From: an uncultured delta proteobacterium
Lineage (GTDB): Bacteria > Desulfobacterota > Binatia > UBA9968
NCBI GenBank assembly: GCA_963727625.1
Contig: CAVSHR010000006.1
Coordinates: 1-64,000 of the forward strand
Length of the DNA stretch: 64,000 bases
Reading direction: 5' to 3'
Shown: piece by piece, positions 1 to 64,000 of the stretch
How the letters are laid out: the number at the start of each line of letters is the position of its first letter
Numbering within the stretch: the stretch's first letter is position 1
Notes under the pieces: model-generated
Seen by the model: the letters and a program-made list of their open reading frames with translations, nothing else
Database searches by the model: none
Told to the model about the DNA's origin: nothing
Translations under genes and position numbers: made by a program

Positions 1-33
1 CTAGATAACGGCGATGGATGTATGCGTTGCTCG

Positions 34-723
34 ATGCCAAGACGAGCGCGCATTGCTCCCGGTGAAATAATTTACCACGCTCTCAACCGCGCCAACGGGC
101 GCGGCCAACTTTTTGACAAGCCCGAAGATTACGCCGCGTTCGAGCGGATCATGGTTGCAGCGATGCGCCGTTCTCCGATCCGGCTGCTGGCTTATTGTTT
201 GATGCCCAATCACTGGCACATGGTTTTGTGGCCGAAGAAGGACGGCGAGATGACCGAGTTTCTTCGCTGGCTCACGCTCACTCACAGCCAACGTCTACAC
301 GCTCACCGCCACACCACCGGCTACGGGCATATTTATCAAGGGCGGTTCAAAAGTTTTCCCGTCGAGCAGGATCAAGCCGCGCTCAATGTGATTCGCTATG
401 TGGAACGCAACGCCTTGCGAGCCAACCTCGTCGACAAAGCGCAGGACTGGCGCTGGTGCAGTCTATGGCGAAAAGTTCATGGGGATCGAGAATCGTTGCT
501 GAGCGAGTGGTCCTTCGATAGGCCGGCAAACTGGGTTGAATGGGTGAACACGGCACAAACAGAAGGTGAAATCGAAGCGCTGCGGAGGTGCGTGAACCGC
601 GGCACACCCTACGGCACGGAAACTTGGAAGACAAAGATCGCGGCTACGCTCGGATTGAAATATACACTTCAGCCACGCGGTCGTCCTAGAAAGGCGGTGG
701 AATTAGCAAATACGCAAACGTAA
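34..723 (+). mobile_element. REP-associated tyrosine transposase (RAYT, Y1_Tnp/HUH family)
   Basis: MPRRAR N-terminus, YHALNRAN, YCLMPNHWH (HUH), YQGRFKS, YVERN (catalytic Tyr), WRWCS, C-terminal PRGRPRK. Confidence 0.92.
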
Positions 724-748
724 ATAAGGTTCGCGTCCCCTTTTCTCA
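716..748. repeat. 33-bp direct repeat copy 1 (RAYT 3' end motif)
   Basis: AAACGTAAATAAGGTTCGCGTCCCCTTTTCTCA, identical to 1251-1283. Confidence 0.95.
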
Positions 749-754
749 CCCCCT

Positions 755-1005
755 CGTACACGTGGCGGCCTGTAACCTCGGCCTGTGGATGCGCACGTTG
801 ACCGGAATTGGAACGCCACGCGGCCTACAGGGCCGTTTGGCCGCTGTACTGGCTTTTTATTTTACTCTCTGGATGCTACTGCGCGACCAACTGACCGCTC
901 ATCGGCGCCGAGGACTCGATCTGAGACTATTTGCGATCCCAAGTCACCGCTTCGCACTGATTCCGTGCGTTTTGTAAAAATCGGCCTTCTACCACGGGCT
1001 GCTAG
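755..1005 (+). pseudogene. IS1182-like transposase C-terminal relic with probable terminal repeat
   Basis: HVAACNLGLWMRTLTGIGTPRGLQG resembles IS1182 transposase tails; ends TTCTACCACGGGCTGCTAG, an IS1182-like right end plus CTAG. Confidence 0.65.
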
Positions 1006-1250
1006 GTAATGACGCATAGCCGGGTCAACACATCCGGCTTACGACACAGCTCCGCTGATGACCGTGGACCGAGTTTGTCAACTGAGTCAGCTACGTGCCC
1101 GTCGAGCCCGGTCTCATTATTACGCGCTGAGTTTTTTGGCCGAGGAAACGTTATCGCGAGCACCGATTGCGGCAGAATGTCAAGATACAAGACACGACCG
1201 CACGACCGCGCCCCAAAATCCGGGTTTTTTAAGACCATCTGCGCCAGGAG

Positions 1251-1283
1251 AAACGTAAATAAGGTTCGCGTCCCCTTTTCTCA
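1251..1283. repeat. 33-bp direct repeat copy 2
   Basis: identical to 716-748. Confidence 0.95.
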
Positions 1284-1454
1284 TCCCCGCGGTCCGACCC
1301 CAGTAGGGCGGCTTCGATTCGAATGGCGGTGTTTTCGTGGGTATTGGGATAGTGTACAGTACGATACGTTACTGAGCTTGGGACGACTGGGGTTGTCCCA
1401 GTTCGTGAAATTCAAAAATGTTGAGAATTTAATAGAATGCCAACAGAAAGATCG

Positions 1455-1744
1455 ATGGATTTTTATTTTTCCGCGGATGTCGAAACGGATGGGCCCATAC
1501 CGGGGCCGTTTTCAATTCTGTCATTTGCCTTAGTGTACGCTGGACTCTTCGACGGCCGGAAGTTTGTTCATCCATCGTCATACGACCAAACTTTCTATCG
1601 GGAATTGAAGCCAATTTCCGATTCCTTTGAGCCCGAAGCGCTGCGCGTAAATGGACTTGATCGTGACCGCTTATGTCGAGAGGGCACAGCTCCCAATATT
1701 GCGATGACGGAGGCAAGTTCTTGGGTAAAAAACATCTGGGAAGC
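1455..1744 (+). pseudogene. 3'-truncated DEDDh 3'-5' exonuclease (RNase AS-like)
   Basis: MDFYFSADVETDGPIPG...FYRELKPISD..EALRVNGL; recognisable similarity stops at the GGGGTC motif at 1745. Confidence 0.7.
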
Positions 1745-1841
1745 GGGGTCGGGCATAACAATCACTACAATCTTCGCAGAAATAATGACGGGGTCGTGCT
1801 TGAGTATTGATTTATGTTGGACGGCACCGTGACACCATCCG

Positions 1842-2129
1842 CTAACCCTTGCGGGATAGCAGCGTTCGCAAGGTCTCGTAAACATCGCGTCGGTGGCCGA
1901 CGTGATAGACTTCCAGACAGGACTCTTCGTCATTGACCCGGTAGATGATGCGATAACGCCTGACGCGGTAGGAACGGTAACCGTCGAGTTCACCGGTGAG
2001 TTCCGTACCCATCTCATGCTTTGTTAGCAACGTATCGATCGTCGATCGGACCAGCCGTTTTATTTCAGGCGGCAGCTTGGCAATAAGCCGGGAGCATTCG
2101 GGGGTATAACGAGCAAACAGTTTGCTCAA
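1842..2129 (-). CDS. relE: RelE/ParE family toxin
   Basis: LTGELDGYRSYRVRRYRIIYRV...VGHRRDVYE; TTG start overlaps the antitoxin stop (TTGA). Confidence 0.88.
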   Translation of the reverse strand: MSKLFARYTPECSRLIAKLPPEIKRLVRSTIDTLLTKHEMGTELTGELDGYRSYRVRRYRIIYRVNDEESCLEVYHVGHRRDVYETLRTLLSRKG

Positions 2130-2395
2130 CGCCGATATACCTCGTCCGGACGCAACCACTTGCCCTTGCGGCCTTGACGGATGGAAGTTCTTAGACACTT
2201 GACTGTGTCCTCGTCGCTGAGAATCTCGAGCGTTTCGAGCAAACCGGCGTATTTCTCCATGCTGAGGATCACCGCGGCGGGGACGCCGTTTTTGGTGACG
2301 GCGACCGACTCGTCGGCGCTTTCAATTTGACGGATCAGATCCAATAGATCGTTTTTTGCTTTTGTGATCGGGACGTATTTTGATATCTCGTTCAT
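2126..2395 (-). CDS. Phd/YefM family antitoxin
   Basis: VPITKAKNDLLDLI...VTKNGVPAAVILS...LLETLEILSD; GAGG RBS upstream. Confidence 0.9.
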   Translation of the reverse strand: MNEISKYVPITKAKNDLLDLIRQIESADESVAVTKNGVPAAVILSMEKYAGLLETLEILSDEDTVKCLRTSIRQGRKGKWLRPDEVYRR

Positions 2396-2410
2396 AATGA
2401 CCTCAATAAC

Positions 2411-2442
2411 GGCCAGTATAATAGCCACTGGCCGGCTGTCAA
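2411..2442 (-). promoter_or_regulatory. sigma70 promoter of the TA operon with overlapping operator palindrome
   Basis: TTGACA-N16-TATACT on the minus strand; inverted repeat GGCCAGT-N9-ACTGGCC (2411-2433) overlaps the -10 box. Confidence 0.7.
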
Positions 2443-2767
2443 GATCGCGCGGACTCTCCATTACTTTGAGCGGTTAGGTCAACCAATAACATTTCTACTC
2501 GATTGTGCTTTGCCGCGCAGATAGCATTCATCGAACCTTGGTTTGTCCGATGTCAAAAATTGTCGTGGCGCAGACGAATATCCAGATCCAGGGAAGCAAA
2601 GGGGCAAGTCTAGAGTTAGCTAATACTCGCCACAGTCTTTTCGACCCGATCCCGGAGTTGTCTGTTCCTGCGGCGACATGCGCGGCGATCCTGGGTTGCT
2701 GGCGATTGGGACCGGAGAGTTCGAGTTCGACAACTTCGCAATCGCCAATGTGGAGTAGCCCTTGCGA

Positions 2768-4396
2768 TTAGGTGGCCGCGCCGCGGATGCGGTCGATCGC
2801 CGCCATGGGTTCGTCGGGACAGGCATTGCCGCGCCAGGCCACATGGCCGTCGGGGCGCACCAGCACCAGGCGAGCGCCGTAAAGTTCGGCAACCGCGGGA
2901 TCGGTGATCGCGATCTCGGTCATTGGAACGTTTCGTCGTTTGGCTGCCCGGATCCATCCTTGGGCGTCCGGCGGCGCGGCGCCGAGCCTGAGCAGGGTAA
3001 AGCCCGTGCCGAACAGGTCGAGGATGGACGTGCCATCTTCGAGCCAGGCATGGGGTGCGCGCGCTCCCGGCCGGGCCGACGGGGTAAAGGAGAATTTTTC
3101 AAAGGGGGGTGGCGGCGTGCCGTCGGCGATGCAGATGGGCGAATCTTCGTAGGCGTATTGGAATTTCTGATAGTCGCTCCCTGAGAACTCGGTGAAGATG
3201 GCCCGCAGGGCCTGAACGGAGGGGTCTTTCTCTCCGGCCGCCGCGCGTTCCGCCGCCTGCGCCGTGATGGCCGGCACGCCGGTGATTGCCCGGAAAGCTT
3301 CGGTGCCCAGCGTCACGTTGCGCCGGGCGATGGGTTGGCGCTCCGACTCATAGGATTCGAGAAGCTCGTCCCCGCCCCATCCCTCGATCATGGCAGCAAG
3401 CTTCCAGGCCAGGTTCCCGGCCTCTTCGACGCCGGTATGCATGCCGTAGCCGCCCGTGGGAGAACATTGATGGGCCGCGTCACCGGCGATGAAGGCCCGG
3501 CCGACGCGGTAGCGCTCGGCGACGAAGTCGCGCCTTTCCCAATGTGTGACGTCGATAATTTCATGGGGAAAATCGCCGCCGAAAAGGCGACGGAGATAAA
3601 CTTCGGCGTCGGCGTCGCGGGAGGGCTCATCGAAGACCGTGAGGCGGTAAAGCTCTTTTCCGTCGATGGCGATCATCTCGGACCAGCAGCCGGTCTCGTC
3701 GATGGAGCGGTGAAAGCGCGCCCGTCCCTTGTCGTGGAGCGTGATCATCTCGGGCGAGCGGAAAAAGATGTTGATGGAATGGGCGAAAACCCCGAGGCCG
3801 CCGAGTTCGATGCCGAGCGCCTTTCTGACCACGCCGCCGGGACCGTCGCAGCCGACGAGGTAGCGCGCCGTGATCTCCTCCCTCGCGCCGGTCTCGCCGT
3901 CGCGCAGCACCGCCTTCACGATGTCTTCGTCCTGGGTGAGGCCTTCCAAGGCGATATTGTAGCGCAGATCGACCGAAGCCAGCGTTTTAACGTGAGCAGC
4001 GAGGATCGGATCGAAAAAAATTTGCGGGCAATGGCACGGGCTTTCCGGCGTAAACGGTTGGCGGTCACGCGACGCATAGGATGGGATTTTGAGGCGCGCC
4101 AGTTCCGGCCCAAGGAAACTCCGCTGGTAGACGATGTCACCGGGATAATCTTCCGGCCAACCGGCCTTGCGCACGGTATCGGCGATCCCCCAGCGGCGGC
4201 AGAATTCCATGTTGCGCGCGCTGACTTGGCTCATTTTCGGCACGGGCACCGTCCCGTCGCGTTTTTCCACAACGATGCAGCCGACACCTAACCGGCCCAA
4301 CTCGGCCGCCAGGGCAAGGCCCACGGGCCCGGCGCCGACGACCAGGACGGGGATGTCAGTGCTATCTTCTCTGTTGACCGCGTGTCTACGCGCCAT
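2768..4396 (-). CDS. FAD-dependent monooxygenase (PheA/TfdB-like, FAD_binding_3)
   Basis: GAGPVG, LVGCDG, AGDAAH, PTGGYGMHTG, NLAWKL, PGARAPH, LVRPDGHVAWR. Confidence 0.92.
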   Translation of the reverse strand: MARRHAVNREDSTDIPVLVVGAGPVGLALAAELGRLGVGCIVVEKRDGTVPVPKMSQVSARNMEFCRRWGIADTVRKAGWPEDYPGDIVYQRSFLGPELARLKIPSYASRDRQPFTPESPCHCPQIFFDPILAAHVKTLASVDLRYNIALEGLTQDEDIVKAVLRDGETGAREEITARYLVGCDGPGGVVRKALGIELGGLGVFAHSINIFFRSPEMITLHDKGRARFHRSIDETGCWSEMIAIDGKELYRLTVFDEPSRDADAEVYLRRLFGGDFPHEIIDVTHWERRDFVAERYRVGRAFIAGDAAHQCSPTGGYGMHTGVEEAGNLAWKLAAMIEGWGGDELLESYESERQPIARRNVTLGTEAFRAITGVPAITAQAAERAAAGEKDPSVQALRAIFTEFSGSDYQKFQYAYEDSPICIADGTPPPPFEKFSFTPSARPGARAPHAWLEDGTSILDLFGTGFTLLRLGAAPPDAQGWIRAAKRRNVPMTEIAITDPAVAELYGARLVLVRPDGHVAWRGNACPDEPMAAIDRIRGAAT

Positions 4397-4730
4397 TCTG
4401 CTTCCTCGCATCGTTTTCAGTGTAAAAATGGAGCCCGATCAGCAATTGACTCTGAGCCATCTTCCATTTCGCTAGAGTTACTTGAGAACCGTGCGCCGCT
4501 TCAATCCGAATCAGGCTGTGCTTTTTCGCAGCTTATCTTGTTTCAGATCCTGCCTACAATTCCAAGGGCAATCCATAGCAGGAAGCAGGAGACCGGATTG
4601 GGGTCAAGCATGAGTTATCGACTTATTCTATCGCGATGACAAACCACTCCATGAGAGGTTGGATCTCGCCTACAAACCCGGAACATAAATATCTTCCTTT
4701 TCGGATTAGCGTCGATAAGCTGCTGTCGTG

Positions 4731-5153
4731 TTATAAGAATGCACGCTGCAAGGAGCTCACGAATTGGATGTGCGGAACGGATTTCGCGCTTAGCCGTTCA
4801 TCGTTTGTGATAAACAGATCGACGCGCGCGTGCGCTGCACAGGCGAGCTGAATCGCGTCGGGTGGTCGGATGGTGCGATCCTTTCGAATGCTGGCGTAGA
4901 GACGGGCCGGCTCGACATCGAAAGGAATAATCACCGCGCCCCGCAGCAACACAGATTCATAACGACGGGCCAAACTCTCGTTCCCCTCTTCCATCGGCTT
5001 GATCAGGATTTCTCCCAAGGTAAGAGCAGAAGTGTAGAGCTCGTCACCGCGTTCGAGCATACGTCTGCGCAAAGCGGTGACGCGCTCCGATAAGTCACGA
5101 AAGTCCTCGATCAAGTAAATGAAGAGATTGGTGTCCCAGAAAATTCGGCTCAC
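4731..5153 (-). CDS. vapC: PIN-domain VapC toxin
   Basis: IFWDTNLFIY, TLGEIL, DAIQLACA, FITND; GTG start overlaps the upstream stop (GTGA). Confidence 0.9.
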   Translation of the reverse strand: MSRIFWDTNLFIYLIEDFRDLSERVTALRRRMLERGDELYTSALTLGEILIKPMEEGNESLARRYESVLLRGAVIIPFDVEPARLYASIRKDRTIRPPDAIQLACAAHARVDLFITNDERLSAKSVPHIQFVSSLQRAFL

Positions 5154-5659
5154 TCCCATCCTCCGCGAATGCGGCTGACGTAGTCATCGGGCTTTTCATT
5201 CACCCAAATTTCTTTCCCCAATCCACGCAGGCCTAAAATCGGATCACTTTCTTTGGATCCTTTTCTTTTGCCGATGAATTGCTCCTTATACCAAACGAGC
5301 AACGGGTGATACTTGGCTGGAATATCTTCCTTGTCGGGCAGTACTTTGCCACGGCGACGTTTCGGATCGAAGTCGTCGGTTTCCCGAAAGAGCCGGCGGG
5401 TGCTTTTACCGGTCGCGTAGAGCATCCGATGCGAGCCGGGGTTCGGCGCCCGGTTCGCAACGCAATGAAGGTATGCATGTACTTGAACGCCCGCTCTTAA
5501 CTCCGCGGATATATGTTCCCGTCGTGCCCGGTCTACTATTTCAACGACGCTGAAATCCTCGCGTTTTGGATTTTCCTTGTGCAGGAGAGCGGTCGCGATC
5601 CAAACTTCGTCTGCGACTTTGATCGCGTTTATGGGTTCCTTTTTCATTAGGTTTACCAT
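5150..5659 (-). CDS. putative large antitoxin partner of VapC
   Basis: translationally coupled to vapC; C-terminal LRGLGKEIW...DDYVSRIRGGWE resembles VapB-like tails. Confidence 0.7.
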   Translation of the reverse strand: MVNLMKKEPINAIKVADEVWIATALLHKENPKREDFSVVEIVDRARREHISAELRAGVQVHAYLHCVANRAPNPGSHRMLYATGKSTRRLFRETDDFDPKRRRGKVLPDKEDIPAKYHPLLVWYKEQFIGKRKGSKESDPILGLRGLGKEIWVNEKPDDYVSRIRGGWE

Positions 5660-5666
5660 GTAATCA

Positions 5667-5695
5667 CATATAAATTAGGTAAGCCTTGCTGTCAA
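5667..5695 (-). promoter_or_regulatory. putative sigma70 promoter
   Basis: TTGACA-N17-TATATG just upstream of the 5659 start. Confidence 0.5.
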
Positions 5696-5747
5696 GATCA
5701 CGAGGGATCGCCACACGCCTTCGCGGCCCTTCAGTTCAGAGAGGGGG

Positions 5748-5818
5748 GTGTCTGATTTGCCTAACTCTACTAATTAACTCAAGTTCGCTGATTGGCGGGG
5801 AGTCCGCCCGCCGGTGCA
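5748..5818. repeat. ~70-bp dispersed repeat with small hairpin, copy 1
   Basis: about 80% identical to 8965-9031; conserved GGCGG-N5-CCGCC stem. Confidence 0.8.
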
Positions 5819-5866
5819 ATTGTTTAGATATCCAGGCCTGGCCCAAAGAGTACTGCCGTGGGCCGA

Positions 5867-6052
5867 TCAATCTGCCGACGGGTTTTTGAACTCACGTAAC
5901 AGCGGTGCGAGTTCAACTGTCTTCAGCGCGCCGACAGCGGCTTCCCAACGTCCCTCGGCGCAGAGGCACTGCATGCCCGCATCCTCGTAGGCTTGAAGGG
6001 CGGCTTCAAGGCATGCGTCTCGAGTGCGTTTGGCGAGAACTTCCGGTTCCAT
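5867..6052 (-). CDS. small conserved hypothetical protein
   Basis: ACLEAALQAYEDAG..LCAEGRWEAAV motif; plausible RBS. Confidence 0.65.
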   Translation of the reverse strand: MEPEVLAKRTRDACLEAALQAYEDAGMQCLCAEGRWEAAVGALKTVELAPLLREFKNPSAD

Positions 6053-6137
6053 ATGGCTTCCACCGACGAATGTCTAGAGTCTATCGTTAATTCGCAAGCT
6101 GGAACAATGCGGCAAGGTAACTTGGAACTGCGCAAGT

Positions 6138-7496
6138 CTACTCTGAGATGACGCGCACCGGCGCGGCTTCGGGCTCGGGCGGCGGCTTGGCGCGAAAATC
6201 GATGGGCAGAGGTTGTTCGCCTAGCATGTTGGCAAGGAGCACTTCGCGGACGCTTTCCAAGTCCAACCCTGCAGCGGCCGCATGCGGGGCGACTTCCGCC
6301 AAAACGCGGTCAATGTCCTGCATCATTTTCCACTGCTTGAAGAGATCGGGTTTCTCGACGCCCATCGCCTCGCCGACCAGCTCGAGAAAATTGACGACTT
6401 TGAAGGGTGACGTGGCTTCGTGGGCGCACAGCTCGCGATGGCAGGCGTGATAGATGCCGACGAGATAATCGACTCCGGCCGCAGCGGCGGCCTCTAGCTC
6501 GCGGGCGTGCAGCTCGCGTTTGTACGCCGGCACGGGAGCGAGCGAGTTGCACATGTAGCCGACGCGCGGCTGTTCGAGATCGACCAGCTCCAAACCTGGA
6601 ATCGCCGCGAGAATTTTAATCGCGCCTTCGGTCACGCCGGCCACGCCGGGATGCTCGTGCAGGGCGATCCGCTTGTTGATCGGATGGATGAAGTGAGGGC
6701 GAAGCAGCTCGATGCGCTCGGCGATGTAGGGCACGACGTGCTGCAGATCGAAGGTTGCGTCGGTGCTCGGCATGACGATCTCGCCCAGCTGGATGTTGCA
6801 GGTCGGACACCAGGTGAGCACGCGCGGCGCGCCCGTGCCGGCGAATCCGGCCACTGTGCCGCCGCCGATTCGCCCCGAGGTTTTGGTGTCGCCGGCGCGG
6901 TACTGAATCACGCCGCAGCAATACGCGGGGCCGGCAAAAACTCTGTAGCGCGCGCCGAGGCGGTCCAGGACTTCGAGGCAGAGCAGCGCGATATGCGGCG
7001 TCTTGAGGACGTTGCAACCGAGATACATCACGATGTCCGGCGCCGGATCCGACCCGGCGGCGGCCGGTTGAGTGAAACCGGCGAGGAGATCGGCGGGAAG
7101 CTGCAGACGCGACAGCACCTTCACCGCGCTGGACATTTTTTTGAAGCCGGCTTGGCCGGCGGCGCGCCGTTCGCCCGCCTGGCGCCGCTCGTTGAGCCTC
7201 AGACGGGTCGCCGCCAACATGAAACGCGGATTAACGCCGTCGTCGCAGGCCGTGAGACACCGACCGGAGCCGGTGCACGCGTTGGCCCAGCGGGCGCCGC
7301 GGCTTGATGGATCGCCGCCGCCGCGCAAAATATCCAGCACATCGCCGACGATCGCCGACGGCTCGGTGGTATCGATCCCCGCCGGCGCCGCCGTGGGACA
7401 AACCTCGACGCACTTCGCGCAGCGGGTGCAGCGGTCAAGAATATCGCGCACGCGCAGGTCGATCGTCGCGATGAATGCATCGGCGTGATCGGTCAT
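6138..7496 (-). CDS. Fe-S oxidoreductase with 4Fe-4S dicluster and CCG domains (GlcF/HdrD-like)
   Basis: CTRCAKCVEVCP, YLGC, YCCG, WCPTC, YHAC. Confidence 0.88.
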   Translation of the reverse strand: MTDHADAFIATIDLRVRDILDRCTRCAKCVEVCPTAAPAGIDTTEPSAIVGDVLDILRGGGDPSSRGARWANACTGSGRCLTACDDGVNPRFMLAATRLRLNERRQAGERRAAGQAGFKKMSSAVKVLSRLQLPADLLAGFTQPAAAGSDPAPDIVMYLGCNVLKTPHIALLCLEVLDRLGARYRVFAGPAYCCGVIQYRAGDTKTSGRIGGGTVAGFAGTGAPRVLTWCPTCNIQLGEIVMPSTDATFDLQHVVPYIAERIELLRPHFIHPINKRIALHEHPGVAGVTEGAIKILAAIPGLELVDLEQPRVGYMCNSLAPVPAYKRELHARELEAAAAAGVDYLVGIYHACHRELCAHEATSPFKVVNFLELVGEAMGVEKPDLFKQWKMMQDIDRVLAEVAPHAAAAGLDLESVREVLLANMLGEQPLPIDFRAKPPPEPEAAPVRVISE

Positions 7497-7585
7497 GGCT
7501 TCTCCCTTTGCAAAGCGCGGAACCTCCTGCTACCGGCAGTCTGCCTTCATGTAAAGCTGATTGTCAATTACCGTAGGTTGTGTGG

Positions 7586-7667
7586 GATCGTTATCCGTGA
7601 AAGCGCGCACGAAACCATTTTCGAATTCGTCGAGCGTCTTCGCAGTCCGCACGTTGGCGATGCCGCA
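7586..7667 (-). pseudogene. internal fragment of a comE allele
   Basis: 72/82 nt identical to 10899-10980. Confidence 0.9.
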
Positions 7668-7739
7668 CAAGTCCCTTACGATAGCTAAACACTTTCAGCG
7701 AGAGTTATTGGGTGAGACGCAGGGGTCGAGCACTCCGAT

Positions 7740-8075
7740 TCATGGTAGGACAACCGAAACCTGACCATGGGGCCTGCGGGTCGGGCGGACGGTAATCTCC
7801 ACGTCCTGCCCAAGCGCGACTAGAAAGTCCATCAGCCTTTCAACCGAAAAGTTGCCGGACCGATTGCGCATCAGCGCCGAGACATGGGGCTGCTTGATGC
7901 CGAGCAAAGCGCCCGCCTGAGTCTGGGTGAGATCGCGGTCTTTGATGATGCGGTAGATCTGCAGCGTAAGATGAGCCTTGAGTTGCTCGCGTTCCGGATT
8001 AGCGAAACCGATATCGGCGAATACATTGCCGCTGCTCTTTTCGAAAGTCATTCGGTTTTTTTTCCTTACCGCCAT
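7740..8075 (-). CDS. XRE-family HTH antitoxin (HigA-like), orphan
   Basis: SSGNVFADIG, LTQTQAGALLGIKQPHVSALM, FSVERLM; no toxin gene upstream. Confidence 0.88.
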   Translation of the reverse strand: MAVRKKNRMTFEKSSGNVFADIGFANPEREQLKAHLTLQIYRIIKDRDLTQTQAGALLGIKQPHVSALMRNRSGNFSVERLMDFLVALGQDVEITVRPTRRPHGQVSVVLP

Positions 8076-8101
8076 GATCAATGGCTCCTTTGCCGGTCAG
8101 T

Positions 8102-8309
8102 GCGCTCGCGCGCGACAGCGTCGAGGTGAGGATTTTTATGTTTTCGCTTTTCTCGATGTAGCGCACGAACAAATATTTGTTTTCCTGCGAATCCAACGGC
8201 GCCGCGGGCACTCACGCCCTTCGTGTCGGCAGCGGCACGCGGTCGATGTGCTCGATCTCGGTGAGCAGCAGCCGCTCGGTCAGGGCCGCGCGGATCTTGG
8301 TGTGTGCCG
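8102..8309 (-). repeat. chimeric duplicate of the comE 3' tail and the sulfatase 3' tail
   Basis: 8102-8211 matches 10748-10857 (106/110); 8203-8309 matches 9069-9175 (1 mismatch). Confidence 0.95.
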
Positions 8310-8505
8310 CGGCTCGGGAGTCAGGTCTCTTGATTCTTGGATTTGCTGTTGCCAGCTTAAATCGTCATTGGGGTCTGGATATCTAATCAATTGTGGCCCT
8401 CGTGCGCGACGGTTTTACCGTCTGGATTGTCCGCATCACTCGGAAAATCCTCAAGTTGGCGAGATCACCCGGCCTTGGTATACTCAGCGCGTAACGGAGG
8501 GAACA

Positions 8506-8721
8506 ATGAAACTAACTGCGGTCATTGAGCGGGAGGGAGACGGTTATGTCTCGCTGTGCCCCGAGCTGGACGTGGCGAGTCAAGGTAAAACCGTCGAGGA
8601 AGCGCGCGACAATTTACGCGAAGCGTTGGAGCTCTTCTTGGAGTCGGCTTCAGCCGATGAAATCAAGCAGCGGCTGCGGAGCGAGGTGTTCGTGACCCAG
8701 ATTGAGGTCGCAGTTGGCTAG
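8506..8721 (+). CDS. hicB: HicB family antitoxin
   Basis: MKLTAVIEREGDGYVSLCPELDVASQGKTVEEARDNLREALEL; GGAGG RBS. Confidence 0.9.
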   Translation: MKLTAVIEREGDGYVSLCPELDVASQGKTVEEARDNLREALELFLESASADEIKQRLRSEVFVTQIEVAVG

Positions 8722-8935
8722 ACTGCGTATTCTTTCCGGGAAGGAAGTCTGCGCTATCCTAAGAAAGTCCGGCTTTGAGGAAATCCGTAGGCGAGGCAGC
8801 CATGTGATCATGCAGAAAAAAATTGCGACGGGAACGATTACTGTTCCAGTACCTGATCACGGTGAGATTCGCATTGGCACGCTGCAATCGATCATCCGCC
8901 AGTCCGGGGTGTCGAGAAGCGAATTCAAAGAGTAA
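8714..8935 (+). CDS. hicA: HicA family toxin
   Basis: LSGKEVCAIL..GF...RRGSH...VPVPDH.EI..GTLQSIIRQSG. Confidence 0.9.
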   Translation: MARLRILSGKEVCAILRKSGFEEIRRRGSHVIMQKKIATGTITVPVPDHGEIRIGTLQSIIRQSGVSRSEFKE

Positions 8936-8964
8936 TTTCGAATGACTTGATAGCCTCCCCTCCA

Positions 8965-9031
8965 GTGTCCGACTTGCCTAAATCTACTAACTCAAATTCG
9001 CTGTTGGCGGGGGAGCCGCCGGCCTGTAGCA
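8965..9031. repeat. ~70-bp dispersed repeat, copy 2
   Basis: similar to 5748-5818. Confidence 0.8.
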
Positions 9032-9077
9032 CGCAAACAGATATTTGTTTTCCTGCGAGTCCAACGGGCGCGGGCAC

Positions 9078-10676
9078 TCACGCCCTTCGTGTCGGCAGCG
9101 GCACGCGGTCGATGTGCTCGATCTCGGTGAGCAGCAGCCGCTCGGTCAGGGCCGCGCGGATCTTGGCGTGTGCCGGATCGTCCCAGAGATTATCGAACTC
9201 GCCCGGATCGTTCTCAAGATCGTAGAGCTCGCCCCAGCCGGTGCCATGGAAGACCGACAGGCGGTAGCGGCCGTCGATCAAGCTGTGCACCCGCGGCGGT
9301 ATGGCGGTGCCCGGGCTCGAGCTCTGGTGGTCGTACTGGATGAACACCGAGTCGCGCACCGCTGTGCCGCGCTCGATCGCCGGCAGCAGATTTCTACCCT
9401 GCATGCCGCTCGCGGGCTCGACCCTCGCCCGCTCCAGGATCGTCGCGCGAATGTCCATGGTGGAAGCCAGCGCGTCGCTGCGCGCCTGTGCCGGCGGCGT
9501 CTGTGGATCGGCCCAGATGAAGGGCACGCGCACTATGCTCTGGTACTGCTCGGCGCCTTTGAGCATCAGGCGGTGATCGCCGAGATGATCGCCATGGTCG
9601 CTGGTGAAGAGGACCACGGTGTCGTCGCACCGGCCGCTCTTGTCGAGCGCCGCCAGCACGGAGCCGATGGCGTCGTCGATGCATGAGATCATGCCGCAGG
9701 TCAGCGCCCGGGCCTCCTGCGCCTCGCGCGCGGTGACGCCGATGCTGTTCATGCCGTCGAGGTTGGCCTTGCCGGTGTCGCGATCCCTCCAGATGTTGCG
9801 AATGAGCGTTGGCGGCGTCCAGTCCCGGCGGGAAAACGCCTCCGGCGCCGGGAACTGCTCGGGCTCGTACATGTCCCAATACTTACCCGGCGGATTGAAC
9901 GGGTGGTGCGGATCGGGGAACGAAACCATCAAGAAGAACGGCGCATCGGCGTCGGCCTGGTCGAGATAAGCGCAGGCGCGCTCGCCGAGGAAGGCCGTGG
10001 CGTAAAGTTCCGCCGGGATCGCCGTGCGATAAGCCTGCGGGCAGATGTAATCGTGCGGCAATGAGTTTTTCGGCCCAAGCAGACTCCGCGCCTTGGCATC
10101 GCGCTGATCGAGCCAGCGGTCGTAGTCGCCGCCCGGCCTGTCGCCATGCGCGCGCACCAGCGTCACCTGCTCGAAGCCATAGAACGGAGTGCGCACATGG
10201 GCGTCCGGCCCGTTCCAATATTCCGGCGTCTCCTGCTCGTACTGCGGCTCGGCGAGATCGTGGCGCAGCGCCTGCGCCAGCGCCTTGGACGGCTCATGGA
10301 ACCCGTCGCGCGGCGGCGGACGCTTGATGGTCGGAGGGTTCGCTGTGAAATTCTGCAGATGGCTCTTGCCGATCAGGGCGGTGCGGTAACCGGCGTCCCG
10401 CAGCAGATCGACGAAGGTCACCGCGTTCATGGTCAGCGGAATGCCGTTTGAGCGCACACCGTGCACCGAGGGCATGCGCGCGGTCATCAGGCTGGCGCGG
10501 TTGGGCATGCAGACCGGGCTGGCGACGTAAAAGCGCTCGAAGACAGTTCCGCGCGCCGCGATGGAATCGATGTGCGGGGTGCGCAGCACCGGGTGGCCGT
10601 AGCAGCCCAGAAAGTCCGCGCGCTGCTGATCGGTGATGAAAAGCAGGAAATTGGGTCGGGAGGAGGTTTTTGCCAT
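9078..10676 (-). CDS. sulfatase-like hydrolase (formylglycine-dependent)
   Basis: PNFLLFITDQQR, CMPNRAS (CxPxR), GKSH, PDPHHPF, FTSDHG. Confidence 0.93.
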   Translation of the reverse strand: MAKTSSRPNFLLFITDQQRADFLGCYGHPVLRTPHIDSIAARGTVFERFYVASPVCMPNRASLMTARMPSVHGVRSNGIPLTMNAVTFVDLLRDAGYRTALIGKSHLQNFTANPPTIKRPPPRDGFHEPSKALAQALRHDLAEPQYEQETPEYWNGPDAHVRTPFYGFEQVTLVRAHGDRPGGDYDRWLDQRDAKARSLLGPKNSLPHDYICPQAYRTAIPAELYATAFLGERACAYLDQADADAPFFLMVSFPDPHHPFNPPGKYWDMYEPEQFPAPEAFSRRDWTPPTLIRNIWRDRDTGKANLDGMNSIGVTAREAQEARALTCGMISCIDDAIGSVLAALDKSGRCDDTVVLFTSDHGDHLGDHRLMLKGAEQYQSIVRVPFIWADPQTPPAQARSDALASTMDIRATILERARVEPASGMQGRNLLPAIERGTAVRDSVFIQYDHQSSSPGTAIPPRVHSLIDGRYRLSVFHGTGWGELYDLENDPGEFDNLWDDPAHAKIRAALTERLLLTEIEHIDRVPLPTRRA

Positions 10677-10737
10677 GGCGGATCCCTCGTTCGATCCTGG
10701 GATGCTAGCTTAATTGAGTTAGATGCCACGCCGATTG

Positions 10738-11349
10738 CTAGCGCGTGGCGCTCGCGCGCGACAGCGTCGAGGTGAGGATTTTTATCTTTTCGCTTTTCTC
10801 TATGTAGCGCACGAACAGATATTTGTTTTCCTGCGAATCCAGCGGCGCCGCGGGCACATCGCCCGCTCCCTCTTCAACCTTGGCATGAATGAAATAGAGA
10901 TCGTCACCCCTGAAAGCGCGCATAAAACCGTTTTCGAATTCATCGAGCGTCTTCGCCGTGAGCACGTTGGCGATGCCGCAGCCCCGGGCGATGGCGGCCA
11001 GGTCGGCTTGGCCCGCGGTCGCCGTCGGCGCGCCGCGGGAAGACTCATAGCATTCATTGTCGAAGACGACGTGAACCAGGTTCTTCGGATGTTGATTGGC
11101 GATGGTCGCGAGGCTCCCGAGATTGAGCAGCAACGACCCGTCGCCGTCGAAGGCGACGACTTTGCGGTGCGGCAGAGCCAGGGCCAAGCCGAGCGCCATG
11201 GACGAGGTGAGACCGAGATTTTGCAAATGGTAGTTGCCGTGGTGCGGCCTCAAAGCTTGCCATTCGTGGCGCACGGCGCCCAGGTTGGTGACCACCAGCT
11301 CGTCGCCGAAGTGCGGCGCGATTGCGCGCAGACAGTCGTATCTTTTCAT
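10738..11349 (-). CDS. comE: sulfopyruvate/phosphonopyruvate decarboxylase-like beta subunit (TPP-binding)
   Basis: DGDGSLLLNLG...VFDNECYES TPP motif; paired with an alpha subunit. Confidence 0.75.
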   Translation of the reverse strand: MKRYDCLRAIAPHFGDELVVTNLGAVRHEWQALRPHHGNYHLQNLGLTSSMALGLALALPHRKVVAFDGDGSLLLNLGSLATIANQHPKNLVHVVFDNECYESSRGAPTATAGQADLAAIARGCGIANVLTAKTLDEFENGFMRAFRGDDLYFIHAKVEEGAGDVPAAPLDSQENKYLFVRYIEKSEKIKILTSTLSRASATR

Positions 11350-11353
11350 CGAC

Positions 11354-11854
11354 TTACCTCAGTGCTTGTTTGTTGAGGACGATGGCCGTCGGCCGGCGCG
11401 ACGAGCGCGCGAGCATCTGACTGTCGCGAATCGTCGGGCGGATCTCCTCGAAGCGGCCGACTTTCTCGTAAACGATATGCATGGCCTGCAGCACCGGCTC
11501 TGTCAGAGCCCCGACCGTGGCGTGCCCGGCATTTTCCTCGCCCACCCCGCCGCTGTGGCCGATCAACATCAACACGGGTATCTCCGGATGAATGCAGACC
11601 GTCGCCAAAGCGTTGGTCGACAATAAGAAGCCTGCGTTCATCATCACCATCGCCGGCCGTCTTCCGCCCAGGTAGGCGCCGGCGCAGATGCCGATGCCCT
11701 CTTCCTCGCGCGTCACGGGCACATGATGAATCGCCGAATCCTCTCCCAGCGCAATCACCAGATCGTGCAGGTTCGCTTCAGTAAGGGTTGCAATAAAATC
11801 GACCCCTGCCTCCTTTAGCGAATCGACGATCTCGGCGGCCACTTCTCGCTTCAT
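11354..11854 (-). CDS. comD: sulfopyruvate decarboxylase-like alpha subunit
   Basis: VTREEEGIGICAGAYLGG, MMNAG. Confidence 0.75.
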   Translation of the reverse strand: MKREVAAEIVDSLKEAGVDFIATLTEANLHDLVIALGEDSAIHHVPVTREEEGIGICAGAYLGGRRPAMVMMNAGFLLSTNALATVCIHPEIPVLMLIGHSGGVGEENAGHATVGALTEPVLQAMHIVYEKVGRFEEIRPTIRDSQMLARSSRRPTAIVLNKQALR

Positions 11855-12153
11855 CTTTCTCTCCTTCGGATCGAAACCTTTATTGCGGAGAGCAGGTTTT
11901 CAGTCAAGCGAACCGAAATGGGAGACCAGGCCTGGATTCAACCGCCATCACTACTCATCACCGACCCACTTCGCTCGCGCGTATCGAGAGCGCCGTCGCC
12001 ATGCGCCGGTCATATATTCAACATGACGACAACTCGCGGCGCGATCTCCGACAAACTTCGGCGCGAGAATTTTCTTGACCTGATTGACTTAGAAATGCCC
12101 TTGGCGTACCGCTCGATAAGGATCGGGACATCATAAGATTGACGGGGGTGAAA

Positions 12154-13197
12154 ATGAGACTTTTTACCTTTACGCTTTGCGCGGCTGTTATCTTTCTATT
12201 CTCCCTGCAGAAAGAAGGTTCCTGCCAATCGGACTATTATAAAGGGAAAACGATTACATTCATGCAAGGACGCAATCCCGGAGGCGTCGGCGACTTGCGG
12301 AACAAGGTCATCCTTCCCTTCCTGCAAAAATACCTTCCCGGGCATCCAACCGTCCTTTCAGAATATATGCCTGGAGCAGGCGGACGAAAGGTTGCCAACC
12401 ACCTCTCTCATAACGTCAAGAGCGATGGGCTCACGATCGGCGCCAGCTCGCCGGGCATTCTCGTGAGCGCGGCGCTGGGCATGAAGGGCGTCAAATACGA
12501 TCCCGCCAAGTTTTTCTATCTCGGCTCGCCGTTCAGCGAAAACAACAATATCTTTGTAACGCGCAAAGCTCTCGGCATTAAGAGTGTAGAAAAGCTCCGC
12601 GAGCGCGCCGGGCTCAGAGTCGGCGGCCAATCGGTGGGTCATGTGCAGTTCATCCGCAGCAGGCTATTCACCTGGCTTTTAGGTCTCAAAGAACCGAAAT
12701 TCGTGGTTGGTTATTCGGGGCCGGAATTAGATGCGGCCTTGGAGCGCGGTGAAATCGACGCGCGAGCGTCCGCACTCAATACGCAGACGCTGTCGGCGGA
12801 ATATAAAAAAATCGCGAATTTCCACGCCATACTCGAAATTCCCAAGGGCAATCGTCCACCGGCATTTGCCGGGCTGCCCGAAGTCGGGACATTTACCCGC
12901 ACTCAGCTGGAAAAAGACGTTCTCGCGATGTCGCGGACATTCTGGGGGGTCGGCACGCTGATCTTCATGGCGCCCAACACGCCGGAGAATCTGGTGAAGA
13001 CGGTCAGGCAGGCAATTCACAAATCCTTCGAAGATCAGGAATTTCTTCAATCGTATAAAAAACTACTCGGCGTCGATGCGACGCCGCTGATGCCGGAGGA
13101 TCAGCAGAAACTCGTGGCGGATCTGCCGCATGACCCCGAGGTCATCAAAGCTTTCGCAGCGATCGCTGAAATGGGTCCTCTGCCGCCGCGTAGATGA
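12154..13197 (+). CDS. tripartite tricarboxylate transporter substrate-binding protein (Bug/TctC-like)
   Basis: signal peptide, YYKGKTIT, PGG, MPGAGG, DGLTIG, ALERGEID. Confidence 0.85.
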   Translation: MRLFTFTLCAAVIFLFSLQKEGSCQSDYYKGKTITFMQGRNPGGVGDLRNKVILPFLQKYLPGHPTVLSEYMPGAGGRKVANHLSHNVKSDGLTIGASSPGILVSAALGMKGVKYDPAKFFYLGSPFSENNNIFVTRKALGIKSVEKLRERAGLRVGGQSVGHVQFIRSRLFTWLLGLKEPKFVVGYSGPELDAALERGEIDARASALNTQTLSAEYKKIANFHAILEIPKGNRPPAFAGLPEVGTFTRTQLEKDVLAMSRTFWGVGTLIFMAPNTPENLVKTVRQAIHKSFEDQEFLQSYKKLLGVDATPLMPEDQQKLVADLPHDPEVIKAFAAIAEMGPLPPRR

Positions 13198-13428
13198 ATA
13201 AAAAATATAAAGGCTAAGCCTTTTTTCTCGATTAGATAGACAAAGACCATAGCGCTCGGGTCAGGCGAGCCTTATCGATTGGCTTATCCGATGTCTGTGA
13301 CTTTCTCTTGGAAAATTCCAAAGAGAGAACCGGCCAAATAGATTGGCGGCTATTGGATACCAGCCAAATTTCACGGTTCGACCTTCTTGCAAATCAGGCC
13401 TTACCTCGTTCGGTGAGCATTCGCTTTG

Positions 13429-14790
13429 TTACTTGACCACCAGCGTAATCAATTTGGCCGCGTCGTCGAAGTGCTCCAGACGATCCACCGCTTCGATTAA
13501 TTTCTCAATGCGCTCTTCGGTCAATACCGCGCGGGCCATCTTGCGGAATTTAGCCCGCAGCACATCGCGGCTGACCATATTGAGCGGCGAGCCGGGAGGA
13601 TAGGGCTCGAACGCCTTGTGAGTCTTGCCGTTAGTGAGCTTCACTTCCATCGTCGTGTTGTAGTTCTGGTCTCCTTTCGCATTCGGGTCTGCGTAGCTCT
13701 TCACTTTCTTCGCCAGCGCGAGCACTTTCGAATCTGTCCAGAGTTTTGGATCCATGTAAAAACTCAAGTCATTGTCATTTTTTAACAAGCGGATTGCCAA
13801 TGAAAATGGCAGGCTGAATTGCGCGCTCGCAGTATCATGCGGCTCGTAGATCGCGCCGCCGTGAGTGAGGGAAGTTTCCGAGATGCCGACGCGTATCTCT
13901 TCTATATCATCTGCGCCGAAGCGGTGCTCTTCGATCATCTTGGCCAGCGTGTAAATGACGCCCTGCACGGTAGCGACACAGGGGTAAAGCTTGAACCAGA
14001 GCCGCATGATCTTAAATTCCCGGCCAAGATCGCGGGTAATTCCCTCAGGCTCCACCTGATCGGCAAAGACTTTCAAGAAACCCCGTTTGCCTTCGATGAT
14101 GGTCGGCGGCCCGGTGAGGCCGAGTTGCGCGAGCATTGCCGCTTGAATGCCGCCACGGGCGGCGATACCGGCGATCACCCGCTTAACTTCGCCGCCGGTC
14201 TGATCGTATTCCATGGTCCCGCTGGAATGCATGCCGGCGATGCCGAAGGCATGGAGTATTTGTCCGTCATTCAAGCCCATCAGGCGCGCCGCCGTCGTCA
14301 TCGCACCGAAAGGCGCGCCGATGCCATGACTGTGAAACCCCCGTTTGCCGGATGACGGCCTAACCGCCGCAAGTAGGCGATACATGACGTCGCACCCAAC
14401 CACGACCGCGGCAAGAAAATCCTTTCCGCTGCTGCGCTGCTTTTCGCAAACCGCCAGGGCCACCGGTACTGTGGCAGCGCCCGGGTGGCCGCCAGCCGCG
14501 AAGCCAACATCGTCGAGCTCGCAACCTTGACCGAAGGTGGCATTGACGAATGCGGCATCCAGCGTCGGTACTTTGATTCCGTAGTTGACGACCGTGCTCT
14601 CCCCGCGTCCGCCCATCTCAGCAACATATCGATAGGCAATCTTGTTCCATTCCAAAGTCGAACCGATCAGCTCGACACCGATTTGGTCGAGGATGCAATC
14701 TTTAGCCTTTTCAATCGCCTCGGGAGGGATATCTTCAAACCGCACCTTGGCGGTATGGGCCGCGAGTTTTTCGGTAAGGCCGATGGTCAT
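13429..14790 (-). CDS. MmgE/PrpD family protein
   Basis: ELDD...HPG, GFH, FKLYPC, AQFSLPF. Confidence 0.92.
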   Translation of the reverse strand: MTIGLTEKLAAHTAKVRFEDIPPEAIEKAKDCILDQIGVELIGSTLEWNKIAYRYVAEMGGRGESTVVNYGIKVPTLDAAFVNATFGQGCELDDVGFAAGGHPGAATVPVALAVCEKQRSSGKDFLAAVVVGCDVMYRLLAAVRPSSGKRGFHSHGIGAPFGAMTTAARLMGLNDGQILHAFGIAGMHSSGTMEYDQTGGEVKRVIAGIAARGGIQAAMLAQLGLTGPPTIIEGKRGFLKVFADQVEPEGITRDLGREFKIMRLWFKLYPCVATVQGVIYTLAKMIEEHRFGADDIEEIRVGISETSLTHGGAIYEPHDTASAQFSLPFSLAIRLLKNDNDLSFYMDPKLWTDSKVLALAKKVKSYADPNAKGDQNYNTTMEVKLTNGKTHKAFEPYPPGSPLNMVSRDVLRAKFRKMARAVLTEERIEKLIEAVDRLEHFDDAAKLITLVVK

Positions 14791-15014
14791 TGCCGTCTCT
14801 CCTCTATCCTTAATTTCGAAAATATCAAGAAAACCGTTTAATGGGCCGACGCTTTAGATAACAAATGAGGCCAACGTCGAACCTATCCGCGACAGCACCG
14901 AGCGGCGTCACCTGAGCCTTTCACGCGAATCCGAGGTCCGAGCCCTTCGGTCCCTTCGATTGTCGGATGGGCCGCCCCCGCAAGGCCAAACGGGGAAGCC
15001 ATTACGGATTGTTT

Positions 15015-16493
15015 TTATACGCGTTTCGCCTTGGCAAAAGCGGCCGCGCTTGAGCCCGCCAATCGGCCGAATACCGCGCCCTTCATCAATCCCGAACCGC
15101 CGGGATAGTTGTTAAAAAAAGACCCGCCGGTTATTTCACCCGCAGCGAAAAGTCCGCTGATCAAATTACCGCTTGTATCCTTAACTTCGCCATTTTCGCT
15201 AATGCCGACGCCGCCAAAGGTAAAGGTAATGCCGCAGGTCACCGAGAACGCATAATAGGGCGGCGTGTCCAATTTCTGCGCCCAGTTCGACTTTACCGGG
15301 TCAATACCGTGAGTGCATTTACCGTCGTGTCTCGATGGATCGAACGGCGCATCGCCCACCGCGTCATTGAAATCGTTCACCGTTTTGACGACATTCTCCC
15401 ACTCCAGGCCCGGTAACTTCTTTGCCAATGCTTCGATACTATCGGCAGAGACATGAGAGCCCCGGTTATACTCGGAGCGCAGCAATGGTCGAGTCTTGCT
15501 GTCGAAAATTTGATATGCCGTGCGCCACGGCAAGCGCAGCACCTCGCGGCCATACTTGGCATAGGTATAACTAAAAAAATCCTCGCCTTCGTCGACGAAT
15601 CGTTTGCCGTTGATGTCGACCATGATTCCATACGGATAGGAGTAGCGGTGCTCGTAAGCGCACTCAACGTCGGGAGCTTCCGCATCCACCAACACGGCGT
15701 GGCACCCGCTCCAGTGACCGACCGGCTGGGCACCGAAGCCCAGCGTAAAGTTGAGGACCTCGCCGGTGTTGTAGCGCGAGCCGCGGACTTTCACCAAATC
15801 CCATCCCGTTCCAAGATAGCGCGCGCGCATTTCCGGGTTAGCTTCGAACCCGCCGGCGGCCAAGACGACGGCGCGGCTCTTAAAGTCTACGATCCCTTGT
15901 CGCGTTTGGACACGAACACCTGTGAGTTTGCCCTTCTTGTCGGCAATTACACCAGTCGCTTTCGCCTCATAGACGATTTCGATTCCTTGGTTTTCAGCGG
16001 TCGGGAAAAGCATCTCCACCAGTCCGAGGCCGCCGTCGTTTACCGAGATGACCCGCCCGGACGGAAATTTAATCTTGTGCCCCATTTTGACCGCGTGTGT
16101 GCTGGTCGAGAGAATCCACTTGACGTTCATGTCGGTCAGCCATCGCGCCGTTGCATAGGATTGGTCGACGAGAATGTTGGTAAGCTTCTTATCGGCGGCA
16201 TACTCGGTCACTTGCATGACATCTTCAAAGAAATCCGCGCTGGAGTAGGTACCGACTTCCATTTTCGCGGCCTCTTCGTCTGTCAGGCCAGGTAACATCG
16301 GGCGCATATCGTCAAGACTACTGTAAATGAAACGAAATCCGCCTCCGGAAAATCGCGTATTGCCTCCGCGCACTGACTTGGGACATTTATCCAAGAGCAG
16401 CACGCGCGCTTCAGCCTGCCGTGCCGCCAGCGCCGCGGTTAAGCCCGCGTTGCCCGCACCGACGACAATTACGTCATAGACCGTTCCTGCCAT
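15015..16493 (-). CDS. tcuA: FAD-dependent tricarballylate dehydrogenase TcuA family
   Basis: GAGNAG, RGGNTRF, GGFEAN, VRGSRYNTG, RFVDEG, GITFTFGG, NYPGGSGL. Confidence 0.85.
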   Translation of the reverse strand: MAGTVYDVIVVGAGNAGLTAALAARQAEARVLLLDKCPKSVRGGNTRFSGGGFRFIYSSLDDMRPMLPGLTDEEAAKMEVGTYSSADFFEDVMQVTEYAADKKLTNILVDQSYATARWLTDMNVKWILSTSTHAVKMGHKIKFPSGRVISVNDGGLGLVEMLFPTAENQGIEIVYEAKATGVIADKKGKLTGVRVQTRQGIVDFKSRAVVLAAGGFEANPEMRARYLGTGWDLVKVRGSRYNTGEVLNFTLGFGAQPVGHWSGCHAVLVDAEAPDVECAYEHRYSYPYGIMVDINGKRFVDEGEDFFSYTYAKYGREVLRLPWRTAYQIFDSKTRPLLRSEYNRGSHVSADSIEALAKKLPGLEWENVVKTVNDFNDAVGDAPFDPSRHDGKCTHGIDPVKSNWAQKLDTPPYYAFSVTCGITFTFGGVGISENGEVKDTSGNLISGLFAAGEITGGSFFNNYPGGSGLMKGAVFGRLAGSSAAAFAKAKRV

Positions 16494-16619
16494 AAAGCTC
16501 GTATCCTCTTCCTTGTTTGCCGCTACGATAATTAAGAATTTTTAAAAGCGAAATAATCTCGCCGATAGGGTCATGGACAGGTCTAGGTCTCGGACATAAT
16601 AATCTTCTCGGATCGACGA

Positions 16620-16710
16620 TGTGAGGTCGAGCGCAATTAAAAAGTCCATCAGTCGTTCGACTGAAAAATTGCCCGAACGGTCACGCATCAGGGCCGAAAC
16701 ATGGGGCTCC
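16620..16710 (-). pseudogene. fragment of a HigA-like XRE antitoxin
   Basis: translates as PHVSALMRDRSGNFSVERLMDFLIAL, paralogous to the 7740-8075 gene. Confidence 0.85.
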
Positions 16711-16746
16711 GACTCTTGAAGATCGATAAACCTTCCGGAAGATCAC

Positions 16747-17799
16747 CTATAGCCCGTAGAACCTTCTCGGATTATCGTCGAGAATCTTGCGGGCAACGGA
16801 AGCGGAGATTTCGCCTTTTTCGCCGCGCTGCTCGATAACGTCCAGGGCCCCGATCTCCGCGGACTGGTCCGCATGGCTGTAATCGGTGCCGATCATCAAG
16901 CTGTCTTCAGTCCCGTATCTCAGGATGTAAGGAAGATCGTCGTTGGTATGGCAGGCCACATAGAAGCGGTTGCGGCGGAACAGGTCTTCTTTGAAGTCGA
17001 CTGGAAGGAAAGTCCGCCGGAGATTCTTTGCCACCAGATCGGCATGGAGATAAGGCACCCATGAGGCGCCGGTTTCGATGAAGCCCACTCTGAGTTTCGG
17101 AAACAAATCCGGGACGCCTTGCTCGGCAAGCGCGCTGAACGCCGAGATCGCATTCATGCCGCCATCTAAGCCCGATCCTTGCGCGATGGCAGACTCGACT
17201 TTGCCCGTCGCGTTGTGGATGCAGATGGGCAGGTCGAGGCGGCTCGCTTCCTCATACACGGGAAAGAAATACGGATCGCTGGCGGCGCGATCGCTGCACT
17301 CGATGCCTTTCTTGAACACTCCGCAGGCGCCATGATCCTTCGCCCAGCGGATTTCCTCGACGGCCCGGTCGATGGAGAGGAGCGGCGCCATGGCGACCCA
17401 GCGCAGCCGTCCGCGGCTTTTCTCCGTGGCTTTGGCGATCCACCGATTGTAGGACTTGCACAAGGCGAGCTCGATCTCCGGCCTATCGGTGAGCGCGTGG
17501 AGGAATAGGGTCGGATAGAGCACCTGTACGTCGACGCGGAGCTCGTCCATGTGGCGGACGCGAGCCTCGACGTCGCGGAGCTCGCGGGTCGCCTGAACCG
17601 TTCCAGTGCGCTTGTCGTCGCGCCAGCGCCTGAGCCGGATCGTGCCGTCGATGACCCAGAGGCGGTGCGGCCGGGCATCGCCCGGCGCCGTCGGAGTTCC
17701 CGGATCAAGGGTCACCGGCTTGTAGCGGCTCGCTCCATTATCGAGGTATTCCCAGGTCGCGTCCGATTCGTCCACATGGGCATCGACGTCTATGCGCAT
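16747..17799 (-). CDS. amidohydrolase family protein (Amidohydro_2)
   Basis: IDVDAHV, YNRW, PICIH, FIETG, GTDYSHAD, NPRRFY. Confidence 0.9.
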   Translation of the reverse strand: MRIDVDAHVDESDATWEYLDNGASRYKPVTLDPGTPTAPGDARPHRLWVIDGTIRLRRWRDDKRTGTVQATRELRDVEARVRHMDELRVDVQVLYPTLFLHALTDRPEIELALCKSYNRWIAKATEKSRGRLRWVAMAPLLSIDRAVEEIRWAKDHGACGVFKKGIECSDRAASDPYFFPVYEEASRLDLPICIHNATGKVESAIAQGSGLDGGMNAISAFSALAEQGVPDLFPKLRVGFIETGASWVPYLHADLVAKNLRRTFLPVDFKEDLFRRNRFYVACHTNDDLPYILRYGTEDSLMIGTDYSHADQSAEIGALDVIEQRGEKGEISASVARKILDDNPRRFYGL

Positions 17800-17975
17800 G
17801 GCGTCTCCTTCCGACTCATCAAGAATTTCCGTGGTTAAAGATTTCTTAAAGCACCGTAACCTTCTTCGTCGTTTATTGCACAGGCGCGGAGCTGTCAAGG
17901 AGAGAAATTCGCTATGTAGTAGCAAAGTGAATCTGTCAGGGGCTAACGGCAACGTAATCATGTCAGGGTGGGAGG

Positions 17976-18314
17976 ATGACGACCAAAGCCAAGTTATCCG
18001 AGCAGCCGGAACTGGTTGCCAAGGTGGTCCGCGCGACGCTTCGTGCCATGCGGCTAATCAAGAATGACAAAAAATATGCGCTCGGATTCATGAAGGCTTC
18101 CAATCTCGGTTTAGGCGCCGAACGCGACCGGTTTACCGAGCGAGCCTACGAGGCCGCGGTCGACGGCGATCTCCTTGCCGGCGCCGTTGATGAGAAGCTC
18201 CAGAGCAAGATGATCGCGGTCGCCACGCAGCACATCAAGCTGCCGCCGCAGGTCGCGCCCGAGCGCGTGTTCGACTTCGCGATCACGCGCAAGGTGGTCG
18301 AAGCACTGCGCTGA
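17976..18314 (+). pseudogene. C-terminal fragment of an NMT1/SsuA-like ABC substrate-binding protein
   Basis: PELVAKVVRATLRAMRLIK...VFDFAITRKV; N-terminal two-thirds missing. Confidence 0.65.
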
Positions 18315-18588
18315 TCATTCAAACCGAACAGATCGGCTGCGCGGCGTGTTCCGCTCAGCGAGTGTTGCATCGTGTCAGAGAATTCACTTATCCGGACAGC
18401 CTCGCATTGAATTGTGTCTGACTGGCCGTGAAAGCGGGCTCTGGATGCCCCTTGACGACCGGCGCGCCGCCGCAATATGTATGACCACAGAGGAAGAGCG
18501 AATCAGCTTGCCAGCAGTCGATTCAATTAACCGTGCCGGTGTCAATGAACCGCTCTAGAACATAAAGCCGAATAATTGGGAGGGAGCC

Positions 18589-19611
18589 ATGGCGAACTAC
18601 AAAGTGATCGATGCCGACGGGCATGTGCGCGAGTCGATGGTGGGGCTGCGCGAGTTCATCGAGCCGCGCTGGCAAAGACGAAATCTATTTCCCAACGACG
18701 CCTGGGACCGCGACCTGCGCGGCAAGCTCGGCGCCAAGCCGGGAGGACCCGAGGATCAACTCGCGGCGATGGATCAGGACGGCATCGACATCATGGTGCT
18801 CTATCCGACTGCCGGTCTGCATGTGAGCAGCCTGCACGAGCGCGACTTCGCCACCGCCGTGACCCGAGCCTACAACGACTGGCTGTATCATTTCTGCAAG
18901 ACCGATCCGGCGCGTTTGAAATTCGTCGCCCTGTTGGCGCCGCAGGATCCCAAGGCCGCCGCCGAAGAGCTCACCCGCGCGGTTACAGAGCGTGGCGCAG
19001 TGGCGGGCGTCCTGCCGACCTACGTGCCGCAGATGCCCGACTTCGGCGATGGTCTTTACGATCCGATCTACGCCGCCGCCGAACGGCTCGGTGTCGGGCT
19101 CGGTTTTCACACCGGCACTTCGGCGGACTCGCTCGGCGGGCAACGCTTTCGCAAGTTTCTTTCGGCGCATACCATCGATCACCCCGCCGAGCAGATGATG
19201 GCGATGATCGCCACCATCGTCGGCGGCGTCTTCGAGCGCTTTCCAAAATTGACCATCGCTTATTTGGAGTCGGGCATCGGTTGGGTGCCCTACATGATGG
19301 ACCGGCTCGACGAGGAAGTGGAAAAGCGCGGCGCCGACGAAGCGCCCTATTTGAAAATGCTGCCGAGCGAAACTATCAAAAGCGGACGGATTTATTTCGG
19401 CATCGAGTGCGGCGAGAAGACCGTTCCCGATGCCGTCCGTTGGGGACTCGATCATACCGTGCTGTATTCTTCCGACTACCCCCACTGGGACGGCGATTGG
19501 CCGCACACGATCAAAGTCGTCCGCGATCGCAAAGATCTCTCGGAAGAGACCAAACAGAAAATGCTGCACGACAACGTGGCGCGGTTTTATAACCTGGCGG
19601 ATGTGGCTTAA
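18589..19611 (+). CDS. amidohydrolase family protein (Amidohydro_2)
   Basis: IDADGH, YNDWL, LESG, SSDYPHWD, DNVARFY. Confidence 0.92.
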   Translation: MANYKVIDADGHVRESMVGLREFIEPRWQRRNLFPNDAWDRDLRGKLGAKPGGPEDQLAAMDQDGIDIMVLYPTAGLHVSSLHERDFATAVTRAYNDWLYHFCKTDPARLKFVALLAPQDPKAAAEELTRAVTERGAVAGVLPTYVPQMPDFGDGLYDPIYAAAERLGVGLGFHTGTSADSLGGQRFRKFLSAHTIDHPAEQMMAMIATIVGGVFERFPKLTIAYLESGIGWVPYMMDRLDEEVEKRGADEAPYLKMLPSETIKSGRIYFGIECGEKTVPDAVRWGLDHTVLYSSDYPHWDGDWPHTIKVVRDRKDLSEETKQKMLHDNVARFYNLADVA

Positions 19612-19835
19612 GGTTTCTTTTCGGGATCGTTGAATTCGGCCGCGCCTTCGTGTGACCCCAGGTCATTATCGACGTAATGTAGAGTTTGTCGTGCCAGCGC
19701 CGGCCGGCATCCACGTTTCCTCTCGGTTGGAAAGCAAAACGCGTCAAGATTCCGGTAGGCGCCGGAGTGACGAGAACTAGAAGTCCACTTCCAGTCAACA
19801 AATTGAAAAGCCGTCGTCTCAAAACCGACGGGTAG

Positions 19836-20711
19836 TCAGTTTTTCTTCGCCAGCAGCTTGCGCATGGATTGCAGCTCTTTCAAGTGGGCCTCGGTGGGCT
19901 TTGGGTACTCCATCTTGAGCTCTTTCAGGGTGTCGAGAATGATCTCCGAAACAATCAGCCAGGTGTTCCTTTTATCGTCGGCGGGCACCACATACCAGGG
20001 CGAATGGCGGGTGCTGGTGGCGCTCATGCAGGCTTCATAGGCTTTCATATATTCGTCCCAATACTTCCGTTCTTCGACGTCGCCTTGATTGAATTTCCAG
20101 TTTTTGTCCGCTTCATCGATGCGGGCGAGGAAGCGCTTGCGCTGCTCTTCCCTCGAAAGATGCAAAAAAAACTTGACGATCCGGGTGCCGTTGCGGTGCA
20201 GATGGGCCTCTAACCCGCGGATCGATCGATAGCGCTCCTGCCAGATGGTTTTTTCGTTTACTTCGTCATGTGGCAGACCCTGGGCGCGCAGGAGCTCGGG
20301 GTGGACGCGCACAATGAGAACCTCTTCATAATAGGAGCGATTGAAAATACCGATGCGCCCGCGCTCGGGCAGCGAACGGGTGGTGCGCCATAGAAAATCA
20401 TGATCCAATTCCTCGAGGCTCGGATGCTTGAAACTAAAGACCTGGCAGCCTTGCGGGTTGACGCCGGACATCACATGCTTGATCGCGCTGTCTTTGCCGG
20501 CGGCGTCCATCGCTTGAAAGATCAGCAGCACGGCATAACGGTTCGACGCGTATAAGAGGTTTTGCACTTCGCTGGTCTTTTCGATGCGCTCGCCGAGCAG
20601 CTTCTTGAGCTGTTTTTTCGAGTCGTAGTAGGGCTTTACCTCGGTCGGCCACTTTCGAAGATCGATTTTTTTTTCCTCGCCGACGCGGAAGTCTTTGGAA
20701 TCAAGTTTCAT
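19836..20711 (-). CDS. ppk2: polyphosphate kinase 2 family (class III-like)
   Basis: [39 protein letters not shown]. Confidence 0.93.
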
Positions 20712-20956
20712 GTAGCCTCCTCCCTTGACCCTTATTACGGCGTATCATTCAAAACAGAATAGCGAATTTTCATCGTCAGGAAAAACCAGGAGACATGGAA
20801 AGCCTGGCTTCGGCGTATGGCCGGCGAACGAACCCGACCGCCTCTGGAGTGATTCGCTTGCTGCGGTTAAACACGATCTGGGTTAAGATACGAACTTGCC
20901 GAAGAACGCTGAAGTCCGAGGCAGGCCGTAACCATAGGTCGATAAGGAGGAAGCTT

Positions 20957-22336
20957 ATGACTACTCTATTCGATGCCATCGTGATCGGTACCGGGCAGGC
21001 CGGACCCGCGCTGGCGGCGCGGTTGTCCGCTGCCGGGAGGAAGGTCGCGGTGGTCGAACGGGGAAAATTTGGCGGCACCTGCGTCAACACCGGCTGCATT
21101 CCGACCAAAACCCTGGTGGCGAGCGCTTACGCGGCGCATCTGGCAAGGCGCGGCGGTGAGTACGGCGTCGATATCCGCGGTGAAGTCCGCGTCGACATGA
21201 AGCGGGTCAAAGCGCGCAAGGACGAAATCTCCGGCCGTTCCAACCAAGGCGTCGAGCAGTGGATGGACGGGCTGGCCAACGTTGCTGTCTATCGCGGCCA
21301 TGCGCGCTTCGAAAGCGCGCGCACGGTGCGCGTGAACGGCGAGGTGCTGGAGGCCGAGAATATATTTGTCAACGTCGGCGGCAGAGCCTTGGTGCCGTCG
21401 ATGCCCGGCTTGGAACAGGTGCCGTATCTCACCAACTCGAGCATCATGGACGTCGATTTCCTGCCCGAGCACTTGATCATCGTCGGCGGCAGTTACATCG
21501 GTTTGGAATTCGGCCAGATGTATCGACGCTTTGGCTCCAGAGTTACCATCGTCGAGAAGGGGCCCCGCTTGATCGCGCGCGAAGACGAGGACGTCTCCAA
21601 GGCGATAGAAGAAATCTTGCGCGGCGAGGATATCGATATTCGCTTGAACGCGGAATGCATCACGGCGCACAAGCAGGGCGACCACATCGTCGTCGGGCTG
21701 GACTGCGCCGACTCGAGCCGGCAGGTCAAAGGCTCGCATCTGTTGCTCGCCGTCGGCCGGGTGCCGAACACCGACGATCTCGGTTTGGATAAAGCCGGCG
21801 TCGAAACCGATAGCGCCGGGTACATCAAAGTGGACGATCAGCTGCGCACCAACGTGGCCGGCATCTGGGCGTTGGGCGACTGCAACCGCAAGGGCGCGTT
21901 CACCCACACCTCCTACAACGATTATGAAATCGTCGCGGCAAACCTGCTCGACAACGACCCGCGCAGAGTATCTGACCGGATCATGACCTACGGCCTGTTC
22001 ATCGACCCGCCGCTCGGTCGCGCCGGCATGACCGCGGCGGAAGTCAAAGCATCCGGGCGCAAGGCGCTGATCGCTACTCGTCCCATGACCCGAGTCGGCC
22101 GGGCCGTGGAGAAAGGTGAAAGCCAGGGGTTTATGAAAGTTGTCGTCGAGGCCGAGAGCAAGCAGATTCTCGGCGCGGCGATCCTGGGGGTCACGGGCGA
22201 CGAAGTGATTCACCTGCTGCTCGACGCAATGTATGCTAAAGCGCCTTACACGACGATTACGCGGGCGATGCATATCCATCCCACGGTGTCCGAATTGATT
22301 CCGACCTTGCTCCAGGGAATGGAGCCGCTGGTGTAA
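20957..22336 (+). CDS. pyridine nucleotide-disulfide oxidoreductase (MerA/RclA-like, no C-terminal CC)
   Basis: GTGQAG, GGTCVNTGC, GGSYIG, HIHPT. Confidence 0.9.
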   Translation: MTTLFDAIVIGTGQAGPALAARLSAAGRKVAVVERGKFGGTCVNTGCIPTKTLVASAYAAHLARRGGEYGVDIRGEVRVDMKRVKARKDEISGRSNQGVEQWMDGLANVAVYRGHARFESARTVRVNGEVLEAENIFVNVGGRALVPSMPGLEQVPYLTNSSIMDVDFLPEHLIIVGGSYIGLEFGQMYRRFGSRVTIVEKGPRLIAREDEDVSKAIEEILRGEDIDIRLNAECITAHKQGDHIVVGLDCADSSRQVKGSHLLLAVGRVPNTDDLGLDKAGVETDSAGYIKVDDQLRTNVAGIWALGDCNRKGAFTHTSYNDYEIVAANLLDNDPRRVSDRIMTYGLFIDPPLGRAGMTAAEVKASGRKALIATRPMTRVGRAVEKGESQGFMKVVVEAESKQILGAAILGVTGDEVIHLLLDAMYAKAPYTTITRAMHIHPTVSELIPTLLQGMEPLV

Positions 22337-22565
22337 TGAGAGTCTTGTGATTGATTACGCTTTCGTGCCAGGACAGGTGCAGCAGCTGACAAAATTTATC
22401 GCTGGCCTTGAAGCGAGGTACTGACCTGGTTAGTCTTTTTGATAGAATCATTACGCTGCTGGTTTTTGAAACCAAGGTTTTTTGCCGTAATTTCCAAGTA
22501 GTCGCCGACGCACGGGGCAGCGGCGGTCGACGCAATCACTCAGAATCACTTTGAGGAGAGCTCGC

Positions 22566-25034
22566 ATGCGCAAATGGATTGTCGTCGGTGCCATCCTGAT
22601 CGCTCTGGCAGCCGTCGTGTGGCTGGGATTGCTCAATATCAATTCCCTTATCGCGCGCAACAAAAATTATCTGCTCGATCAAGCCGAGACGGCGCTGGGC
22701 CGAAAAATTTCCGTGGGCGAGGTGGAAGCGACGCTGTTCAGCGGCATCGGCGTGCGTCTGAAAAATTTCGCCATGGCCGATAATCCGGCCTATTCGACCG
22801 GCGACTTCGTGCGCGCCAAGGACCTCCAAGTCAATCTCAAGTTCTGGCCCCTGCTCAGGAAGGAAGTTCAAGTCAAGCGAGTCATCCTCCATGATCCGGT
22901 GATCCGTATCGTCCGCAACACCGATGGAAAATTCAATTTCTCGACCATCGGCAAGAAAGGTAAAAAAGAACGGCCCGCGGCGGTGAAAGAAAAAAAAGAA
23001 CCCGGAACGAAAGAGGAGGCTTCGACTGCTTTTCTAGTGTCGCTGGTCGATATTTCGGATGGTGATATCCGTTACCTGGACCGCAAGGAAGGCGCCGACC
23101 TGCAACTGCGCCAAATCGATCTCAAAGTTGAAGATCTCGATTTCGATCAACCCTTCGCATTCAAGCTTGCGGCGGCGGTTTATTCCGACAAGCAGAATTT
23201 AAAGCTAGCCGGCAAAATCGGGCCGCTGCGCCGCGACGGCGCATTCGACCAGGTTCCCGTGGACGGTGAGATCGATATTGACCCGCTCGACATGACCCGT
23301 CTAAAAGCCGCCGCTCCGAAATTAAAAAACTCGCTGCCCAGGGACCTCGATCTCTCGGGCGTGTTTCGCGTCAAAGATTTGAAATTCAAAGGAACGCTCA
23401 AAGAGCTGGCGGTGAGCGGCCAGATCGAAGGCAGCAAAGGCGCGGTGCGCTACGGCAAGACATTGCAAAAGCCCGCGGGCATACCGCTGACACTCAACGT
23501 CGACGGGCGCTACGCCGGCAAGAAAGTGACCCTGCGCAAAGGTTTGCTCAAGCTTCATAGCTTGGAGCTTGCGGCAACCGGCGATATTCAGCTCGGCGAC
23601 GTCCCGACGCTCAACCTCTCGGTCGATTCCAAACCCGCGGCACTCGACGGTTGGGATCAGATCGTCCCCGCGGTCGCCAGCTATCAGCTCTCCGGCACCA
23701 TGGAGATCAAGGCGACGGTGCGCGGCCGGGTCGGCAAAGGAGCAGCGCCGCAAGTTCAAGGGACGCTCAACTTGAAGAATGCCAGCGCCAAACCGCCGGA
23801 ATTTCCCAAGCCCATCGAGAATCTCGATACCAGCATCAAATTCACCGGCCAGAGAGCCAATATCGACGACATGACTCTGAGCTTGGGACAGTCAAAAATC
23901 CGTTTGGCCGCGGCGATCGAGAAATTCTCACCGCTCACCTTGTCTTACAAGCTTTCGACGCCGGAGCTTTGGCCCGCGGATTACAAAGCAGCGCTGAGCA
24001 GTGATCGCAAGGCCGACGTGATCCGCAACTTGCGCAGCGAAGGGCAGTTCACCATGGCCGGCGGCAATATGGTGTATCAAGGCAAGCTCAGCTCGGCGGA
24101 CGGCACGCTTTATAACATTGCCTACAAGGGCCTCGACGCAGCGCTTTCCCTGGCGGACAAAATCGCCAACATCCACAGCCTGCGGGTCAACGCTCTGAAC
24201 GGTGCCGTGCAGCTCGATGGTGAATATTCATTCAAAGATCCCGCGCCGCGTTTTACCGTCGCATCGAAGATCCAAGGCATCGATGTCAAAGAGCTCTATA
24301 CCGCCCTCGATCAGAAGGCGGAACGAGATATCCGCGGCCGGCTCAATGCCGACATGAAGCTTTCCGGCAGCGGCAAAAGCTGGGAGGAAATAAAGCCCAA
24401 TCTGCGCGGCCAGGGCGACGCGGAGGTCTTGCAGGGAGCGGTGCACAACTTCAATATTGCGGACAGCGTGCTCACCGGTATCACCGGCATTCCCGGACTG
24501 ACGAATATCGTCAATCCGTCGCTGCGCAAGAAATACCCGGAAACCTTCACTGCAAAAGACACGGAGTTCAAGGAGCTAAAAGCCCAGATCGACTTGGCGG
24601 ATGGCCGCATGAACATCAAGAATCTGCGCATGGCGGCGGCGGAGTTCGTCGTCCAGGGAAACGGCTGGGCCGATTTCAACCGGCGTGTCGATATGCGCGC
24701 GACGATGAGTTTTTCGCAGCGCCTGTCGAGCGATTTGAGCCAGTCCACCCGCGAGATCAAATATCTGTCGAACAATCAGGGGCAGCTCGAAATCCCGTTC
24801 GCGCTGACCGGCAAGATGCCCAACGTGAAGCCGAAGCCCGATTCTAAATTTCTTGGCCAACTGGTGCAGCGCGGTTTCATGCGCCGTGGCGTCGAAGAGC
24901 TGCAGAACCGGTTTTTCGGAGGCAAGGGGACGAGCGAGGAAAAGCAGGCCGTGCCGGATGAAAGCAAAAAGAAAAAAAGAAATTCCACTGAAGATATGAT
25001 TCGGCGGGGCCTGGAGAATTTGTTCAAACGATAA
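22566..25034 (+). CDS. AsmA family protein
   Basis: N-terminal TM helix, ALGRKISVG, FNFSTI, AsmA-like C-terminal region. Confidence 0.85.
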   Translation: MRKWIVVGAILIALAAVVWLGLLNINSLIARNKNYLLDQAETALGRKISVGEVEATLFSGIGVRLKNFAMADNPAYSTGDFVRAKDLQVNLKFWPLLRKEVQVKRVILHDPVIRIVRNTDGKFNFSTIGKKGKKERPAAVKEKKEPGTKEEASTAFLVSLVDISDGDIRYLDRKEGADLQLRQIDLKVEDLDFDQPFAFKLAAAVYSDKQNLKLAGKIGPLRRDGAFDQVPVDGEIDIDPLDMTRLKAAAPKLKNSLPRDLDLSGVFRVKDLKFKGTLKELAVSGQIEGSKGAVRYGKTLQKPAGIPLTLNVDGRYAGKKVTLRKGLLKLHSLELAATGDIQLGDVPTLNLSVDSKPAALDGWDQIVPAVASYQLSGTMEIKATVRGRVGKGAAPQVQGTLNLKNASAKPPEFPKPIENLDTSIKFTGQRANIDDMTLSLGQSKIRLAAAIEKFSPLTLSYKLSTPELWPADYKAALSSDRKADVIRNLRSEGQFTMAGGNMVYQGKLSSADGTLYNIAYKGLDAALSLADKIANIHSLRVNALNGAVQLDGEYSFKDPAPRFTVASKIQGIDVKELYTALDQKAERDIRGRLNADMKLSGSGKSWEEIKPNLRGQGDAEVLQGAVHNFNIADSVLTGITGIPGLTNIVNPSLRKKYPETFTAKDTEFKELKAQIDLADGRMNIKNLRMAAAEFVVQGNGWADFNRRVDMRATMSFSQRLSSDLSQSTREIKYLSNNQGQLEIPFALTGKMPNVKPKPDSKFLGQLVQRGFMRRGVEELQNRFFGGKGTSEEKQAVPDESKKKKRNSTEDMIRRGLENLFKR

Positions 25035-25070
25035 AAGTCGTGATCGATTGCTTAGGCTTAGGGCGCGCGT

Positions 25071-25108
25071 AAAAAAGTTTCGAGGCCGGTGCATGGGCAC
25101 CGGCCTCG
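25071..25108 (-). terminator. intrinsic terminator between convergent asmA and fasciclin genes
   Basis: 12-bp stem CGAGGCCGGTGC/GCACCGGCCTCG with a T-tract shortly after it on the minus strand. Confidence 0.7.
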
Positions 25109-25124
25109 GGATGGTCTCGCAACC

Positions 25125-25619
25125 TTACGGGATCATGACAGTATCGATGACGTGAATCACACCGTTGCTGGCCATGATGTCGGTCTTGATGACGTTGGCA
25201 TTGTCAACCATCACCTTGCCGTCAGCAGCACTGATTCTCAATTCCTGTCCGTTGGCTGTGGGCGCTGAGCTCAGCTTGACCACCTCGCCCGCAGTCACCC
25301 GGCCCGGGACCACGTGATAGGTTAGAATCGCCTGTAGCTTGGAGCGATTTTCCGGCTTGAGCAGATTTTCTATGGTGCCCGCCGGCAACTTGGCGAACGC
25401 TTCGTCGGTCGGCGCGAACACGGTCAGCGGACCTTCCCCCTTTAGCGTCTCCACCAGACCCGCTGCTTGGACGGCGGCAACCAGCGTTTTGAACGATCCC
25501 GCGGACACCGCGATATCGACGATGTCTTTGCCCGGCATCGATTCAGCCTTCACGGGTCCAGCTAAACCCAATCCAAAAGTGACTACCAACGCTGCGACTG
25601 TTGCTTTGAAGATTCCCAT
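25125..25619 (-). CDS. secreted fasciclin (FAS1) domain protein
   Basis: signal peptide, [26 protein letters not shown]. Confidence 0.93.
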
Positions 25620-25672
25620 GTTTCTGTCCTCCTTTTTTGATTTTTTTTCGAATCTTCCTGTGCCAGCAGTAG

Positions 25673-25688
25673 AGCAACTGCGGTGCCA
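25673..25688 (-). promoter_or_regulatory. sigma54 -24/-12 promoter
   Basis: TGGCAC-CGCAG-TTGCT upstream of the fasciclin gene. Confidence 0.85.
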
Positions 25689-25762
25689 ACAGCGCCGCTG
25701 CGCGGTTTGCCAGCGATTACAAAGAGGAATTTGCCTGGGAGGGATAGTTACGTGCACAACCG

Positions 25763-25822
25763 TGATACAGCGGTGAGACAACTGACCGTCTCAGCAGTGT
25801 CCCAGACTGTATCAGGCGAGAC
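25763..25822. promoter_or_regulatory. putative enhancer (UAS) sites for the adjacent sigma54 activator
   Basis: clustered TGATACA/TGAGACA and GTCTCA/TGTATCA half-sites about 75-135 bp upstream of the -24 box. Confidence 0.55.
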
Positions 25823-25829
25823 GGCGCAG

Positions 25830-27656
25830 TTATTTATCCGCGAGGGAGATATCGAGCTCGGCCAAACGGCGATAAAAAGTCGCGCGGCTGATTCCTAACA
25901 TTCGCGCGGCGAGGGCGCGATTGCCGCGCGCGCGATTTAACGCGTCGAGAATCCGCGTTTTTTCGTCAGCTTGGATATCCCCGGAAATCTCGCTGTGGGG
26001 ATCAAGAGGCGGGTTGACCTCCGGGGGCAAGTCGTCTTCCTGAAGCACCGACCCCTTACAGCCAATGACGGCGAACTCCACGGCGCTCTTGAGCTCGCGC
26101 ACATTGCCCGGCCAGTCGTATTCCGCCAGCAAGCGCAGCGCTCCCAAGCCTAATTCCTTGACCGGCGTGCCGCTCGCCGCCGCGAACTGAGAGAGAAAAG
26201 AGACAGCGAGCAGCGGGATGTCTTCGCGCCGCTGGCGCAGCGGCGGCAGCATGATCCGGGCCACGCGGATCCGGTAGAGCAAATCGGAGCGAAATTTACC
26301 CTTCGTCACTTCGTCGCTCAAAGTTCGATGGGTGGCGGCGAGCACGCGCACGTCGATTTTGCGCGGCTTGGATTCACCGAGCCGAATGATCTCGCGTTCT
26401 TGTAACACGCGCAGGAGCTGATTTTGCACGGTCATCGGGATATCGCCGATCTCGTCGAGAAACAGCGTGCCGCCATTGGCCGCTTCGAATAAGCCTTGAT
26501 GATCCTCGACGGCGCCGGTAAACGCGCCGCGTTTGTGGCCGAAGAGCTGACTGCCGAGGAGCGATTCGGTGAGGCCGGCGCAATTCACCGCCACGAACGG
26601 TTGGTCCTTGCGATGGCTGGTAAAATGAATGGCGCGGGCCACAAGCTCTTTACCTGTGCCGGTTTCGCCTTCGATCAATACCGTCGAATCCACCCGGGCG
26701 ACATCGCGGATCTGCTGGTAGACGGTCCGCATGGCTTTGCTCTTGCCGAGCAGATCGTGAAAGCGCGCACGCTCGTCGAGCAGCAAGCGCAGGTTGTGCA
26801 CCTCGGTGACGTCGTACAACAAAAAAATCTTACCGCGCGCGTCGCGCGGATCGTCTTTCACGTCGACTTCGAGCCAGACTCTGCGCCCATCGGCGAGGTC
26901 GACGTGAACCGGCAGTTTGCCGCGCTCTTCGGGCGGCCGGCGCAAAACCTCGCTCAGGTCGCCGCGGTCTTCGGCGTCGACGGGCAATACTTCGTCCCAG
27001 GCTTGCCCGTAGCCGTCCGTGTCCGGATTGCCGAACAATTCCTGGGCCAGGTTGTTGAGGAAAACGATCCGGCCGTTTTCATCGGTCATGGCGGTGCCGA
27101 GGCGAAGCTGGTTCAAGATCGAACTCAAGTCACTGCGGCTTTTTTGCACTTGGACGAGCAACTCCGCCAGTCTCGCTTCGGCCCGCTTGCGCTCGGTCAC
27201 GTTTCTTTGAATCGAGAGATATTGAACGATTTTTCCCTCTCCATCGCGCACCGGCGTAATATCCCAGGCGACAAAATACTCGCCGCCGTCCTTGCGATAA
27301 TTGACGGTTTCGGCCGTGAAGTTTTCACCGCGGGTGATGGTCTCGCGCAAGCGCCGAAGCATCCTCCGGTCGGTCTTAGGACCCTGAAGCAGGCGCGGGG
27401 TCTTCCCGAGAATTTCGCTCCTGCTGTAACCGGTCATTTCCGTGAACGCCGGGTTGACAAAGATCACTTGCGGACCGGGAGGATCGAGGTCGGCCGTCGT
27501 GATCATGATCGATTCCTTCGCCTGCGCCACGGCGGTATCGAGCAAGCGAAGCAGTTGCGCTTCGTCCAGCCTGTTTGCATGAAAGGTCGCTGAACCCCGC
27601 TTTTCGTCAATCATCTGAGTCGGCTCAATGAAAGGCTTCGGTGACTTTGGCGGCAT
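25830..27656 (-). CDS. PAS-domain sigma54-dependent transcriptional activator (Fis HTH)
   Basis: two PAS domains, GETGTGKE, GAFTGA, LFLDEIG, WPGNVREL, ISRATFYR; start uncertain. Confidence 0.92.
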   Translation of the reverse strand: MPPKSPKPFIEPTQMIDEKRGSATFHANRLDEAQLLRLLDTAVAQAKESIMITTADLDPPGPQVIFVNPAFTEMTGYSRSEILGKTPRLLQGPKTDRRMLRRLRETITRGENFTAETVNYRKDGGEYFVAWDITPVRDGEGKIVQYLSIQRNVTERKRAEARLAELLVQVQKSRSDLSSILNQLRLGTAMTDENGRIVFLNNLAQELFGNPDTDGYGQAWDEVLPVDAEDRGDLSEVLRRPPEERGKLPVHVDLADGRRVWLEVDVKDDPRDARGKIFLLYDVTEVHNLRLLLDERARFHDLLGKSKAMRTVYQQIRDVARVDSTVLIEGETGTGKELVARAIHFTSHRKDQPFVAVNCAGLTESLLGSQLFGHKRGAFTGAVEDHQGLFEAANGGTLFLDEIGDIPMTVQNQLLRVLQEREIIRLGESKPRKIDVRVLAATHRTLSDEVTKGKFRSDLLYRIRVARIMLPPLRQRREDIPLLAVSFLSQFAAASGTPVKELGLGALRLLAEYDWPGNVRELKSAVEFAVIGCKGSVLQEDDLPPEVNPPLDPHSEISGDIQADEKTRILDALNRARGNRALAARMLGISRATFYRRLAELDISLADK

Positions 27657-27841
27657 GGCCTGCCGCCAAAGCCGGGTGTCCACCAAGAAGAAGCGACATC
27701 GTCGGCAGTCGATAAGAGAAATTTCAGAAATGCCAGCGAAGGTCGAAGCGCTGATTTCAGACCATAAAGGACCGAAACAACTCGCCCGACCTTCGTCGCG
27801 GCTCAATCGTTTGCGAAATTAACCGAACAGAGCGTTGAGCG

Positions 27842-28342
27842 TCACACTGCCTTGTAGGCCATTCGCTTCATTTTCTGAGTGTTCTTGCCCTCGATGCGCA
27901 GCAATCCGGTGGCGGCGACTCGCTTGGGCGAGTGCACATCGCCTTCGTTGTAACTATGCGCCATCCCGGGTTTGAGTGCGTAAACCCGGGCGCGGCGGAC
28001 TTTGCCGGGTTTGCCTTCGGCGGCGGGCTCAAGGATTTCCCAATCGCTCATTTCGGTTTCGCCGAATGCCTGGCCGTAGATCGCCCAGGAACTGCCGTGA
28101 TCGTGCGGATTTGCTTCGCGCGCGTCCCGATTGACATGGGCGCAGACGCAAAAGCCCAGCTGCGGATCCTCGTAGATGATCTGGCGATCCGGTGTGTTGT
28201 CGTTGATATAAGTGGCGATGAACTTTTCATCCTTGAGCGCTTCCTCAACCAGTTGACGGACCTTTTCCCTGCCCGCCGGGCTGGAGTCCTCTTGAAGAGT
28301 TCGATGAACATCCGCCGCAAATGAATCGAGTGTGAAACCCAT
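27842..28342 (-). CDS. cupin/cysteine dioxygenase-like protein
   Basis: PHDHGSSWAIYG, GDVHSP. Confidence 0.7.
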   Translation of the reverse strand: MGFTLDSFAADVHRTLQEDSSPAGREKVRQLVEEALKDEKFIATYINDNTPDRQIIYEDPQLGFCVCAHVNRDAREANPHDHGSSWAIYGQAFGETEMSDWEILEPAAEGKPGKVRRARVYALKPGMAHSYNEGDVHSPKRVAATGLLRIEGKNTQKMKRMAYKAV

Positions 28343-28505
28343 GGTTATTCTCCTTTCTAGATTGGTTAAAGCTTCCCTCAACAAGTAACCGAAATCAAGA
28401 TCAACCGCCGACGATTCAGCTGCGGTTCAGTCGCGCGTACAAGAGCAGCTTACCTGCCGCGCTGTTCTCAGGGCCGCATTCGTTGGAGCGTACCGATGGG
28501 TTCAT

Positions 28506-29125
28506 TTAATTTGCCTTCCAGATCGCCGCGACCTCACTCGAAGCGGCAATGTCGAAGTGGGCTTGCTCCATCAGCTTTAGCGCCCGCTCATGAAGCTCGC
28601 GGCTGCGCGAGCCGACGCCGTCTCTGAGTATGACGATTTGGTATCCCAGGTTGCGCGCGCTGCGCGCCGTGCCTTCGACGCCGCCTCCGACGATGGCTTG
28701 GATGCCGTTGCTGCGCAGCATGAGATCGAAATCGGTGCCGACGAAGGCGTCGGGCCGGCGCTTGCGGAAGACACGATCTTGCGCCTGCGGTTTTAACGCG
28801 TCGACGATTTCGCGACCGCGCGGGTCTTCTTTTTCATCGAGGAGCTTGGCCGGATCCGAAACCTTTGCCCGCTTCATGCGCACGCGCACCCAAACGTCGG
28901 CTTCTTCATTGAGCAAGTCGAACGGAGTTTGAACCGAATAAAAACCGGCACGTTGACCGCGCGGGCGAGCGCAGCGAGCATTTTTAAGTTGGCCAGGATA
29001 TCTTGGTAGTTAAAGGCGTTGGGGGCGATAGCGTTTTCCATGTCCCAGAGCAGCAACGCCGTCCGCTTGGGATCGACCAGCTCGGCCAAGGTCGCCGGGA
29101 TCTGTCTGCCACCGATCTCGAACAT
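28506..29125 (-). pseudogene. isochorismatase/cysteine hydrolase, frameshifted
   Basis: TALLLWDMEN in one frame, KRRPDAFVGTD and VEGTAR in another; one T missing in a poly-T run at ~28940. Confidence 0.8.
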
Positions 29126-29400
29126 GGGTCACCTCCATGGGGCGGGAATTAGTCGGAGCATACTTGGATTGACGTTGCTACGACACGCTGTTGTTGCGCC
29201 CCGTAGTAGCGCCGGCCAACGAACTCTACGGATCAGCGGAGTGGAATTGCAGCGATCGACCGATCTCACACCGGTCCGCCGGGTGACTTGCGAGGCTATG
29301 CTCTAGCCAATGCAATTCAGCCACCGCCTTGACAACTGAATAAAAGCAGCGATGCTAACATAAATAAATTACCGACCGTTACGATGAAAGGAAAGCAAAC

Positions 29401-30138
29401 ATGCCAAGCACAGTGACCGAGATCGCACCGGATGTTTACCGGCTGTCGACGTTCCAGCCTGATTTCGGCATTCAATTCAATCAATTTTTGGTCAAGGACG
29501 ACGAGCCGTTTCTGATGCACACAGGGATGAAAAAAATGTTCGCCGCCACTTTGGAAGCGGTGGCAACCGTCATCGATCCGGCCAAACTGCGCTGGGTCGG
29601 CTTCAGCCACTTCGAGTCGGACGAGTGCGGCGCGCTCAACGAATGGCTGCGCGTCGCACCGCAAGCGCAGGCAACCTGCAGCTTCGTGGGCGCCGTCGTG
29701 ATGGTCAATGATTTTGCTGACCGCCCGGCCCGGCCGCTGGCCGACAACGAGGTGCTGATCACCGGTCGGCGTCGGCTGCGGTTCCTGGCGACGCCGCATG
29801 TGCCGCACGGCTGGGACGCGGGCTTCTTTTTCGAAGAGAGCGATCGGACGCTTTTCTGCTCCGACCTGTTCTTCCACCCCGCCGACCCGGAACCGCTGAT
29901 GCAGACCGACGTCGTTGAGCGCGCGCGCGAGTCGATTGTGCAAAATCTCACTGGCCCGCTGGCCCACGACATGCCGTATACGGCATCCACCGACGCGACG
30001 TTGCGGAGACTTGCCGATTTAAAGCCGCGCACCCTGGCCGTGATGCATGGCTCGTCGTTCCAAGGCGATGGCGCCGGCGCCATCCTCGGCCTTGCCCAAG
30101 TTATTAAGGAAACTTTAGGTGCGCCCAAGGGCGCGTAG
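29401..30138 (+). CDS. MBL-fold metallo-hydrolase (FprA/ODP-like)
   Basis: [23 protein letters not shown]. Confidence 0.88.
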
Positions 30139-30743
30139 TGCCGACGGAAAATATGGCGCTTGTAGTTAAAAAATTTTCCGCTGACCGTCTGGAAGAATGC
30201 GTATCGCTCTTAGCCGATGCGTTCGTCACCAATCCGCTGCATCTGCGCGCTTTCGGCCCCGGGCGGATCGATCAGAATCGTTTATTCTTCCGCATCGGTC
30301 TGCGCCGCATGTTCATCGGCGAAGCTTTCATGGCGTTGGAAGACAAGGCGGTGCGCGGCTATGTCCACTTCAACCCCTGGCCCGATTGTTTGCCGAAGCC
30401 GGAAGAAATCCCGCTCGCGATGGCGACGTTGTTGCGACCTTTGGGTGAAGCGATCCCCCAGGTGATCCGCTGGTTCAGCCGGTGGTGTCATCTCGACCCC
30501 GACGAGCCGCATGTGCATCTCGGACCGATCGGCGTCGCCCCAGAGGCCCAAGGTCGAGGCGTCGGCACCGCATTGATGAATCGCTACATCGAATACCTCG
30601 AGTTGGAAAAAATCGCCGGCTACCTCGAGACCGACCGGCCCGAGAATGTCGAGTTCTATAAAAAATTCGGCTTCGTGCTGCGCCACCAAGAAGAATTGAT
30701 CGGCACGCCGACCTGGTATATGTGGCGGCCGGCAGGCGCATAA
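30138..30743 (+). CDS. GNAT family N-acetyltransferase
   Basis: GVAPEAQGRGVG, YLET, NVEFYKKFGF. Confidence 0.9.
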   Translation: MPTENMALVVKKFSADRLEECVSLLADAFVTNPLHLRAFGPGRIDQNRLFFRIGLRRMFIGEAFMALEDKAVRGYVHFNPWPDCLPKPEEIPLAMATLLRPLGEAIPQVIRWFSRWCHLDPDEPHVHLGPIGVAPEAQGRGVGTALMNRYIEYLELEKIAGYLETDRPENVEFYKKFGFVLRHQEELIGTPTWYMWRPAGA

Positions 30744-31016
30744 GCGTCGGTGGGAAGCAGCGATTTTAAGCGCGGAACCGTTAACCTTGGCTCTGCAGCT
30801 GCACCGCCAAAGCGGGTGCGGCGAAATTCGCCGGGCCATTAGCCGGCGATCTGGGGAAGCCACTCGACCGGGCGGACTCTTAACAGTCGGTATCGTCGGC
30901 GCTGCGCGATCCCTGCGAAAGAGGACGACCAACGGGATTATAAAATTTTCTCGCGTCAATTTTGACGCGAACTCTGACCGATTTGTTAAAGGCTTTATTA
31001 AAAGGTCTCGCCTTGA

Positions 31017-31178
31017 TTAGTCCCAATGTGACCTAATCCAGAAGCCGGCCAGAAATGCGGTTGCACCAATCGCCAATAGCGTCCACTCAATTCCATAACG
31101 GGGCAGGTAATAACCTTCAAAAAGTCCGATGGCGTAAAGTGTCAATATGGAAAAAACGCGTCTAAGCCATTTTTTCAT
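31017..31178 (-). CDS. small membrane protein (53 aa, two hydrophobic helices)
   Basis: MKKWLRRVFSILTLYAIGLFEGYYLPRYGIEWTLLAIGATAFLAGFWIRSHWD; below the ORF-track cutoff. Confidence 0.55.
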   Translation of the reverse strand: MKKWLRRVFSILTLYAIGLFEGYYLPRYGIEWTLLAIGATAFLAGFWIRSHWD

Positions 31179-31303
31179 ATTCTTCGGCATACGCACAACT
31201 CATACCACTTTCGCAGTTCGGACGCCATGCAAACTCACGGCGGTTTTAACGACAAAATGTGACAAACCGAGAGGCAAAATTGAACGAACCTCTGACTAAC
31301 CTG

Positions 31304-31716
31304 CTAGTGTGGTGTCGCTAACGCTTGTTTACATTTGGCGATTTTGGTCATGATGGTATCCGTTGATGCTTTCCAAACGAAAGCGCGAGGGGTTTGGTTG
31401 TGACAATTGAGGTAGTCTTGGATCGCAGCAATCAATTGCGCAACGCTGTGGAAACTGCCGCGGCGAATCCGCTTGTCGGTTATCTCTCCAAACCAACGCT
31501 CGACCAGCTTCAACCAAGAACTCGACGTCGGGATGAAGTGGATGTGGAATCTGGGATGTCCGCTGATCCAGGATTTGACCCGCGGGTGTTTGTGGGTTGC
31601 GTAGTTGTCTACGATAAGGTGCAGATCGAGATGGGACTGGGTCTCGGCATCGATCTTGTTGAGGAAACGAATAAATTCCTGGTGTCGATGACGCGGCATA
31701 CAGTCGCCGATCACCT
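31304..31716 (-). pseudogene. IS630 family transposase C-terminal relic
   Basis: [32 protein letters not shown]; ends ACACCACACTAG. Confidence 0.88.
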
Positions 31717-31911
31717 TGCCATTTTGAGCTTGGCGAGGGTTAGCGGAAAGTCAATCAACGAAAACGGTTTTGGCCCGCCACTTTCTCAAGTCCAAGAAAT
31801 TGGCTAATTTTTCGGTGGCGGCGGTGTTCTCCCCAATTGTCGGGCGCTGAGCCGGGTGTTATTTGTCAATTGCCGGCAAACTCTGTCGCGAATACTTACA
31901 GGAGATTGGCG

Positions 31912-32508
31912 ATGGCGAAATTGATCGATCCTTGGGACCATCACGATTGGAGCTCGCGAAAATACGTTGCTGACTGGGCCGAGCGTCAAGACGAACGGGA
32001 AATCGATCGTGCGGAGATTTTCCGTTTGATCGCGATGAGCCTGCCCTTCGAGCAGCAAGCCGCGGCGAGCATTTTGGACTTGGGCGCGGGCTATGGCGCG
32101 CTCGCGCAGTATTTGCTCAGTCACTTTCTCAATGCCACGGCGGTTTGCCAGGACGGCTCGGCGGAGATGGCCAAGCTTGGCCGCCGACGCATGAGCTCTC
32201 TCAATGGCCGCTTCGAGTACATTCTCTGTGATTTTAGCAAGCCCGGTTGGAGCCGGAAGATCGATGGGCCGTTCGATGCCGTGGTTTCTTCCATCGCGAT
32301 TCACAACGTCCGCTCCCCCGAGATTATCCGGTCGATCTACCAAGAAACTTTTTCACTGGTTAAACGGGGCGGCTGTTTTCTCAACTTCGACCGCATGACG
32401 CCCTCCAGGACCGGGCAGATGGCGTGGCTCAAAACCGCCGGTTTTGCCAGAGTGAAATGTCTTTGGGACGGCGGCCGGCGCGCGCTTGTGGGTGGATACA
32501 AGAAGTGA
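31912..32508 (+). CDS. class I SAM-dependent methyltransferase
   Basis: ILDLGAGYG, FDAVVSSIAIHN, GGCFLNFD. Confidence 0.88.
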   Translation: MAKLIDPWDHHDWSSRKYVADWAERQDEREIDRAEIFRLIAMSLPFEQQAAASILDLGAGYGALAQYLLSHFLNATAVCQDGSAEMAKLGRRRMSSLNGRFEYILCDFSKPGWSRKIDGPFDAVVSSIAIHNVRSPEIIRSIYQETFSLVKRGGCFLNFDRMTPSRTGQMAWLKTAGFARVKCLWDGGRRALVGGYKK

Positions 32509-32711
32509 GGCGGGGATCGAGTGAACCGCCGCACCACGTCTCACCTCCGACGATTTTGCCGTCCAAAATTTTTTGGTCGCTCGCCAATGCGATATTGGCG
32601 ACGGAGATGCGCAAGGCAATCTAAAACGACGCACGGGTAAAAGACCGAAGTAGAACTGCGGCCCCGATACCGAGTCAATGCGGGTTTCGCTTGCGCTAAA
32701 AAAGTTGTGGC

Positions 32712-32921
32712 CTAGTCGTCGAGCCGGAAGCCGAGCTTGATCGTCACCTGCCAGTAGTCGACTTTATTGTCGACGACATAGCCGCGCGTATCGATCACCT
32801 GGAACCAGTGAATATTGTGGAGCGTCTCGCCCGCTTTGGTGATGGCGTTTTTGACGGCGTCTTCCATGGAAGTTCGAGAAGAACCGGTCAATTCGACTTG
32901 CTTATAGATGTGATCGTCCAT
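32712..32921 (-). CDS. dodecin (flavin-binding)
   Basis: HIYKQVELTGSS...WFQV..TRG...WQVTIKLGFRL. Confidence 0.93.
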   Translation of the reverse strand: MDDHIYKQVELTGSSRTSMEDAVKNAITKAGETLHNIHWFQVIDTRGYVVDNKVDYWQVTIKLGFRLDD

Positions 32922-33130
32922 TGGAGCCTCCCTTTTTGCGTCATTTTTGGTTTCACCGTTGCGCCCTGCCGCAACAGCGATGCTCGGCTACGGGCCATTC
33001 AACCACTGAGAAACAGCCAGCTCAAGAGTGCGAGGTGAATACTTGCAGCGGGCTCGATCGATCGCCGCCGCGTCCTTCCCAGCGTCAACGGCGCGCGCAA
33101 CAGTAAGTTATTAAGCCCCGCCGCGTCTGC

Positions 33131-33200
33131 CCGCGGCCGCGTCTCGCCGAAGTCGCCCGCGTGGAACGGCTCACGCCGTATATGATCCGCGTGGTTCTTC
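33131..33200 (+). pseudogene. N-terminal relic of a siderophore-interacting protein
   Basis: RLAEVARVERLTPYMIRVVL resembles a ViuB/FAD_binding_9 N-terminus; no continuation. Confidence 0.5.
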
Positions 33201-33738
33201 CGGCAAGGCACGGCGCTGCGAAGGCTTCGATGGTTCTGATCTTTAAGAGCCATCTTGCGAGACGGCTCGACGTTTCGCCCCTGCTTCGAAGAGAAGCTTA
33301 TTTTGCAGCGCCGACTGACAAACTTTGCCAATTGGATGCAGAATTTGACAGGGGAGCGCGAATTCCATACCGACTTAGGGGAAGAATTCTCCCAAACAAA
33401 GCCCTGAGCTCTCTTGGCCCATCTATTGCGTCCTCGTTCTTTCACTAATTTTAAGAGACCCTCACCGATAATGCATACTCACGGTGACGTGAGGACGCAA
33501 AGCCACAGATCAGCGGAAATGGCTGATGGCTGGACCGCCGAAGTGAGGGGTTTGATTCTGCAGCGCAGGGTCTCGACAAGAAGGAGTAATTCCCAATGGT
33601 TGAGGCCCTTTCCTATTTTCCGTTTAATTCGTTTCAATTACCGGTTTTCATTGTTCTATTCCTAAGCCTAGTAGAAGTTTCTCGTGATCTGGGACTGCCA
33701 GCTTTTGGTGCTAGGGTCGGCGAAACCAGGAGCCCCAA

Positions 33739-35142
33739 ATGACGATCGCGAGCACGTGCAATGCTATTCATGACTCCTTCGTTGCTCCCAGCCGCGCTGA
33801 GTGCTTCGGAGGTTTGGGATGGCAAGTCCAAACAGTTGGCCAACATCAAGCGAATCCGTTCGCTCTCTTGATTCTCGGTCTGGACCACTTTGAACGGATC
33901 AACGCAAGTTTCGGCTATCAAATCGGCGATTTGCTTCTAAAGGAGGTTGAATTACGCCTCCGGCAGATGCTGGGCACCCAAACTTTTCGTCGAGTTGGCG
34001 GTGCTGAATTTGTTGTGATCTTGCCTAATGGGTCGCTAACGGATGCCGCCTTCCGTGCCCACGAAATTCTCAAGGCAATTCATCGACCTTTTGAAATTGC
34101 GGAATTCAATCTCGGACTAATCGCAAGGATCGGTTTGGCGCTTTCTCAAGAACAAGAGATCAGCGCTCACACACTCCTGCACCGGGCTCGTTTAGCTTTA
34201 TCGGCAGCCAGGAATGCACGGCAAGACTTTTTCGTTTACTCACCCAAACAGGCCGATATTGAAAGCCAAAAGGCATGGCTCACGAGCGATTTGCGTCATG
34301 CTATCGACGACGATCAGCTGTTTTTAGTTTATCAACCCAAAATAGACCTCATGACCGGCCAAGTCGCCGGAGTCGAGGCGCTTGTGCGTTGGCGTCACCC
34401 CCAACTCGGGGTCATTTCGCCGGATCAGTTTATTCCGTTAGCAGAGGAAACAGGCCTGATCACGCAACTCACTCATTCGGTATTCCAAAAGGTTTTGCGG
34501 CAGTGCCGGGCCTGGAATCAAGCCGGAATGGCGACCAAAATCGCCACCAACCTCTCCATGTGGGACCTGCGGGATGAAGGATTTTCGGACCAGGTTCCTG
34601 GTCTTCTCGCAAGTTATGGCGTCTCACCTGACCAGCTTGGGCTCGAGATCACTGAAACCGCGATCATGAGCAGTTCGTCCCGTGTGGCCGAGATCCTTCA
34701 ATGCATGAAAAAAATGGGGCTGTGGATTTCAATCGATGACTTTGGAACCGGATACTCGTCCCTCGCGTATATCAAGAACTTGCCGGTTAACGAGATCAAA
34801 ATTGACAGAACTTTCGTAACCAACATGTCGGAAAATATCAACGACACGATAATCGTCCAGTCCGTTATCGACCTTGCGCACAAGCTCGGACTTAAAGTGG
34901 TTGCTGAAGGAGTCGAAAATAAAAAAACCAAGGAAATGCTCGGCAGTTTCAAGTGTGATGCGGCGCAGGGGTATTACATGAGCAAGCCGATTTCTCCAAT
35001 AGAGTTTCAGTATTGGCTGAGCAAACGTTCGCAGCAGATCCCTGCGGCCAATGCCGACAAGAGATGGATCAATAAAGTTTTGCAGTTCAATCCGTTTTAC
35101 TCATATGCTGCATCCAAAGCCGGCTTCGATGAGAGAGTCTAA
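33739..35142 (+). CDS. degenerate GGDEF plus EAL c-di-GMP phosphodiesterase
   Basis: GGAEF; YQPK, EALVRW, EITE, DDFGTGYSSL, VVAEGVE, QGY; sensory N-terminus appears absent. Confidence 0.88.
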   Translation: MTIASTCNAIHDSFVAPSRAECFGGLGWQVQTVGQHQANPFALLILGLDHFERINASFGYQIGDLLLKEVELRLRQMLGTQTFRRVGGAEFVVILPNGSLTDAAFRAHEILKAIHRPFEIAEFNLGLIARIGLALSQEQEISAHTLLHRARLALSAARNARQDFFVYSPKQADIESQKAWLTSDLRHAIDDDQLFLVYQPKIDLMTGQVAGVEALVRWRHPQLGVISPDQFIPLAEETGLITQLTHSVFQKVLRQCRAWNQAGMATKIATNLSMWDLRDEGFSDQVPGLLASYGVSPDQLGLEITETAIMSSSSRVAEILQCMKKMGLWISIDDFGTGYSSLAYIKNLPVNEIKIDRTFVTNMSENINDTIIVQSVIDLAHKLGLKVVAEGVENKKTKEMLGSFKCDAAQGYYMSKPISPIEFQYWLSKRSQQIPAANADKRWINKVLQFNPFYSYAASKAGFDERV

Positions 35143-36232
35143 GGTGTTGGCCACGCTCGATTCCTGTGACGAGATGGAAAATCGCCACTCGAAGCATGAC
35201 GAACTCGACTCTGCTGTGCCAGCTCACACTGGGAACGGGAACGAGCCGGTGCTGCAATGCCATGGGAACCTCGCGAAACTCACTCCCACGACAGATTCTT
35301 TGATGGCCTTCAAGTCGCAGCGTGAGTGCGTGATCGACCAGTCGGAGGCAGCAGATATTACGGAAGCGCAGCGTGCTCGGGAAATTCAACAGGGTGAAGC
35401 GGAAATGACCGCGCTGGAAGCGAAGCTTCAAGTGAAGGACAAGTCGGTACCTGGAAAAAATACTTCCAGAAGCGAACTGCCAGAAAGTTTTGCGGTTAAA
35501 ATCCGCGAGCTGGAGGACCTACTAAGAGTCAATGACAAGCTTCTTCAAAGTCGCGACACCGGGCTCGAAGATCTCCAGGCAAAGATCAGCGTTTCGATGA
35601 TCCAAGTAACGCGGCTGGAGTCTCTTATCCAGCATTTACGCACAGCGGCTCTCGGTGAAACGCAGCGAACCCAGGAAATCGAAGAGAAATATGCGGCGCT
35701 TGAAGCGACACTCAGGGAAAAGGAAGACAGCGCGCAAGCTTCTACGGTCACACAGCTCCGGGAGAGCTTTAATACGAAAGTTCGTATGCTTGAAAACCAG
35801 CTACAAGTGAAAGACCAGCTTTTGCAAAATCTCGCAGCCGAGTTAAAGCAAAACAAACTACCTCATAAGATCGAGGACGATGATGCGGTGAAACTCCGCG
35901 AATGCATGTCTGCAGAAGTCCAAAAACTAACCGCCGAACTAAGGGAAAAGAAAATTGCCCTGGCTTCCTACGAAAAATCTCACTGGCGCTCGATCGGACG
36001 GCGTAACTTCTGGGCAAGAATAGTTCACGGGAAACGTTTATGGAAGCCAAGTAGCTCCACTCCCTCACATCATCCTGGCACCGATGACCGAACGGGATCC
36101 ACCGCTCCATCCACACGGAATCCAGAGGAGCAAAAGAAGCCTCTGGTAAGGCCAAACATGGTGGATTCACAACGGCTCAACCCAACGCAGCTCGAAAATC
36201 CTATTAAGACCAAAAAGATCGTGAATTTTTAG
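35129..36232 (+). CDS. coiled-coil hypothetical protein
   Basis: heptad E/K/L/Q-rich repeats; start uncertain (35129 or 35174). Confidence 0.6.
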   Translation: MRESKVLATLDSCDEMENRHSKHDELDSAVPAHTGNGNEPVLQCHGNLAKLTPTTDSLMAFKSQRECVIDQSEAADITEAQRAREIQQGEAEMTALEAKLQVKDKSVPGKNTSRSELPESFAVKIRELEDLLRVNDKLLQSRDTGLEDLQAKISVSMIQVTRLESLIQHLRTAALGETQRTQEIEEKYAALEATLREKEDSAQASTVTQLRESFNTKVRMLENQLQVKDQLLQNLAAELKQNKLPHKIEDDDAVKLRECMSAEVQKLTAELREKKIALASYEKSHWRSIGRRNFWARIVHGKRLWKPSSSTPSHHPGTDDRTGSTAPSTRNPEEQKKPLVRPNMVDSQRLNPTQLENPIKTKKIVNF

Positions 36233-36534
36233 AGCCTGGCAGATCGGGGGAACCGATCGACGCTAAGCCCACTGCCTTTCCGGAGAAGGCGCAAGTTTTC
36301 CGTAGAACCGGTCCTGACCTGCCTGAGTTGCCCTAATCCGGAAGTCTTTGTCGAGCCGTGTCGGCCAAACTCTGTCGAGGGGTCAGTTATTGGGCCTCGG
36401 GAAACGATCAGAAACATCAAAGGTCGCGACGCGACTCTGTAGAGTGCTCTATTAGGGCGCCGGCCAAGGCGTCGCGACCGTGCCGCGAAGTATAGAGCAG
36501 AGCATCGCGGCGATTTGCACTTGAAAAGCGATGG

Positions 36535-36888
36535 CTATTTTTTCCGCGGTTTTGCCGAGGCGGATGCCATTTCGACGCCTAATTTGTTAGCCGTCTCTCG
36601 ATCCATCGCGCCGGTGACTTTGAGCCCGTTGGTTTTTTGAAAATCCCTTAGCGCTTCCTTGGTTTTTTTACCCATCACGCCATCGACGTTGCCGGGATCT
36701 TCTCCTTTACTTTTAAGTGCCTCTTGAACCTTTTTGACCTCATCCCGACTTTGATCGTTCACGGCGCTTTTCATTGCCTTTTCCTGTTTAGGCCCGGCCT
36801 TTTGAGACTCGTCGGCAGCCCAACAAGGAACAGCTAATGTCGCAACAAATGCTGACACCAAGAGAGTTCTTCCAAATGTGGGTTTCAT
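36535..36888 (-). CDS. secreted peptidoglycan-binding domain protein
   Basis: signal peptide; VQEALK..G.DPG.VDGVMG..T..AL..FQ...GL.VTG. Confidence 0.88.
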   Translation of the reverse strand: MKPTFGRTLLVSAFVATLAVPCWAADESQKAGPKQEKAMKSAVNDQSRDEVKKVQEALKSKGEDPGNVDGVMGKKTKEALRDFQKTNGLKVTGAMDRETANKLGVEMASASAKPRKK

Positions 36889-36918
36889 ACGATTCCCCCC
36901 TTCTGCCCTGGTAGATTA

Positions 36919-36934
36919 GGCAAGTGGCGTGCCA
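36919..36934 (-). promoter_or_regulatory. sigma54 -24/-12 promoter
   Basis: TGGCAC-GCCAC-TTGCC, 30 nt upstream of the start. Confidence 0.8.
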
Positions 36935-37302
36935 TAGAAAAACAGCCAGGCGACGCATCCTTGCGGGTCAGAACAATGCGTTCATGGGGCAATTCGCCTC
37001 GACAGTTTACCACCCTGTCACAGGACCATCAGCTATCGCCGCAATGAAGCGCGGCGCAGTCGGTTTATTATGATGCTGGGTCGTGGATTGGCGCAGTGAA
37101 CAATATCAAGTTTTTTTACATGCTGGCGCTTCGCTGAATGCACAGGATAGGCCTGGGCTTGGGAACGCTTGCGCTTCGATGATTCATTTATAATCCGGCG
37201 ATTTTAAACTCATAAGAACAACTTTCGCGGGCAATAAATTCGGTATTCCTATTGGATACGCTTCTACTAGGCACCGTTCTTGCGTTTTTCTAAATATCAG
37301 AG

Positions 37303-38127
37303 GTGGCCATCATGAGGTCGTTTCCACATTGGAAGCTGAGCGATATAGCGTATGAGGACATTCGTCCCCGGCCATGGCTCAATGCGGAATCGCGCTTGTT
37401 ATATCTTTTGGCATCGGCGTCGTTCGTGGAAATCACTTCGGATCTCTATGCATCGGCGCTCGTCGATTTTTTTCGAGCGGACAGGGAAGTGACGGATTGG
37501 TTGAATAAACATTGGCTTCCCGAGGAACTCCAGCACGGCGTCGCTCTCAAACGCTACGTTAATACCGTGTGGCCGGAGTTCGACTGGGAATTCACGTATC
37601 AAAGTTTTTATCGAGAGTACTCGCAACGCTGTCAAGTCAAGGTACTCGGACCAACCTGGGCGTTGGAAATGGCGTCTCGCTGCGTGGTTGAGACGGGAAC
37701 GGCGAGCTTGTACACGATGCTGCAACGCCTGGTCAGCGACCCGGTATTACGCCGGCTCACCTGGCACATTAGAAATGATGAGATAGGGCACTACAAACAC
37801 TTCTACAGCTACTTTTGCCGCTTCCGGGAGCAAAAACCGACCGGACGTTACGCTTTGGCGCGAGCGTTATGGAGCCGCATCTCTGAAATCGATCAAGAAG
37901 ACGGCTACTACGCATACAAGCACGTGTTTACGGCCTGTCACCCCGAGCGGGTTTTCAATGACGATGATTACAGAAGGTTCTGCGACCATTATAAATCGCT
38001 TGCCCGGCAATATTATCCTTACACCATGGCGGCCAAAATGCTTCTCAAGCCGTTGGGACTCCCGCCAATGGCGAGCCAGCTAGCTGTTCCAATTATATCG
38101 GCGGGTGCAAAGCGCCTATGCGCATGA
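37303..38127 (+). CDS. ferritin-like di-iron protein
   Basis: SFVE, WLPEELQHG, CVVETG, DEIGHY (two ExxH motifs). Confidence 0.85.
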   Translation: MAIMRSFPHWKLSDIAYEDIRPRPWLNAESRLLYLLASASFVEITSDLYASALVDFFRADREVTDWLNKHWLPEELQHGVALKRYVNTVWPEFDWEFTYQSFYREYSQRCQVKVLGPTWALEMASRCVVETGTASLYTMLQRLVSDPVLRRLTWHIRNDEIGHYKHFYSYFCRFREQKPTGRYALARALWSRISEIDQEDGYYAYKHVFTACHPERVFNDDDYRRFCDHYKSLARQYYPYTMAAKMLLKPLGLPPMASQLAVPIISAGAKRLCA

Positions 38128-38384
38128 TGATCACAAACGCGCAGAGTGCCTGACTTGTTTAAATTGCCTAATTCCAAAATTTGAATCGAGTACGTCGCAC
38201 GGTTGGTCGCTGGTCATCACCGGGAAAAACCCCTGGGTATGAGCGTAAGCTAGATTTATTTCTTCAGATTCGAATGCTCGTTCATGGACGCTAGGGAGTC
38301 GCTCGTGCCGCGCCCACCACCGAGGATTTTATTTTGTGGGGCCTGACGTTTACGACTTGACTATCTTTGGACAATGCGGCTTCG

Positions 38385-38480
38385 CTAACTCGCCTTGCTC
38401 ATCACCTCGGCCAAAATCTCGTTGACGAGCGACTGGTACGGCAATCCCTTGGTCTCCGCGGTTTTACGCAACCATTGATA
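38385..38480 (-). pseudogene. BrnA/CopG-like antitoxin C-terminal relic
   Basis: translates as WLRKTAETKGLPYQSLVNEILAEVMSKAS*. Confidence 0.65.
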
Positions 38481-38775
38481 CGGGATGCGAGATTTTGAAT
38501 GTGCTTGGGTAATCGGCGATAGGCCGTCTCCAAGTCGGATCTGACGTAAACTGAGGTGATCGGCCGGGCCATGCCGTTACCGAGTTAATGCAGTTAAAGA
38601 GGAGACTATCTTTGTCTTTCCCTGACGGTAAGCAGCGCCACCCCGTAATTTTTTTTAGTGCGTCGCTGATTTCCGCAAGGCGAGGGTGAGCATATGAAAC
38701 TAAGAAAACTTTATCCGGTCAAGGTACGACGTGAACCAGGGCGAAGGTTCCGGTTAAGAGGCCAACGATCGGGCG

Positions 38776-39819
38776 CTACAAAATCCGATTGAACCACAGG
38801 AGCGAAAGCAACGCGGCGACCAGGGCGAAGAGCGCGGCGGCGCCGGCGAAGAGGGAACTGATTTCCATGTCCTTCTTTTCGAGCAGGAACTTGCTGTTGA
38901 GTGAGTCGTAGATCTTCTTTAAATCGTCGGCGCTGCCGGCGTAGAAATATTGGCCGCGGGTGATGTCGGCAATCGCTTTGAGCGTGTCTTCGTCGAGTCG
39001 CACGCGCATGGACCAGCCTTGGAAGCCGATGCTCTCGCCGCTTTTCGTGCCGAAGCCGACGGTGAAGATGCGCACGCCGCGGTCGGCGGCCAGGCGCGCC
39101 GCATCGAGGGAGTCGGGCCCGGTGGTTCGCTGGCCGTCGGTGAGCAATATGATCGCCGCGGATGTGTAGGAGCCGGGCGGGACCGGCTTGAACGGCGGCT
39201 TTTCAGTTTTATCAGCCTGATCAATCGGGACTCCGCGCGGGCCGTTGCGGCCGTAGATGAACGAGCTCACTTCGATGCCGGCATCGGGGAAGATCGTTGC
39301 GAGCGCGACGATGATGCCGCTGCCGATGGCAGTGCCGCGTTGCAGTTGGAAGCGATCGATCGCACCAACGATGTCGTCGCGATTTTGTGTCGGCACCTGC
39401 ACGACCGCCGCGGTTCCGGCAAACGACACCACGCCGATGCGCACGTTGGAGGGCTGCTCGGCGACGAACGCCTTGGCGGCTGCCTGGGAGGCGACAAGCC
39501 GATTGGGCTGGACGTCGGTGGCGCGCATGCTGCCGGAGACATCCATGGCGAGGATGATGGTTTGATGTTGGGACGGTAAGGTGACCACGGCGGTGGGGCG
39601 GGCGACAGCGACGAGCATGGCGACGAGCGCGGTCAGAAATAGAACCGGCGGAATATGGCGGCGAAACCTCTGGCCCGCGGCCAGCGCTTCTTTCACCATG
39701 CTCAAATTGGCGTACTTGAGCGCGGCCTGCTGCTTGCGGCGCAAGAGATAAAAATATCCCGCCACCAGCGCGGGGACAAGCAGGAGCAGCCAGAGCATCT
39801 CAGGCCAAAGAAATTTCAT
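38776..39819 (-). CDS. BatA-like VWA domain membrane protein
   Basis: DVSGSM MIDAS motif, TAIG, LLTDG. Confidence 0.92.
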   Translation of the reverse strand: MKFLWPEMLWLLLLVPALVAGYFYLLRRKQQAALKYANLSMVKEALAAGQRFRRHIPPVLFLTALVAMLVAVARPTAVVTLPSQHQTIILAMDVSGSMRATDVQPNRLVASQAAAKAFVAEQPSNVRIGVVSFAGTAAVVQVPTQNRDDIVGAIDRFQLQRGTAIGSGIIVALATIFPDAGIEVSSFIYGRNGPRGVPIDQADKTEKPPFKPVPPGSYTSAAIILLTDGQRTTGPDSLDAARLAADRGVRIFTVGFGTKSGESIGFQGWSMRVRLDEDTLKAIADITRGQYFYAGSADDLKKIYDSLNSKFLLEKKDMEISSLFAGAAALFALVAALLSLLWFNRIL

Positions 39820-40765
39820 GGCTCCCTCTTAAATGCTGCGGCAGGCCGGCGCCCGCGGCCAACTGGCTGCGCCGCTTGCGCAGGTCGGCGAAGCGCAGAA
39901 TCGCATTCACCAAATCGTCGTTGGTCGATAACTCCAGCGCGTCCACGCCGGCCTGGGCAAAGGCCGAGCGCAGCTCCTTCTCTCGCTCCTCGGCCAGAGC
40001 GGCGAAGCGCTTGCGGAAGTTACGGTCATGGGTGTCGACGAACAACTGCTCGCCGGTCTCGGCGTCGCGCATCGTGATCAGTCCGAGATCGGGCAACTCC
40101 ATTTCCAATGGATCGTAGAGCCGCACGGCGATGATCTCGTGGCGGCGCGCGAGATACGCCAGCGGCTTGGCCCAGCCGGGCGCGCTGATGAAATCGGAGA
40201 CGACGAAAACGAGCGAGCGCCGTTGCATGACCCGGAGGGCGGTTTGGAGAAAATCTCTCAGGTTGGTCTCTGCCGAGCGCGCGGGCTCGGGGCGCGAGAG
40301 TATTCTGTGCAGAATATGCAGGACGTGGCGCCGGCCGCTCCGCGCCGGAATCATCGTGTCGACGCTGTCGCCGTAGAACAGCGCGCCGACGCGATTGCCG
40401 TGACGAGTCAGGAGCCGCGCCAACAGGGTGACGAATTCCGTCGAGACCGAACGCTTTTCGACTTGCGATCCGAACTCCACCGAAGGGCTCAAGTCGAGCA
40501 GGAACCACGCCGTCACTTCGCGGTCTTCGTTGTAGACGCGGATATAGGGCGTCTGCAGCCGCGCGGTGACGTTCCAATCGATGTAGCGGACATCGTCGTG
40601 ATATTGGTACTCGCGCAGGTCCGCGAGATCGAGCCCGAAACCGCGAAATAAAGTCCGGTAGTCGCCGTGCAGCAGGCCGTCCAGGCGCCGTATCACGGTC
40701 CACTCCAGGCGGCGCAGGATGCTTTCGGCGCCGGAGGCAGGAACGGGTTGTTGGACGGGACTCAT
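39800..40765 (-). CDS. DUF58 domain protein
   Basis: LREYQYHDDVRYIDWNVTAR, VVSDF. Confidence 0.92.
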   Translation of the reverse strand: MSPVQQPVPASGAESILRRLEWTVIRRLDGLLHGDYRTLFRGFGLDLADLREYQYHDDVRYIDWNVTARLQTPYIRVYNEDREVTAWFLLDLSPSVEFGSQVEKRSVSTEFVTLLARLLTRHGNRVGALFYGDSVDTMIPARSGRRHVLHILHRILSRPEPARSAETNLRDFLQTALRVMQRRSLVFVVSDFISAPGWAKPLAYLARRHEIIAVRLYDPLEMELPDLGLITMRDAETGEQLFVDTHDRNFRKRFAALAEEREKELRSAFAQAGVDALELSTNDDLVNAILRFADLRKRRSQLAAGAGLPQHLRGSHEISLA

Positions 40766-40875
40766 AGATCGCTTGCTCTGAGCATGACGAAATCGTTCAA
40801 GCCGTCGTTTCGCTCGATTTCGTGTTCGTGGCGCGTGTTCGTGCTCGGGACGAATTCACAATCACGATTCACACG

Positions 40876-40899
40876 GTAGGGGCGCCCGGTCGGCCCTAC
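40876..40899. repeat. GTAG-type REP-like palindrome
   Basis: GTAGGGGCGCCCGGTCGGCCCTAC overlapping the moxR stop; preceded by TCGTG/CACGA short repeats. Confidence 0.45.
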
Positions 40900-41909
40900 G
40901 AACTTGCCGCGACTTTGACATGGGTCTCCAACGGTTTATCGGGCGCCGGGATACGCTGCATGATCCGGCCGATCAAATGATCGGGCGTGATGCCTTCGGC
41001 GAGGGCTTCATAGGTGAGCACCAGCCGGTGACGAAAGACATCCGGCACTAAATCTATTACATCCTCGGGCAAGACATAAGTTCGTCCGCGCAGGAACGCC
41101 AACGCGCGCGCGCCTTCGATGAGATTGATCGAGGCGCGCGGGCTGGCGCCAAAGGACAGGTATTTCGCCACATCGGCGACACCGAAGCGCTCCGGATCGC
41201 GGGTCGCGGTGGCAAGCCGCACGGCATATTGCTTGAGCGCCGGATCGACGTAGCCGTTCCGGCACTCTAGCTGGAGCGATTTCAACTGCTCGGTGCTGGC
41301 CATGGGCACGACGTCGTTCGGCGCTCCCGTGACGCGGTCGACGATGACGAACTCCTCTTCTTCGGTCGGATAGCCGACCAGCACTTTCATCATGAAGCGG
41401 TCCACTTGGGCCTCTGGCAACGGGTAGGTCCCTTCGGTCTCGATCGGGTTCTGCGTCGCCATGACTAAAAACGGCTCGGGCACATGGTGGCTCTCGCCGG
41501 CGATGGTTACCTGGCGCTCCTGCATCACCTCGAGCAGCGCGCTTTGCACTTTCGCCGGCGCGCGGTTGATCTCGTCGGCGAGCAGCAGATTGGTGAAAAC
41601 CGGTCCCAATGAAGTGGCGAAGTCGCCGGTCTTCTGATTGTAGATGCGCGTGCCCACCAGATCCGCCGGCACCAAATCCGGCGTGAATTGAATACGCTTG
41701 AACGAGCCGGTAATCGTCCGCGCCAGCGTCTTGACCGTAAGCGTCTTGGCAAGCCCCGGAACGCCCTCGACCAGCAGGTGTCCCTGCGCCAGCACGGCCA
41801 CGAGCACGCGCTCGAGAAAATGATCCTGGCCGACGATGACTTTCTTCACCTCGTAGAGAATGCGCTCCATGAGGGAAGCGACTTCACTGGGGTTGGTGTC
41901 TCTGTCCAT
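40896..41909 (-). CDS. moxR: MoxR family AAA+ ATPase
   Basis: [37 protein letters not shown]. Confidence 0.93.
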
Positions 41910-42059
41910 ATCTCGCTCTATTCTATCATTAGACTGCCGAGAGATCTCTTTCGGCATTGTTCAACCAAGCTCGGGACGAGCGGAAGGGTCCTGCAAATGG
42001 TCTGGACCTCTCCGTTCATGCCGAGCACGTTGAAGCAGGCTCCGTTGCCGCGGCTCCTG

Positions 42060-43004
42060 CTAGAACGGCGGCATGCCCGCAGCCGCGGCGGCGTTTTCAA
42101 TCGGCACCGCGAAGCCGATGCCGACGAAGACACGTTGCTCCGTCGGATTCAAAATAGCCGTTACGACGCCGATGACCTCGCCCTGGCTGTTCACCAGCGG
42201 ACCGCCCGAACTGCCGGGGTTCGCGGCGGCGTCGAACTGGATGAGATTGGTCAACACGCGCTTACCTTGCGGCGAGCGAAAGTCGCGGCGCAGGCCGGAC
42301 ACGACTCCCGCCGTCGCCGACGGGCCGATGCCGAACGGAAAGCCGACGGCGATAACTTGATCACCGGGCTTTAGATCGGCGGTGGAACGCATGGTCGCCG
42401 CGACCAGGTCATCGGGAATCTTGTGCGCCTGCAGCACCGCTAAATCATGCTCCGGCCGCACCCCGGTGACCGTCGCGTCGGATTCGAGGCCGTCAGCGAA
42501 GACAACTCGCACGCGTTTGGCGCCGAGGACGACATGGAGATTGGTCAAGATGATACCCTTGTCGACGATGACGACGCCGCTGCCGACGCCATTTTCGATC
42601 TCCTTGCCGCCGGCTTTGCCCGGTTCCAGGCGCCGCACCCGAACCACCGAAGGTCGAATGGCCTCGTACGCCTTGGCCGTCGGCGCGGGCAGAGCGTTGG
42701 TTTCGAGGGTGTGGAGTACTGCCGCGTTGATATCTTCCTGGGTGAGCTGGCGCGGCGCGGGCATGATCCAGGCGTGAGTCAACACGACGAGCAGCGCGAG
42801 TAGCACTGCGGCGCCGACCCAGAGCGCGCGGTCATAACGAGCGCAGAGGGTTCGCCAGCGCGAACGCAGTGGTTGACGCGGCACCTGCGCGGGATACGTG
42901 TTCTGGGCCTGACGGAACTCTGCTGTTTTCTGTGGCTGGCCGGCGGGGGCTGTCCCGCGGGGTGTAGACGAGCGGCTGGAGCTATAGAGCGGCGCCTTTT
43001 TCAT
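42060..43004 (-). CDS. membrane-anchored trypsin-like serine protease (S1C, no PDZ)
   Basis: TNLHV, DLAVL, NPGSSGGPL. Confidence 0.9.
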   Translation of the reverse strand: MKKAPLYSSSRSSTPRGTAPAGQPQKTAEFRQAQNTYPAQVPRQPLRSRWRTLCARYDRALWVGAAVLLALLVVLTHAWIMPAPRQLTQEDINAAVLHTLETNALPAPTAKAYEAIRPSVVRVRRLEPGKAGGKEIENGVGSGVVIVDKGIILTNLHVVLGAKRVRVVFADGLESDATVTGVRPEHDLAVLQAHKIPDDLVAATMRSTADLKPGDQVIAVGFPFGIGPSATAGVVSGLRRDFRSPQGKRVLTNLIQFDAAANPGSSGGPLVNSQGEVIGVVTAILNPTEQRVFVGIGFAVPIENAAAAAGMPPF

Positions 43005-43526
43005 AGAAGGCCCATCCGGCTACCTCCCTTCGGCTCCCTGCCGAGGGAGGTCAAAATGATGATGTCTTCTTTCTATCCCACGTCCGGTCGAGTTGAAAGC
43101 CCCCTCAAGGCTAGGGTCGGGAACGTGGCTCGCTAGTGAAAAGCCTAAGCGAGGCACAAGGGTCATTCGTCCCGACTCTCTTTTCATTACCGGATCGTAA
43201 AATTTCGACTGCGATTGCGATCAATCGATTAGTCGGTGAAACCGCTTAGCGCCGGTAAAAATCTCCAGCGGGTGTCGAAGAGAAAAGGCACGAATCCGAG
43301 CGGCAGGCAAAAAACGCCTGGGCTGGCGTGACTCTATCAACGGCGCTGTCTTGTCTTTTTCTAGCGCAAAGGCGAAATCCATAACAAAGAAATGTTCGAT
43401 GCTGACAGCCCGCGCATCGAACATAGCTTCGACCGCTTCCGACCTGGTCAAAAGACCGCGGTGGTCGTCTGGGTGCGTCAAGATCCCTTTTGTTTGCCGT
43501 CCTGAATCGCTGATCGCAGCGCGTCT

Positions 43527-43808
43527 CTATCTGGGAATTTTGATCACCACGTCGCCGTGGATGCACGCCACGCAGGCGAGACGCTCATCCGAACCGGCTT
43601 TCATCATGTCCAACGTCAGTTCTTCGTTGTCGCTCTTCTCGCTCAGGTTCTGGCAGCCGTCGACGATCTTGACCCGGTCGGTGCCGCAAATCGCTTCAGT
43701 GCAATCATGGCGCAACTTCAAACCGTTGCGGACTGCGGCCACGAGAATGGTGGCGCCATCGTCGACTTCAAAACTAGCGCCGGAAGGCATGAAAGTAATT
43801 TTCGGCAT
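43527..43808 (-). CDS. 2Fe-2S ferredoxin-like protein
   Basis: CTEAICGTD...RLAC; third canonical Cys replaced by Asp. Confidence 0.85.
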   Translation of the reverse strand: MPKITFMPSGASFEVDDGATILVAAVRNGLKLRHDCTEAICGTDRVKIVDGCQNLSEKSDNEELTLDMMKAGSDERLACVACIHGDVVIKIPR

Positions 43809-43814
43809 ACAAGA

Positions 43815-44702
43815 CTACGCGGCCAGGCTTTTGATCCGATCGATGGCCTCATCGACCATCCACTCGGGAGTCTCGTTGGCGCCGATGACGGCAACTTTTT
43901 CTTTGCCGAGGAACCACCCGGGACGCAGATCGTCGAGTTTCTCGATCTTGTAGACGTTGGGATTAAATGCGCGGCCGACTTCGAGCATGCGGGTCGTCAT
44001 CCCTTCAGTCCAGCCGAACACGATCAGCACTTCGACCTGCTTGGCGAGCTTCTCCACTTCCGGAAGCCGCTGCAAGGAATCGATACATGCCGTGTTGCGC
44101 ACCCTCACGTTGGCGAAGCGCTCGAGAAGCCGCGCCATGATTTTTTTGTAGGTTTCGATCCAAAACGTGGTCTGGACGATCACCCCGATCGGTTCGAAAC
44201 GTGTGCGCCGAATCTTGTCCACATCGTCTTCGGTTTCGACGATGAAAACCTCGCGGCCTTTTTCCTTGGCGATCCCCTGAATGCGCGGAATGCCGTGGTG
44301 CGTCGGGCTGCTTAGCACCACCAGGTCGTAGCCTTGATCCAACAGTTCAAGCTCGGCTTCCTCCTGCTGAAGGACGAACGGGCAGGTGGCGTCGGCCAAA
44401 AGCTCAAGCCCTTGCGCGCGCGCCTGCCGGCGAATTTGCGGCGGCGCCCCGCGCACCCCGTAGATGAGCTTCTCGCCGCGAATCGACTCCATGTCGTTGG
44501 TCGAGCGAATGCCTTTTTCGCCAAGACCGTCTTTTTTGAAGGCCACGAAGTCGAGATCCGGTCTGAGCGACCAGACCGCCAAGCCGTCGCCGTACCGCTG
44601 TACCATCTTTTGATGAATCGCGCCGGCCCGGTGCACGCCGACGCACAAGCCGCTCGCCGGGATGCCCTTGGTCTCGCTAAAGTCGCCCTTGATCACTTCC
44701 AT
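43815..44702 (-). CDS. divergent IspH/LytB-like 4Fe-4S protein
   Basis: GLCVGV, DATCPFV, QTT, NTAC retained; substrate-binding motifs altered. Confidence 0.8.
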   Translation of the reverse strand: MEVIKGDFSETKGIPASGLCVGVHRAGAIHQKMVQRYGDGLAVWSLRPDLDFVAFKKDGLGEKGIRSTNDMESIRGEKLIYGVRGAPPQIRRQARAQGLELLADATCPFVLQQEEAELELLDQGYDLVVLSSPTHHGIPRIQGIAKEKGREVFIVETEDDVDKIRRTRFEPIGVIVQTTFWIETYKKIMARLLERFANVRVRNTACIDSLQRLPEVEKLAKQVEVLIVFGWTEGMTTRMLEVGRAFNPNVYKIEKLDDLRPGWFLGKEKVAVIGANETPEWMVDEAIDRIKSLAA

Positions 44703-44975
44703 ATTCCCCCCTTTTAAGCGAAACGATTCGACTGAAACGGTGGAAACATTTTCAGACCACGCTTACTGCCGACCGGTGCCTATGTCAAATTTACTTAAAG
44801 GAACGCCGCTGACCCCTTTCGGTGCCGTCACGATGCCGCTGCTGCGCCCGTACCAGCGCTGTTTTTATCACTTGACGCCAATCGTGAAGCGATCCTATCT
44901 TTCGTGTACACTCGATAGGATTTGCGCAATGCGGTTTTATAACGTTTTTTTCGACCCGCCAAACAAGGAGGCATT

Positions 44976-45437
44976 ATGGCCAAGCTAAGACATATCGCCG
45001 TGCATACGCCCGACCCAGAGAAGACCGCGAAGTTTTACAAGCGCGTGTTCGACCTGGTCGAAGTGGGACGCACCGATTCGCCCATCGCCAAGGGAATCTA
45101 TTTGAGCGACGGCACGATCAACTTGGCTGTGCTGCGCTTTAAGACGGTCGAGGCTGCCGACCGGCAAGACGGACTCGGACCGGTGTTCGGCTTGCACCAC
45201 TTCGGTTTTTGGGTCGACGATATGGAAGAGACGCGGCGCCGCCTGGAAGAGTCGGGCGCGGACTATCGCTTCGGTCGCCCCGAGGCGGCCACGACGACTT
45301 TCTTCGAGGAGAAATACAAGGGACCCGACGCGGTCATGATCGATATCACGACCCATGGCTGGATCGGCGCGCAAGCGCCGGCGAAAGACGCCGAGAAAGC
45401 GAGCGAGACTGAAACACCCGCGGTCTCTGCAAAATAG
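44976..45437 (+). CDS. VOC/glyoxalase family protein
   Basis: LRHIA, FYKRVF, LSDGTINLA, GLHHFGF, GPD. Confidence 0.88.
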   Translation: MAKLRHIAVHTPDPEKTAKFYKRVFDLVEVGRTDSPIAKGIYLSDGTINLAVLRFKTVEAADRQDGLGPVFGLHHFGFWVDDMEETRRRLEESGADYRFGRPEAATTTFFEEKYKGPDAVMIDITTHGWIGAQAPAKDAEKASETETPAVSAK

Positions 45438-45710
45438 AGAATTTTGCGGTGCGCACCGGAAGGTCGCAAGCTTAGACGATGGGCGCGCAAACTCAGCTTC
45501 GGTGATTGCGCCTTTCTATTGGTTGGCGAAACAGCCCAGACCCTTTTCAGGCTCCCGTTTGGGTTCGTTCGCCGCAGCGAAAGAAATCATGGTGTAATCG
45601 CCGGGCGGTGATCAAACGGAGCAAGAAGCTATTGGAGAAATGATCGAGTCGCACGGGGTCCCGGAAACGGCCAACCAAAGCAGCCGCGACTTAGCGGGCG
45701 GGGGGCGCTT

Positions 45711-45929
45711 TTACTGGTCCGGCGCCGGCATGCAAATCCACAAAATAATGTAGATCACCAGGCCGGTGCCGTAGAGAAGTACCAGAATAAGAAACAGCGC
45801 GCGCCAGAGCCAGGCCGGCACCGGCGTGTGCTCGCCGAAGCCGCCACAGACGCCGGCGATTTTTTTATCCGCCGCCGACTTTTTTAAATTGCGCAGACCC
45901 TGCCAAAAATCGCTTTGATTATTTTCCAT
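45711..45929 (-). CDS. pspC: PspC domain protein
   Basis: KKIAGVCGG, YIILWICMP. Confidence 0.88.
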   Translation of the reverse strand: MENNQSDFWQGLRNLKKSAADKKIAGVCGGFGEHTPVPAWLWRALFLILVLLYGTGLVIYIILWICMPAPDQ

Positions 45930-46256
45930 GATATTTCCTCGACCGCGCGCCGGATCGATTGCGTTTGAACAACTAAACAGTGAGTTGGAAATTTGCTCGA
46001 TGCCGGAACCGCTACTGTTTTCCTATTAGCTTGACGAAAAAGTAACTCTAAAGCCAGAGCGCGGCGGTGATTCATTTGTGATGAAGCCGCGAAATTCCCT
46101 GAGATCTGGGGCGTCGTGATCGGGTGTCTTTTCGCTTGACGGCGGGGGTCGCGCTGTCTAGTTTAGCTGAAATACGTTTGGATTATTGCCGCCTGGTAGA
46201 GCTCAACGCGGCCGTGCGATTCGGCTAAGATTACCGAATGAGTGAAAGGAGAGCCC

Positions 46257-46832
46257 ATGGCACTTTTACCGATCGGCGCAAAATTTCCCGAGATCGAGTT
46301 GAAAGATATCGATGGAGATTCGATCGCCTTTCCGGCGGCGTTCAAGAGCGCGCCGGCCTCGATCGTGTTTTTCTACCGCGGCCAGTGGTGACCATGGTGC
46401 CGGGCCCAGGTTGCGGCCTTTGTCTATGAGTACGGAAGGTATCAAGAGCACAGCGTGGCGATCGTCGGCATCAGTCCGCAAACGGCGGAGAACGGCCGGC
46501 AACTGCGCGAGCGGCTAATTCGCGACGCGCAAATCGATCAGGCGGCGCACAAGAATCACGACGCCTTCTGGCAAGACCCCAAGAGCGCGTTTCCGTTTCG
46601 CTTGATCGGCGATCCGGAAAATTCTCTGGGCCGACGGGTCGGTGCGGTACGCGAAGAACACTGGGCCGGGCCCATGGTCCATCCGACGACTTTTTTGGTT
46701 GACGCCGACGGCTTTGTCCGCTGGCGCTTCCAGTCGAAGATGGCGCAACGGCGGCCGAGCCCGATACTGCTCGCCAACATGGCGGGCGCGCTGGCGAAAA
46801 AGCTGCCTCTGCCGGTTTATATTGAAGTTTGA
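46257..46832 (+). CDS. peroxiredoxin-like (AhpC/TSA) selenoprotein with UxxC motif
   Basis: FYRGQW-TGA(46389)-PWC in frame with the downstream AhpC/TSA domain (VGISP, PTTFLVD); 191 aa by readthrough. Confidence 0.85.
46402..46419 (+). promoter_or_regulatory. putative bacterial SECIS hairpin
   Basis: GGGCC-CAGGTTGC-GGCCT starting 11 nt after the UGA; apical AGGU as in the fdhF SECIS. Confidence 0.6.
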
Positions 46833-46920
46833 TGACGCGATGCGATTCGACTGATCGCACTCCTTAGATCCCCCAAAAAATTTTAGCGCGCGGGAACAGG
46901 AAGCAGGAGCAAATTACACC

Positions 46921-47787
46921 ATGAGTAAAGTCGTCGTGACCGGTGGCAGCGGACGGTTGGGGCAATTCGTTATTCGCGAGCTGCTGGCCCATGGCAATGA
47001 GGTTTTGAGCCTCGACAAAGTTTCGCCCAGGGAAAAGTTATGTCCGAGTTGGATCGCCGATTTGCGCCACTCGGGAGATCTCTTCGAGGCTTTGAAAGAC
47101 GCTTTCGGAATCATTCATTTAGGCGCCTATCAAGCGCCCAATCTCGCGCCGGAGGCCGAGACGCTTTCCAATAACGTGAGCGCGACCTACAACGTTTTGC
47201 GCGCCGCCGCCGATATGGGAGTGAATAAAGTCGTGCTGGCGTCGAGCACGGCGGCCTTCGGCTTCATCTATGCGAAAAAACTTTGGGCGCCGGATTATCT
47301 GCCGCTCGACGAACGCCATCCCTCCAAGCCGCAGGACTGCTACGGCCTATCCAAAATACTGGGCGAGCGAATCGCCGATTCCATCGTCGCGGTCCACAAG
47401 GGTATGACCGTCAGCAGCCTGCGTTTTCCCGGCGTCAACTTCGATCTCTCCTATGAAAGCTTTCGCGAGCGCTGGCGCAACCCGGCGGCGCGGGCCAGCG
47501 GCTTTTGGACTTACATCGATGCGCGCGACGCGGCGACGGCTTGCCGCCTCGCGCTGGAGGCGAGATTCAGAGGCCACGAAATCTTCATCGCGTCGGCGCC
47601 TAAGAACTGCATGATTCAGGCGACATTGGAGCTGGTAAATAAATATCTGCCCCAGGGCGCCAAAGTTAAAAAATTTTCCGGCACGCAATGGAGCTGTGTC
47701 GATTCGAGCAAAGCGCGGCGCATGCTCGGGTTCAAGCCCGAGCATCTCTGGCAGAACTACCTCAAAGAAGGGCGCAAGATCCGCTGA
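46921..47787 (+). CDS. NAD-dependent epimerase/dehydratase
   Basis: TGGSGRLG, ASS, YGLSK. Confidence 0.9.
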   Translation: MSKVVVTGGSGRLGQFVIRELLAHGNEVLSLDKVSPREKLCPSWIADLRHSGDLFEALKDAFGIIHLGAYQAPNLAPEAETLSNNVSATYNVLRAAADMGVNKVVLASSTAAFGFIYAKKLWAPDYLPLDERHPSKPQDCYGLSKILGERIADSIVAVHKGMTVSSLRFPGVNFDLSYESFRERWRNPAARASGFWTYIDARDAATACRLALEARFRGHEIFIASAPKNCMIQATLELVNKYLPQGAKVKKFSGTQWSCVDSSKARRMLGFKPEHLWQNYLKEGRKIR

Positions 47788-47958
47788 TGCGACTCTGTCA
47801 GCGCGCTACGCCGGGATCTATTGCTTAAAGGAAAGAGCGATCGGGTCATCGGCTGGCAGGTCGGCGCGCCATCCGCGCCGAAAGGGCGCTGAGCAGCATT
47901 AGCGCCACTCGGCAAACGTCGATCGCGCCCTTGGCTGGCATAGGAAATTAGTTCGCTT

Positions 47959-48462
47959 CTACCAGTTAATTCCCTTCGGCGATTTCGCTCTGGCTTTTTT
48001 CGGGTTCGATTTCGCCGCGTGTTTTTGACAATCGGCGCACAGCCCTTCGAGGTGGATCGAATAATCTATGACCTCGAAGCCGATGCCGCCCAAACTCGGC
48101 AAAGCGATCTTGCTCAGGCTCGGATGATCGATATCCGCGACGCGGTTGCAGCTCCGGCAGACCAGGTGGTGGTGATGATCGGTGTTACCGTCGAACCTGG
48201 CCGAGGCCTCGAAGTGGTTGGTTCGGCGCGCCAATCCTAAATCGACCAGTGTCTCAAGAGCGCGATAGATCGTCGTGCGCGACACACCCGGCATGCGTTC
48301 TTTGACGTCCTCGTAAAGCTGGTCTACCGTCGGATGATCTTCGCGGCTGAGCAGCGCGTCGAGCACGACCCGTCTCTGCACGGTCACCGGCAGGCTGCGC
48401 TCGTGCGAGATCGCTTCGAGAAGCGCTAGTTTTCTTTGCTTTAAGTTTCGAGAGGTTTTCAC
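47959..48462 (-). CDS. Fur/PerR family transcriptional regulator
   Basis: HPT, TIYRAL, HHHLVCRSC, GLCADC. Confidence 0.92.
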   Translation of the reverse strand: MKTSRNLKQRKLALLEAISHERSLPVTVQRRVVLDALLSREDHPTVDQLYEDVKERMPGVSRTTIYRALETLVDLGLARRTNHFEASARFDGNTDHHHHLVCRSCNRVADIDHPSLSKIALPSLGGIGFEVIDYSIHLEGLCADCQKHAAKSNPKKARAKSPKGINW

Positions 48463-48480
48463 CCGGTCATTTTTCCTTGT

Positions 48481-48512
48481 GCGCGGGACGCGATTGAAGC
48501 CGCGTCCCGCGC
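48481..48512. other. perfect 12-bp GC hairpin between katG and the fur-like gene
   Basis: GCGCGGGACGCG-N8-CGCGTCCCGCGC; no T-tract on the coding strand. Confidence 0.7.
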
Positions 48513-48648
48513 TTCCAGGGATACTACTACGACACCTTTAAAATCGGCAAACCCAAGCCCTTGGCCACTTAACTTGTGGGGATTCCATCGCATCCTGATC
48601 ATCTATGCAGTTCAGAATACGCTTCGGAACCCCTCGCGGACGTTGTCG

Positions 48649-50866
<2,218 letters not shown>

Positions 50867-51110
50867 TTACTGCGTTGCTTTAGTTACCTATAATGCGTCG
50901 GTTCCCATCTTCGCAATTATCTTCATAAGATTTAAGTTAATGGCCCACATAATCGCCATCGCTCACATCAGTCATTAAACTATCAAGCACCGACGAGCTA
51001 TGACTCGATGTTGGCGCCGCCCCATTAACTGTCCGTGAAATCCGTAACAGCTCGCTTCTTGCTTTCTTGCCATCCGGATCTCTTTTTGGGTTTAGCGTGC
51101 TTAAGTTGAG

Positions 51111-51485
51111 TTAGGCCGCGGAACGTTTAACCGCGCTGCGGTCGGATGTTTCTTGGCGCAATCCCCGGCGCAGATAGTTGGGATCCAGACCGAGGAAGTC
51201 GCAGACATTGAGAAAAGAAAAAATCCACTGGCGATCGTCTTCAAAGACCCATTCCTCCGTTTCCCGGTAGAGGCGCCGTTCTTTCTCGGAGCGCGCCTTG
51301 CGATACTTTCGCAGGCACATCACTGCGTCCTCGAGCACCGCGAGCGCCAATTCAGCCTCCGGATCGAAAGGTGCCCGGCGCTTGAGGCCGTCGAAATACT
51401 GCGCCGCTGCGACGGCATCCGGTTGCGACAGGACGCGAATGTCGGCGCCGGTGCCCAGGCCGAAATCTTTGTTGGCAGCTTCCAT
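51111..51485 (-). CDS. conserved hypothetical protein
   Basis: LALAVLEDAV...W.F...FSFLNVCDFLGLDP.YLRRGL family motif. Confidence 0.75.
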   Translation of the reverse strand: MEAANKDFGLGTGADIRVLSQPDAVAAAQYFDGLKRRAPFDPEAELALAVLEDAVMCLRKYRKARSEKERRLYRETEEWVFEDDRQWIFSFLNVCDFLGLDPNYLRRGLRQETSDRSAVKRSAA

Positions 51486-51660
51486 AGGGTGCTCCTCCGA
51501 TCCGGTTTTATTTTACAATTGATAAATTATTGCAACTAATAACTATTGTCAAGACAGCTCGTCTGTTTTCGTTCTGCACAAGCGTGGCCGTCGATTGACA
51601 GCCGCGCCCGCGCTCCATTACTGTGAAGCCATTCTTTGCCGCGGAAGGGAGAACCGTTCG

Positions 51661-52761
51661 ATGGAGCGAGAAAAAAATAATCTCGTGATCGATGCCGACG
51701 CCCACGTCGTCGAGTGCGCGCGCACCTGGGAGTTCATGGACCCTTCGGAGGAGAAGTACCGGCCTATGCCGCTCGAGACCCGCGAGGAAGCCGGCGTTAG
51801 ACTGCAATTTTGGGTCATCGACGGCAAAGTGCGGGGATTTCGCTTCCCGGCGTTTTCCGCCGAGGAGCTGGACAAGCTCGCCCGTCAAGTCGGACGCAAG
51901 TTTGCCCACGCCCAGGAAGCGCGCGAGCTCGGCAACGTCGATTTGCGCCTGGAGCACATGGATGAAACCGAGGTGGATATTCAGGTGCTGCACAACACCA
52001 TGTTCATCGAGTCGGCCACCGACCGCGCCGCGGTCGAAGTGGCTTTGTACAAAAGCTGGAACTGCTGGCTGGCCGATATCTGGAACCAGGCAAAAGGCCG
52101 CTTGCGCTGGTCGTGCATGGCACCGACCCTCAGCATGCCGGATGCGCTCGATCAGATTCGCTGGTCGAAAGAGCATGGCGCCTGCGCGGTCCTGCTCCGT
52201 CCCATCGAGGGACAGCGTTTGCTCGCCGATCCCTATTTCTATCCGATTTATGATCAGGCGCAGTCACTCGACATGCCGATCGCCATCCACATCGCCAACG
52301 GCAACTCGTGGCTCAACGATTTATACAGCCATCCGGTGCGCATCGCATCGACCTTCCATCGCTTTAGAATTCCCACGGTCGGAGCTTTCAACGACATCAT
52401 CATGAGCGAGATCCATGAAGTGTTTCCCAGGCTTCGTTTCGGCTTTATCGAGGCCAGCGCTCAGTGGCTTCCCTGGGTGATGCATGAAGCGAAAAATCGT
52501 TTCAAAACGCTGGGCCGCAAATGGCCAGAACACGCGATCCACGAGTTCGGCATGTATGTCACTTGTGAGAATTCCGACGACATTCCCTACATAGCGCGCG
52601 AAGCCGGCGAAGACTGCCTGGTGATCGGCACCGACTACGGCCATACCGATACGTCGAGCGACGTGGACGCGATCAAAGTCTTCCGAAGCCGAACCGACAT
52701 GGAGCCGGCGCTGAAAAGAAAAATTTTGAGCGATAACGCCCGGGCGCTCTACGCGCTCTAA
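51661..52761 (+). CDS. amidohydrolase family protein (Amidohydro_2)
   Basis: IDADAHVVE, PIAIH, FIEAS, GTDYGHTD, DNARALY. Confidence 0.9.
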   Translation: MEREKNNLVIDADAHVVECARTWEFMDPSEEKYRPMPLETREEAGVRLQFWVIDGKVRGFRFPAFSAEELDKLARQVGRKFAHAQEARELGNVDLRLEHMDETEVDIQVLHNTMFIESATDRAAVEVALYKSWNCWLADIWNQAKGRLRWSCMAPTLSMPDALDQIRWSKEHGACAVLLRPIEGQRLLADPYFYPIYDQAQSLDMPIAIHIANGNSWLNDLYSHPVRIASTFHRFRIPTVGAFNDIIMSEIHEVFPRLRFGFIEASAQWLPWVMHEAKNRFKTLGRKWPEHAIHEFGMYVTCENSDDIPYIAREAGEDCLVIGTDYGHTDTSSDVDAIKVFRSRTDMEPALKRKILSDNARALYAL

Positions 52762-52794
52762 GCCGGTTGCGCTTTCCCAAGAAACAACTCGATC

Positions 52795-53808
52795 ATGCGC
52801 TTTTACATCAACATACTGACGACCTATTTCCCGGATAGCGATCCGCCCTACGACGTCTACTACCGGCAAATCCTTGAACAGATCGAGCTCGCCGAGGCAT
52901 TGGGTTGGGAATGTTTCATGTTCAATGAGCATCACTTTCTCGGCTACGGCGGGTTGGTGGCCAATCCTGCCGTCTTGCTCGCCGCCGCTGCGGCGCGCAC
53001 GTCGAAAATTCGTTTAGGACCTTGCATTGCCATCCTACCGCTGCGCCATCCGCTCCACAGTGCCGAAGATTATGCCATGGTAGATGCGATCTCCGGCGGG
53101 CGGCTCGAGTTCGGCATCGGTTCGGGCAACACCGAGATGGATTATAAAGTGTTTGGCGTCACCCGGGAAAACGACCGGCAGCGGTTGCGCGAGGCGATCG
53201 ACGTCATCTTAAAAGTCTGGGGCCGCGAACGGGCAAGCCACAAGGGAGAATTCTGGTCTTTCGATGAGCTCACGCTTTACCCCCGACCGATCCAGCAGCC
53301 GCATCCGCCGATTTGGGTCGCCGGCACTTCTGCGGAGGGTCTAGGCTGGGCGGGACGCCAAGGTTATCACATTATGACCGTCGGCCACCCGCATCCGCCG
53401 GAAAAAGTTCGCCCCGGCGTGGAGGCGTGGAAGCAAGGCCTGATCGACGCCGGTTTCGACCCGCAGGAAAAGCACTGCCAATTTCACGTGCGCACGCACG
53501 TGAACGACAGCGCTGCGCGGGCGGGCTCGATCGCCACGGCCGCGATCAAACGCTACGACGACATCTCCCGCATCGGCCGCCGCTCGCTCACCGCTGCGCC
53601 GGCGGAGTACGATTGGGATTTGATGCTCGCCACCGGCCGGAATAATTACGGTAATCCGGAACAGTGCATAAACCAGATCCACAACGCGATGCGGAACTAC
53701 TATTTCGACACGCTGACCACCACCTTCAACTTTGGCGGCATCCCCCATGGCGAGATCCTCAAGTCCATGCGCCTCTTCGGCAAAGAAGTGATGCCCGCGT
53801 TTCGCTAA
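52795..53808 (+). CDS. LLM class flavin-dependent oxidoreductase
   Basis: EHHF, RTSKIRLG, AEDYAMVDAISGGRLEFGIG, PRPIQQPHPPIWVA. Confidence 0.92.
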   Translation: MRFYINILTTYFPDSDPPYDVYYRQILEQIELAEALGWECFMFNEHHFLGYGGLVANPAVLLAAAAARTSKIRLGPCIAILPLRHPLHSAEDYAMVDAISGGRLEFGIGSGNTEMDYKVFGVTRENDRQRLREAIDVILKVWGRERASHKGEFWSFDELTLYPRPIQQPHPPIWVAGTSAEGLGWAGRQGYHIMTVGHPHPPEKVRPGVEAWKQGLIDAGFDPQEKHCQFHVRTHVNDSAARAGSIATAAIKRYDDISRIGRRSLTAAPAEYDWDLMLATGRNNYGNPEQCINQIHNAMRNYYFDTLTTTFNFGGIPHGEILKSMRLFGKEVMPAFR

Positions 53809-54183
53809 ATATCACCGAGAACGGCTAGTTTCGCGGCCCTGCATCCTTAAAGGATGCGAAGCTTTCCAGCGATACGCGGGAGTTTCGTCAGGTCACGCGC
53901 AAGCGAGCGAGAGCGCGGCTACCGGCACCATCAATGGCGGGATACCGTGGGGCGCAGCGACCAAAACAAATTTTCCAGTACCCGAGCAATCAATAAAATC
54001 GCTTGTGAAATCTTGACCAGAAAACAGCGGCGGATTGTCCTACCAAACGCCCATCGATCGCCAGCCTCGCGGTGTCCGAGGCTATTACCAAGACCTATTG
54101 GCGCATAAGGAAATTCCTATTTGACCGCAGTCGGTGGTTTCACTAGTATCCGCCATCGATAGAGGTCACCACCGGAGTTTTCC

Positions 54184-55047
54184 ATGTTTCAGAACCTTGC
54201 CGGACTCCTGGAGCGCCAATCCAAGCTCACTCTCGCCGCTCTTGCGTTTACGATTTCTGTTCTGCTCGGCGTTGTCGATGTCGTCACCGGACACGAAATC
54301 CATTTTTTGCTTCTCTATCTAATCCCTATTTTCATCGGAAGTTGGTTCATTTCCAAAGAAACGGGCATCTATCTCGCGCTGTTCGCGTCGCTGATTTGGC
54401 TTATCGCCGCCTCCCTGAGCGGCCGTTCCTATTCATCCACCTGGATTGTTTACTGGAATCTATTCATGCGCACGGCGGCATTTGTTTTTTTCGCCGTCAC
54501 GCAGGCGTTATTGCGCGCTAAGCTGGATGAACTGTCTAATTTGGCCAGCCGCGATTTTCTTACTGGCCTGCCGAATGGTCACGCTTTCTACCAATTGACG
54601 GCAAATGAAATGGATCGAGCATTCGGGGTGGAACCGATGACCCTGGTTAGTATTGACGTGACAGGATTCAAATGGGTCAACCACCGCTTTGGCTATCCCA
54701 TGGGCGACCAGATGATGTGCACCGTCGCTCATACGATAAGACAACACGTGCCGCGGCCTGACCTGGTCGGCCGGCTGGGTGGCACGTCATTCTCTGTCCT
54801 ATTGCCCAACATCGCCTCGGATGTCGCCAATCTCATTCTTCAACGGCTTCAAATCGCGCTGCATGAAGAGCGGCGCAAGTATTCTTACCCTTTGACCTTC
54901 TTTATCAGCGCAATCGCCTGTGCCAAGGCGCCGCGCACGGTCGCCGAGCTGATGCAGGAGGCCGATGCGCAGATGACCCGGATCAAGAACGGCAAAAGAG
55001 ACTCTCTGCAGATCGCCAGAGTCGACAATCTGCCGGCGTTGAACTAA
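54184..55047 (+). CDS. membrane GGDEF-domain protein (degenerate GGTSF)
   Basis: 4 TM helices; DFLTGLPN, FKWVNHRFGY..GD, RLGGTSF. Confidence 0.85.
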   Translation: MFQNLAGLLERQSKLTLAALAFTISVLLGVVDVVTGHEIHFLLLYLIPIFIGSWFISKETGIYLALFASLIWLIAASLSGRSYSSTWIVYWNLFMRTAAFVFFAVTQALLRAKLDELSNLASRDFLTGLPNGHAFYQLTANEMDRAFGVEPMTLVSIDVTGFKWVNHRFGYPMGDQMMCTVAHTIRQHVPRPDLVGRLGGTSFSVLLPNIASDVANLILQRLQIALHEERRKYSYPLTFFISAIACAKAPRTVAELMQEADAQMTRIKNGKRDSLQIARVDNLPALN

Positions 55048-55279
55048 TCGCCTTGGACTCTGAGCCTGGACTCCTACCAGCAGTAAAACCCGCCTTTGCA
55101 ATCACCACGCCGCGCTTAGCCGCGCAATCCCTCCAGTTGCCATCATAATTTATTTATAAGAATGGGGCGCCCCGCGCTCCGTTCGCCGAAGGCGCTTCTC
55201 GTTTCGTTTTCTTCATCGCCCATGGGATAATCCGAAGATTCACAGGTCATAAAATCGCCGATTGAGTAAAGTCTTTTCC

Positions 55280-56049
55280 ATGCAGCTCAAATTTTTAACC
55301 GAATCGCCTTTATGGCGATCCATGCGCCATCGCAATTATCGGCTCTATCTTACCGGACAGCTGGCCTCCGTATGCGGCACATGGATGCGGCAGGTGGCGC
55401 AAAGCTGGCTGGACTATCGCCTCACTGGATCGGCGACGTTACTCGGCGTCGTCGCCAAGCTCGGCGAGGGCGCCTGTTTTGTGATCAATGGGGTCAGTTA
55501 TTCGGCGGCCATTTGATGATGGGCGCAGTCGGCTTGGGCGCGCTCATCGGTGCGCTTTCTCTGGCTTGGCGCAAGTCCCTGATCGGCCTCGGCCGGGTTT
55601 TCGTGATTGCTACGTTGGGGTTCGGCGTTGCCCTGGTCGTCTTCACCATTGCAGAGATATTCCGGCTGTCGCTGCTGCTCGCGGCGGTCGGCACGGGCTG
55701 GATGGTATTGATCGCCGGCTGTAATACCGCGCTGCAAACCCTCGCCGACGACACCATGCGCGGCCGGGTGATGAGTCTCTTTTCTATGATGCTCGTTGGC
55801 ATGGCGCCATTTGGCAGTCTGCTGGCAGGCTGGTTTGCGGATCGTATCGGCGCGCCTTTGGTGGTTACCGTGGGTGGCGTGGTTTGCGCGCTGGCTGGTC
55901 TGCTATTTGCCACGCAACTGCCGCCGTTGCGCGCAGCCGCCCGACATGCTCCAAGCCGAGAATGTCGCGGTAGAATTATTCCCCTTCTGCCAGATCGTTT
56001 ACCAGTATCGACCAATGAACTACCGCATCCAGTCACAATTTTTCCATAG
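55280..56049 (+). pseudogene. MFS transporter with internal deletions and a frameshift
   Basis: RHRNYRLY..GQ..S..GTWM N-terminus fused to CFVING and to C-terminal MRGRVMS; about half missing. Confidence 0.8.
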
Positions 56050-56265
56050 TGCCACTCCATTGGAGCTTCACTTACTCTATTCGCCGGGGCTGTCCACAGC
56101 TGCAAAAGGACGAACGAGAAACGATAAGGGATGATTCGGAATACTCTCAACGCAATTCCTGGATCCCTTAGCCTTCATCCTTTTTCCTTTATACTTTTCT
56201 TCTGCTCGTTGACTTTGCGGCCCCGTTCCACCTAGATTCTAGCTGCCCGGACGACGGAGGGGAAA

Positions 56266-57234
56266 ATGGCCAATCAGACAATCACCATCGGCTGCCGCGA
56301 CTACGATCACACCCGGGCCCTCGCCGACGGCCGTGTCAAAGCCGCGGGCCTCGAAGTTAAGTTTGTCAACATCTCGCCGCCGTCGCAGATCTTCCTGCGC
56401 ATGCTTCACGACGAGGAATTCGACGCTTCGGAAATGTCGCTGTCGAATTACATGATCGCCCTGGGCAAAGGCGACCGCAGGTTCATCGCGATCCCGGTGT
56501 TTCCTTCCCGCGTCTTTCGCCATTCGTATATCTGGATCAATACCCGATCGGGCATCGAAAAACCCGAAGATCTCAAAGGCAAGAGAGTCGGCATCGCCGA
56601 CTATTCGATGACCGCGCTGCTCTTTGTGCGCGGCTTGTTGCAACACCAATACGGCGTCGCGCCGCAGGACATCCACTGGTTTCGCCGCCGTTCAGAGCAC
56701 GTCGCGATCGACATTCCGCCGGGCATTCAGATCGACAACATCGGCAAAGACGATACTCTCGACAACCTGATCGAAACCGGAAAGCTCGACGCCCTCGCGG
56801 TCACGTCGCCGCCGCGGGCTTTTTTGCAGGGATCGCCGCTGGTGCGTCGGCTGTTTCCCGATTGCCGTACCGTCGAAGCGGCGTATTATCGTGAGACCAA
56901 GATTTTTCCGATCATGCACATGGTAGTGATCCGGCGCGCCGTGTATGAACAAGATCCGACGATCGCCGTCCGGCTGTCGCAGGGTTTTGAAACCGCGAAG
57001 CAGCGCGCCTTCGAAGCTTACGAAGAAGGTTTATCGTCGTTGCCCTGGGTCAATCTAGATTTGGAATACGCCAGGCAGGTCTTGGGCCGCGACGTGTACC
57101 CCTACGGCGTTAAAAATAATTTGTCGACGCTGGAAGCGGCGGCGCTCTATTCCAACGAGCAAGGGCTTACCCGGAGACAATTTGCCGTCGAAGAATTGTT
57201 TGCGCCCGAAACCCTGGATCTTTTCGACGACTAG
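56266..57234 (+). CDS. 4,5-dihydroxyphthalate decarboxylase-like / periplasmic-binding-fold protein
   Basis: DYDHT, FDASEMSLSNY, PVFPSRVFRH, IFPIMH, YPYG. Confidence 0.82.
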   Translation: MANQTITIGCRDYDHTRALADGRVKAAGLEVKFVNISPPSQIFLRMLHDEEFDASEMSLSNYMIALGKGDRRFIAIPVFPSRVFRHSYIWINTRSGIEKPEDLKGKRVGIADYSMTALLFVRGLLQHQYGVAPQDIHWFRRRSEHVAIDIPPGIQIDNIGKDDTLDNLIETGKLDALAVTSPPRAFLQGSPLVRRLFPDCRTVEAAYYRETKIFPIMHMVVIRRAVYEQDPTIAVRLSQGFETAKQRAFEAYEEGLSSLPWVNLDLEYARQVLGRDVYPYGVKNNLSTLEAAALYSNEQGLTRRQFAVEELFAPETLDLFDD

Positions 57235-57245
57235 AAATTGGCGTC

Positions 57246-58262
57246 TTATTTCGCCTTTTTCCTTTGCTCGGCCAAGAACCCGCTGGATTCGAGATTACGG
57301 ACAAAACTCGGGTCGATAATCTGGTCGAGATCGACTTGATTAATTTTCGGATTGACCTTACCGACGATGCGCTGAACGATTTTGTAAGCGGCCGGATTAG
57401 GCGCCAGGTCGAGCGTCGTCATCAGTCGCAGCACCTTGTACGATGCTTGAGCGTCATCGCGCTTCGACAGTCGCAGATTTTTTTGCAGAATTTTGGTGAC
57501 TTCAGTTTTATGGCCGCTGTTGAGAATAAACGCGCTCGCCTCGGCGAGGCCCTTGGTCAAGCGCAGGAAAAACTCCGGCCGGCCGGCGATGGATTCTTTT
57601 AGCGCGCAAATGCTCGGCCCCTGGTAGGGCGCCTTGAGCTCGGCGGCATCGGCCAGTGAGTGAAACCCCGCTTTGAGCGGCGCCTCGCTCAGGCTGTAAG
57701 TCATCGCTGCCGCGTCGATGTTTCCCGCCATCAGCGCCTGAGCGATAACCTGACCGTCGCCGATGACGCGAATCTTGAGGCCGAACTTTTCCGCGTCGAT
57801 GCCGAGGTGATCGAGGATGATCATCGTTTGCAGCCAGAAACCGCCGCCGATGCTCTGCACTCCGACGCTCTTGCCGCGCAGTTCTTCGATGCCTTTAATG
57901 TCTTTGCGCACGACCAGCAGCCGGGGAATCTTATTGATTGCGCTGGCAATGCAGCCGAGCTTGACCCCGCCGGCAACGGTGCTGAGGATCGTAGATTGCG
58001 CGGGATGAACCGCATCGACTTCTTTCGCCACCAGCGTCGCCACGCTGAGCGCGCCATTGCGCACCTGAATCATCGAGGCGTCGATGCCGAATTTTTTAAA
58101 AATGCCGGTGTCGATGCCCACCCACATCGGCGCCGCGGTCTCATTGTAACCGCCATAGGAAACCCGCAACGGCTCCTGCGCATAAGTGCTGAAGCTTAAA
58201 CCCCAGGCGACAATCGCGAGAGCAATTCTCCATAAGACTTTACCGCTTCGAACACCGACCAT
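57246..58262 (-). CDS. NitT/TauT-family ABC transporter substrate-binding protein
   Basis: signal peptide, G.FKKFG, LRGKSVGV, AL.AG.IDAA. Confidence 0.85.
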   Translation of the reverse strand: MVGVRSGKVLWRIALAIVAWGLSFSTYAQEPLRVSYGGYNETAAPMWVGIDTGIFKKFGIDASMIQVRNGALSVATLVAKEVDAVHPAQSTILSTVAGGVKLGCIASAINKIPRLLVVRKDIKGIEELRGKSVGVQSIGGGFWLQTMIILDHLGIDAEKFGLKIRVIGDGQVIAQALMAGNIDAAAMTYSLSEAPLKAGFHSLADAAELKAPYQGPSICALKESIAGRPEFFLRLTKGLAEASAFILNSGHKTEVTKILQKNLRLSKRDDAQASYKVLRLMTTLDLAPNPAAYKIVQRIVGKVNPKINQVDLDQIIDPSFVRNLESSGFLAEQRKKAK

Positions 58263-58641
58263 GACCAAACCTCCTGGTGAGCCGTGTAGGCAATCGCAAT
58301 TTTTTAACTCATCGAACGCTCGCTTCACAAACCTTGCGCGACATTGTGTCCATTGGGCAGACGCAAGCTCTCCATCAAGCGGCCATAGCCCGGGTGGCAA
58401 TCCATCTTTCTTGACTGATTTGAACGTTGAAGCAATCACACCGCGCCCGATCGCGGCGTGCCGCTTTGTCGATTCGGCTGCGACCGTAACAAACTTTTGG
58501 CCGCTGTCAATGTTTGAGCGCATCGATTGGAGAAAGAGAAGCTGTCCAATGGTTCCAAAACTGATTGACGTCAAGGGAACCATGCCTCCGGGAATTGACG
58601 CCACCAGCAGTGCAGTGGTTTTTCAACCTGCTTAGATCGCT

Positions 58642-58684
58642 CAGCAAAAAGGCCCATGTTATTTTAACATGGGCCTTTTTGCTG
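58642..58684. terminator. bidirectional intrinsic terminator downstream of pal
   Basis: 20-bp perfect inverted repeat CAGCAAAAAGGCCCATGTTA-TTT-TAACATGGGCCTTTTTGCTG. Confidence 0.85.
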
Positions 58685-58709
58685 GATCGTTGTAGCTGGG
58701 ATTAAGTTT

Positions 58710-59279
58710 TTACGAAGTCGGCTTGCCTCCGGAAACGGCGAACCGCGCCCGTCGGTTCTTAAACCAGCAGGCTTCGTTATGTTCTTTACACACCGGAATC
58801 TCTTCGCCGTAGCTGACCGTGGACATGCGATTGGCGGCGATGCCCAGAGTGGCTAGATAGTCGAACGCTGCCTGGGCGCGCTTGGCGCCGAGTGCCATGT
58901 TGTATTCCGCCGTGCCCCGCTCGTCGCAATGACCTTCGATCTGCACGCGAGCAGCGGGATTGCTCTTCAGCCACTCGGCATTTACTTTCAGTGTGGACCG
59001 CGCGCTGTCGGACAACGAAGCGCTGTCAAAACTAAAATGGACATCCTTAAGCGGGCCTTCAGCAGCTCTCTCACCGCGGCGCAACGCTTCTAGGCTGGAA
59101 GTCGTATCGGGTTTCGACGCCGCCGGCTTTGGCGCTGCGGCCATAGCGCCGGATGATGCATTAGGATTTTCCGCCGTCCATTTTGGCGGCGGGGGATTAG
59201 CGGGGTTACCGCAAGAAATTAAAAACACCGCGGTCAATAAACTCAAACCAAAACTCAATACCGCTTTTCGCGCCCTCAT
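58710..59279 (-). CDS. pal: peptidoglycan-associated lipoprotein
   Basis: lipobox LISC; IEGHCDERGTAEYNMALG, SYGEE, NRRA. Confidence 0.92.
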   Translation of the reverse strand: MRARKAVLSFGLSLLTAVFLISCGNPANPPPPKWTAENPNASSGAMAAAPKPAASKPDTTSSLEALRRGERAAEGPLKDVHFSFDSASLSDSARSTLKVNAEWLKSNPAARVQIEGHCDERGTAEYNMALGAKRAQAAFDYLATLGIAANRMSTVSYGEEIPVCKEHNEACWFKNRRARFAVSGGKPTS

Positions 59280-59451
59280 CGATCTAGCCCACCTTTCCCG
59301 TCCGTATTGGACTGATTTGAATGACCAATTGTGAAGCATTGCAAAGGGCCTGTCAACTCTAGAACTCGGTCAAAACAAGATTATATTTTTTGACAAAAAT
59401 TGATATCACAACAGACCAAAACGCCTTAAAGCTCCCGTAAGCTATAAAAAA

Positions 59452-60615
59452 TCAGTCCGACATAAGACGAATTCCATAGAGTTTTTCTTCTGAGCCTTTA
59501 AGCCGCTGCCAGTTTTCTCCACCGTCGTTTGTTGAATAGACCGAGCCATCCGTGTAGCCGACGCAAAGAGTCTGGTGATCGTTCGGGTGCACGGCAAACC
59601 CGCAAGTCATATGCTCATGTCCCATGGGCAGACCGCCGTCAAGCCGACTCCAACTCTTGCCGGCGTCGTCGCTCCTCAGGATTTGGGACTTAGCGCCGCC
59701 GGTCTGTGCCGCCAAGTTTCGGCTGAATTTAATGGTGTTGTAAGGTCCGGCGCGCACGGTGCGGTAACCTGGCCAGGTCACCGGTCCATTTTCCGCAGCG
59801 CCTAGGAACAGCCGATCGGGAGCGGCAGGATGGTTTGCCATGGGTATCGCGTAAGCGCGGCCCATGCCGTATTCGCACTTGAGCCAGCTTTTGCCGCCGT
59901 CGTTTGTTTGGTAGGTGCCGATTCCCGTGCTGGCGTACAATGTCTCCAAGCTCGTCGGATGGCGCGTTACCCAGTGCACGTCGCGATAGACGCGACCCTC
60001 CTCGTGCTTGCCCATCTCATAGGGCACGATACCGGCTGGATCGTTGATCTTCGGAAAAGCGGTCACGCTCGGCGGTCCGCTGATGTCTTCCCAGGCGGCG
60101 CCGCGGTCGCGGCTGCGCGCCACTCCGCCTTCTTCGATGCCGACGATGATTTCATCGGGCACCCGCGCATCGAGCACGATGCATCGCGCGTGCGCCACAT
60201 GCGGGCCGGGTGGAAACGTCCACCTGTTATAATCGGGCAGGTTGCGGAACGCCGATAGCTCGCGGAACGAGCGGCCGCCGTTTTCGCTGACATACACGGC
60301 TGCCGGAAGCGTGCCGACGTAGATCTCGTTGGCCCGCGTCGGATGCACCGCCATGGTCCAGATATCGCGATGGTCGATGCCGCCGGAAGGAAGCCATTGC
60401 CAGTTCGCGCCGTCGTCTTCGCTGACGTGAATTTCAGTCAGCGTCGCCGCGTACAAGCGCTTGGGATTGAACGGATCGTGCGCCACTTCGCGCACCGTCT
60501 CGCCTTCCAGCGCCCGGTTGAGTTCCTCGACTTTCTCTGACTTCCCGTCCCACCGACAGCGCACCAGCCCGTCGGCCTTGAGCAAGAACAGATTCAACAG
60601 ACCATTCCTCACCAT
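59452..60615 (-). CDS. BNR/WD40-like beta-propeller protein
   Basis: repeated SxDxGxxW Asp-boxes. Confidence 0.85.
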   Translation of the reverse strand: MVRNGLLNLFLLKADGLVRCRWDGKSEKVEELNRALEGETVREVAHDPFNPKRLYAATLTEIHVSEDDGANWQWLPSGGIDHRDIWTMAVHPTRANEIYVGTLPAAVYVSENGGRSFRELSAFRNLPDYNRWTFPPGPHVAHARCIVLDARVPDEIIVGIEEGGVARSRDRGAAWEDISGPPSVTAFPKINDPAGIVPYEMGKHEEGRVYRDVHWVTRHPTSLETLYASTGIGTYQTNDGGKSWLKCEYGMGRAYAIPMANHPAAPDRLFLGAAENGPVTWPGYRTVRAGPYNTIKFSRNLAAQTGGAKSQILRSDDAGKSWSRLDGGLPMGHEHMTCGFAVHPNDHQTLCVGYTDGSVYSTNDGGENWQRLKGSEEKLYGIRLMSD

Positions 60616-60772
60616 AAGAATTGTCTCCTACAATCGACTGTGTGCCGCGGTCATCTTCTTTTTACCGGTTCTTACCGGCAAAAATAAGGCAAGTGACAAA
60701 CCATCGTCAAGCCGGCAAATTTTATTACACAGGCTGGATATTGTACCGCGTCCTGGATTAGATTGTCGGCTC

Positions 60773-61654
60773 ATGATGCGACCGGTTCAACCACCCAATT
60801 CGGCGACCCGTAAACCGCGGCTCATCGCTCCGCCCGGCACCTGCGATACCCATCTCCACGTCTACGGCGCGCGCGAATCATATCCTCTTGCGTCCGAGCG
60901 AAACTATACGCCCGATCCGCACTCGACCCTGGACGATTATCTGAAAGTCCACCGCACGCTTGGTTTAGAGCGTGCGGTCATCGTCACCGGCAGCGCCAAT
61001 GGCACCAACAATCAGGCAACGTTGGACGCACTCAAGCGGATCGGCGGCAAATTTAAAGGCCTCGCGTTGCTTGATCCCGCAGTCACGGATGCCGAACTTC
61101 AACGATTCAAAGACGGCGGCATCACCGGCTTTCGCGTCAAAGCCAACGGGAAAGGCGGTTTGTCATATGAAGACAGCAAGAAGATATTGGCGCGCGTGGT
61201 GGATTTCGGCTGGCATGTGGAGTTCATGTCGCAATCGATGGCCGAAGTGATCGGCGCCGTACCTTTCTTGAATAGCCTAACAATCCCCTATGTCTTCGAT
61301 CACGTCGCCCATGCCGAACTCCATAATGGTGAAGATGATCGTGAATTTCGCGAGCTGCTTGCCATCCTCAAAAACGAAGAGCATGCCTGGATCAATCTCT
61401 ATAGCTTCTATCAGCTGTCAAGATCCGGGCCGCCGAACTACAGCGACATGGTCGATGTGGTACAGCAAATCATTGATACAAGACCCGATCGAGTGATTTG
61501 GGGCAGCAACTGGCCCCACGCCGGGATTGCCGTGCCCATGCCCAACGACGGCGACCTGCTCGATTTTCTGTTGGCGGCCGCGCCGGAGGAACGAACGCGC
61601 AAATTAATCCTGGCGGACAACCCGGCGAGAATCTACGGCTGGCCGAAAATCTAA
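60773..61654 (+). CDS. amidohydrolase (2-pyrone-4,6-dicarboxylate hydrolase-like)
   Basis: CDTHLHV, GWHVE, FDH, WGSNWPH, DNPARIY. Confidence 0.85.
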   Translation: MMRPVQPPNSATRKPRLIAPPGTCDTHLHVYGARESYPLASERNYTPDPHSTLDDYLKVHRTLGLERAVIVTGSANGTNNQATLDALKRIGGKFKGLALLDPAVTDAELQRFKDGGITGFRVKANGKGGLSYEDSKKILARVVDFGWHVEFMSQSMAEVIGAVPFLNSLTIPYVFDHVAHAELHNGEDDREFRELLAILKNEEHAWINLYSFYQLSRSGPPNYSDMVDVVQQIIDTRPDRVIWGSNWPHAGIAVPMPNDGDLLDFLLAAAPEERTRKLILADNPARIYGWPKI

Positions 61655-61775
61655 CCTTGAAAAAAGTCGAGGGCATTGTTCTGACAACTTGAACGATTTG
61701 AACGTCTTGAACTGGCCCGCAACAAGTTCAATAGCACCGAGCTAATCAGTGAAAAAACATTAGGAGGAAAATACT

Positions 61776-62501
61776 ATGTACGGTTGGCGTGCTCGCATCG
61801 GTCACGTCGCCCCGTCGCGCGGCGACACTTTAGTTTACGAATTCTATCGAATGTTTCCCGAAGGCTTCATGATGCTGAACACGACCGGCACCGTGCGCCA
61901 GCTGGTCGATGGCGACTTCGAAAAGCAACTGAGTCGCATCGAGGAAGCGGTCCAAGACTTGGTCGAGAATAACTGCGACTCGATCATCTTCAGCGGCTCG
62001 CCCCTTTTCACCCGATTGCCTTTCGGCAGTGACCGGGAGCTCGGCAAAAAGTTAAGCGACCAATTCGGTGTCCCGGTGGCCGCAGGATTGACCGCCGAGG
62101 TCGAAGCCTTGAAGGTGATGCATTGCAAGAAATTGGTTGTCGGCACGCCTTATGAAGATGAGATCAACCAGCGGCTCAAGCGCCACCTCGAAGCATCCGG
62201 TTTCGAGGTTTTGCAAATCGCCGGTTACGGAGTGCGCAAGAACGCTCAGCTCACCGACCTGCCGGTGCATGCTGCCTACAAGATCGCCAAGCGTCTTTAT
62301 GCCAAGGCCCGCAACGCGGACGGAATTTTCGTTCCCTGTCCCCGTTGGCCGACCATTACCGACGTGCAACTGCTGGAGGACGAAATCGGCAAACCGATGG
62401 TGACCAGCAGTTTGGCCTGCATTTGGTACGCCATGAAGCTCATCGATATCAAAGAGAATATCGTCGGTTTCGGTCGTTTGATGGCAAGTTTGGGAAAGTG
62501 A
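61776..62501 (+). CDS. maleate isomerase/arylmalonate decarboxylase family protein
   Basis: YGWRARIG, TPY, ADGIFVPC, GKPMVTS, FGRL. Confidence 0.85.
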   Translation: MYGWRARIGHVAPSRGDTLVYEFYRMFPEGFMMLNTTGTVRQLVDGDFEKQLSRIEEAVQDLVENNCDSIIFSGSPLFTRLPFGSDRELGKKLSDQFGVPVAAGLTAEVEALKVMHCKKLVVGTPYEDEINQRLKRHLEASGFEVLQIAGYGVRKNAQLTDLPVHAAYKIAKRLYAKARNADGIFVPCPRWPTITDVQLLEDEIGKPMVTSSLACIWYAMKLIDIKENIVGFGRLMASLGK

Positions 62502-62597
62502 AGTCAAACCCTTATTTTTTTTACTTGCGTTACCATTTTGTAGCAGGCGATAATTTCATTCGTCTAAGCCAGATAACAGATTCAAAAGGAGGCATCT

Positions 62598-63071
62598 ATG
62601 GATTGGGTTAAAGCAGCGCTATTGACGGGACTTTTAAATTTACTGTTGATGAATTTGGCGCCGCCGATATGGGCGGCGGACTATGGCCGACGCAATTCTT
62701 GTCGTCGCGCCGATCGCCTGCAGATTCAAGACCTCGATATGACGCCTGACCCGGTGGTTGAGGGCCAGCGCGTGCGTGAGTGGAAAGTGCGCATCCGTTT
62801 CGACGGCCGGCGTAATTGCGAAACCGACATTGTCGTTCACGAAGGCGGCAACAACGTCGGCTCCCTGCGCAACTACAACCTGCGGCCCGGCATCAATGAA
62901 GTTACGATTCCCGTGTCCGAGCGCTTTAGCATGCGCGGGCGCGAACATTGTTTCACCGTCCAGGTCGATCTCGACGGCACACGCCAGAGAGTCGACGCCG
63001 ACCGCCGCTTTTGTGCCGCGCAAAGAACCATGTGGTCGATGCGCGAGCGCGGAGATCCCCGGCGGAGGTAA
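62598..63071 (+). CDS. secreted hypothetical protein
   Basis: AGGAGG RBS, signal peptide, four Cys, beta-rich. Confidence 0.75.
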   Translation: MDWVKAALLTGLLNLLLMNLAPPIWAADYGRRNSCRRADRLQIQDLDMTPDPVVEGQRVREWKVRIRFDGRRNCETDIVVHEGGNNVGSLRNYNLRPGINEVTIPVSERFSMRGREHCFTVQVDLDGTRQRVDADRRFCAAQRTMWSMRERGDPRRR

Positions 63072-63152
63072 GAGATTCCTTAACTGTTGTCTTTCTGCGA
63101 CAGGCTGCGGGCAATCTGCCTGGACCGACTCGGCAAAGCGGATTCCCGCAGT

Positions 63153-64000
63153 CTAATCGCCCCAGACTTTCCTCGCCGTTTCGAGCATCACGTCTAACTT
63201 CCGGAACTGATCTTCGTCGCTCAACAAATTACCGCGCAGGCTGGATGCGAATCCGCATTGCGGGCTGAGCGCCAGCTGCTCCAGCGGCAGATAGCGCGCG
63301 GCGTCGTCGATCCGGCGCCGCAATTCATCGACGTTCTCGACCCGGCTCACTTTGGAGCTGATCAAGCCGAGGACGGCGATCTTGCCCTTCGGGACAAAAC
63401 GTAACGGTTCGAAGCCGCCGGCTCGCTCGGTATCGTACTCCAGCAAAAGCCGCTGATGGTTGAGCCCGTTGAATAATTTTTCCGCGATGGCGTCATAGTG
63501 CCCTTCGCGGTGCCACATGCTTTGACGGTTGCCGCGGCAGATGTGAATGCCGAACGTTACATCAGGACAATCAGCAATGACTTCGTTGTCAGCTCGGATG
63601 GATCGCTCCATGATCGCCAAGGGCTCTTCGCCGCGCGCGTGCATCGCCGCCAGTGAATCCGGGTCGACGTAGGCGGTATAGCCCGGGCCGTCAATGCCGA
63701 CGTAGCGACAGCCCGCTTGCGTCAATTGTCCGACCATCTGTCGCTCGATGGCAACCACGTCGCGCAAAAACTCGTCGGTGCTCGGATACACCGACCTCGA
63801 CGCCGCGCTGTCGTAGCATTGTTGGATTCGATCCGGTCCGATCAAAGTCACTTTAACCGGACGCTCGGTCAGGCTTTGGGTAAAGCGATAATCGTCGAGC
63901 AAAGAGTTTCGTAGTAATTGCAGTCGTTGCGTGACGCGCTTGCGGTTGAGCAGGATCGGATCCTGGCCTTTATGGGCGGTCGATTCATCGCTGTCGGCGC
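63153..64000 (-). CDS. cobalamin-independent methionine synthase II family protein (5' end outside the window)
   Basis: HICRGN, LLEYD, LGLISSK, LSPQCGFAS. Confidence 0.9.
   Translation of the reverse strand, partial: ADSDESTAHKGQDPILLNRKRVTQRLQLLRNSLLDDYRFTQSLTERPVKVTLIGPDRIQQCYDSAASRSVYPSTDEFLRDVVAIERQMVGQLTQAGCRYVGIDGPGYTAYVDPDSLAAMHARGEEPLAIMERSIRADNEVIADCPDVTFGIHICRGNRQSMWHREGHYDAIAEKLFNGLNHQRLLLEYDTERAGGFEPLRFVPKGKIAVLGLISSKVSRVENVDELRRRIDDAARYLPLEQLALSPQCGFASSLRGNLLSDEDQFRKLDVMLETARKVWGD

Follow-up and report, generated by a model that had tools for sequence, protein, structure and literature searches.

Lone TIRYT terminal inverted repeats beside two unrelated toxin–antitoxin modules in a Binatia genome and a possible one-ended route for their movement

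Near the start of contig CAVSHR010000006.1 of an uncultured delta proteobacterium (Desulfobacterota; Binatia; UBA9968; assembly GCA_963727625.1), two toxin–antitoxin (TA) modules with non-homologous genes share short motifs on both flanks, which raises the question of what these motifs are and whether they have carried the modules to this place. The window analysed comprises positions 1 to 64,000 of the contig. Both modules lie on the minus strand. One consists of a RelE/ParE toxin (1842–2198; PF05016, TIGR02385; the longest open reading frame, its true start likely lying further in) and a Phd/YefM antitoxin (2126–2398; PF02604, TIGR01552). The other pairs a VapC (PIN) toxin (4731–5159; PF01850) with a 169-aa partner (5150–5659), probably the antitoxin, which is followed by a VapC-like reading frame in 30 of 35 homologous loci. 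This partner has no Pfam or NCBIfam match; in the Atlas it falls only into clusters of hypothetical proteins, with DUF7669 annotated on 12% of one cluster. Between the modules lies a FAD-dependent monooxygenase (2768–4411, minus strand; PF01494, PF21274), for which no close orthologue was found in the 30 other genomes of the genus. One contig of run X5, from a different organism, joins position 2466 to 2779, a hint that the adjacency of phd-relE and monooxygenase occurs elsewhere.

In a preliminary description these modules were read as non-autonomous elements whose ends are conserved and whose TA cargo can be exchanged, and which a neighbouring RAYT possibly moves. Both of the motif pairs on which it drew are present: downstream of the toxins, the sites at 1790 and 4600 agree in 21 of 27 aligned columns with one gap, and on the promoter side those at 2435 and 5688 agree at 16 of 18 positions (21 of 26 in an extended alignment). 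The downstream sites belong to repeat families. Seven other sites in the genome lie within 4 mismatches in 25 of the 1790 motif, as against none in a locally shuffled genome, and a degenerate pattern of it recovers 78 sites in 18 of the 31 genus genomes (reversed-pattern control, 0). The 4600 motif represents a one-base-longer variant family with 10 matches in 7 of 31 genomes, again with none in the control.

As judged by sequence comparison, each downstream motif is a solitary terminal inverted repeat (TIR) of the kind that bounds TIRYT transposase genes (RAYT subclass 2.1), so that both are indeed ends of RAYT-family elements. The first (1790–1816, plus strand), here termed alpha, points into the 3′ end of relE and belongs to a subfamily with enzymes of ~314 aa; it matches the ends of such TIRYTs on C4, C7 and C8, differing at 3 of 25 positions from the TIR at C4:223278, beside the RAYT at C4:223328 in the same genome. 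Of the 73 alpha copies that were mapped, 14 flank a RAYT as its ends. The second (4600–4627, plus strand) lies 131 nt from the vapC stop; none of the 10 matches of its longer type stands beside a RAYT, and it is taken as a probable TIRYT end by its similarity to alpha alone. Complete TIRYT genes in the genome are bracketed by inverted ends of alpha-like type, and the complete elements occur as copies 95.6–99.9% identical at separate loci, mostly from TIR to TIR. Many intact ends fit a GGGGWSAS core, with which 4600 agrees at 7 and 1790 at 6 of the 8 positions. An alpha-type enzyme (L057:141-1070) gives a weak match to the DnaA C-terminal region (TIGR00362, E 4e-6, residues 204–290). No stable hairpin was predicted for these TIRs (folding z-scores −1.6 to +1.1 for six stretches), and inspection of the TIR tips revealed no GTAG. 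Genome-wide TIR calls were based on mismatch counts to individual ends rather than on a general position-weight matrix; one built from 30 RAYT ends hardly distinguished real from shuffled sequence at scores under 16, and the 35 TA loci scanned with it showed no clear pattern.

The RAYT about 1 kb away (22–723, plus strand; 233 aa; PF01797, E 2.7e-13) is intact, as had been described, and its end motif reads on the minus strand as reported. It carries the HUH and tyrosine residues (H64, H66 and Y126 are invariant in an alignment of six sequences) without a C-terminal DnaA-like helix–turn–helix (HTH). Its left end is lost at the contig start, and positions 1–753 are 99.9% identical to C6:141813-142565. 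End comparison places its right TIR (716–753, minus strand) in a subfamily other than that of 1790 and 4600, on which ground it is rejected as their cognate enzyme. A second copy of this right end, comprising the last codons, the TIR and a short outer flank, occupies 1251–1291 (minus strand) and is identical to 716–756 at 39 of 41 positions. Further subfamilies are represented nearby. A lone left-end TIR of a third one (1177–1200, minus strand), assigned by pattern matches, contains an internal TTGACA; its pattern has 39 matches in 15 of 31 genomes (control, 0) and brackets RAYT starts in relatives. A relic right TIR with last codons, of a fourth subfamily, lies at 2599–2665 (plus strand; 84% identity over 68 nt to C5:1076262-1076329). 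A lone TIR termed beta (5747–5773, plus strand), of another subfamily and with a second copy at 8964, has 61 matches in 16 of 31 genomes (control, 0) and brackets an intact RAYT in G007:C182. Two more repeats are TIR-like, with no RAYT seen beside either. The repeat at 1745–1772 (plus strand), stacked directly outside 1790 and possibly itself a TIR, has related sites at C4:601139 and in G006 and G003; a reading frame starting at 1437 enters its tip. The other (5817–5845, minus strand) faces 5747, has a related copy at 8370 and is complementary to 8372–8393 at 20 of 22 positions.

The promoter-side motif is, on sequence grounds, likely a promoter −35 box rather than a second element end. At phd-relE the 2435 motif provides the −35 box of a sigma-70-type promoter (2415–2442, minus strand) that a promoter scan read as TTGACA-16-TATACT, 11 of 12 positions agreeing; by a reading of the listed homologues, 72 of 77 retain this box, whether a TIR is present or absent. 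The corresponding site at 5688–5713 (minus strand), which the promoter scan did not call, is the likely −35 region of the vapC operon, TGTCAA occupying this place in all three genus homologues that lack the 4600 TIR. No facing TIR was found on the promoter side of either module, and a facing TIR-like site occurs in 3 of 77 phd-relE homologues. The two motifs are each other's best 25-mer match genome-wide, with 5 mismatches (1 and 0 equally good matches in the shuffled genome). Their extended pattern has 5 matches in 31 genomes against 2 in the control, and the 9-mer core is not over-represented in the genome (38 observed, 41.9 expected), counts that rule out a repeat family. The idea of a conserved second end is thus not borne out, since the −35 box persists regardless of the TIR and the motif forms no repeat family. 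The two sites also match beyond the hexamer, at 14 of 19 further positions. A decayed left TIR was also considered as its origin and given low odds, the spacing being 2–3 nt short and the outer part unmatched.

Whether a TIR travels with its module receives a divided answer: phd-relE displays a one-ended linkage, whereas vapC homologues lack the 4600 TIR. Among 70 metagenome homologues, 10 (four of which are one locus) have an alpha TIR at 52–59 nt beyond the relE stop, and one is also found beside phd-relE in G002 and G019; a run X5 contig breaks at 1785. In a breakpoint comparison of 11 TIR-bearing phd-relE copies, all of which keep the fixed TIR distance, 54 of the 55 pairs share 16 nt or less outside the tip, whilst the stretch shared beyond the −35 box varies in length between 1 nt and 600 nt or more. 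In comparisons with five diverged copies, 20–21 of the 24 TIR positions are identical, compared with 33–45% for the spacer and 48–63% for four-fold sites, a figure that counts only copies that kept the TIR. In two pairs the promoter sides agree over 600 nt or more whilst the tips differ, which fits a flank rearranged in place equally well, and in one pair the DNA outside the tip can be aligned weakly, with gaps, over 259 nt. Within this family, TIRs of the opposite orientation, which point away from the toxin, are no rarer (9 of 70), and TIR-less members also change neighbours, so the module moves without a TIR as well. The phd-relE module fits well with the one-ended TIRYT model described below.

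The vapC module has more likely come to lie beside its TIR only recently; of its 31 scorable homologues, 1 has any TIR-like site at the 4600 place. Nor is the cargo TA-specific, since most lone TIRs adjoin metabolic or transport genes. The expected enrichment next to TA genes did not appear at 1 kb, where a lone TIR is found at 3 of 51 other TA loci (p = 0.12); at 3 kb TIRs do cluster with TA loci (10 of 51, p = 5e-4). Lone alpha TIRs have a TA gene on their inner side in 12 of 56 cases and on their outer side in 6 of 54, a difference that is not significant (p = 0.20). The genes beside the Fe-S gene differ from one to the next of six relatives. These differing neighbours, together with a monooxygenase that lacks a close orthologue, explain why the search for empty sites returned none: the 30 genus genomes contain no syntenic relative of the locus.

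Several pairs of copied segments have one boundary at a TIR tip, or a little way outside it, and the other at an arbitrary point. They include an exact 415-bp tandem duplication on C2, anchored at a TIR tip and truncating its gene, a 220-bp tip-anchored second copy 7.4 kb away in G003, and four other pairs of 107, 262, 272 and at least 698 bp. Breakpoints and duplications alike give the copied DNA one fixed and one variable end. Exact repeats of 8 nt or more stutter the outer tip of 57 of 192 TIRs; on their inner side such repeats occur in 4 of 192, and at random sites in 2.3%, and in 42 of the 57 the second copy starts 5–14 nt outside the TIR core; by eye, the cut-site junctions share no dinucleotide. 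The duplications and outer-tip stutters suggest that a TIRYT nicks the DNA a short way beyond a single TIR and that the far end varies. We consider it reasonably probable, from these sequence patterns, that a TIRYT encoded elsewhere nicks ~5–14 bases outside a lone TIR and joins the end to new DNA, making a one-ended unit. The TIRYT, presumably the cutting enzyme at TIR tips, would be supplied in trans, and the repeat would be copied or moved together with a variable length on its inner side. HUH chemistry, which leaves a 5′-phosphotyrosine and a free 3′-OH able to prime or attack (PMC8266576), permits a one-ended model. The 5′-phosphotyrosine end could be joined to any available 3′-OH, that of a nascent strand yielding a tandem duplication or stutter and that of a distant site a relocation. 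TA operons would persist as cargo by being short, having their own promoter and resisting loss, and because the promoter has to be included, the far end would lie no closer than the −35 box.

Three other explanations deserve consideration. Lone TIRs could be decayed TIRtron relics that trigger deletions and insertions at their tips, with TA modules arriving otherwise and sharing the same plastic regions, so that nothing is transported. TIRs with transposase stubs do exist (2599–2665 and others), the TA clustering at 3 kb but not 1 kb and the presence of TA genes on both sides of TIRs suit such a history, and in G002/L171 and G019/L192 the inner flank is kept whilst only the outer one changes. 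However, deletion alone cannot generate the exact 415-bp duplication, the copy 7.4 kb away or the one-sided stutters, and within the phd-relE unit the TIR outlasts neutral sites; we regard this explanation as unlikely, though still a serious contender.

Much less probable is an integron-like array in which directly repeated TIRs serve as recombination sites and a cassette of cargo plus one TIR is excised as a circle. It would accommodate the stretch from 1745 to 8964, in which eight repeats of TIR or TIR-like type have one common orientation, and the same-facing pairs 1.4–7 kb apart in several relatives, but neighbouring TIRs have no significant orientation bias (in G000, 6 same-facing against 6 opposite; in relatives, 21 same-facing out of 34, p = 0.23) and belong to different subfamilies, and copied units end within genes rather than at a second TIR. 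The two-ended model with exchangeable TA cargo moved by the adjacent RAYT is, on the sequences compared, largely refuted and seems the most improbable of all. The extended promoter-side match favours it (p ~3e-5 before allowing for post-hoc choice), and with ATCTTGACA inside the left end of another TIR subfamily a badly decayed left end is conceivable. Against this, the extended motif forms no family, the −35 box is kept irrespective of the TIR and sharing beyond it varies, few TIR pairs face each other (1 of 12 in G000, 4 of 34 in relatives) and the ends of the adjacent RAYT are of a different kind.

The elements described here resemble TIRtrons, whose TIRYT genes and dispersed TIR families were described by Di Nocera et al. 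2013 (PMC3733652) and constitute subclass 2.1 of Quentin et al. 2018 (PMC6006769), in that RAYT-like genes are flanked by TIRs with a GGGGWSAS consensus, part of the group has a C-terminal DnaA-like HTH, and free TIR copies occur elsewhere in the genome. Unlike in those reports, complete elements here have near-identical copies and single TIRs stand at the fixed end of copied DNA. The same enzyme subclass includes the picocyanobacterial tnpA-REP genes facing procA (Laurenceau et al., bioRxiv 10.1101/2020.03.09.984088), where the 3′ end of a small cargo gene is faced, at a conserved distance, by either a complete enzyme gene or a C-terminal fragment of one, and mobilisation was proposed; a post-submission note to that study states that there is no strong evidence for or against causation. 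No inverted repeats were found there and the cargo is one family, whereas here the TIR itself is conserved and the cargo varied. One-ended transposition in the IS91 family likewise involves an HUH enzyme, a fixed end, a variable far end and co-mobilised adjacent DNA, but its two ends, oriIS and terIS, are distinct and are not inverted repeats, and its target is a specific tetranucleotide (PMC13181058), in contrast to the inverted-repeat ends, the IS200-like Y1 enzyme and a cut apparently set by distance from the TIR in the present case. RAYT/TnpA-REP with REP/REPIN shares the enzyme superfamily and in-trans cleavage near a short repeat; compared with that system (PMC8266576, PMC5581495), the TIRs here have neither a stable hairpin nor GTAG, the enzyme genes are multi-copy and the junctions show no C|T site.

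Subclass 2.1 RAYTs occur in 14.9% of strains (PMC6006769), and a literature search of the main texts of mostly open-access papers found neither a demonstrated substrate or role for the subclass nor a description of TIR-linked cargo. The breakpoints reported here name a candidate substrate, the TIR, and predict a cut 5–14 nt outside it as well as tip stutters, tandem duplications and one-ended insertions. More tentatively, TIRYTs might constitute an active one-ended gene-capture system rather than domesticated bystanders, in which any single ~25-bp TIR left in the chromosome could serve as a handle for copying and shuffling TA operons, transporters and enzymes, some TA lineages keeping that handle under selection as their means of travel. 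One-ended movement of this kind would give a TA module a definite way of changing its chromosomal position without a recombinase of its own. If true, this reading would extend a Helitron/IS91-like activity to a large RAYT subclass and would provide one answer to how chromosomal TA modules move.

The window forms the start of contig C6 in a 6.6-Mb genome of 15 contigs and contains two toxin–antitoxin (TA) modules, Phd with a RelE/ParE toxin and VapC with a 169-aa partner, which has no family in Pfam/NCBIfam profile searches and whose nearest named homologues (69–82% identity) are mostly from Candidatus Binatia. As the preliminary description reported, the motifs downstream of the toxin genes, at 1790 (relE) and 4600 (vapC), match at 21 of 27 columns and the promoter-side motifs at 2435 and 5688 at 16 of 18. 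It took these for the boundaries of two-ended cassettes with exchangeable TA cargo, a reading that misconstrues a real feature.

Approximately 30 RAYT genes and fragments occur in this genome. Inverted ends starting GGGGTC, GGTGTC or GGGGAC closely bracket most of the intact genes, and each RAYT protein subfamily has an end of its own, a layout equivalent to the TIRtron/TIRYT arrangement in excerpts of Di Nocera et al. (PMC3733652); the RAYTs belong to subclass 2.1 as outlined in part of Quentin et al. (PMC6006769). The 1790 motif has three mismatches in 25 bases to the left end of a TIRYT of ~314 aa (C4:223328) and four to two TIRYT ends on contig C8, and a shuffled genome has no site within four mismatches of it. 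The RAYT adjacent to the modules, suggested to move them, has an end unrelated to this motif. Of 31 genus genomes, 18 contain the 1790-type (alpha) terminal inverted repeat (TIR) pattern, at 78 sites in all (reversed control pattern, 0); among the 73 copies mapped, 59 are lone and the other 14 bracket RAYT genes. The motif at 4600 represents a variant of this type, longer by one base, and none of this variant's ten matches has a RAYT next to it. Ends of at least three further TIRYT subfamilies lie in the same 9 kb, at 1200, 2600, 5747 (the beta type) and 8964, and none of six stretches folded formed a stable hairpin.

On the promoter side, minus strand 2442–2415, upstream of phd-relE, reads TTGACA-16-TATACT. 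By a hand count over 80 metagenome Phd homologues, 77 of which have upstream sequence, the -35 core holds its position in 72 of these, with or without a TIR; at the vapC module, the three genus homologues all retain it and all lack the 4600 TIR. The extended likeness of the two window sites exceeds that expected by chance for two -35 boxes; its pattern has five matches in 31 genomes (two in the control), three of them being both window sites and their G002 orthologue. The supposed second conserved end is most likely a -35 box, kept regardless of the TIR, and the extended pattern forms no family.

The association at phd-relE is one-ended. In the genus relatives G002 (91%) and G019 (84%), phd-relE is accompanied by the 1790-type TIR amongst neighbours unlike those of the window. 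Downstream sequence is long enough in 70 metagenome homologues, and ten of them have that TIR 52–59 nt past the toxin stop, all within a group of at least 86% identity and four representing one locus; in nine of the 70 a TIR points away from the toxin. Eleven TIR-bearing copies were compared, namely seven of these ten (counting the shared locus once), one weaker match, G002, G019 and the window. Outside the tip, 54 of the 55 pairs share at most 16 nt; beyond the -35 box, the shared stretch is 1 nt at its shortest and at least 600 nt at its longest. When the window is set against five diverged copies, identity is 33–45% in the spacer, 48–63% at four-fold degenerate sites and 83–88% in the TIR, the last figure covering only copies that retained one. 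Two pairs have kept the promoter-side locus, with the tip flank alone changed, which tip-adjacent deletion accounts for as well as transport does, and no empty site was found among the 30 other genus genomes. The balance leans modestly towards transport of DNA by lone TIRYT ends.

Enrichment of lone TIRs at TA genes holds as regional clustering (within 3 kb of 10/51 TA loci from nine Pfam families outside the window, p = 5e-4), but not as a standard architecture (at distances up to 1 kb the count is 3/51, p = 0.12, and up to 500 nt it is 2/51). In a hand tally with heuristically called genes, the first neighbour of a lone alpha TIR was a TA gene in 12 of 56 inward and 6 of 54 outward cases (p = 0.20), with Pfam searches covering 68 of the 93 inward candidates, two additions, and the 34 small ones among 104 outward candidates. 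The neighbours are chiefly substrate-binding proteins and enzymes. A downstream TIR-like site occurs in one of 31 scorable vapC-module homologues, whose loci overlap the genus matches and are not independent of them.

The geometry of phd-relE recurs with other cargo. On contig C2, the unit of an exact 415-bp tandem duplication begins 13 nt outside the TIR core and truncates its gene, and in the relative G003 a 220-bp unit that includes half of a brnA gene is separated by 7.4 kb from the complete copy. Four more pairs contain tip-anchored copies of 107 to at least 698 bp, all drawn from 18 comparisons picked by eye, several made for other questions. Exact short repeats adjoin the outer tip in 57 of 192 TIRs and the inner side in four (random sites, 2.3%), the second copy beginning 5–14 nt outside the core in 42 of the 57. 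Complete TIRYT elements are present as 95.6–99.9% copies at separate loci. Several complete TIRtrons (C4:223278, C8:235700–245100 and C5:1071000–1077300) appear to sit in what we take to be Rhs/YD-repeat DNA, one directly after a DPDG motif that presumably ends the Rhs core.

Further features accompany these ends. Against the outer flank of the RAYT lies one end, 253 nt long (753–1006), of a multi-copy element; seven other copies are 87–94% identical, and those on C9 and C13 likewise lie in or beside TIRtrons. An ORF at 1437–1744, presumably the front of a DEDD-type exonuclease and without a Pfam or NCBIfam match, extends up to the tip of the repeat at 1745, where it is probably truncated. In six relatives the Fe-S/CCG gene (5858–7582) is found next to different genes each time, and in G006 two same-facing TIRs and another TA pair flank the whole block (91%). 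At 7586–9175, a HicB-HicA pair and three TIR-like sites lie between two 153-nt direct repeats (8157–8309 and 9025–9175; 94%) made of pieces of the adjacent TPP-enzyme and sulfatase genes; 7586–7667 is a further TPP-gene piece, next to an orphan HigA-like HTH gene. A comparison stretch, L082 (G044:C19:1–14000), is a denser version of the window: within its 14 kb lie ~15 TIR-like sites belonging to several subfamilies. Genome-wide, the 12-mers in greatest excess, GC-rich ones aside, include short tandem arrays based on GTTCAA. In L080 (2022 and 9472), L090 and L109, alpha TIRs and beta TIRs alike have the 3' end of a brnA antitoxin gene joined to their inner edge through a common word of 6–8 nt, as complete elements do with the transposase stop codon; a second joining point may lie at this edge.

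TIRtrons and free TIR families were already described in the excerpted text of PMC3733652. Bertels et al. (PMC5581495, in part) give 6.3% duplicates for the IS-like RAYT group 1, and an excerpt of PMC3184786 covers integron mobilisation by a two-ended MITE. In the work of Laurenceau et al. (bioRxiv 10.1101/2020.03.09.984088), genes of subclass 2.1 face procA cargo and no inverted repeats were found; the causal claim was later toned down. In a search of the literature, supplements aside, no paper connected either captured cargo or tip stutters with lone TIRYT ends.

Cleavage by an HUH enzyme yields a 5'-phosphotyrosine together with a 3'-OH, from which synthesis can be primed or the link resolved (PMC8266576, in part). 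From the apparent products, which alone are observed, we infer a nick, its position just outside the TIR and a joining step: displacement synthesis, short or long, would follow the nick, and the new 3'-OH would be joined to the enzyme-bound end. Stutters, tandem duplications and one-ended insertions would then be products of one series. Such a mode would resemble the one-ended transposition of IS91, as outlined in part of PMC13181058, although the system in the window, whose ends match Y1 TIRYT elements, is probably not an IS91 element. Lone TIRYT ends are likely to serve as handles by which adjacent DNA is taken up from one end, and one TA lineage is stably linked to such an end.

What the first reader, a model, noticed from the sequence alone, without database searches (positions are those of the whole stretch)
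7586..10980. Nested insertions that each duplicate the 3' end of the target gene
Seen: hicBA (8310-9024) is bracketed by a ~150-bp direct repeat (8157-8309 and 9025-9175) that is itself a chimera of the comE tail and the sulfatase tail. Further comE pieces sit at 8102-8211 (106/110 identical; 3 of 4 changes synonymous) and 7586-7667 (72/82). The intact genes remain upstream. Inference: successive incoming segments recombined into the end of a gene, restored it, and displaced the old allele's tail downstream. One junction would be homologous and the other at a GGG..GTC motif (8316 is 6 nt from the displaced sulfatase tail). This resembles one-ended or homology-facilitated capture of cargo (sulfatase, HicBA, HigA) without an integrase.
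Basis: partly seen in the sequence, partly recalled or inferred. Interest (0 to 1): 0.75.

Follow-up and report, generated by a model that had tools for sequence, protein, structure and literature searches.

The report
Gene ends as integrase-free cassette docks
In this uncultured soil bacterium, dozens of small gene blocks, often toxin-antitoxin pairs, sit between an intact gene end and a leftover copy of that end, likely because circles of DNA from relatives recombined in through the gene end without an integrase.

Summary
The repeats are real and as described. The sulfatase/comE-remnant junction is bridged by contigs from three other studies, so it is not an assembly artefact; the hicBA and higA junctions were not bridged. 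The locus is one of 56 such scarred loci in this Binatia genome: 86 of 87 orphan gene pieces are on the parent's strand, and 62 of 71 end pieces lie so that the gene stays intact. TA modules are strongly enriched in the cargo (18 of 59, in 2.6% of the genome). A tyrosine recombinase lies at 1 of 71. Junctions use short microhomologies. GGG..GTC is a TIRYT transposase-end look-alike here but not a general signal. One well-resolved relative shows an allele switch inside the repeat, which favours single crossover of a recircularised fragment over linear HFIR. higA is an antitoxin orphaned by a later deletion. Known precedents: Rhs C-terminal displacement, and laboratory single-crossover duplications. 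The scan has already noted the same scar on other DNA.

The parts
11354..11854 (-). comD-like TPP enzyme alpha subunit
   Evidence: Pfam TPP_enzyme_N; TIGR03845 below cut-off
10738..11349 (-). intact comE-like TPP enzyme beta subunit, the target gene; its last codons and downstream differ from those of the three closest orthologs
10899..10980 (-). in-gene copy matching the orphan at 7586-7667
   Evidence: 72/82 identical
10748..10857 (-). in-gene copy of the 110-bp comE tail
   Evidence: 106/110 identical to 8102-8211
9078..10676 (-). sulfatase cargo gene, itself the target of the next insertion
   Evidence: Pfam Sulfatase; lies away from comE in G004
9025..9175 (-). upstream copy of the 153-bp repeat: functional sulfatase end, 3-nt GTG microhomology at 9075-9077, then a decayed comE remnant with a 2-bp deletion
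   Evidence: junction bridged in runs X2 and X3
8965..8992 (+). 28-bp conserved intergenic element that starts like the genome's Y1 (TIRYT) transposase ends
8714..8935 (+). hicA toxin (possible start at 8702)
   Evidence: Pfam HicA_toxin
8506..8721 (+). hicB-like antitoxin
   Evidence: Pfam UPF0150, E 2e-5, below cut-off
8212..8309 (-). displaced sulfatase tail (orphan)
   Evidence: 97/98 identical to 9078-9175
8102..8211 (-). displaced comE tail (orphan), cut 10 nt before its stop
   Evidence: sulfatase/comE junction bridged in run X5
8082..8106 (-). 3' stump of a deleted Gp49/HigB-type toxin, joined to the comE tail at a 5-nt microhomology (8102-8106)
   Evidence: matches the end of the Gp49-type toxin gene in front of the higA homolog of G017
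7740..8075 (-). orphan higA-like HTH antitoxin
   Evidence: Pfam HTH_37
7586..7667 (-). internal comE orphan, likely the stump of an older displaced tail
6138..7496 (-). Fe-S/CCG oxidoreductase; its upstream region is joined to the comE orphan at 7582-7586
   Evidence: absent from the near-empty site in L071
5867..6052 (-). 61-aa gene that follows comE by about 215 bp in the closest relative (L071), the far flank of the locus
5748..5775 (+). second copy of the 28-bp element

Best explanation
The locus is a stack of gene-gain scars, likely made when pieces of DNA from related Binatia, each carrying a gene end plus its neighbouring genes, closed into circles at short microhomologies and integrated by a single homologous crossover inside that gene end. 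Shown: the repeats, their polarity, the microhomologies, the lack of an integrase, recurrence in relatives, and TA enrichment. Inferred: a circle joins the cargo end to a point p inside a homolog of the target gene. A crossover between p and the stop keeps the gene whole and leaves gene - cargo - orphan tail. Circles with gene-internal pieces would break the gene and be lost, which would give the tail-downstream / head-upstream polarity. Inferred order here: (1) a higBA block entered at comE (p=10980); (2) the Fe-S block trimmed that orphan to 7586-7667; (3) a 5-nt microhomology deletion removed higB; (4) the sulfatase entered at comE (p=10857); (5) hicBA entered through the sulfatase tail from a sibling lineage that already had the sulfatase/comE join. 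The order of (2) and (3) relative to the rest is the least certain. Untested: repeat-flanked cargo can loop out again, so TA addiction would favour TA-bearing cassettes among the survivors.
For: Polarity: of 87 orphan pieces within 12 kb of a parent gene, 86 are same-strand; 45 are 3' tails downstream and 17 are 5' heads upstream, vs 8 and 1 reversed. The copies diverged mostly as working alleles: 649 of 1037 mismatches at codon position 3, 550 synonymous vs 334 non-synonymous codons. Start points vary at one gene: comE nt 370 and 493 here, nt 427 in a relative; three different starts at one Ldh gene in G012. Microhomology: native sulfatase ends continue GTG-ATTTC in G004 and L103, and the comE tail starts GTG. 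Allele switch in the relative's comE locus: the intact copy matches the closest ortholog at 13 of 13 differing sites in the junction-side 117 bp; 7 of the 13 orphan alleles occur in other orthologs; the last 65 bp are identical; the orphan's downstream matches the ortholog's. The same direction appears more weakly in 2 more of 10 events. Longest perfect runs inside repeats exceed codon-shuffled nulls (2343 vs 1952+-71, 0 of 500). Precedent: 56 of 60 one-end-homology E. coli integrants were 109-950 bp duplications from trimming, recircularisation and single crossover (PMC3240628, passages); median orphan here is 128 bp. ComEC and DprA are present.
Against: 7 of the 10 events tested for alleles were uninformative or mixed, including both comE events of this locus; relatives are only 81-88% identical at most loci. 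Orphan decay also makes the intact copy look closer to relatives. Many repeats are 45-110 bp at 80-90% identity, short for RecA unless trimmed later. Perfect runs at the junction end were not significantly longer than at the other end (p=0.13). No circle or empty-site sibling strain was seen. The source reads were not found (best share of words 0.16). Other metagenomes resolve the sulfatase/comE junction about 10 nt further along, so this genome's junction is either a separate event or was converted later. ComEC and DprA also ring in 10 and 11 of 14 control genomes.
Confidence: 0.55

Rival explanations
1. Linear homology-facilitated illegitimate recombination: a transforming linear fragment is anchored by homology upstream, and its free end joins the displaced resident strand at a microhomology inside the gene, so the orphan is wholly the resident allele.
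For: Same architecture and polarity; 3-5 nt microhomologies within the 3-10 bp reported for HFIR; ComEC and DprA present; proposed for Vibrio T6SS arrays (PMC5361080, passages). Two deletion-type junctions here (8102-8106, 7582-7586) look like classic HFIR ends.
Against: Experimental HFIR usually gives deletions, not duplications. In the best-resolved event the junction-side half of the orphan is the allele unlike the resident lineage, 13 of 13 sites.
Confidence: 0.25
2. TIRYT (Y1 HUH) transposase ends make the non-homologous junction, by cutting at a terminal repeat to form the circle or by later adjacent deletion.
For: 35 Y1_Tnp matches in the genome, many with GG[GT]GTCAG-type inverted ends, matching the TIRYT consensus quoted in PMC6006769 (passages). 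A look-alike lies 6 nt from the 8309 junction, and one abuts the junction of the Fe-S orphan in G018. CCTGAC faces 7 of 71 junctions vs 62 of 7080 intergenic 60-mers.
Against: That test was post hoc (7 patterns; 3 of the 7 hits lie in Y1 or Rhs repeats). Independent set: 1 of 23, p=0.18. Strict 9-mer: 2 of 71 and 0 of 23. TA modules are not enriched near such ends (4 of 59 vs 1.9 expected, p=0.12). It could explain at most a minority of junctions.
Confidence: 0.07
3. Local duplication in cis (long target duplication or tandem duplication plus deletion), with the copies identical at birth and diverging afterwards.
For: A few repeats are 98-100% identical; 1 of 98 differences in the sulfatase part.
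Against: Mismatches are mostly synonymous and at third positions. Within one repeat the comE part differs at 7 of 55 and the sulfatase part at 1 of 98 (p=0.003). Orphans carry alleles found in other lineages. In the G003 locus the orphan keeps the ancestral downstream sequence while the intact gene has a different end.
Confidence: 0.06
4. Decayed integrase-driven islands (tRNA-island or icd-type) whose integrase genes were lost or act in trans.
For: Displaced target fragments are the standard island signature (PMC4383910, abstract start in listing). The genome has 16 tyrosine recombinase matches, and one event is an integrase tail.
Against: 1 of 71 events has a tyrosine recombinase within 1 kb; none in the window. 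No fixed start point per gene, no shared core; cargo median about 2 kb over 56 unrelated loci.
Confidence: 0.04
5. Strain-chimeric assembly.
For: Metagenome-assembled genome with 6.3% estimated contamination; no run from the source was found, and the hicBA and higA junctions were not bridged.
Against: The sulfatase/comE chimera is bridged in contigs of three other studies (X2, X3, X5). The same scars occur in other assemblies of the genus. Polarity and decay are not expected from misassembly; the genome has 15 long contigs.
Confidence: 0.03

Closest known systems
C-terminal displacement at rhs loci by single crossover of a circular intermediate (Jackson et al. 2009, PMC2935791; passages)
   Same: Intact gene followed by cargo and a displaced, variable-length piece of the same gene; nested arrays; no integrase; two-step circle model.
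   Different: Here the targets are ordinary metabolic genes (TPP enzyme, sulfatase, amidohydrolases, dehydrogenases), the new end is a near-synonymous allele and not a new domain, 5' heads are displaced too, and the cargo is TA pairs and enzymes.
Trimming, recircularisation and single crossover of one-end-homology DNA in E. coli (Amarir-Bouhram et al. 2011, PMC3240628; first part of text and passages)
   Same: Produces 109-950 bp duplications of the homologous end around foreign DNA, RecA-dependent, no integrase.
   Different: A laboratory plasmid system at very low frequency; here the footprint is natural, about 9 end pieces per Mb in this genome.
Homology-facilitated illegitimate recombination, as proposed for Vibrio T6SS effector-immunity arrays (Kirchberger et al. 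2017, PMC5361080; passages)
   Same: One homologous anchor, one microhomology junction, sequential displacement downstream.
   Different: HFIR normally couples insertion with deletion; the best-resolved case here has the allele switch inside the repeat.
tRNA/tmRNA genomic islands (Islander, PMC4383910; abstract start in listing)
   Same: The restored target and its displaced fragment mark the ends of the insert.
   Different: No integrase, no fixed attachment site, protein-coding targets, small cargo.
Minimal mobile elements of Neisseria (as described in PMC3787668; passages)
   Same: Small variable gene sets exchanged among relatives by recombination in conserved flanking genes.
   Different: Those are two-flank replacements without a duplicated gene end; these are additive and leave orphans.
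TA stabilisation of deletable DNA (superintegrons, PMC2654758, passages; Shigella MvpAT acting locally against IS-mediated deletion, PMC5629016, abstract)
   Same: TA modules sit in DNA that can be lost by recombination between repeats.
   Different: Not tested here; the repeats are host gene ends, and PMC2654758 warns that some chromosomal TAs do not stabilise.

Membership tests
Integrase-dependent genomic island | Tyrosine or serine integrase in the element | tested here: not met
   No PF00589 match in the window; 1 of 71 events genome-wide. Serine recombinases were not searched.
Integrase-dependent genomic island | Fixed attachment site with a conserved core | tested here: not met
   comE starts at nt 370, 427, 493; Ldh at 816, 823, 856; no enriched 4-6-mer after correction.
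Integrase-dependent genomic island | Target restored, displaced fragment at the far end | tested here: met
Integron gene cassette | attC hairpin with RYYYAAC/GTTRRRY ends | tested here: not met
   The two candidate stretches fold no better than shuffles (z 0.2-0.7); the AAC position varies in the 28-bp element.
Rhs-type C-terminal displacement (circle + single crossover) | Orphan gene ends of variable length downstream of an intact gene, same strand, nested | tested here: met
Rhs-type C-terminal displacement (circle + single crossover) | Crossover inside the repeated piece | tested here: inconclusive
   Clear in 1, weak in 2, uninformative in 7 of 10 events.
Rhs-type C-terminal displacement (circle + single crossover) | Polymorphic toxin core with a new toxin tip and immunity gene | tested here: not met
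   Targets are metabolic genes; so it works like it but is not an Rhs locus.
Rhs-type C-terminal displacement (circle + single crossover) | Free circular intermediate | not testable with these tools
   No raw reads of the organism were found.
HFIR | 3-10 bp microhomology at the non-homologous junction | tested here: met
   3 nt at 9075-9077 and 5 nt at 8102-8106; only these two junctions had a donor-side homolog to test.
HFIR | Insertion coupled with deletion, displaced piece wholly of resident allele | tested here: inconclusive
   Duplication, not deletion, at the capture junctions; contradicted in 1 event, unresolved in most.
HFIR | Natural competence and RecA dependence | not testable with these tools
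   ComEC and DprA genes present; uncultured organism.
TIRYT transposon | Y1 transposase between inverted GGGG[AT][CG]A[CG] ends | tested here: not met
   No Y1 gene in 7586-10980; the three look-alikes around hicBA all face the same way.

The most novel reading that the evidence does not exclude
Binatia run an integrase-free cassette system in which any gene end is a dock. Tail-plus-cargo circles enter by single crossover, can loop out again between the two ends and move between relatives, and build arrays at one gene (three at an Ldh gene in G012). TA addiction is what keeps them, which would explain a twelve-fold excess of TA modules in such cargo. In a minority of cases TIRYT transposase ends supply the circle junction.
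Probability: 0.3. Interest if true: 0.68.

Novelty: new variant of a known kind. Interest (0 to 1): 0.45.

Why it matters
It gives a countable genomic footprint for gene gain that needs no mobile-element enzyme, and a route by which TA modules, usually without their own mobility genes, reach and persist in chromosomes. About 30% of the TA modules surveyed here lie in such scars. The allele-switch test separates circle integration from linear HFIR using genomes alone. The mechanism itself is known from Rhs loci and from E. coli experiments, and the scan has seen the scar in other lineages, so the gain is scale, polarity statistics and the TA link, not a new machine.

Tried and rejected
Shared junction motif: GGG..GTC 9 of 71 vs 22 of 353 (p=0.08); no 4-6-mer significant after correction. 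CCTGAC looked enriched post hoc but did not replicate (1 of 23). attC reading of the 28-bp element: no fold beyond shuffles. Allele test on six G000 events outside this locus: one weakly informative, five not. Junction-end perfect run vs other end: not significant. Source reads: no run held over 0.16 of the words; six runs were laid, all as contigs; no cover over 8293-8536 or 8964-9024, which proves nothing. X6 had 30 letters on one side of the junction and X4's piece was not listed, so neither is counted as bridging. Outgroup rates (0 in 200 kb of G026, 1 in 80 kb of G025, 0 in 360 kb of sulfatase loci from metagenomes) are too small and not randomly chosen. Two original HFIR papers were not held and are known only through. 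Four literature searches for this pattern with TA cargo or in Binatia returned nothing relevant; subscription journals are not covered. No supplements were read.
Full report
Observation. Read on the minus strand the order is: comD-like, comE-like, sulfatase, 53-bp comE remnant, hicBA (inverted), 98-bp sulfatase tail, 110-bp comE tail, higA, 82-bp internal comE piece, Fe-S gene, 61-aa gene. 'comE' is a sulfopyruvate-decarboxylase-like TPP subunit below the TIGR03846 cut-off. Record titles of close homologs name Candidatus Binatia.

Is it an artefact? No run held the source strain (best share 0.16). Contigs from three other studies bridge the sulfatase/comE-remnant junction with at least 31 letters on both sides: X2 (9036-10394), X3 (9043-9608) and X5 (8170-8261). 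X2 and X3 keep the two bases missing from the 9025-9077 copy. These contigs resolve the junction about 10 nt further along a patch where the native sulfatase flank and comE match at 10 of 13 positions, so this genome's junction is a separate event or was converted later. The hicBA and higA junctions were not covered.

Empty and alternative sites. In the closest comE ortholog (L071, 98% aa) comE is followed after about 215 bp by the 61-aa gene, with none of the 4.6 kb of cargo; its hicBA homolog (81%) lies 4 kb away on the other side of comE, behind an amidohydrolase. Of 27 comE loci examined, 1 had a displaced comE tail. In that relative (G003) the orphan tail runs on into the downstream sequence of the uninterrupted G019 locus, while the intact gene has a different end. 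This shows that the displaced copy ends as the old resident end did.

Junctions. Native sulfatase genes of the two closest homologs continue GTG-ATTTC after the stop, and the comE tail begins GTG, a 3-nt microhomology. At 8102-8106 the comE tail joins, over 5 shared bases, the last 25 nt of a Gp49/HigB-type toxin gene, as seen in front of the higA homolog of G017. So higA is an orphan antitoxin and this junction is a deletion. At 7582-7586 the internal comE piece joins the upstream region of the Fe-S gene. The 153-bp repeat is uneven: 1 of 98 differences in the sulfatase part, 7 of 55 in the comE part (p=0.003), which fits a sibling donor with an older, decayed remnant better than a fresh copy.

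Genome survey. With my own hexamer gene caller (6410 genes, not curated) I searched each gene of 300 nt or more for orphan pieces within 12 kb (at least 45 bp, 78%, under 60% of the gene, not inside another long gene). Of 87 pieces, 86 are on the parent's strand: 45 tails downstream, 17 heads upstream, 12 internal downstream, against 8, 1 and 3 reversed. Median tail length is 128 bp, median distance about 2 kb. Of 1037 mismatches in the 62 end pieces 649 are at third positions, and 550 of 884 changed codons are synonymous. After dropping pieces of 700 bp or more, 71 events fall in 56 loci covering 2.6% of the genome. Some lie in paralog arrays, Rhs or transposase tandems and are not independent; 106 repeat pairs with both copies in long genes were left aside. 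Eight TA-related Pfam families gave 68 hits in 59 modules; 18 lie inside cargo, against 1.5 expected (p=7e-15) and against 59 of 1213 small genes (p=1.5e-9). Only 15 of the 56 loci hold a TA of those families, so most cargo is something else, such as enzymes and transporters. One of 71 events has a tyrosine recombinase, and it is the integrase's own tail. The scar recurs in the genus: 5 in 216 kb of G003, 11 in 285 kb of chosen tiles, with three nested tails at one Ldh gene of G012 starting at nt 816, 823 and 856; G000 tiles give 29 in 3.32 Mb.

Motif. GGG..GTC is not general (9 of 71 vs 22 of 353, p=0.08). The motif at 8316 resembles the terminal repeats of the genome's Y1 transposases (35 matches), whose consensus is quoted for TIRYT elements in PMC6006769 (passages). 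A related hexamer faced 7 of 71 junctions in a post hoc test but only 1 of 23 in other genomes, though that one abuts the junction. It may account for a few junctions, perhaps this one.

Mechanism. Two integrase-free routes give this layout. Linear HFIR predicts an orphan wholly of resident allele. Single crossover of a circle predicts donor allele on the junction side and resident allele at the far end. In the one event with a 97%-identical relative, the intact copy matches the relative at 13 of 13 sites in the first 117 bp, 7 of the 13 orphan alleles occur in other orthologs, the last 65 bp are identical, and the orphan then follows the relative. Two more of 10 events lean the same way; 7, including both comE events of this locus, do not resolve. 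Perfect-identity runs inside repeats exceed nulls, as expected near crossovers or after conversion. In E. coli, 56 of 60 one-end-homology integrants were 109-950 bp duplications from recircularisation and single crossover, and 4 were HFIR (PMC3240628). The rhs model of Jackson et al. needs the same circle (PMC2935791). I put circles at 0.55 and HFIR at 0.25; both may act, and the two deletion junctions here fit HFIR or simple deletion. That TA addiction filters which cassettes survive loop-out is an inference from PMC5629016 (abstract) and PMC2654758 (passages); small size or general TA mobility could also contribute.

Comparison and novelty. It works like Rhs C-terminal displacement but is not an Rhs locus, an integrase island, an integron cassette or a TIRYT transposon (membership table). 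Four searches found no paper describing this genome-wide at ordinary genes with TA cargo, within a library that lacks most subscription journals. Earlier notes of this scan report the same scar in sponge-associated bacteria, CPR bacteria, Asgard archaea, cyanobacteria and elsewhere in this genome; they are unchecked, and they pointed me to the circle model, which I then tested.

Verdict. Real, recurrent and mostly explained by known recombination; new as a genome-wide, polar, TA-enriched pattern in Binatia. New variant of a known kind, interest 0.45.

Noticed in passing
window 8965-8992 and 5748-5775: A 28-bp intergenic element with 69 matches (19-mer, up to 1 mismatch) in 16 of 31 genus genomes vs 6 for the reversed control, often in pairs; it starts like the TIRYT ends and holds a small hairpin. 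Possibly solo transposase ends; role unknown.
   Followed up: partly
window 22-723, with repeats at 716-756 and 1251-1291: Y1 (RAYT/TIRYT-like) transposase with a duplicated 41-bp end; the genome has 35 Y1_Tnp matches, several in tandem at G000:C8:235700-245300.
   Followed up: partly
window 1842-2461 and 4731-5659: Two more TA-like pairs (ParE/Phd; PIN with an unannotated partner) within 7 kb, not flanked by detected gene-end repeats.
   Followed up: no
window 16630-16708: A second fragment of the higA-like gene (81%); the closest relative has a similar fragment at L071 421-518.
   Followed up: no
window 5817-5838 and 8372-8393: A 22-bp inverted match (91%) that also occurs near two other copies of the 28-bp element (G000:C5:481293, C7:159776).
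   Followed up: partly
L314 2017-9454 (G012): Ldh_2 gene with three nested displaced tails; the nearest cassette is an MNT-HEPN pair, while the G000 ortholog carries an AbiEii-type pair.
   Followed up: partly
L030 10097-17812 (G018): The Fe-S gene of this locus has its own 230-bp displaced tail in G018, with a TIRYT-like end directly at the junction.
   Followed up: partly
G000:C8:77125-89922: An integrase whose own 3' end is duplicated 11 kb downstream, the one event with a tyrosine recombinase.
   Followed up: no
run X4, joint 5916 to 9042: One contig joins the comE remnant directly to the 61-aa gene, suggesting a lineage without the middle of this locus; single low-depth contig.
   Followed up: no
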